A stretch of 5,325 bases of DNA. Source: a virus (taxonomy: Duplodnaviria; Heunggongvirae; Uroviricota; Caudoviricetes). The notes beneath the pieces were generated by a model. It was not told the origin of the DNA and ran no database searches. It saw only the letters and a program-made list of their open reading frames with translations. The stretch lies in the IMG/VR virus record IMGVR_UViG_3300005715_000008; one strand, 5' to 3'. This document shows, in pieces, positions 1 through 5,325 of the stretch (positions within the stretch are counted from its first letter, which is position 1; each line of letters starts with the position of its first letter). A program made the translations under genes and the position numbers.

Positions 1-1297
1 AACGCTTGAGCCGGAAGCGTTTTCAATTCCGCTCTACCGGAAAGCCTTCGAGGTTATCCGCAAGCAGGCGCGAAACAGAAACCTAATCGACGCGCTGATG
101 GTTGCCGAGGCGTGCGGAGAGGAGCATTTCACGTCAATCCTGATGACCAGCAAAAACTGCCCGAGTGCCGCAAACCTGAAGGGATATGCCGGAATGGTCG
201 CGGATAACTATCACCGCCGTCTGGTGCTGGAAATCATGGATGAAATGCGTGAACCAATTCAGAGCGGAACCATCGACGCATCGAGTCAGGCGATGGATGA
301 GCTTGTAAAGCGTCTTTCAGCCATCAGAAAGCCCCGTGACGAGGTTAAACCGGTACGGTTAGGGGAAATCATCACTGACTACACTGACACGCTTGACAGG
401 CGTCTGAGGAACGGAGAAGAGTCAGATACCCTGAAGACCGGAATCGAAGAACTTGATGCCATCACCGGAGGGATGAATGCGGAAGACCTGGTGATAATCG
501 CTGCTCGTCCTGGTATGGGGAAAACCGAACTGGCGCTGAAGATTGCCGAAGGCGCTGCAAGCCGCGTTATTCCTGGTTCTGACGTCCGGCGCGGGGTGTT
601 GATTTTCTCAATGGAAATGAGCGCATTGCAGATTGCAGAGCGAAGCATTGCCAACGCCGGGAGGATGTCGGTTAGTGTGCTGCGAAATCCTGCAGCGATG
701 GATGACGAAGGCTGGGCGCGCGTTGCTAACGGCATGAGTCAGCTTGCAGATTTGGATGTATGGGTAGTCGATGCCTCGCGGGTATCGGTCGAAGAAATAC
801 GCTCAATCGCAGAACGGCACAAACAGGAAAATCCAAACCTCTCACTCATCATGGTGGATTATCTTGGCCTGATTGAGAAGCCGAAAGCAGACCGCAACGA
901 CCTCGCAATTGCTCACATCTCCGGAAGCCTGAAGGCGATGGCGAAAGACCTGAAAACGCCTGTTATCTCCCTGAGTCAGCTTTCGCGCGATGTTGAGAAG
1001 CGACCAAACAAACGCCCGACAAACGCAGATTTGCGTGATTCAGGAAGCATTGAACAGGACGCAGACTCAATCATCATGCTCTATCGGGAAGCTGTATATG
1101 ACGAGAACAGTAGCGCCGCGCCATTTGCTGAAATCATCGTGACGAAAAACCGTTTTGGCTCGCTTGGTACGGTTTACCAGCGGTTCTGCAACGGACACTT
1201 TGTTGCATGTGACCAGGATGAAGCCAGACAGATTTGCACAGCATCAAATGCACCTGCTGCGCGTGGCAGACGATATGCACAAGGGGCTGACGTATGA
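1..1297 (+). CDS. Replicative DNA helicase, DnaB family (phage P22 gp12-like); 5'-truncated, reading frame continues from position 2 upstream of the first ATG at 98
   Basis: Open frame from window edge (frame 2) through stop TGA at 1295-1297. Translation contains a DnaB-type Walker A motif (AARPGMGKT) and overall DnaB-like organisation, with an N-terminal-domain-like segment upstream of the first Met. Position immediately upstream of the nin region matches the replication module of lambdoid phages. Confidence 0.85.
379..735 (-). other. Antisense ORF inside the helicase gene; judged non-coding
   Basis: Lies entirely within the strongly supported helicase CDS on the opposite strand; Ala/Ser/Arg-rich translation typical of a reverse-frame artefact of a GC-rich gene. 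Listed only to record the rejection. Confidence 0.1.
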
Positions 1298-1322
1298 CCA
1301 TCTACATCACTGAGCTAATAAC

Positions 1323-1354
1323 AGGCCTGCTGGTAATCGCAGGCCTTTTTATTT
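1323..1354 (+). terminator. Rho-independent terminator, tR2-like
   Basis: Perfect 8-bp inverted repeat AGGCCTGC (1323-1330) / GCAGGCCT (1339-1346) with an 8-nt loop, followed directly by TTTTTATTT. From memory this closely resembles the lambda tR2 hairpin upstream of ninB, but that is not verified. Confidence 0.75.
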
Positions 1355-1369
1355 GTGGGAGAGGGAAGT

Positions 1370-1696
1370 GTGGCTGACTGGCAAATTCCAATCATCATTC
1401 TTGCCGGAGCTTCGCTGGTTGCTGGCTTTATCCTGCTGAAAAAGCATAAAGACCGTGATCAAAAAGTCGAAGTTCTCTATGGGTATCCAGCGAACAGCAC
1501 AACATGGCTGACCATTTACCACTACCGAAAATCAGGACGCTGGGTATTCGAATGGGATGATCTGTTCGCTGAAAAGCGACCAAAGTCATGGGGAGACATC
1601 AGCGAATGCATGATGTTTGAAGAAAGAAAATCCGGCGCAACCCGAGAAGAGTTTAACGAAGCGTGGGCGCGATTAAGTGAGAGAGGGTATTTGTGA
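1370..1696 (+). CDS. Hypothetical small membrane protein (one N-terminal hydrophobic helix, about 108 aa from GTG 1370)
   Basis: ORF 1355-1696 in the track. GTG at 1370 is preceded by a purine-rich RBS GGGAGAGGGAAG (1358-1369), whereas GTG 1355 abuts the terminator T-tract with no RBS. Hydrophobic stretch IPIIILAGASLVAGFILL followed by KKHK (positive-inside). Stop TGA overlaps the next start (GTGA). Confidence 0.5.
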   Translation: MADWQIPIIILAGASLVAGFILLKKHKDRDQKVEVLYGYPANSTTWLTIYHYRKSGRWVFEWDDLFAEKRPKSWGDISECMMFEERKSGATREEFNEAWARLSERGYL

Positions 1697-1893
1697 GCAA
1701 GTACGAAAAATTAGATCAAAACATTCTTTCAATCCTGAGTGAAAGACCAACACCTGTTTTTGATATCTGGCTTAAATGGCGGAGCAATGGAATGTATATC
1801 GAAACCATCGATCGCCGTATGCAATACCTGAGAAAGAAAGGGCTTGTTGCAAATGTGCGTGGGAAGGGTTGGGTGAAAATTAACCTGTCATAA
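1693..1893 (+). CDS. Hypothetical 66-aa basic protein, possibly DNA-binding
   Basis: GTG start at 1693 overlapping the upstream stop (GTGA), GAGGG-type RBS about 7 nt upstream. Lys/Arg-rich C-terminal half (RRMQYLRKKGLVANVRGKGW) that by eye resembles a winged-helix recognition helix plus wing; weak, unverified. Confidence 0.45.
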   Translation: MSKYEKLDQNILSILSERPTPVFDIWLKWRSNGMYIETIDRRMQYLRKKGLVANVRGKGWVKINLS

Positions 1894-1904
1894 CGGGGAT
1901 TGAT

Positions 1905-2258
1905 ATGGACGAATCAAGAAAGTCTTTCGAGCAATGGGCATCAAAGCAATTCAATATCTCAGTAGAGGAAATTGTTAATAAGCGAATGCTGGGTGATTAC
2001 CTGCACAACCCAGACTTACATAATGCATGGCAAGCATGGATAGATAGCAGGGCGGCAATAGAAATTGAGCTACCAAAGCCTCATGCACATCTTATATGGA
2101 TTCAGGCTGGTCATGCGCCTGACGATTATTGGGATGATGTGGCGGTGTCATATAGCGAAAAGGATAAATGCTGCGACGGTTCAGACCGCTATCCTGTGCA
2201 TGCTGGATGGGAAATTGAAGAGGTTCTTCGCGCCGCTGGAATCAAAGTGAAGGAGTAA
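1905..2258 (+). CDS. Hypothetical 117-aa acidic protein, unknown function
   Basis: ATG at 1905 with GGGGA RBS 5-10 nt upstream; stop TAA at 2256-2258 immediately before the ninB RBS/ATG. No family recognised by eye; contains a CC pair and several His/Asp/Trp residues. Confidence 0.5.
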   Translation: MDESRKSFEQWASKQFNISVEEIVNKRMLGDYLHNPDLHNAWQAWIDSRAAIEIELPKPHAHLIWIQAGHAPDDYWDDVAVSYSEKDKCCDGSDRYPVHAGWEIEEVLRAAGIKVKE

Positions 2259-2260
2259 CG

Positions 2261-2671
2261 ATGAAGCAAACAATCTTCCTCCGAACTAAGCAACAACAGC
2301 AAGCCGCAATAAATGCCATCCTCGCAACACCACTCGATAAAGACAAGCCAATCACCATCCGCATTACTGACTACAAGCGCAACCTTGACCAGAACGCAAA
2401 ATTTCACGCGATGCTGTCGGATATCGCTCGTCAGGTTCAATGGTGCGGCAAATGGTTAAAACCGGAACAATGGAAGGTTTTGTTGATTAGCGGTCATGCA
2501 GTGGCAACAAACCTGGAAGCTGATGTTTTGCCCGGGCTTGAAGGCGAATACGTCAACATCCGCGAAAGCAGCGCGCAGATGAGTGTGAAGCGTATGGCAA
2601 GTCTGATTGAGTACACAACAGCGTGGGCTATTGGTCAGGGTGTCAGATTTACCGACAGGAGGTACGAATGA
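2261..2671 (+). CDS. ninB: NinB (Orf-family recombination mediator)
   Basis: 136-aa ORF with strong RBS AAGGAG 7 nt upstream of ATG 2261. Sequence pattern ([30 protein letters not shown]...) matches my recollection of lambda NinB/Orf; position in a nin operon. Confidence 0.85.
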
Positions 2672-2850
2672 GACGACAGCGACGAAGTTTCACCGACATC
2701 ATCTGCGAAAACTGCAAATACCTTCCAACGAAACGCTCCAGAAATAAACGCAAGCCAATCCCCAAAGAATCTGACGTAAAAACTTTCAACTACACGGCTC
2801 ACCTGTGGGATATCCGGTGGCTAAGACATCGTGCGAGGAATACAAGGTGA
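2668..2850 (+). CDS. ninE: NinE-like small protein (60 aa)
   Basis: ATG at 2668 overlaps the ninB stop (ATGA) and is preceded by GGAGG. Arg-rich N-terminus [18 protein letters not shown]; length and position match lambda NinE. The track ORF begins at an upstream in-frame ATG (2623) that lies inside ninB and lacks an RBS. Confidence 0.65.
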
Positions 2851-3017
2851 TTGACCCAAATCGAAGTTACGAACAAGAAAGCGTTGAGCGAGCTTTAACG
2901 TGCGCTAACTGCGGTCAGAAGCTGCATGTGCTGGAAGTTCACGTGTGTGAGCACTGCTGCGCAGAGCTGATGAGCGATCCGAATAGCTCAATGTACGAGG
3001 AAGAAGACGATGGCTAA
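2847..3017 (+). CDS. ninF: NinF-like small Cys-rich (zinc-ribbon-like) protein
   Basis: GTG at 2847 overlapping the ninE stop (GTGA) with AGGA RBS upstream. Product [38 protein letters not shown]... has a CxxC...CxxCC arrangement and matches my recollection of lambda NinF. Alternative start ATG 2805 (track) would overlap ninE by 46 nt. Confidence 0.65.
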
Positions 3018-3621
3018 ACCAGCGCGAAGACGATGTAAAAACAATGAATGTCGGGAATGGTTTCACCCTGCATTCGCTAATCAGTGGTGGTGCTCTCCAG
3101 AGTGTGGAACAAAGATAGCACTCGAACGACGAAGTAAAGAACGCGAAAAAGCGGAAAAAGCAGCAGAGAAGAAACGACGACGAGAGGATCAGAAACAGAA
3201 AGATAAACTTAAGATTCGAAAACTCGCCTTAAAGCCCCGCAGTTACTGGATTAAACAAGCCCAACAAGCCGTAAACGCCTTCATCAGAGAAAGAGACCGC
3301 GACTTACCATGTATCTCGTGCGGAACGCTCACGTCTGCTCAGTGGGATGCTGGACATTACCGGACAACTGCTGCGGCACCTCAACTCCGATTTGATGAAC
3401 GCAATATTCACAAGCAATGCGTGGTGTGCAACCAGCATAAAAGCGGAAATCTCGTTCCGTATCGCGTCGAACTGATTAATCGCATCGGGCAGGAAGCAGT
3501 AGACGAAATCGAATCAAACCATAACCGCCATCGCTGGACTATCGAAGAGTGCAAGGCGATCAAGGCAGAGTACCAACAGAAACTCAAAGACCTGCGAAAT
3601 AGCAGAAGTGAGGCCGCATGA
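3010..3621 (+). CDS. ninG: NinG / Rap (recombination-associated structure-specific endonuclease)
   Basis: 203-aa ORF; ATG 3010 overlaps the ninF stop. N-terminal Cys cluster (CKNNEC...CSPEC), Lys/Glu-rich linker, and C-terminal Cys/His cluster (CISCG...H...CVVCNQHK) as in lambda NinG; length close to lambda NinG. Confidence 0.85.
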
Positions 3622-3824
3622 CGTTCTCAGTAAAAACCATTCCAGACATGCTCGTTGAAGCATACGGAAACCAGACAGAAGTAGCACGCAGACTGAAATG
3701 TAGTCGCGGTACGGTCAGAAAATACGTTGATGATAAAGACGGGAAAATGCACGCCATCGTCAACGACGTTCTCATGGTTCATCGCGGATGGAGTGAAAGA
3801 GATGCGCTATTACGAAAGAATTGA
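3618..3824 (+). CDS. ninH: NinH (small Fis-like HTH DNA-binding protein)
   Basis: 68-aa ORF; ATG 3618 overlaps the ninG stop (ATGA). Helix-turn-helix-like segment [18 protein letters not shown]; length and position match lambda NinH; 3' end overlaps the ninI start. Confidence 0.75.
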
Positions 3825-4473
3825 TGGCAGCAAATACCGAAATATTTGGGTAGTTGGCGATCTGCACGGATGCTACACGAACCTGATGAAAAAACTGGAG
3901 ACGATAGGATTCGACACCAAAAAAGACCTGCTTATCTCGGTTGGCGATTTGGTTGATCGCGGTACAGAGAACGTCGAATGCCTGGAATTAATCACATTCC
4001 CCTGGTTCAGAGCTGTACGTGGAAACCATGAGCAAATGATGATTGATGGCTTATCAGAGCGCGGAAACGTCAATCACTGGCTGCTTAATGGCGGTGGCTG
4101 GTTCTTTAATCTCGATTACGACAAAGAAATTCTGGCTAAAGCTCTTGCCCATAAAGCAGGTGAACTTCCGTTAATCATCGAACTGGTGAGCAAAGGTAAA
4201 AAATATGTCATCTGCCACGCCGATTATCCTTGTGATAAATACGAGTTTGGAAAGCCAGTTGATCATCAGCAGGTAATCTGGAACCGCGAACGAATCAGCA
4301 ACTCACAAGACGGGATCGTGAAAGAAATCAAAGGCGCGGACACGTTCATCTTTGGTCATACGCCAGCAGTGAAACCACTCAAGTTTTCCAACCAGATGTA
4401 TATCGATACCGGCGCAGTGTTCTGCGGAAACCTCACATTGATTCAGGTACAGGGAGAAGGCGCGTGGGCATAA
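3802..4473 (+). CDS. ninI: NinI serine/threonine protein phosphatase (lambda PPase type, calcineurin-like metallophosphatase)
   Basis: From ATG 3802 (RBS GGAG upstream) the product begins [29 protein letters not shown]... and carries the metallophosphatase motifs GDLHG, GDLVDRG, GNHE; it matches my recollection of lambda protein phosphatase almost residue for residue. The track ORF start at 3727 is an upstream in-frame extension inside ninH. Confidence 0.9.
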
Positions 4474-4982
4474 GAGAACTAAACCTCACCAAAGAACAGC
4501 ATGAGTGGCTGAATGGCTGGCTTGAACTGTGGGGCGCATGGGTTTATTCAGGTCGTCTGGAAAAGCGCATGAGCAGCGTAATAGCGAAGTTCATGGAGAG
4601 CGTAGAGCCGGGAAGAGTTATGACAAGGCCAATGTGCAATGATGATGATGGAATGTTGATTTCTCAGGTCGTCGATTCCGTCATGTACATTGACAAGAAA
4701 GCCTTTGGCATCCTCCTCAGCTACTACGCTCATGGTTCATCTAAGCGAGCAATTGCATCCTACTATCACGCGGCTGCAAAGCCACGCAAGATGTGTGGAC
4801 GTGGTGGCGAGGGATGGAGAAAACCTTCACTGGCAACCTGTAGAAACGAAATTGACGACATCCTGAAAGCGTCATTATTTGTTTTATACCAGCCAATGCA
4901 AAATGCTTTCAAAATGCGTAAACGTGTTGAGAAAGTTAAGCATGTTGCTGTTAAAAGCCTTGACATGCAATTAGCCATTTAG
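4464..4982 (+). CDS. Q: Late-gene antitermination protein Q (non-lambda Q family, possibly Q21/Q82-like)
   Basis: 172-aa ORF directly after ninI (GTG 4464 overlapping the ninI stop region, RBS GGGAGAAGG upstream) and directly upstream of a consensus-like promoter plus terminator, which is the canonical position of Q. Sequence does not resemble lambda Q as I recall it; family assignment is from memory and synteny only. Confidence 0.6.
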
Positions 4983-4989
4983 CCATAAT
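4960..4989 (+). promoter_or_regulatory. Late promoter pR'-like (sigma70), probably including the Q-utilisation (qut) region
   Basis: -35 TTGACA (4960-4965), 18-bp spacer, -10 CATAAT (4984-4989); overlaps the Q stop codon (4980-4982). Predicted transcript start around 4996-4998. Confidence 0.55.
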
Positions 4990-4999
4990 TAGAGGGTAA

Positions 5000-5045
5000 G
5001 CTGCCGTTAGTGACTCTTAAGTTGCAACGGTGGCTTTTTTTTATT
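5000..5045 (+). terminator. Rho-independent terminator, tR'-like
   Basis: Imperfect stem g5000-t5008 paired with a5026-c5034 (9 pairs including two G-U), followed by TTTTTTTTATTT (5035-5046). Lies about 40-50 nt downstream of the predicted pR' start, the expected position of the terminator that Q overrides. Confidence 0.5.
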
Positions 5046-5046
5046 T

Positions 5047-5121
5047 GGGTCAGTCGTATAAAGGTCATTACGGAAGGCTGTTAACCTTCTTATCGTGGTT
5101 CGAGTCCACGCTGTCCCGCCA
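5047..5121 (+). tRNA. tRNA gene, anticodon GUU (Asn-like), 75 nt with encoded CCA
   Basis: Manual cloverleaf: acceptor 5047-5053 / 5111-5117 (one U-U mismatch at pair 4-69), U8, D-arm with A14 and G18G19, anticodon stem GAAGG/CCTTC with loop CTGTTAA (U33, anticodon GTT), 4-nt variable loop, T-arm CGTGG-TTCGAGT-CCACG, discriminator G, CCA 5119-5121. Confidence 0.6.
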
Positions 5122-5126
5122 AACAT

Positions 5127-5202
5127 GCTGGTTTAGCTCCAATGGTAGAGCAGTCGCCTTGTAAGCGAATGGGTAGCGGTTCAAGTCCGTTAACCAGCAC
5201 CA
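5127..5202 (+). tRNA. tRNA gene, anticodon UGU (Thr), 76 nt with encoded CCA
   Basis: Manual cloverleaf: acceptor GCTGGTT (5127-5133) / AACCAGC (5192-5198) perfectly paired, D-arm GCTC-CAATGGTA-GAGC, anticodon stem 5153-5157 / 5165-5169 (top pair non-Watson-Crick) with loop CTTGTAA (anticodon TGT), T-arm AGCGG-TTCAAGT-CCGTT, discriminator A, CCA 5200-5202. Confidence 0.7.
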
Positions 5203-5319
5203 TAACTGAGCCGTAGCCACTGGCTATTCTGAATTCATCAGTGATAGTTATGCTGCGGCCTTCTTTTTTCCCCTTCCCAATATAAGAACTACGCAATCCG
5301 TTACTGGCGGAGGCGTTGC

Positions 5320-5325
5320 TATGAA
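5320..5325 (+). CDS. Start of an unidentified downstream gene (only ATG plus 3 nt in window)
   Basis: ATG at 5320 preceded by GGAGG (5309-5313) at appropriate spacing; + strand, downstream of the Q/pR'/tRNA block. Identity cannot be determined from 6 nt. Confidence 0.3.

Follow-up and report, generated by a model that had tools for sequence, protein, structure and literature searches.

Homologues of Shigella phage Sf6 genes 46 and 47 in a lambdoid nin region are probably two independent accessory genes

Introduction

In bacteriophage lambda, the genes downstream of the terminator tR2 are transcribed by antiterminated polymerase in lytic growth. Among small phage and defence proteins, p16.7 of Bacillus phage phi29 joins a membrane helix at its N-terminus to a DNA-binding domain in the cytoplasm, several superinfection-exclusion proteins are small envelope proteins, and some known defence and toxin-antitoxin layouts consist of a small membrane protein and a small winged-helix protein. 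Tight, overlapping gene packing is a published hallmark of nin regions in lambdoid phages generally (PMC8022706, citing Kroger and Hobom 1982 and Cheng et al. 1995). The closest described relatives of the locus analysed here are genes 46 and 47 of Shigella phage Sf6 (AF547987; AAQ12235 and AAQ12236), which are without assigned function. In an experimental evolution study of Sf6, deletions had taken away some or all of genes 46-58 in 61 of 82 isolates, which were viable and lysed faster, the individual deletions not being itemised for genes 46 and 47 (PMC5630979). As genes 46-58 were deletable in the evolved phage, the nin region including gp46 and gp47 is non-essential in the laboratory.

Here we describe the homologues of these two genes in a 5,325-nucleotide stretch of Caudoviricetes DNA (IMG/VR record IMGVR_UViG_3300005715_000008), the whole of which is referred to as the window. 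The original prediction, made from the sequence alone, had read gp46 and gp47 as a small membrane effector coupled to a small nucleic-acid-binding partner, of the kind seen in exclusion, abortive-infection and some toxin-antitoxin systems.

Results and discussion

Organisation of the locus

The window was found to contain the nin region, within the early-right operon, of a prophage of the lambdoid (Sf6/P22-like) type (Table 1). The gp46 and gp47 genes were located between the DnaB-type helicase gene and ninB, just 3′ of a tR2-like terminator. Gene order, Pfam matches, the terminator and the Sf6 annotation all agreed with placement in the nin region, gp46 and gp47 lying between the replication genes and Q and downstream of tR2. 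The two tRNAs were the only Rfam matches in the window.

Table 1. Features of the window, with positions counted from its first nucleotide
Feature	Position	Strand	Evidence or remarks
DnaB-type helicase (3′ part)	to 1297
ninA-like 27-aa hydrophobic ORF (Sf6 gene 45 equivalent)	1294-1377	+	phrog_5907, E 6e-19; Sf6 annotation 'similar to phage 21 NinA'
tR2-like intrinsic terminator, inside the ninA-like ORF	1323-1355	+	terminator scan, RNA fold, Sf6 annotation
Shine-Dalgarno-like GGGAGAGGGA for gp46	1357-1366	+
gp46-like CDS, 108 aa (Sf6 gene 46; WP_000796282.1)	1370-1696	+	phrog_5903, E 1e-75, function unknown; start GTG at 1370, GGGAGAGGGA upstream; stop TGA at 1694-1696
gp46 hydrophobic N-terminal helix, residues about 6-24, IPIIILAGASLVAGFILLK	1385-1441	+	hydropathy, flank charges, AlphaFold2
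gp46 conserved soluble domain, residues 31-108, four strands and a C-terminal helix	1460-1693	+
GTGA, overlap of gp47 start codon and gp46 stop codon	1693-1696	+
gp47-like CDS, 66 aa (Sf6 gene 47; WP_000049638.1)	1693-1893	+	stand-alone basic winged-helix protein; start GTG at 1693, GAGAGAGGG upstream; stop TAA at 1891-1893
gp47 predicted recognition helix (residues 36-48, IETIDRRMQYLRK) and beta-hairpin wing (residues 52-62)	1798-1878	+
orf117	1905-2258
ninB	2261-2671
ninE	2668-2850
ninF	2847-3017
ninG	3010-3621
ninH	3618-3824
Ser/Thr phosphatase	3802-4473
Q-type antiterminator	4464-4982
Late-promoter-like site	4960-4989	+
tRNA-Asn	5047-5121
tRNA-Thr	5127-5202

An alignment of positions 1300-1922 of the window with Sf6 showed 98.7% nucleotide identity, and the putative gp46 and gp47 proteins shared 99% and 97% identity with their Sf6 counterparts; the two genes are already catalogued as the Sf6 gene 46/47 module. 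Sf6 has the same gene boundaries with the 4-nt overlap, the same ninA-like ORF (gene 45), boundary sequence bsq6 and tR2 upstream, and ninB after the pair. The flanks differed, as the Sf6 helicase was 33% identical to that of the window, its ninB allele 39%, and its third gene was another allele (36%); unlike Sf6, the window contained no IS911. RefSeq names both products hypothetical, and the exact gp46 sequence was present on at least 1000 contigs from E. coli, Shigella and Salmonella, on every one of which it was annotated as hypothetical. Literature searches with gene names and accessions found no functional study of gp46, gp47 or Goslar gp236, a gp46 homologue. PHROGs returned only families of unknown function for the two proteins, and Pfam, NCBIfam and PADLOC gave sub-threshold HTH matches at most.

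The GTGA shared by the gp46 stop and the gp47 start, which the original prediction had taken to imply coupled, fixed-ratio expression, was confirmed. Stop/start overlaps were found at 9 of the 11 gene junctions in the window, five of them being ATGA or GTGA, in keeping with the packing of nin-region genes. Because overlaps are this frequent in the operon, the GTGA at 1693-1696 is not special; it is real but generic, and no distinguishing feature of gp46 and gp47. The overlap would permit translational coupling of the two, as for nearly every gene of the operon, but it does not mark them out as a special pair. Upstream, the ATG of the ninA-like ORF overlapped the helicase stop (ATGA) and its own stop overlapped the gp46 start by 8 nt. 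The G-run within GGGAGAGGGA varies in length by 1 nt, and in some genomes this polymorphism creates a fusion of the ninA-like ORF with gp46.

In the tR2-like terminator, a stem of 8 bp, of which 6 are G-C pairs (AGGCCTGC/GCAGGCCT), precedes TTTTTATTT. The terminator was placed at 1323-1346 by the terminator scan, folded as RNA with -18 kcal/mol (z -2.2) and ended about 15 nt upstream of the gp46 start; the same sequence is labelled 'terminator, homology to phage lambda tR2' in the Sf6 record. A simple sigma-70 consensus scan revealed no sigma-70-like site between this terminator and gp46, and thus no candidate for the autoregulated promoter expected of a type II toxin-antitoxin pair. The strongest promoter-like site on the + strand, and the sole strong one, was the late-promoter candidate beside the Q-type gene (11 of 12 consensus matches). 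With a terminator upstream and no promoter-like site of their own, gp46 and gp47 are unlikely to be expressed in a lysogen, and they lie beyond tR2 in the pR operon, which argues against expression from the repressed prophage. By analogy with lambda tR2 and from the Sf6 annotation, both proteins would be made only in lytic development, by antiterminated polymerase, and such lytic-only expression would fit poorly with an exclusion or addiction function exerted in the lysogen.

The gp46 protein

Residues 5-23 of gp46 had a mean Kyte-Doolittle hydropathy of 2.28 (19 residues), with 2.54 for a 17-residue stretch of the helix. The flank on the N-terminal side (MADWQ) lacked K/R, and that on the C-terminal side (KKHKDRDQK) was basic. 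The AlphaFold2 model contained a helix at residues 6-27 and then a beta-beta-beta-beta-alpha domain (domain pLDDT above 90, overall 82). Hydropathy and model thus agree with the original prediction of one N-terminal transmembrane helix followed by a charged, Trp/Tyr-rich soluble domain, the protein containing 6 Trp, 5 Tyr, 5 Phe, 16 K+R and 16 D+E. Alignment of 25 homologues showed that 21 have an acidic or uncharged N-flank and a C-flank with 2-6 K/R. By the positive-inside rule, gp46 is predicted to be a bitopic inner-membrane protein of N-out/C-in topology, with a domain that is probably cytoplasmic and membrane-tethered; it would be inserted in the inner membrane, a very short N-terminus lying in the periplasm and the domain of ~80 aa, without recognisable fold, facing the cytoplasm. 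The hydrophobic helix was present in 25 of 50 family representatives. The remainder had short N-termini and no signal peptide, from which it follows that the gp46 domain must work in the cytoplasm. In several of these anchor-less members (Goslar gp236, the IME207 homologue and P0112-P0114) the short N-terminus was amphipathic, and in all members the domain may be near the membrane.

A profile search of 1.84 billion representative proteins revealed gp46 to belong to a phage-restricted family of 38 clusters, 73-135 aa in length, with the signature YGYP-x5-W-x-T-x12-EWDDLF-x3-RP. Two longer hits, P0128 (3904 aa) and P0132 (380 aa), were considered as domain fusions and dropped, as they look like repeat-protein noise, and the search returned no informative fusion. 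Among species-representative genomes a single relative was found, from Pantoea. No match to gp46 was found in Pfam, NCBIfam or PADLOC and nothing significant among PDB sequence profiles, and a Foldseek search against viral models returned family members only. The EWDDLF motif was also considered as a beta-clamp-binding or SSB-tail motif and rejected, the match being partial and the residues buried in a predicted strand/loop of the folded domain. As the likeliest mechanism, the conserved aromatic/acidic face formed by YGYP, EWDDLF and RP may bind a cytoplasmic, membrane-proximal host or phage factor in lytic growth, which would give gp46 an accessory function of the host-takeover or counter-defence type. 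Among near-identical alleles pN/pS was 0.19 for gp46 and 0.42 for gp47; each is a conserved family under purifying selection, and both are real genes.

The gp47 protein

The putative gp47 protein had a pI of 10.16, with 13 K+R against 6 D+E. Its AlphaFold2 model (pLDDT 93) had the winged-helix topology H1-S1-H2-H3-S2-wing-S3 and structural similarity to solved winged helices. The basic, winged-helix character foreseen by the original prediction was therefore borne out, and of the two proteins only gp47 gave a fold match. The top matches included protein-binding winged helices, namely RPA32, Stn1, cullin and ScpB. At the sequence level no significant match was found in Pfam, NCBIfam or PDB profiles (best E 0.069-0.5).

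Residues D40, R41, R42, M43, Q44, L46 and K48 of the predicted recognition helix were invariant, as were G57 and G59 of the wing, and W60 was nearly so. The pI of 10.2 together with the invariant R41, R42, Q44, K48 and K49 suggests nucleic-acid binding. The protein would bind through the invariant DRRMQ-L-KK helix and the G-x-G-W wing, acting on its own. The gp47 family comprised 80 clusters of stand-alone proteins, all of 33-84 aa; the full-length members were of about 57-84 aa, the 33-aa entries being calls from an internal Met34. Most members were encoded by phage genomes of ~47 kb (Vi II-E1/NX263 type) that lack gp46. With this length, gp47 is among the smallest stand-alone winged-helix proteins.

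A canonical Zα domain was considered for gp47 and rejected on the contact residues. In the hhalign alignment (probability below 1%), at the positions of Asn173 and Tyr177, which we take to be the Z-DNA contacts in the sequence and numbering of ADAR1 Zα, gp47 has the invariant D40 and Q44. The Pro-Pro of the Zα wing is absent, so that of Pro-Pro-x-Trp the gp47 wing (R-G-K-G-W) has kept the Trp alone.

Distribution of gp46 and gp47

A survey of 5426 complete E. coli genomes revealed gp46 DNA in 108 and gp47 in 64, the two being contiguous in 63. Thus 45 of the 108 genomes encoded gp46 without gp47, and gp47 of this allele type was accompanied by gp46 in 63 of 64. At the gp46 loci of IMG/VR, gp47 was present in 48 and absent from 32 of 80. 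The junction GTATTTGTGAGCAAGT was identical in 48/48 loci having both genes, and their co-occurrence was confined to one ~97-99% identical mosaic module with this single junction sequence. In the 32 loci without gp47, gp46 was ATGA-overlapped either with a different 78-aa ORF, which also starts MSK, or with a 7-codon remnant, after which came ninB. These alternative, ATGA-overlapped 3′ neighbours indicate that the junctions are mosaic recombination boundaries. Alleles of gp46 with and without gp47 were intermixed, with a minimum of 0 differences over the first 315 nt and no fixed differences, so the same gp46 works with or without gp47.

The diverged homologues were likewise unpaired. A profile search found no gp47 relative at any of 12 diverged gp46 loci (a Pantoea prophage, lambdoid prophages downstream of lambda-P/DnaB, PolA contigs of <=148 kb, IME207 and Goslar) and no gp46 relative at any of 4 diverged gp47 loci, and Pfam revealed no non-homologous HTH partner 3′ of the diverged gp46 genes. 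Conservation together across diverse genomes, which is expected of toxin-antitoxin genes, was therefore not found. The original prediction had named this lack of co-occurrence as a result that would speak against an effector/partner pair, and that part of it is not upheld.

We regard gp46 and gp47 as independent nin-region accessory genes, both non-essential, that have become adjacent through mosaic recombination and are translated in the coupled fashion usual for the operon, and we put the probability of this reading at roughly 0.7. Their neighbourhood would have arisen by mosaic recombination at gene boundaries and not from the forming of a system. The activities proposed above for the individual proteins are what we infer from sequence and models.

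The 63/64 pattern would also be produced if gp47 depended functionally on gp46 in a lineage-specific way. An unlikely form of such dependence is that the YGYP...EWDDLF...RP domain is a new-fold effector that engages a conserved enterobacterial target from the cytoplasmic side of the inner membrane, for instance in counter-defence or host takeover, with gp47 as its lineage-specific nucleic-acid-binding partner in the Sf6-type module. If this were true, the pair would be a previously undescribed membrane-tethered, DNA-associated device.

The same near-constant company of gp47 with gp46, the stop/start overlap with its constant junction and the resemblance of a small membrane protein beside a small winged-helix protein to some defence and toxin-antitoxin layouts are the points in favour of a dedicated two-gene module for abortive infection, superinfection exclusion or addiction, with gp46 acting as membrane effector or toxin and gp47 as its DNA-binding regulator or antitoxin. 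We regard it as quite improbable. The frequency of gp46 without gp47, with identical DNA in both contexts, weighs against it, since an unguarded toxin would not persist in this way, and so do the unpaired diverged homologues, the terminator immediately upstream with no own promoter in the simple scan, the homologues in non-lambdoid phages including a jumbo phage, and the deletion of the region in Sf6 (PMC5630979). There was no significant match in PADLOC, Pfam or NCBIfam: PADLOC gave nothing for gp46 and for gp47 only matches with E 0.03 to the winged-helix part of CARF models, so that neither resembled a catalogued defence protein, and no homology to a known toxin or antitoxin family was detected with Pfam, NCBIfam, PADLOC or PDB profiles. 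The exclusion, abortive-infection and toxin-antitoxin roles that had been proposed for the pair are thus not supported.

Genomic neighbourhood in other phages

Homologues of gp46 were identified in the Shuimuvirus IME207, the jumbo phage Goslar (237 kb), the 112-kb phage KookSpook and PolA-encoding contigs of up to 148 kb. In IME207 the gene was located between a primase/helicase gene and a helicase gene; elsewhere it directly followed DNA polymerase A or lay 1-4 small genes downstream of lambda-P or DnaB genes. A gp47-like gene was flanked by a ParB-like DNA-binding gene and a beta-clamp gene, and others were separated by a single small gene from a helicase or DnaC-like gene upstream. Neither family was confined to temperate elements as cargo, each being also present in non-lambdoid phages (Goslar, IME207, KookSpook and the ~47-kb phages of Vi II-E1/NX263 type).

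Both genes directly follow replication genes in the window, and homologues of each adjoin replication genes in unrelated phages, two points in favour of a split device tethering phage DNA or the replisome, in which gp47 would bind DNA and gp46 would anchor it at the membrane, functionally like phi29 p16.7 but in two polypeptides. Such a device is very unlikely, as the two families were never found together outside the one module, about half of the gp46-family members lack the membrane helix, no sequence or fold similarity to p16.7 was detected, and the early regions of small phages put many unrelated genes beside replication genes. The least probable reading, prompted by the single N-terminal hydrophobic segment and by the several known superinfection-exclusion proteins that are small envelope proteins, is that this segment is a signal peptide or N-in anchor of an exported gp46 whose periplasmic domain would, for example, block DNA injection by other phages; it is opposed by an N-flank without positive charge and a K/R cluster after the helix in nearly all homologues, by the lack of a signal-peptidase-like or lipobox motif in the gp46 sequence, and by the absence of any hydrophobic segment from about half of the family, Goslar gp236 and the homologue in IME207 among them.

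On the preferred reading of two independent accessory genes, gp46 and gp47 matter little as a pair and should stay off lists of candidate defence or toxin-antitoxin systems. Of the two, gp46 represents a small, sharply conserved, phage-restricted family without a Pfam model that is common to temperate lambdoid, T5-sized and nucleus-forming jumbo phages. Either of them might turn out to be a compact protein of reagent size directed at a new host target.

Comparison with known systems

The fold most similar to that of gp47 is the Zα domain of PKZ, ZBP1 and ADAR1, whose Z-DNA contact residues gp47 is missing. The DNA-binding domains of the Rrf2/IscR, IclR, ArsR and MarR regulators are winged helices like gp47, and repressor domains are likewise among the folds most similar to it, but unlike the repressors gp47 has no dimerisation or ligand-binding domain, and none of these winged-helix domains, Zα included, has a significant sequence relationship to it. 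The phi29 p16.7 protein is, like gp46, an early phage protein encoded near replication functions, anchored by a membrane helix at its N-terminus and having its functional domain in the cytoplasm; it differs in having its DNA-binding domain within the membrane protein itself, and no sequence or fold similarity to gp46 was detected. Lambda RexAB and the type II toxin-antitoxin systems share with gp46 and gp47 the layout of two small adjacent genes for a membrane protein and a putative DNA binder with coupled translation. They differ in that the pairing of gp46 and gp47 is not conserved, has no promoter of its own, shows no homology to them and is not restricted to temperate elements. None of the named nin proteins is homologous to gp46 or gp47, yet it is the lambdoid nin genes (lambda ren to ninH, P22 ninA to ninZ) that the two resemble in their position between replication genes and Q downstream of tR2, in their ATGA/GTGA packing, in mosaic exchange at gene boundaries and in dispensability.

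The junction of the ninA-like ORF and gp46

Some relatives carried an additional insert of approximately 225 nt between the ninA-like ORF and gp46, which encodes a small membrane protein, apparently with two helices. On either side this insert was bordered by the boundary motif GTGGCTGA(C/G)T, the same motif that forms the ninA/gp46 overlap in the window. It clearly exemplifies how a module is inserted where a boundary sequence lies.

The tR2-like hairpin was located within the coding sequence of the 27-aa hydrophobic ninA-like ORF (window 1294-1377). The G-run directly 3′ of the terminator T-tract (window 1350-1366) showed a 1-nt length polymorphism among genomes, as a result of which the ninA-like ORF is in frame with gp46 in some of them. 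Annotated fusions of the two were 133-137 aa in length with two hydrophobic segments (P0003, P0004, P0006 and P0013), and in E. coli N9 one such fusion protein was called by PGAP.

Coordinates of features in the window and in related loci (L numbers)
Feature	Location	Remarks
Insert of ~225 nt	L005 2210-2435; L033 5775-6000	between ninA-like ORF and gp46
orf117	window 1905-2258	acidic, pI 5.0, 6 Trp; phrog_343
Diverged gp47 homologues	L130 5708-6004; L132 5650-5988; L133 2689-2895	
Near-consensus promoter, TTGACA-18-CATAAT	window 4960-4989	overlaps Q gene end
tRNA-Asn(GTT), then tRNA-Thr(TGT)	window 5047-5202	downstream of the near-consensus promoter

Variation downstream of gp46

Where gp47 was absent, the C-terminus of gp46 read ...RGYQ* as against ...RGYL* (gp46-only loci, e.g. 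L033 6321-6560). At such loci, L033 among them, an unrelated 78-aa ORF (MSKIKSGYPGNGEYPKPYL...) overlapped gp46 by ATGA and had no match in Pfam; at other gp46-only loci just a 7-codon remnant (MSRIKSR*) was left ahead of ninB. The orf117 slot of related prophages was occupied by highly divergent alleles (30-38% identity), some of which are annotated as 'phiTE_015 family protein'; orf117 itself gave no Pfam hit.

A 33-aa product identical with gp47 from the internal Met34 onwards, its C-terminal half (P0184-P0186; window 1792-1893), was recorded for at least 1000 contigs. Complete E. coli genomes showed no shortened gp47 DNA. Such records are most likely gene calls in which the GTG start was missed; real truncation is not favoured. 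The 90%-identity cluster containing the 66-aa gp47 was represented by P0010, a 108-aa gp46 variant. This mixed cluster seems to be an artefact of how the protein collection was clustered, and it could skew member counts. Diverged gp47 homologues lay within runs of further tiny winged-helix-like genes, neighboured by replication/partition-type genes (helicase, DnaC-like, ParB-like and beta-clamp); among these tiny genes was, in phage NX263, a 68-aa 'MarR family' gene that overlapped the stop codon of the gp47 homologue.

The right end of the window

For the phosphatase gene the likeliest start codon is ATG 3802, 23 nt within ninH (overlap 3802-3824); the mechanical ORF list gave a longer, TTG-initiated ORF from 3727. 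The start codon of Q is GTG 4464, 10 nt within the phosphatase gene (overlap 4464-4473); the near-consensus promoter listed in the table overlaps the 3′ end of Q, and the two tRNA genes come after it. The late operon of Sf6 reportedly starts with this same pair, tRNA-Asn and tRNA-Thr.

Follow-up and report, generated by a model that had tools for sequence, protein, structure and literature searches.

A gene between the helicase and ninB genes of a lambdoid prophage encodes a phiTE_015-family protein with an additional, unnamed C-terminal domain

The 5,325-nucleotide stretch of viral DNA analysed here, referred to as the window, is part of the right-hand early region of a lambdoid/P22-like prophage. 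Its features, and those of the 117-residue protein that is the subject of this work, are collected in Table 1. The tR2-type terminator of the window lies in a 76-nt block (1294–1369) of which 94–99% identical copies are found beside ren or a helicase gene, and a 1.45-kb query containing this block matched 2156 of 5426 complete E. coli genomes. The equivalent site is annotated as tR2 in Sf6, and the block looks like a common mosaic boundary. The 113-residue product encoded next to it has a hydrophobic stretch near its N-terminus (IPIIILAGASLVAGFILL) and may be a membrane protein. This ORF is not annotated in E. coli strain F5, which has the 117-residue protein gene and everything downstream of it in common with the window. 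The gene corresponding to the small basic protein at 1693–1893 is named DUF7301/PF23975 in other loci (RefSeq name and precomputed Pfam label), and the protein gives weak matches to winged-helix regulators such as HTH_Crp_2 and IscR. The 66-residue allele of the window differs from the 71-residue allele that adjoins the identical target gene in other prophages.

Table 1. Features of the window and of the gene at 1905–2258; residue numbers refer to the 117-residue protein, and boundary blocks were defined on an alignment of four alleles described in the text.
Feature	Position	Strand	Remarks
DnaB-type helicase gene	98–1297		Upstream part of the window
Lambda tR2-type intrinsic terminator	1323–1346	+	Hairpin AGGCCTGCTGGTAATCGCAGGCCT followed by T-run TTTTATTTGT
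113-aa ORF	1355–1696		phrog_5903 (E 8e-76), catalogued without function
66-aa basic protein	1693–1893		phrog_7185, pI 10.2; directly upstream of the 117-aa ORF
5' boundary block	1886–1922	+	RBS GGGGA, ATG and first six codons (MDESRK)
117-aa ORF	1905–2258	+	ATG start; product identical to RefSeq WP_249534668.1 ('hypothetical protein')
N-terminal module, residues 1–52	1905–2060	+	Three-helix bundle; PF26207, phrog_343 core
C-terminal domain, residues 53–117	2061–2255	+	Small alpha/beta domain, no Pfam name
H60-A61-H62	2082–2090	+	Kept in the main clade only; lost together with C89/C90
P72-D-D-Y-W-D-D78	2118–2138	+	At and just after the hairpin turn; most conserved surface motif
C89-C90-D91-G92	2169–2180	+	D91 and G92 invariant; Cys pair clade-specific
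3' boundary block CGCGCCGCTGGAATCAAAGTGAAGGAGTAA	2229–2258	+	Encodes RAAGIKVKE*, the last beta-strand and the ninB RBS
NinB, NinE, NinF, NinG, NinH, Ser/Thr phosphatase and Q genes	3' of the 117-aa ORF		In that order
tRNA-Asn (GTT)	5047–5121		Just downstream of the Q antiterminator gene; ARAGORN and Rfam
tRNA-Thr (TGT)	5127–5202		Downstream of Q, after tRNA-Asn; ARAGORN and Rfam

The gene is tightly packed with its surroundings. Its GGGGA Shine-Dalgarno sequence occupies positions 1895–1899, with the ATG 5 nt further on, while the TAA stop codon (2256–2258) is followed by the ninB ATG at 2261 and the ninB RBS (AAGGAG, 2250–2255) lies within the last codons of the ORF. A first, sequence-only reading of this DNA had described an acidic ORF with an RBS, an ATG and tight packing against the ninB RBS, and all of these are present. 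The product has a pI of 5.04, with 22 aspartate and glutamate residues versus 13 lysine and arginine residues and a net charge of about −9. The cysteine pair and the His/Asp-rich segment pointed out in the same reading are likewise found, at C89-C90 and at residues 60–78 (HAHLIWIQAGHAPDDYWDD), respectively. An AlphaFold2 model of the full protein, computed from a 79-sequence alignment from which three phage-record rows were left out, has a mean pLDDT of 92.4 and predicts a compact, two-domain fold without a long helix. Homologues with 50–75% identity occur in Serratia, Hafnia, Enterobacter, Klebsiella and Pectobacterium phages, and full-length ones are found in Enterobacter, Serratia, Hafnia, Brenneria and Pectobacterium phages. 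The exact protein is encoded on 374 contigs, every one of which names it 'hypothetical protein [Escherichia coli]', yet a DNA-level copy of the allele is present in only 1 of 5426 complete E. coli genomes (strain F5, WP_249534668.1). Hence, the allele is widespread but rare.

The 117-residue ORF is a genuine, conserved, protein-coding accessory gene and not a chance ORF. That it is instead a spurious or decaying ORF without function is extremely unlikely. The annotation of the product as hypothetical only, the laboratory dispensability of nin-region genes (PMC8022706) and the existence of a few truncated or chimeric copies would fit such a reading. These copies are P0007 (138 residues), which is identical up to residue 76 and unrelated over the 62 residues that follow, P0237, in which the tail is replaced after residue 114, and P0169, a 54-residue N-terminal fragment. 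Conservation across genera, invariant residues, the confidently predicted fold, the proper RBS with tight operon packing, and the occurrence of the exact sequence on so many contigs all speak against it.

The tR2-type terminator upstream places the gene in the N-antitermination-dependent (nin) part of the pR operon. No promoter-like sites were found within 1200–2400 and no internal terminator was found between 1426 and 2400, that is, before ninB, so the N-antiterminated pR transcript should be the sole source of expression. From these signals, the protein should be made during infection or induction and not during lysogeny. An independently expressed 'moron' was considered and is thought unlikely on the same grounds. 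The gene thus shares with those of the lambda and P22 nin proteins (Ren, NinA–NinH, NinX/Y/Z) the same operon, the same tight packing and the same overlapping RBS and stop signals, and presumably also N-dependent delayed-early expression and dispensability. The proteins themselves are without sequence relationship to the 117-residue product. With the Nin Pfam models, the neighbours match NinB (1.7e-54), NinF, NinG and NinH whereas the 117-residue ORF matches none, in agreement with the original statement that it belongs to no lambda/P22 nin family.

The protein does have catalogued relatives. It matches phrog_343 (E 4.9e-19, residues 1–117), and PF26207 (Phage_phiTE_015) is the precomputed Pfam label of the exact product in six loci, where it carries no 'weak' mark (E≤1e-5). 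A Pfam-A scan of the ORF gave no match, which is a version gap since the release scanned predates PF26207. The lack of any match to NCBIfam, and of any PADLOC defence profile at E≤1 (0 families, with the full protein or with the C-terminal domain alone), is by comparison a true lack of match. The sequence-only reading, according to which the protein has no recognisable family, is therefore superseded as far as the name is concerned, and stands to the extent that both families are without known function; the homology found is to catalogued families and includes no characterised relative. Judged by these profile matches, the protein is a member of PF26207/PHROG 343, a membership that names it and does not explain it. 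Literature searches on phiTE_015, PF26207 and nin-region accessory genes yielded no functional data and no mention of phiTE_015 or PF26207.

The basis of the family name is the N-terminal module, which is predicted by AlphaFold2 to consist of helices at residues 2–16, 20–28 and 36–51 and which carries the motif F8-E-x-W11 ... W42-x-x-W45-x-x-S48-R49. Gene 015 of the Pectobacterium phage phiTE, the eponym of the family, itself matches phrog_343 (E 8.6e-21) and shares both the N-terminal module and the short size with the window protein. It begins MNSRAQFEEWAK...TWEAWEASRAAIEVELPE where the window counterpart reads MDESRKSFEQWAS...HNAWQAWIDSRAAIEIELPK, and the two were aligned by eye over FE.W...W.AW.ASRAAIE.ELP, the phiTE_015 pattern being F-E-x-W ... 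W-E-A-W-E-A-S-R-A-A-I-E-V-E-L-P. The PF26207 label tracks this N-terminal motif and is absent from 87 of the 120 best homologues, namely those with the C-terminal domain only. Hence, PF26207 covers only residues ∼1–55. The PF26207/phrog_343 profile does not cover the whole protein, and the C-terminal domain alone gives an E-value of 2.2e-4 on phrog_343. In phage phiTE (L014 8969–9647), there is an overlap between phiTE_015 and the beginning of phiTE_014, the annotated product of which is a Lar-like restriction alleviation protein, and a NinX-like ORF is found three genes away from phiTE_015. This arrangement points to a nin-like accessory cluster in a virulent Vequintavirinae phage.

Other members of PF26207/PHROG 343, such as Sf6 gene 48 and orf86 of ST64T and L, occupy the same slot of lambdoid phages, between the replication genes and ninB, and RefSeq names other alleles in this slot 'phiTE_015 family protein'. 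Further similarities are mentioned in the sequence records, to 933W L0091 in that of Sf6 and to Orf41 of Pseudomonas phage D3 in that of phiTE. Most enterobacterial PHROG 343 alleles also share the AAG[IV]KVKE tail of the window protein. However, most named members have a short (25–45 residues) and variable C-terminal part, whereas the window protein has in its place a 65-residue domain with the signature HAH...PDDYWDD...CCDGS.

In the AlphaFold2 model, this C-terminal domain is composed of a strand (residues 53–55), a beta-hairpin (∼62–70/74–82), a helix (101–110) and a terminal strand (114–116), with C89-C90-D91-G92-S93 in a loop. Folded alone, the domain has a pLDDT of 92.3, and its secondary structure agrees with that in the model of the whole protein, with the hairpin at 61–70/74–81, a short strand at 96–98 and the helix at 101–110. 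Searches of the PDB by sequence (one single-sequence and two profile searches) found no relative, and a comparison of the predicted fold with solved structures gave no significant match. The domain is 65–85% identical across Enterobacterales prophages, in which it is attached to many different N-terminal parts, most often to those of coiled-coil 'ead/Ea22-like' proteins from Klebsiella. Specifically, it is 75–85% identical to the C-terminus of many prophage proteins of Klebsiella, Kluyvera, Raoultella and Enterobacter that range from 70 to 335 residues and whose N-terminal parts are unrelated to the window protein. At E≤1e-10 to the domain there are 81 cluster representatives (50% identity), most of which have different N-terminal parts. 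PF13935 (Ead_Ea22) is the label of 34 of the 87 best homologues that lack the N-module, and other carriers have no label or are labelled as an MT-A70 fragment. Six proteins (P0100, P0101, P0016 and P0018–20) consist of the phiTE_015 module, a short coiled coil and then the C-terminal domain, and from its sequence the window protein looks like this architecture minus the coiled coil. The two-module anatomy of the protein and its gene context are well supported. As a separate observation, in the Klebsiella-type protein P0173 (190 residues) the complete domain precedes another copy, which is shorter and degenerate (KLPKTMYTEFDNDDYCREVAVLD...ALTAAGIKVEAE). This extra copy is similar to the short C-terminal parts found in Sf6 gene 48-type alleles, suggesting homology between the long and the short C-terminal regions.

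The PF13935 label raises the question of how the protein relates to Ea22. Ea22 proteins are composed of an N-terminal domain, a coiled coil and a variable C-terminal domain. They favour lysogeny, and the C-terminal domain has been proposed to bind a host protein (PMC10834534). The Klebsiella Ea22-like carriers, some of which start with the phiTE_015 module, end in a close relative of the window domain, and one such carrier is also located in a nin region. Like the window protein, Ea22-like proteins are early accessory proteins of modular build whose C-terminal domains can be swapped (PMC10834534). However, the PF13935 profile does not match the window protein at E≤0.1, while P0034, a Klebsiella protein with the same C-terminal domain, matches it (9.3e-8) via its N-terminal part. 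Instead of an Ea22-type coiled coil, the window protein is predicted by AlphaFold2 to have three short helices packed as a bundle, and the gene lies in the pR operon between helicase and ninB whereas lambda ea22 lies in the exo–xis region (pL). The window C-terminal domain and lambda Ea22 are unrelated in sequence (BLASTP E=23), and the structure of the lambda Ea22 C-terminal domain (PDB 8DSX) is absent among the fold matches listed. The likeness to Ea22 is therefore one of architecture shared through third-party proteins and not homology to lambda Ea22, and the window protein reads as a coiled-coil-less relative of the Ea22-like proteins in architecture and not as a member of that family.

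Gene-scale exchange is evident when alleles of the slot are compared at the DNA level. An alignment of four of them (the window, E. coli MB06171, Sf6 gene 48 and phage L orf86) shows that the first ∼40 nt and the last 30 nt are conserved and that the middle varies in both sequence and length. The same 3' tail is found in Sf6 gene 48, phage L orf86, MB06171 and PEC422, and the variable middle is flanked in the AlphaFold2 model by the strand at 53–55 and the terminal strand at 114–116. In sequenced phages, the alleles are between 246 and 357 nt long. The 354 nt of the window gene are identical in seven further loci (L001 and L006–L011), with the stop codon as the sole difference in one of them, and the replication, lysis and head genes differ among these loci. 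In six other prophage backgrounds, sequence identity to the window extends no further than 19 nt upstream of the ATG; on the downstream side it ends 22–3067 nt past the gene, depending on the locus. Exchange is also seen within the gene, as in P0004–P0006, which retain both ends and the C-terminal domain while residues ∼12–40 are swapped. By sequence comparison, the gene is a mosaic cassette, an instance of classic lambdoid mosaicism at gene scale and below.

One allele bears on whether the domain is needed. Strain MB06171 has flanks 97.9% identical to those of the window, and its slot holds a 94-residue allele without the HAH...CCDGS domain. Absence of the ORF from otherwise near-identical prophages had been named at the outset as a result that would refute the reading, and MB06171 supplies such a result in part. 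What MB06171 lacks is the His/Asp/Cys domain; an ORF is still present in the slot. The function of the C-terminal domain would thus be dispensable or replaceable, since a near-identical prophage does without it.

Conservation was assessed with 64 representatives and with a non-redundant set of 21 domains. G69, P72, D73, D91 and G92 are invariant family-wide, and W65, D74, Y/F75, W/Y76, D/E77, D87, S/T93 and G112 are nearly invariant. H60, H62, C89 and C90 behave differently. All four are present in 52 of the 64 representatives and are almost fixed in the main clade, but they are replaced in a divergent clade from E. coli, Salmonella, Citrobacter and Pectobacterium, the sequence of which runs LPNQACLATWHYAGSPPDDFYEDIEISRNPSKDKSVDGTEP... 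(P0192, P0194, P0197, P0201 and P0290–P0301). H70 varies freely (H/R/Y/N/S).

These patterns bear on the original suggestion that the His/Asp-rich segment could bind a metal. The segment is not a linear metal motif, given the free variation of H70 and the loss of the other His and Cys residues in the divergent clade, and the suggestion is not borne out in that form. A family-wide metal site is ruled out by conservation, and the His/Cys site cannot define the family. In a narrower version, based on sequence patterns, the product would be a small metal-binding (probably zinc) protein with a clade-specific site formed by H60/H62, where the first hairpin strand begins, and C89/C90, in the loop after it, that is either structural or involved in redox or ligand sensing. 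The high frequency of all four residues fits this version, as does the fact that the seven divergent sequences without H60 also lack an intact C89-C90 pair, the joint loss expected of cooperating residues. In addition, residue 88, which adjoins the Cys pair, is assigned to an isolated bridge by DSSP, and the loop may lie against the H60/H62 strand. However, the joint loss maps to one phylogenetic split and so represents a single event and not independent covariation, and neither the variable H70 nor the Pfam scans, which gave no zinc-motif family match, favour a metal site. Moreover, the other elements of the domain signature (W65, G69, PDD[YF][YW][DE] and DG[ST]) are retained in the divergent clade, so the His and Cys residues are dispensable for the fold and presumably also for the function. 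We regard the metal-binding explanation as unlikely.

The residues that do persist throughout the family are the best candidates for a functional surface, on grounds of conservation: the acidic/aromatic tip of the hairpin and the D-G loop. Among near-identical E. coli copies (the 15 listed of the 35 members of the 90%-identity cluster of the exact protein), 10 distinct single substitutions occur, four of which (D74N, W76L, W76C and D77G) fall at residues 74–77 (window 2124–2135), inside PDDYWDD. In a post hoc scan-statistic simulation this clustering has P∼0.018; counting the six N-terminal changes of P0002 as well raises the value to ∼0.12.

We tentatively propose, with a probability of roughly 0.35, that the 117-residue protein, produced early in lytic growth, is an effector that binds another protein and has no enzymatic activity. 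Its partner, conserved across Enterobacterales and most likely a host protein, would be contacted by the hairpin (G69 and P72-D-D-Y-W-D-D78) and the D91-G92 loop of the conserved C-terminal domain. The N-terminal bundle, or the coiled coil in Ea22-like versions, would be an interchangeable scaffold or oligomerization part, and the protein would modulate, in a non-essential way, host physiology or the course of the lysis–lysogeny decision, as reported for Ea22. This proposal follows from the acidic, soluble and small nature of the protein, from its having no catalytic or DNA-binding signature, from the conserved surface hairpin, and from the presence of the domain on many scaffolds. With low confidence, we consider the protein to be neither an enzyme nor a DNA binder, in view of its pI of 5.0 and its lack of any Pfam, NCBIfam, PADLOC or PDB match. 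The earlier suggestion that it inhibits a host function is plausible as a putative role. However, the conservation of the domain fits equally well with a conserved phage protein, a small ligand or a metal as the target.

A phage-encoded partner could lie close at hand. The acidic protein might act as an antagonist or co-factor of the basic DUF7301 protein, to which it is opposite in charge, or as a partner of NinB. The gene for DUF7301 (PF23975/phrog_7185) is directly upstream in the window, in F5, in L006, L008, L010 and L011, and in Sf6 (gene 47), and the position of the ninB RBS inside the last codons of the ORF would allow translational coupling. The upstream neighbour is not constant, however, being phrog_1165 in PEC422, phrog_2814 in phiTE and a MarR/Ren-like gene in phage Ymer, which rules out a conserved DUF7301 partner as a family-wide feature. 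Furthermore, the gene downstream in Sf6 and phage L is not ninB, and the Klebsiella Ea22-like carriers of the domain do not adjoin DUF7301. An explanation in terms of a phage partner is accordingly improbable in our judgement, and a host partner of the proposed effector is preferred.

Mimicry of nucleic acid, also raised in the sequence-only reading, would have the protein act like Ocr or ArdA and block a DNA-binding enzyme of the host. An acidic protein with a DDYWDD cluster, encoded in a slot of the variable accessory region in which lambda holds ren, is compatible with such a role, as is the position of phiTE_015 beside a Lar-like restriction-alleviation gene. However, Ocr and ArdA need a very high negative charge on an elongated surface, while the window protein has a modest charge of −9 spread over 117 residues and a compact predicted fold with no significant match among solved structures. 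The mimicry claim is thus not sustained, and we consider it very unlikely.

A more specific form of the effector proposal is that the C-terminal 65 residues are an undescribed fold that serves as a portable 'warhead', binding and neutralizing a single conserved host factor, such as a member of an immune or stress pathway, via the PDDYWDD hairpin, with the phiTE_015 bundle or Ea22-type coiled coils as scaffolds. This is doubtful, and if it were true, then D74N, W76L, W76C and D77G would be interface changes selected to escape sensing or to relieve toxicity.

Nothing in the gene points to a new kind of system, and the protein is an ordinary accessory-gene product with one mildly interesting orphan domain. 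The main result is a correction of the annotation, from the RefSeq 'hypothetical protein' to a phiTE_015-family protein with an extra, unnamed domain. That domain is highly conserved, is without a relative of solved structure, and is shuffled between nin-region and Ea22-like proteins, the sole reported role of the latter being in the lysis–lysogeny decision. As a defined, soluble module of 65 residues with a candidate interface, it offers a tractable handle on the host or phage partner of these modular early proteins.

Follow-up and report, generated by a model that had tools for sequence, protein, structure and literature searches.

The segment from the start of the Q gene to the end of the window (that is, of the whole analysed stretch of DNA, 5.3 kb) very probably carries a late-gene control cassette of the phage 21 type, which belongs to a lambdoid or P22-like prophage and consists of the Q antiterminator gene, the late promoter pR' with an embedded docking site for Q (QBE), a pause element (SDPE) and the terminator tR'. 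Judged by its sequence, the unit is a known late-control cassette of the phage 21/Sf6 type that has already been annotated as such, and only the covariation between QBE bases and Q residues and the cassette-like mosaic structure of the region go beyond the existing annotation. The main value of the assignment lies in annotation, as it would place the tRNAs and the lysis genes of this prophage under the control of Q. In addition, a Q21-type module controls Shiga toxin 2 in those EHEC phages which carry the 'q21' allele, and this lends the exact anatomy of the unit some practical relevance.

Gene content of the window and the Q antiterminator

The prophage is lambdoid or P22-like, and the window covers its nin/late-control region, with genes coding for a DnaB-like helicase (98-1297), NinB (2261-2671), NinG (3010-3621), NinH and a NinI-type phosphatase (3802-4473). 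The antiterminator gene occupies positions 4464-4982, begins with a GTG codon and encodes a protein of 172 amino acids; it lies on the plus strand, as do all of the elements of the cassette and the downstream genes described below. Three unrelated families of Q proteins have been distinguished, the Q21 family being represented by PF06530 (PMC9388147). In the Pfam search the Q ORF matched PF06530 (E 1.3e-25) and DUF1133 only, with no match to PF03589 (Q-lambda) or PF06323 (Q82), and in the PDB it matched the solved Q21 structures 6jnx and 6p18 with 86% amino acid sequence identity (E 1.7e-92). The relation to Q, which had previously been proposed from the letters alone, is thus borne out, and by homology the ORF is a true Q antiterminator of the Q21 family.

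The first 94 residues of the protein are the same as residues 1-94 of Q21, with no differences, and consequently all of the polymerase-contact and nozzle residues of Q21 situated in this part (W26, V27, S29, V39, K42, S46 and T54) are kept. According to the structural work on phage 21 Q (PMC6606751; Yin et al. 2019), W26, V27, V39, K42 and S46 touch the dock, zipper, lid and zinc-binding domain of the polymerase (PMC6606751), and S29 and T54 form the narrowest point of the nozzle (bioRxiv 10.1101/651190). The C-terminal half exhibits 66% identity (45 of 68 residues at positions 95-162), and the protein is 10 C-terminal residues longer than Q21. Since the last six residues of Q21 fold onto the alpha/beta interface of the polymerase during loading (10.1101/651190), this extension could alter the loading of the window Q.

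Relationship to phage 21 and Sf6

Over its full length of 862 bases, the segment from Q to the end of the window is 89% identical to phage 21, and the part at 4464-5264 shares 99% DNA identity with Shigella phage Sf6. Of 5,426 complete genomes of E. coli, 936 contain sequence related to the same segment. Listed in the phage 21 record (OL657228) are, in this order, the pR' -35, the QBE (ATTGAGCA and AATGAGCA), the -10, the start site, the SDPE, the terminator, tRNA-Asn, tRNA-Thr and the S21 antiholin/pinholin. When the window, phage 21 and Sf6 are aligned, the features of the window fit column by column, in the same order and with the same spacing as in phage 21. Besides the Q family and residues 1-94 of the protein, the window and phage 21 have in common the succession of -35, two 8-bp repeats, -10, start and TAAGCT at +2 to +7, the sequence of the hairpin, the T tract at +40, and tRNA-Asn, tRNA-Thr and the S21 pinholin downstream. 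The terminator annotation of OL657228 cites PMID 1704887, and the facts on the pause and terminator of phage 21 which are used here come from the GenBank annotation and from later papers.

Several of the differences from phage 21 concern the promoter. The QBE of phage 21 (ATTGAGCA/AATGAGCA) contains TGAGCA subsites, whereas that of the window (AATTAGCC/ATTTAGCC) contains TTAGCC; the spacer of phage 21 measures 17 bp and is followed by AACACT, whereas that of the window measures 18 bp and is followed by CATAAT. Moreover, the Q gene of phage 21 stops 6 nt ahead of the -35, but in the window the -35 and both subsites are located inside or across the end of the Q coding sequence, because Q is 10 residues longer. 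The late regulatory region of phage 21 is said to have been worked on by Guo, Kainz and Roberts in 1991.

The Sf6 record (AF547987; gene 59, pR', qut, tR') contains a putative late promoter, a qut site and a leader terminator, given as "similar to phage 21" and annotated by homology only. Sf6 has the same QBE, -10, SDPE, hairpin and tRNAs as the window, from which it differs in one discriminator base and in possessing T6 instead of T8. Past position 5264, however, Sf6 carries a holin of the lambda S type, whereas the sequence of the window remains phage 21-like and leads to a pinholin of the S21 type. The P22-like relatives HK446, SPN9CC and BTP1 group with Sf6. In our literature search no paper linking Q21, Sf6 and antitermination was found.

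The pR' promoter, the QBE and the pause element

The -35 hexamer of pR' (TTGACA, 4960-4965) lies within the Leu-Asp-Met codons of the Q tail and is separated by an 18-bp spacer from the -10 hexamer (CATAAT, 4984-4989). Together, they agree with the consensus at 11 of 12 positions, and this is the sole sigma70 match of such quality in the window. The stop codon of Q (TAG, 4980-4982) is found inside the spacer, so that the coding sequence extends over the -35 and the greater part of the spacer, in agreement with the preliminary description, which had proposed a pR'-like promoter overlapping the last codons and the stop of Q. The -10 of the window is much nearer to the consensus than that of phage 21, and promoter strength and escape may differ between the two.

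Two 8-bp direct repeats are present in the spacer, in the register of the annotated phage 21 QBE, from which the position of the subsites was taken. The upstream subsite, QBEu (AATTAGCC), occupies 4969-4976; the downstream subsite, QBEd (ATTTAGCC), occupies 4977-4984, contains the TAG stop codon and ends with the base that is also the first base of the -10. Transcription would begin, by homology with the start annotated in phage 21, at G4996, which is 7 nt past the -10 and directly precedes the SDPE. The latter, a -10-like TAAGCT at +2 to +7 (4997-5002), is the same as in phage 21. The QBE and the pause element are the two parts that give Q-responsiveness, and both had been absent from the preliminary description.

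The terminator hairpin and the leader RNA

The tR' hairpin (4998-5036), which is an annotated terminator in phage 21 and Sf6, has 17 bp, with a core from G5000 to C5034, a bulged A at 5009 and a CUUA loop at 5016-5019, and its 5' arm takes in most of the SDPE transcript. The segment 4991-5046 was found to fold with a dG of -22 kcal/mol (z = -4.6), a stability that was not reached by any of 200 shuffled sequences. The hairpin was skipped by a simple terminator scan because of the bulged A, and was recovered by folding. The T8 tract (5035-5042), after which an A and then TTT follow, begins 46 nt past the -10 and 40 nt past the putative start (+40), and the 3' ends of the RNA are predicted at about +44 to +47. 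A tR'-like hairpin with a T8 tract about 40-50 nt downstream of the promoter had been proposed before, and both are indeed present, the earlier coordinates being off by a base or two. By homology, the leader RNA made without Q is expected to measure about 45-47 nt. The base-for-base alignment of the promoter, leader and terminator with the characterised phage 21 unit likewise argues for the very short terminated leader that had been put forward on the basis of this spacing.

Throughout the family a hairpin which starts at +3 to +5 and includes the transcript of the pause element can be detected, with compensatory changes in 6 of 16 pairs. The hairpin is directly followed by a U tract, at +39 or +40, in 16 loci, among them the window, phage 21 and Sf6. 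Most other loci have no U tract after the hairpin and possess a separate canonical terminator at +52 to +114 instead, so that the compact leader is a feature of a clade and not a rule of the family. Since the hairpin is kept even where no U tract follows, termination alone fails to explain its conservation, and it may have a second role, for example in the 5' stabilisation of the late mRNA or through an effect on pausing.

A related idea is that, in addition to its part in late control and not in place of it, the leader of about 45 nt or its 5' hairpin serves as a trans-acting small RNA in lysogens, comparable to StxS from the pR' of the 933W type, or as a stem-loop stabilising the late mRNA. 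The leaders of pR' promoters can turn into Hfq-binding small RNAs (PMC7547250), and the retention of the hairpin, with its compensatory changes, in loci that terminate elsewhere would be in line with such a function. Nevertheless, we regard it as unlikely. The window leader consists nearly entirely of the terminator hairpin. Apart from the CUUA loop, two nucleotides at the 5' end and the U tail, none of it is single-stranded, which leaves no obvious seed, and in an Rfam search at E <= 1 the two tRNAs were matched but the leader was not assigned to any family. Besides, the 5' arm may be constrained as DNA, that is, as a pause or scrunching sequence.

Genes downstream of the terminator

The T tract ends 5 nt ahead of the tRNA genes. 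The first of them, tRNA-Asn (GTT; 5047-5121), was identified by ARAGORN and by Rfam (55.3 bits), is annotated in phage 21, Sf6 and SfI, and would be the first gene of the antiterminated transcript. It is followed by tRNA-Thr (TGT; 5127-5202), which was also identified by ARAGORN and Rfam (61.5 bits) and is annotated in phage 21 and Sf6. At the end of the window (5309-5325), a GGAGG ribosome-binding site (5309-5313) precedes the ATG of an S21-like class II (pin)holin gene, which aligns to the start of S21-71 of phage 21. This ATG is at 5321, and not at 5320 as given in the preliminary description. The gene is the first late protein gene, and E. coli genomes carry it under the annotation class II holin/essD. 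Other than pR', no promoter-like site was returned by the promoter scan for the stretch between the terminator and position 5325, and the tRNAs and lysis genes would be transcribed only on antitermination by Q.

Conservation of the unit and DNA specificity of Q

To follow the covariation of Q with its docking site, 41 enterobacterial loci of the Q21 family were compared, one genome per species and down to about 50% Q identity, with the QBE register anchored on the -35 and -10; L118 (a truncated match) was excluded, and so were L122 and L123, in which Q is frameshifted or fragmentary. All 41 loci share the invariant TTGAC of the -35, a spacer of 17-18 bp with two 8-bp direct repeats, a -10 and the TAnnnT motif of the pause element.

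The residues with which Q21 reads its DNA site are H95, A124, R127 and R128 in the major groove and R113 in the minor groove, and the C:G pairs at -21 and -13 are required (PMC6606751). The window QBE keeps C at both of these positions, and R113, A124 and R127 are kept in the window Q, whereas the two remaining base readers are changed (H95R and R128N). The DNA of the window departs from that read by Q21 as well, its subsites being TTAGCC and not TGAGCA, which amounts to a difference at two of the six core positions per subsite from the only characterised QBE, that of phage 21.

Among the 41 loci, the residue at position 128 follows base 4 of the downstream subsite in every case, Arg occurring with G (26/26), Asn with T (14/14) and Lys with T (1/1). 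Residue 95 is associated with base 8 in much the same manner: Arg occurs with C in 20 of 21 loci, the lone exception being L086, which combines R95 with A, and non-Arg residues (His, Tyr or Leu) occur with A in all 20. Where residue 124 is Arg, it pairs with GGAC cores. Counted over 28 distinct residue/site combinations, the Fisher p values are 8e-8 for residue 128 and 4e-7 for residue 95, uncorrected for relatedness. The Asn/T state is found in at least three backgrounds in which the nearest relatives have Arg/G, namely the window versus phage 21 (85% identity), L103 versus L101 (82%) and L112 versus L110 (85%). From these pairings we infer that the window Q reads TTAGCC via Arg95 and Asn128, and Q21 reads TGAGCA via His95 and Arg128. 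The window Q is accordingly predicted to be a Q21-family member of a different specificity class.

The relatives from IMG/VR (80 loci), all of which are 98-99% identical, were used for population variation and not for covariation. Their changes cluster in the discriminator, in the length of the U tract (T6-T8) and in one base of QBEu (AATTAGCC to AATTATCC), and in about half of the loci no tRNAs follow the late-control unit.

These observations bear on a simpler account of the same elements, in which the hairpin and T8 tract merely end the early rightward operon after Q, and TTGACA/CATAAT is a plain constitutive tRNA promoter with no response to Q. The position of the terminator about 50 nt past the Q stop and of the tRNAs immediately behind the T tract would suit this account, and tR' probably does stop unmodified polymerases coming from upstream as well. 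However, the direct repeat in the spacer covaries with the DNA-reading residues of Q, the -10-like pause element at +2 to +7 is kept in 41 of 41 loci, and about half of the near-identical loci have no tRNA for such a promoter to serve. A tRNA promoter at this site would, moreover, terminate its own transcripts, because the terminator lies downstream of it. A self-standing tRNA promoter was hence rejected as very unlikely.

That the promoter- and terminator-like sequences are due to chance and have no function is scarcely credible: although at the lax threshold of 9/12 the window contains fewer promoter-like matches than shuffled sequence (3 versus 6.0), a promoter of at least 11/12 is expected only 0.068 times in a window of such size and composition (it was found in 6.6% of 500 dinucleotide shuffles), no shuffled sequence folds as well as the hairpin, the architecture has been shown experimentally in phage 21, and its conservation in 41 species-level loci, which constitutes the strongest evidence against chance, effectively refutes this explanation.

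A divergent cassette within the Q region

The late-control unit of the phage 21 type is not uniformly similar to phage 21 itself. Analysed in 50-nt bins, the flanks at 4464-4713 and 5008-5306 exhibit 96-100% identity, whereas the block at 4714-5007, comprising the DNA-reading half of Q together with the -35, QBE, -10 and discriminator, exhibits 62-82%. As this block lies between conserved flanks, the docking site of Q and the half of the protein that reads DNA constitute one divergent 'specificity cassette'.

We are somewhat inclined to regard the Q/QBE pair of the window as a natural hetero-specific variant of Q21, in which a two-residue code would set the loading site and the cassette at 4714-5007 would be exchanged between phages, the nozzle half of Q and the terminator staying constant. 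Under such a code, residue 128 would read base 4 (Arg for G; Asn or Lys for T) and residue 95 would read base 8 (Arg for C; His, Tyr or Leu for A). If this is true, co-resident prophages would possess orthogonal late switches, and a set of orthogonal, processive antiterminators would become available for synthetic biology. The covariation and the cassette swap, which are deduced from sequence comparison, could inform experiments on cross-talk among prophages that share a host, as well as the design of orthogonal antiterminators.

Proposed mechanism of late-gene control

The elements, their geometry, homology, conservation and covariation were seen in the sequences analysed here; the start site, the pause at +18, termination, the loading of Q and the nozzle are taken over from experiments on phage 21. 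In such systems, sigma region 2 re-binds a -10-like element transcribed early on and thereby pauses the polymerase (PMC6606751), and at pR' of phage 21 the pause is located 18 bp past the start (PMC9191641). In the window, without Q, the host sigma70 polymerase would start at about G4996, sigma region 2 would re-bind TAAGCT at +2 to +7, and the polymerase would pause near +18, which corresponds to A5013 in the 5' arm of the hairpin. At this point only the 5' arm would have been made. Because +18 falls within the 5' arm and the 3' arm is made only from +25 on, the decision on Q loading would precede the folding of the terminator. The polymerase would then resume and, once the 3' arm (+25 to +41) has been made together with the U tract, would release a leader of about 45-47 nt.

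After induction, AATTAGCC and ATTTAGCC, between the -35 and the -10, would be bound by two Q protomers, which would dock on the polymerase while it is paused. [quoted passage not shown] Such a ring would stop the terminator hairpin from forming beside the polymerase, so that transcription would go on past tR' and read through into the genes for tRNA-Asn and tRNA-Thr, that of the S21-like pinholin and the remainder of the late operon.

Comparison with other Q systems

Lambda (6S RNA) and 933W (StxS) follow the same logic as the unit of the window: the promoter is constitutive, the polymerase pauses close to it in a sigma-dependent manner, Q loads from a site located between the -35 and the -10, and in lysogens the leader is terminated (PMC6606751, PMC7547250). 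The StxS precursor, which is processed to 74 nt, is longer than the window leader (PMC7547250). The Q protein of lambda, however, belongs to the unrelated family PF03589. A cassette of the lambda type was rejected for the window, given that PF03589 was not matched and the predicted leader measures about 45-47 nt and not about 194 nt. The contrast with the longer 6S RNA of lambda, which had been drawn in the preliminary description, holds. In lambda, a -35-like element and NusA are additionally required, and the leader has a length of 194 nt.

In phage 82, Q occupies the corresponding place in the genome and serves an equivalent function, and its promoter likewise shows a sigma-dependent pause (PMC9191641, PMC9388147). 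It differs in that its Q protein represents a third, unrelated family (PF06323) and in that the pause occurs at +25. Furthermore, Q82 can load on complexes with long RNA and may not act as a closed nozzle (PMC9388147). A phage 82-type cassette was rejected because of the missing PF06323 match. Of the likeness to the phage 82/21 type suggested in the preliminary description, the part concerning phage 21 stands, whereas the part concerning phage 82 has to be given up.

The Stx2 phages with the 'q21' allele (e.g. Stx2a_WGPS6, 1717 and Nil2) share with the window both the Q family and the compact leader with its terminator. They differ from it in having a QBE of the phage 21 type (GTTGAGCA/AATGAGCA) together with H95 and R128. 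Of their tRNA-Asn, only about 24 nt are left, followed by ileZ-argN-argO-stx2AB.

Mosaic structure of the Q region

The comparison with phage 21 revealed a sharp mosaic, in which the identity falls to 62-82% within window positions 4714-5007 and reaches 96-100% on both flanks. [quoted passage not shown] Further downstream, the similarity to Stx2 phages stops at position 5070, within tRNA-Asn, and that to Sf6 and P22-like phages stops at 5264, beyond which the window matches phage 21, into the S21-type pinholin. Positions 5070 and 5264 are recombination boundaries.

The Q protein

The product of the Q gene exceeds its phage 21 homologue, Q21, by 10 codons (tail region 4953-4982), and the sequence coding for this tail is at the same time the -35 and the QBE, with the TAG stop codon located inside the downstream subsite, QBEd. 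Since the last six residues of Q21 touch the polymerase alpha/beta interface during loading (10.1101/651190), the 10-codon extension may be of importance for this step. The C-terminal half of Q (residues 56-150) is also matched by Pfam DUF1133 (PF06576; E = 2.9e-8), and several database relatives of the protein are named "DUF1133 family protein", so that this family of "unknown function" overlaps with the Q21-family antiterminators.

A paQ-like antisense unit lies inside Q on the minus strand (4757-4789): a CII box, TTGC-N6-TTGC (4789-4776), and a -10-like TAGGAT (4762-4757) occupy the positions of paQ and its CII site as annotated in the phage 21 record.

Leader hairpin and terminators

Across the near-identical IMG/VR loci (L003-L082) the U tract is between T6 and T8 in length. 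In many loci of the Q21-family survey, the leader hairpin (+3 to +40) is kept without a U tract, and a second, canonical terminator is placed further downstream (leaders +1 to +114; L090, L093, L095-L099, L101-L106 and L110-L121). This retention, together with the separate downstream terminator, suggests that the role of the hairpin may go beyond termination.

Another strong terminator-like hairpin (8 bp, of which 6 are G-C pairs, with a T run) was detected by sequence scan at 1323-1356, ∼25 nt past the stop codon of the DnaB-like gene, which is where nin-region terminators of the lambda tR2 type are located.

Genes following the late-control unit

Among the near-identical loci, the late-control unit is followed by tRNA-Asn in 34 and directly by TTTGCACAACAGGTAAGAGCA, with no tRNA, in 32. 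In the case of the Stx2a phage L124 (AP012539.1, 780-1100), which carries a "q21"-type Q, the QBE is of the phage 21 type, and the leader and terminator are the same as in the window; its tRNA-Asn, however, is cut to the first ∼24 nt and is followed by unrelated DNA and then by ileZ-argN-argO-stx2AB. In some E. coli prophages (complete genomes H31, H32 and H43), the insertion of a gene for an HNH endonuclease divides the match to the region from Q to the window end into two parts.

Follow-up and report, generated by a model that had tools for sequence, protein, structure and literature searches.

A tRNA-Asn gene followed by a tRNA-Thr gene is annotated in the genome records of both phage 21 and phage Sf6, the latter with the remark 'similar to phage 21', and the same pair is annotated in BTP1, SPN9CC, vB_SosS_Oslo, HK446 and HK-type coliphages, P22-like prophages and others. 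Published accounts of Sf6 and of P22-like prophages already refer to these tRNAs (PMC8022706, PMC2629481). In the case of BTP1, the lytic operon has been reported to start right after the two tRNA genes, and the transcriptome study of this phage handles both genes as expressed features (PMC7067206).

Recently, a function has been published for the tRNA-Thr of phage 21. Old, the P2 protein that acts as effector in P2-lambda interference, is lethal because it cleaves host tRNA-Thr(UGU) in the anticodon stem (Govande et al. 2025, PMC12445682). This tRNA is its main target, and the cuts, at positions 28 and 40, each follow the C in one of the paired CNG motifs (PMC12445682). The same study showed that phage tRNA-Thr(UGU) genes rescue cells from Old toxicity, and that the tRNA-Thr(UGU) of phage 21, called 'tRNAThr21', protected against P2-OLD. 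tRNAThr21 remained uncleaved without ATP, its cleavage was much reduced at 150 mM K+, and in vitro P2 Old hardly cut it at site 1; the resistance was ascribed to C28U/G42A together with a shortened anticodon stem (PMC12445682). The host's own tRNA-Thr genes protected little or not at all (PMC12445682), which means that sequence differences matter, and not dosage alone, and the rescue of cells by a Thr tRNA required the UGU anticodon class (PMC12445682). It should be noted that the rescue was partial, the colonies remaining small, that the tRNA was supplied from a plasmid and not in an infection of a P2 lysogen by phage 21, and that the trigger used was Gam, or inhibition of RecBCD (PMC12445682).

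[quoted passage not shown] The cut adjoins a conserved U36-A-A-U39, and the substitution U39A abolishes cleavage of tRNA-Lys (PMC12409363). The Lys, Thr and Asn tRNAs of phage T5 jointly neutralise the PARIS system; tRNA-Lys(UUU) was the prime target of AriB and was indispensable for rescue in that work (PMC12409363). HepS of Gifsy-1 also cleaves tRNA-Thr, mainly the GGU species with UGU being secondary, and is a possible further opponent.

Here we analyse a stretch of viral DNA of 5,325 nt (IMGVR_UViG_3300005715_000008), which as a whole we refer to as the window. An earlier note on this DNA had pointed to two tRNA genes near its end and had interpreted them as a support for the translation of late or cargo genes with rare codons. 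We show below that the two genes are the phage 21-type pair, and that for this cassette evasion of tRNases is better supported than the usual rare-codon explanation, which is the older and weaker hypothesis. The DNA comes from a lambdoid/P22-like temperate phage and makes up its replication-nin-Q segment, and Pfam searches identified a DnaB-type helicase, NinB, NinF, NinG, NinH, a NinI-type phosphatase and the Q antiterminator among the products of the window. The features around the tRNA genes are as follows.

4464..4982, + strand: gene of the late antiterminator Q, Q21 family, 172 aa (Pfam Phage_antitermQ, 90 bits)
4960..4996, + strand: late promoter pR' (score of 11/12 in the promoter scan, and homology to phage 21)
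4960-4965, + strand: -35 element of pR', TTGACA
4970-4985, + strand: direct repeats ATTAGCCA/TTTAGCCA, the putative Q-binding element
4984-4989, + strand: -10 element of pR', CATAAT
about 4996, + strand: transcription start, by homology
4998..5046, + strand: tR', intrinsic terminator of the late leader, a 17-bp hairpin followed by U8
5047-5121, + strand: tRNA-Asn(GUU), 75 nt (ARAGORN and Rfam RF00005)
5127-5202, + strand: tRNA-Thr(UGU), 76 nt (ARAGORN and Rfam RF00005)
5210..5269, + strand: long imperfect hairpin (5210-5259) followed by CUUCUUUUUU, between the tRNA genes and the holin gene
5309..5325, + strand: start of an S21-type class II pinholin gene, with RBS GGAGG and ATG at 5321, truncated by the end of the window

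ARAGORN, run on all 5,325 nt, called exactly two tRNAs. Using cmscan, both were matched to Rfam RF00005 over model positions 1-71 of 71, with 55.3 bits (E 2.8e-10) for tRNA-Asn and 61.5 bits (E 5.8e-12) for tRNA-Thr, well above the gathering score of 29. The anticodons and outer boundaries called by ARAGORN are those of the GUU/Asn and UGU/Thr genes that had been proposed at 5047-5202, and both genes are confirmed by Rfam. The encoded CCA that had been described for both tRNAs is present as well (GCCA at 5118-5121 and ACCA at 5199-5202), and the acceptor-stem mismatch and weak D-stem that had been noticed in the first tRNA appear in the cmscan alignment as U4.U69 and as U13.U22, the latter cutting the D-stem to 3 bp. 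The same alignment contains a feature that is absent from the earlier note, namely a G27.A43 mismatch in tRNA-Thr that reduces its anticodon stem to 4 bp. Both anticodon loops have 7 nt (CUGUUAA in tRNA-Asn and CUUGUAA in tRNA-Thr), with U33 and a purine at position 37, and the T-loops, GGUUCGAGUCC in tRNA-Asn and GGUUCAAGUCC in tRNA-Thr, conform to GUUCRANY with the G53-C61 pair. In E. coli, the identity elements for Asn are G34, U35, U36 and G73, and those for Thr are G1-C72, C2-G71, G35 and U36. The tRNA-Asn of the window has the discriminator G73 and the anticodon stem GAAGG/CCUUC, and the tRNA-Thr has G1-C72, C2-G71, the discriminator A and the anticodon stem GUCGC/GCGAA, including U28 and A42. 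The aminoacylation identity elements for Asn and Thr are complete in the sequence of both tRNAs, which would be charged with the predicted amino acids. We are close to certain that both are intact elongator tRNA genes of genuine phage 21 type.

The 156 nt of positions 5047-5202 are 100% identical to phage 21 and Sf6, every column of the alignment being invariant, and blastn of the tRNA pair against AJ237660 and AF547987 also gave 100%. In phage 21 the pair is located at 39591-39746 of OL657228, with the same order and the same 5-nt spacer as in the window. The tRNA-Thr of the window was equated with tRNAThr21 via the phage 21 genome records and the description given in the paper (C28U/G42A and a shortened stem), and it has exactly the U28, the A42 and the G27.A43 mismatch described for tRNAThr21. 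Hence, the pair is already known and annotated in reference phages, among them phage 21, Sf6 and BTP1, and is not a newly seen cargo set; the suggestion of the earlier note that it was a different set does not hold as a novelty.

The Q protein of the window is 86% identical to that of phage 21, and the differences are concentrated in the C-terminal third, the part that contacts the Q-binding element (PMC8022706). The elements of pR' line up with the annotated pR', Q-binding element and transcription start of phage 21. The repeats ATTAGCCA/TTTAGCCA themselves are unlike the Q-binding element of phage 21 and match that of Sf6. The transcription start is the mosaic joint between the window and phage 21, and from about there on the two sequences align base for base, save for one extra T in the window. 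Thus, the flanks of the tRNA pair are mosaic: Q and the repeats, on the upstream side, are of Sf6 type, and the holin, on the downstream side, is of phage 21 (S21) type.

The hairpin and U-run of tR' fold with -20.2 kcal/mol (z = -5.0) and match the annotated phage 21 tR' position by position, the single difference being an extra T in the U-run of the window; the phage 21 record cites PMID 1704887 for the terminator. A simple terminator scanner did not pick up tR', probably owing to a bulge in the stem, and its assignment is based on folding and homology. The tRNA-Asn gene begins at the base right after tR', both in the window and in phage 21, and the holin ATG lies at 5321, so that the placement of the tRNA genes between tR' and the next gene, as stated in the earlier note, is borne out also by the alignment to phage 21. 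In a promoter scan of positions 4700-5325, pR' was the sole match on the + strand, and no separate promoter for the tRNA genes was found. The location of the tRNA genes between tR' and the lysis genes implies that their expression is late and dependent on Q. The operon would run in the order pR', tR', tRNA-Asn(GUU), tRNA-Thr(UGU) and holin; tR' would be read through only by RNA polymerase modified by Q, the tRNAs would be transcribed only then, and host tRNA-processing enzymes would subsequently excise them from the late transcript.

The holin gene is located about 120 nt downstream of the tRNA pair. Its start and RBS align with S21-71 of phage 21, and a 'class II holin family protein' is annotated at the corresponding place in related E. 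coli prophages. The region in between (5203-5320) folds with -36.4 kcal/mol (z = -3.0). Its hairpin at 5210-5259, which is not annotated in phage 21, is kept in phage 21 and in Sf6, and the U-run is missing in Sf6. The element at 5210-5269 looks like a further terminator or like a structure that would protect a 3' end.

The pair is present in 369 of the 5,426 complete E. coli genomes (~7%), in which RefSeq labels the genes tRNA-Asn and tRNA-Thr. Among 122 examined loci having the Asn anticodon arm, 106 carry the Asn and the Thr gene. A scan of contigs with an 18-mer of the Asn anticodon arm yielded 15 matches, ten of which are unrelated hairpins; the true matches belong to Escherichia sp., E. 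albertii, Shimwellia and two contigs of gut MAGs, which are probably mis-binned. Outside E. coli, Salmonella and Shigella, there are few species-level matches (Escherichia sp., E. albertii and Shimwellia). The sequence of the cassette is almost invariant over the 122 loci and the 369 E. coli genomes. Most copies have the U4.U69 mismatch, which is replaced in rare variants by a G.U or U.G wobble. Five viral contigs contain a compensatory change in the acceptor stem, from G5-C68 to U5-A68, which indicates selection for the folded tRNA; this is the single recorded case, the homologues being so nearly identical that covariation analysis would be uninformative. A variant with three tRNAs exists in about eight viral contigs and consists of Asn, a hybrid Thr that is phage-type towards its 5' end and thrU-like towards its 3' end, and a glyT-like Gly(UCC). 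In most of these contigs the anticodon stem of the middle tRNA is 3 bp long (ACUGA/UCAUC); this tRNA is missed by ARAGORN and scores 49 bits with Rfam.

What could be the benefit of carrying these two tRNAs? In our view, the cassette as a whole probably serves counter-defence. OLD-family Toprim tRNases, which competing P2-like prophages and satellites carry, destroy host tRNAs; according to the mechanism we propose, the phage tRNAs would be nuclease-resistant stand-ins for these, and the ACA and AAC/AAU codons of late proteins would still be readable after the defence has fired. Several lines of evidence point in this direction. First, the anticodons are those of known nuclease targets: for P2 Old the prime target is UGU, which is also among the major targets of AriB, and GUU is a secondary target of AriB, host tRNA-Asn being also among the tRNAs compared for cleavage by Old. 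Second, in both tRNAs the anticodon loop is the same as that of the host tRNA and the anticodon stem has been rewritten.

Thr anticodon stem: ACUGA/UCAGU in the host; GUCGC/GCGAA in the window, with U28, A42, G39 and G41, and 27.43 unpaired
Asn anticodon stem: GCGGA/UCCGU in the host; GAAGG/CCUUC in the window, with both CNG motifs lost, and with C39 and U41

Thus, both tRNAs carry substitutions at the cleavage motifs, and in tRNA-Asn the CGG/CCG of host asnT has become AAG/CUU. These substitutions are a weak discriminator, since the two tRNAs are divergent throughout; at 62-70% identity to the host genes stem changes are to be expected by drift, and the loss of CNG or U39 discriminates poorly. 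Third, the genes of phage 21 include one for Gam, and the closest prophage has a gene for an anti-RecBCD protein. This connects these phages with Old, because inhibition of RecBCD is the kind of trigger that activates it.

The strength of this proposal differs between the two tRNAs. For tRNA-Thr, whose sequence is that of the published tRNAThr21, it is likely that counter-defence is the main selected role. For tRNA-Asn the case is made by analogy, from its anticodon and its stem, and the chance that counter-defence is its main selected role is slightly below even. Either tRNA may shield the phage in the native context of the late operon. The cassette does not include a tRNA-Lys(UUU), and hence cannot by itself defeat the PARIS system of the T5 work.

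The usual explanation for phage tRNAs is that they supplement the host pool. According to this explanation, the two tRNAs would add decoding capacity for codons that late or cargo genes use in excess, and so would speed up the synthesis of virion and lysis proteins. We counted codons in the annotated genes of phage 21, of the closest prophage, of 11 flanking host genes and of the window, with the following results for ACA.

Late genes of phage 21: 12.8 per 1000 codons, 19% of Thr codons
Late genes of the closest prophage: 18.6 per 1000 codons, 30% of Thr codons
Eleven flanking host genes: 7.7 per 1000 codons, 13% of Thr codons
Early genes of phage 21, the closest prophage and the window: 11.0-14.0 per 1000 codons, 30-34% of Thr codons

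ACA is thus about twofold enriched in the phage genes compared with the host flank. On the one hand, the enrichment in the late genes of phage 21 and of the closest prophage agrees with codon supply, as does the fact that in E. coli K-12 ACA is decoded only by the tRNA of the single-copy gene thrU (PMC12445682). On the other hand, the enrichment includes the early genes, which as a share of Thr codons are equally or more enriched and which are translated before a tRNA of the late operon exists. For Asn, codon frequency did not differ between the genes of phage 21, the closest prophage and the window and those of the host flank, and AAC accounts for 50-53% of the Asn codons in phage genes versus 56% in the host flank. 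Both Asn codons are decoded by one GUU tRNA, and the E. coli genome contains several asn tRNA genes; for this reason there is no rare Asn codon that would need supply. Coat genes that are rich in AAC speak for codon supply, with AAC making up 15 of the 19 Asn codons in the P22-like coat gene of the closest prophage and 24 of 25 in that of phage L (PMC8022706), but the major capsid gene of phage 21 prefers AAT (nine AAT, two AAC). In addition, P22 has no tRNAs despite having similar late genes (PMC8022706), and extra host tRNA-Thr genes give little or no rescue from Old, in contrast to the phage version (PMC12445682). Rare-codon supply is therefore weakly supported for ACA and not supported for the Asn codons, so that of the rare-codon role put forward earlier only the enrichment of ACA stands. 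As the explanation of the cassette we regard codon supply as unlikely, and replacement of cleaved tRNAs by nuclease-resistant ones is better supported. A modest contribution to the decoding of ACA is plausible and is compatible with counter-defence.

It has also to be considered that the cloverleaves might act mainly as RNA-processing signals, in which case cuts by RNase P and RNase E would release the lysis mRNA from the Q-loading leader and fix the 5' end and the stability of this mRNA, decoding being incidental. The late transcript is long and polycistronic, and the position of the tRNAs in its 5' leader would suit such a role, as would the strong structures on either side of them, tR' upstream and the 5210-5259 hairpin downstream. 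But full tRNA identity has been kept, including the host-identical 7-nt loop, the discriminator, the CCA and the invariant positions of the T-loop, all of which would be superfluous in a mere signal. Moreover, the same anticodon pair recurs in unrelated phages, many lambdoid phages have no tRNA at this site, and rescue by the Thr tRNA depends on its UGU anticodon class (PMC12445682). Taken together, we consider a processing role highly improbable.

The aligned positions shared with host genes number 48 of 78 for tRNA-Asn and asnT (62% identity) and 55 of 78 for tRNA-Thr and thrU (70%). An att-site remnant would be partial, near-identical to a host gene and located beside int/attP; in the closest prophage, a distance of about 11 kb separates int and att from the tRNA genes. 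An origin as an att-site or host fragment, which the earlier note had named as the outcome that would speak against it, was rejected, as both genes are full length and only 62-70% identical to asnT and thrU. More generally, the idea that the genes are non-functional relics, be it decaying pseudogenes or pieces of host tRNA genes that integration or excision left behind, is barely credible: U4.U69 and the 3-bp D-stem of tRNA-Asn, the 27.43 mismatch of tRNA-Thr, and the existence in this phage family of a real remnant (Stx2c phage 1717 has just the first ~24 nt of tRNA-Asn after tR') could be cited in its favour, but both genes have their CCA and score far over the Rfam threshold, they lie in the late leader at a distance from attP, their near-invariance is accompanied by a compensatory stem change, and the tRNA-Thr of phage 21, which has the same sequence, is biologically active (PMC12445682).

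Returning to counter-defence, the function of the tRNA-Thr has already been published, and the significance of the find as such is small. The companion tRNA-Asn matches a second known nuclease target. If the tRNA-Asn is nuclease-resistant, the cassette would mark, in about 7% of the complete E. coli genomes, a conflict of prophage against prophage, between lambdoid phages on one side and Old and PARIS borne by P2 and P4 on the other, and this would help to account for the repeated occurrence of certain tRNA combinations among temperate phages. We tentatively extend this to a conjecture that we hold to be possible, though with less confidence than the role of either tRNA. Asn(GUU) and Thr(UGU) may be a co-selected two-tRNA cassette directed against the OLD-family Toprim tRNases (P2 Old, AriB of PARIS and their relatives), in which an Asn tRNA predicted to be cleavage-resistant would be needed for full escape. 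The U4.U69 mismatch, the weak D-stem and the rewritten anticodon stem would then be part of evading contacts outside the anticodon arm, and the pair would have been assembled independently in lambdoid/P22-like, P1 and Cyrano-like phages that face the same nucleases borne by P2 and P4.

Finally, we compare the locus with the known systems. The closest are the pairs of phage 21, Sf6, BTP1, SPN9CC and HK446, which occupy the same place, after the tR' of a Q21-family promoter and upstream of the lysis cassette. The tRNAs of the window do not differ from those of phage 21 and Sf6; what differs is the mosaic of the flanks. The trio of Stx phages (ileZ-argN-argO type, between Q and stx) likewise follows Q, pR' and tR' in the late leader. 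In Stx2c phage 1717 the Q gene is of Q21 type, pR' and the Q-binding element are of phage 21 type and tR' is identical, but the tRNAs are located about 200 nt further downstream than the pair in the window and have the anticodons CAU, UCG and UCU instead of GUU and UGU, in agreement with the earlier remark that the anticodons of the window are unlike the Ile/Arg trio of Stx phages. In phage 1717 the ~24-nt 5' remnant of tRNA-Asn is followed by unrelated DNA that leads towards the CAU/UCG/UCU tRNAs and stx2c, and on the basis of this remnant the stx region appears to have replaced an Asn/Thr cassette.

Phages L and ST64T have late-leader tRNAs at the same site, about 46 bp past the late transcription start, and the first of these is also Asn(GUU) (PMC8022706). 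The second has been reported to be Leu(UAA), unlike the Thr(UGU) of the window (PMC8022706). The region of these phages is 89% identical to the query taken from the window.

With the Lys, Thr and Asn tRNAs by which T5 counters AriB of PARIS, and with the phage tRNA-Thr(UGU) that counters P2 Old, the tRNAs of the window share the target anticodons, an anticodon loop identical to that of the host and a stem that is altered at the cleavage motifs. T5 itself is a lytic phage with about 25 tRNAs, whereas the phage of the window is temperate and has two, placed in a Q-dependent late operon, and the identity between the tRNAs of T5 and those of the window is only 60-64%.

An adjacent Asn(GUU)-Thr(UGU) pair, in the same order and with a 2-nt spacer, is also present in P1 and in the 108-kb phage Cyrano, which are temperate enterobacterial phages as well. 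Their Thr tRNA is 80% identical to that of the window, but their Asn tRNA only 57-62%, and their pair lies in another genomic context, outside any Q-dependent late leader. CUG/CAG is still present in the Thr tRNA of both phages, as is UAAUC|A in the Asn tRNA of P1, so that the recurring pair is not uniformly 'resistant-looking'. The recurrence of Asn(GUU)-Thr(UGU) in unrelated temperate coliphages suggests, as far as sequence comparison goes, that the combination itself may be selected.

A neighbouring tRNA-Asn(GUU) followed by tRNA-Thr(UGU) occurs in three unrelated temperate coliphage types, namely the lambdoid Q21 module, to which the window's pair belongs, P1 and Cyrano:

Window 5047-5202: Asn-Thr pair of the lambdoid Q21 module
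L143 (phage P1) 525-678: Asn-Thr pair
L142 (phage Cyrano, 108 kb) 1173-1420: Asn-Thr pair, here with an extra Ser(UGA) tRNA

The Thr tRNAs of P1 and Cyrano are 80% identical to that of the window, whereas their Asn tRNAs share just 57-62% identity with its counterpart. Together with the recurrence of the pair in unrelated phage types, this hints that the Asn(GUU) and Thr(UGU) combination itself is under selection.

The cassette also exists in a variant form on viral contigs, where three tRNAs follow each other in the order Asn, a hybrid Thr(UGU) and a glyT-like tRNA-Gly(UCC):

L034 1210-1440, minus strand: three-tRNA cassette
L107 1279-1509, plus strand: three-tRNA cassette
L013, L078, L079, L089, L097 and L109: further copies

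The hybrid Thr(UGU) combines a phage-type 5' part with a host thrU-like 3' part, and the variant cassette looks like the product of recombination with the host thrU-tyrU-glyT region. In most copies the anticodon stem of the hybrid has 3 bp (ACUGA/UCAUC); this form scores 49 bits against the Rfam tRNA model and receives no ARAGORN call.

Downstream of the window's pair, the stretch 5203-5320 has a fold with a z-score of -3.0, and one element lies between tRNA-Thr and the holin ribosome-binding site:

Window 5210-5269: long hairpin with imperfect pairing (5210-5259), then CUUCUUUUUU

This element may act as a second terminator or may stabilise the 3' end of the tRNA precursor. Phage 21 retains both the hairpin and the U-run, but without annotation there, and Sf6 retains the hairpin but not the U-run.

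Over the whole window, the closest relative is the P22-like prophage adjoining ybhC in E. coli 23AR1217 (L141 13946-45264), which covers 94% of it at 97.9% identity. This copy is probably defective, because the annotation lists the genes for the terminase large subunit and the portal protein as truncated pseudogenes. It additionally has genes for a PIN-domain protein and for an anti-RecBCD protein. Between ninB and ninG (2623-3017), the ORF list of the window gives two overlapping short ORFs with provisional starts, 2623-2850 and 2805-3017, the latter matching NinF only over residues 32-56; the related prophage has NinE and NinF annotated as separate genes at this position.

The window and phage 21 (L001) meet at a mosaic joint near the late transcription start (window 4960-4997, L001 1465-1500). 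On its 3' side the two are essentially identical. On its 5' side, both the C-terminus of the window's Q and the direct repeats ATTAGCCA/TTTAGCCA, a putative Q-binding element, are Sf6-like; the corresponding element of phage 21 is different (ATTGAGCA/AATGAGCA). This is consistent with Q and its DNA site varying together. Comparison of Stx2c phage 1717 (L005 13520-13720) with window 4955-5135 shows a pR' and Q-binding element of the phage 21 type and an identical tR'. Its tRNA-Asn is reduced to the first ~24 nt, and is followed by unrelated DNA, tRNAs with anticodons CAU, UCG and UCU, and stx2c. In phage 1717 an Asn/Thr cassette seems to have been replaced by the stx cargo region, with the breakpoint within tRNA-Asn.

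Follow-up and report, generated by a model that had tools for sequence, protein, structure and literature searches.

An S21-type pinholin gene very probably opens the lysis cassette behind the Q-pR'-tR'-tRNA block of a mosaic lambdoid prophage

The stretch of DNA analyzed here, referred to throughout as the window, comprises 5,325 nucleotides and covers the nin-Q region of a lambdoid prophage. Its open reading frames, all of which are intact in the ORF list, encode a DnaB-like helicase, products of small ORFs, NinB, NinE/F, NinG, NinH, a Ser/Thr phosphatase (PF00149), and the late antiterminator Q. Directly 3' of the helicase gene, a strong terminator-like hairpin (AGGCCTGCTGGTAATCGCAGGCCT plus TTTTATTT) at 1323-1354 lies before the nin genes, where lambda has tR2. 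The features that make up the right-hand end of the window, from Q to the last nucleotide, are as follows.

4464-4982, plus strand: late antiterminator gene Q of the Q21/Sf6 type, 172 amino acids, GTG start (PF06530, Phage_antitermQ, 1.3e-25)
4960-4989, plus strand: late promoter pR', with a -35 hexamer TTGACA at 4960-4965, an 18-nt spacer, and a -10 hexamer CATAAT at 4984-4989
4998-5043, plus strand: intrinsic terminator tR', a long hairpin followed by a T8 run (folding and alignment to phage 21 and Sf6)
5047-5121, plus strand: tRNA-Asn (GUU) (ARAGORN; Rfam RF00005, 55.3 bits)
5127-5202, plus strand: tRNA-Thr (UGU) (ARAGORN; Rfam RF00005, 61.5 bits)
5204-5262, plus strand: "boundary sequence" island shared with lambda (44945-45003), Sf6, CUS-3, P22-like phages, and 21-like phages
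5259-5278, plus strand: pyrimidine tract CCTTCTTTTTTCCCCTTCCC, with the mosaic junction 5264/5265 inside it and S21-type-specific sequence downstream
5265-5320, plus strand: S21-specific part of the leader including GGAGG, identical in Escherichia coli VCSW7 and in locus L192 and near-identical in phage 21
5321-5325, plus strand: very probable first 5 nt of an S21-type class II holin gene, aligned with the start of a 71-amino-acid holin at 83 of 83 loci that share the window's tail

A preliminary description of this DNA had placed a gene start behind a Q-pR'-tR'-tRNA block, and every element of that block was located: a PF06530 protein, a promoter matching the consensus at 11 of 12 positions, a hairpin identical to that of phage 21, and two tRNA genes. 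The window Q protein shares 86% identity with phage 21 Q, from which it does not differ over its first 95 amino acids, and its gene has 99% nucleotide identity to Sf6 gene 59. A promoter scan ranked pR' above every other site in the window, and it aligns with the annotated pR', Q-binding element (QBE), and -10 of phage 21 as well as with the late promoter of Sf6. Directly repeated octamers (ATTAGCCA/TTTAGCCA) occupy 4970-4985, where phage 21 has its QBE, and by this correspondence they probably serve as the site at which the window's Q would bind. By analogy to phage 21, transcription would start near 4996. The region 4990-5050, which contains tR', folds with -22.6 kcal/mol (z = -4.2), and its hairpin sequence is unchanged in the terminators annotated for phage 21 and Sf6. 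A Q-family gene, a strong promoter with repeats between its hexamers, and a terminator a short distance downstream together make up the Q21-type layout. The tRNA-Asn gene is also annotated in phage 21, Sf6, and SfI, and the tRNA-Asn/tRNA-Thr pair is the same as that of these three phages (PMC3636060).

Two variable features of this upstream block deserve mention. The C-terminal third of Q has diverged from phage 21 Q and matches Sf6, and the direct repeats between -35 and -10 vary in step with it: the octamers given above are those of both the window and Sf6, unlike the annotated QBE repeats of phage 21 (ATTGAGCA/AATGAGCA). This co-divergence suggests an altered DNA-binding specificity, with the polymerase-interacting part of the protein conserved. 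In some relatives, an insert of approximately 700 bp lies exactly between the pR' -10 and the inferred start/tR' (window 4989/4996). We observed it in E. coli TB4019 (locus L003, 3027-3730) and in locus L195, where it carries a gene for a 170-amino-acid HNH/AP2-domain endonuclease and, close to its 5' end, a terminator-like hairpin of its own (AAGCCCACATCCTGTGGGCTTTTTT).

At the 3' end of the window, which reads ...GGAGGCGTTGCTATGAA (over a longer stretch, ...GGCGGAGGCGTTGCTATGAA), direct reading of the letters puts the Shine-Dalgarno sequence GGAGG at 5309-5313 and an ATG, the sole one among the final 30 nt, at 5321-5323. The GGAGG-ATG motif described previously at 5309-5322 is therefore present, with its ATG one base further to the right. 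As a consequence, 5 nt of the ORF are visible (ATGAA, 5321-5325) where 6 had been counted, and the leader, counted from the 3' end of tRNA-Thr at 5202, spans 118 nt (5203-5320) instead of 117. The T/C-rich tract that had been noted in this leader is indeed there, at 5259-5278. By itself, the Shine-Dalgarno-ATG motif is not compelling evidence for a gene start, as GGAGG-N5-9-ATG occurs three times in the window compared to 0.74 expected, and 8 of 200 shuffled sequences also reach three. We take the ATG at 5321 as a real start because of its homology to phage 21, not because of the motif: the GGAGG 7 nt before it aligns with the annotated phage 21 ribosome binding site, and ATGAA, which gives Met1 followed by AA-, is compatible with Lys2 of the S21-71 frame.

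We consider it very probable that a phage 21-type class II holin gene (S21; essD-like) begins with the ATG at 5321. Positions 5203-5325 match a prophage of E. coli VCSW7 at every nucleotide (100%) and share 96.8% identity with phage 21, and in both the aligned ATG opens a 71-amino-acid protein, that of VCSW7 being identical to phage 21 S21. The phage 21 annotation at this site gives a dual start for the S21-71 antiholin and the S21-68 pinholin, followed by a SAR endolysin and spanins. When public collections were scanned for the window's 3'-terminal 42 nt, 83 occurrences came up. The ORF behind this tail is complete in 79 of them and in each case encodes a 71-amino-acid S21-type holin, with a sequence identical to S21 in 54, and the remaining four run off the end of the locus and are identical as far as they can be read. 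The dual-start motif MKSM is present in all 83 sequences, of which the window itself displays Met1 and AA-. The relatives with an identical leader (L004 and L192) encode a 71-residue product that has the same sequence as phage 21 S21 and matches PF04971 (Phage_holin_2_1, "Bacteriophage P21 holin S") at 8.6e-36. In 84 complete E. coli genomes, the match extends over at least 80% of 5203-5325, and in 16 of 16 of those among the matches listed, the annotation under the match is a class II holin or essD.

The window's exact Q protein is on record in one contig only (GCA_024733245.1, locus L192), where the identical leader is followed by S21, a 165-amino-acid lysozyme with a SAR-like N terminus, and an Rz-type gene. 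In relatives the gene next to the holin matches PF00959, and an R21-like endolysin comes directly after the holin in 54 of 64. What the protein would be beyond Met1 and the first two bases of codon 2 is predicted from the relatives with an identical leader: reading past 5325 should give ATGAAATCAATGGACAAAATC... or ATGAAATCAATGGACAAA... (MKSMDK...), approximately 71 codons with two transmembrane domains.

Among the same 64 relatives, 10 carry a YdfR-like or other small ORF between the S21 holin and the endolysin (e.g., L003 4275-4610). Because these ORFs sit after the holin, the variable slot of the lysis module is after the holin and not before it. The sole match to the S21 leader among the genome contigs was a 3.9-kb contig (JAJXBQ010000272.1, locus L007) filed in a Segatella copri MAG. 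It matches 114 positions of the window's 118-nt leader and encodes a protein identical to S21, and it is probably a mis-binned contig of an enterobacterial phage.

Beyond its identity, we are highly confident, by homology to the phages named above, that this S21 start marks the first gene of both the lysis cassette and the late operon under Q control in a mosaic lambdoid prophage. That the ATG would open the first protein-coding gene after the Q-pR'-tR'-tRNA block, as had been proposed, agrees with the positions of the elements listed above, and the proposed membership in the late operon is likewise favored, since homology to phage 21 and Sf6 places the gene in the Q-dependent late transcript. 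The preliminary description had left two possibilities for this gene, the start of the lysis cassette or acquired cargo, and had called the position a toxin/moron slot. The first of these possibilities held, with all 83 leaders running into S21, and the toxin/moron assignment did not; an ordinary holin gene downstream, which that description had itself named as the outcome that would speak against it, was found in all relatives.

A cargo gene between the tRNAs and the lysis cassette is nonetheless the reading that the architecture of Stx phages brings to mind, as stx lies between Q/pR' and the lysis genes there (PMC8065619). Lambdoid genomes are mosaic, the window has a junction of its own at 5264/5265, and most of the ORF is beyond view, all of which would leave room for an acquired toxin or moron of the stx kind. 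We regard this as very improbable, because the 56 nt before the ATG are the S21-specific leader, which continues into S21 at each of its 83 occurrences. The interval from tRNA-Thr to the ATG is a complete S21 leader with no room for an extra ORF. Across approximately 150 loci that share the conserved part of the leader, we were unable to identify any cargo before the holin, and in all but three of them the first ORF to reach 60 codons encodes a holin of one of three types. Extra genes of related phages are found elsewhere, either in the pR'-tR' gap (the HNH endonuclease) or after the holin (YdfR-like). Nor would the gene have a promoter of its own. The promoter scan returned no site in the leader on either strand and no sigma-70-like site in 5203-5325, including 5203-5319, where a check for an independent promoter had been proposed, and a Fur box, a check that had been named beforehand, is not apparent, as the best match in the leader (10 of 19 positions) equals what shuffled sequences give (mean, 10.2). 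Within 4900-5325, a search against Rfam families at E <= 1 returned only the two tRNAs.

Somewhat less improbable, although still a minor prospect, is that the ATG is an S21 start but that the gene is disrupted or truncated here, through a defective prophage, an insertion sequence, or a contig end, and gives no functional holin. Many E. coli prophages are defective, neighboring lysis genes are sometimes pseudogenes, such as the YdfR fragment in TB4019, and one locus apparently lacks a holin and goes straight to a lambda R-like endolysin. Against this, none of the 79 complete ORFs behind the tail is disrupted, and the window's own nin-Q ORFs are all intact. As for GGAGG-ATG being a chance motif with no gene behind it, the frequency of the bare motif in the window and in shuffled sequences would permit it, but its alignment, base for base, with the S21 start of phage 21, which is annotated and has been studied by experiment, makes the chance of this negligible. 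A joint or disruption just past the ATG would escape view, and the slight uncertainty that we attach to the S21 assignment stems from this, because the downstream sequence lies beyond the window and the best relatives are only approximately 98% identical to it. In a BLAST search of the whole window against E. coli genomes, the best match had 94% coverage and 97.9% identity. The relative with the identical Q (L192) is 98% identical to the window and mosaic, and those found through the phosphatase and NinG proteins are other mosaics with other holins.

The leader itself is composite. Its first part, the island at 5204-5262, is identical to lambda at 53 of 59 positions (approximately 90%) between flanks that are nonhomologous. 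A tRNA remnant beside the island in lambda was looked for, but no significant similarity extends beyond these 59 nt. In CUS-3, the island falls within a 241-nt feature annotated as "bsq3; boundary sequence," which runs from the island to the S start. The match to the leader is limited to approximately 5203-5264 in 242 of 326 E. coli records and in 75 of 79 phage records; because these relatives match only to 5264, the mosaic joint lies inside the T/C-rich tract. Past the island, Sf6, CUS-3, P22-like phages, and lambda have a longer leader and then a lambda S-type holin. The island precedes three unrelated holin leaders, and among approximately 150 informative loci that contain it, the type of holin can in every case be predicted from the leader variant: S21 comes after pyrimidine-tract leaders, and a lambda S-type holin or a 67-amino-acid holin (PF16080) comes after ACACATG-type leaders. 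This pairing fits the swapping of lambdoid lysis cassettes among several nonhomologous holin types described previously (PMC2629481).

Within the island, a stable hairpin is predicted at 5210-5259, followed by the CUUCUUUUUU tract, and the whole leader folds with a z of -3.2. Across 66 sequence variants, we found no compensatory changes for this hairpin, the changes being one-sided and some of them pair-breaking, and a simple scan for terminators did not pick it out; these results neither support nor exclude it as a conserved RNA structure. A small hairpin at 5291-5316 that would sequester the GGAGG was considered and rejected, as it is lost from the minimum-energy and centroid folds once the coding sequence of a relative is added, and the fold that includes this coding sequence is no better than those of shuffled sequences (z = -0.86). 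The length of the tract varies among near-identical leaders (T6C4, T7C4, TTTTCTCCC, T4C4, and others), a polymorphism of the kind that slippage at homopolymers typically produces and that speaks against tight constraint on the U-tract. Because the island is conserved amid nonhomologous flanks, stands before three holin leaders, and can form a hairpin, it might be a functional element of the late transcript, such as a further terminator that Q suppresses, a signal for RNA processing or stability behind the tRNAs, or a dedicated linker for recombination. We consider such a function rather unlikely, the alternative being that it is a passive "boundary sequence."

Q21 is established to bind in the interval between the hexamers of its promoter and to confer terminator resistance on RNA polymerase. 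If the window follows phage 21, to which its elements are homologous, pR' would fire constitutively, and in the lysogen its transcripts would end at tR'. After induction, Q would bind between the pR' hexamers and render the polymerase terminator resistant, so that it would pass tR', the two tRNA genes, and the 118-nt leader and enter S21, which would thus be under Q-dependent late control. In phage 21, the dual start Met1-Lys2-Ser3-Met4 yields the S21-71 antiholin from Met1 and the S21-68 pinholin from Met4, the pinholin forms heptameric channels of approximately 2 nm that collapse the proton motive force, and the depolarization frees the SAR endolysin, the product of the next gene, from its membrane tether and activates it (PMC9636201). 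The same sequence may apply here, with Met1 giving the antiholin, Met4 giving the pinholin, and depolarization releasing the SAR endolysin.

Comparison to named systems places the window between two phages. Phage 21 (GenBank OL657228) has the order Q21-pR'-tR'-tRNA-Asn-tRNA-Thr-S21-R21 SAR endolysin-Rz/Rz1 and resembles the window in this order up to the S21 start, in the identical tR' hairpin, in both tRNAs, and in the leader, whose 96.8% identity includes the ribosome binding site and start. It differs, apart from the C-terminal third of Q and the repeats of pR', in having T7 where the pyrimidine tract of the window has T6 and in lacking NinH and the Ser/Thr phosphatase gene that the window carries upstream of Q. 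Sf6, a P22-like phage of the group with CUS-3 and HK620, shows 99% identity from Q through tRNA-Thr to window position 5264 and has the same promoter, terminator, and tRNAs, but its leader after 5264 is unrelated, approximately 180 nt longer, and leads to a class I holin of the lambda S107/S105 type and not to S21. RefSeq gives the names "essD" and "class II holin family protein" to genes behind the window's type of leader in E. coli prophages, which recalls essD of the E. coli K-12 prophage DLP12 (PF04971), although the 5 nt of the ORF in the window allow no comparison of function. The stx1 promoter is Fur regulated. The slot of Stx phages (Q-pR'-tR'-tRNAs-stxAB-lysis) shares with the window a Q-controlled leader and tRNAs before the first late ORF (PMC8065619, PMC7547250); unlike it, the window has no cargo ORF between the tRNAs and the holin and no Fur-regulated or other promoter there, and its Q type and its tRNAs (Asn and Thr) differ.

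With respect to toxins, the result is negative, in that this is a prophage without a toxin or other cargo in an Stx-like slot. The S21 gene at this position is a real feature that is already known, and the S21 pinholin/antiholin is a textbook gene whose regulation and mechanism have been well studied. Judged by these sequence comparisons, the nin-Q module of the prophage is Sf6/P22-like and its lysis module is of the phage 21 type, and the prophage thereby provides a clean case of lambdoid mosaicism, in which an Sf6-type nin-Q-tRNA segment is joined to a phage 21-type lysis segment at a short linker, at 5264/5265.
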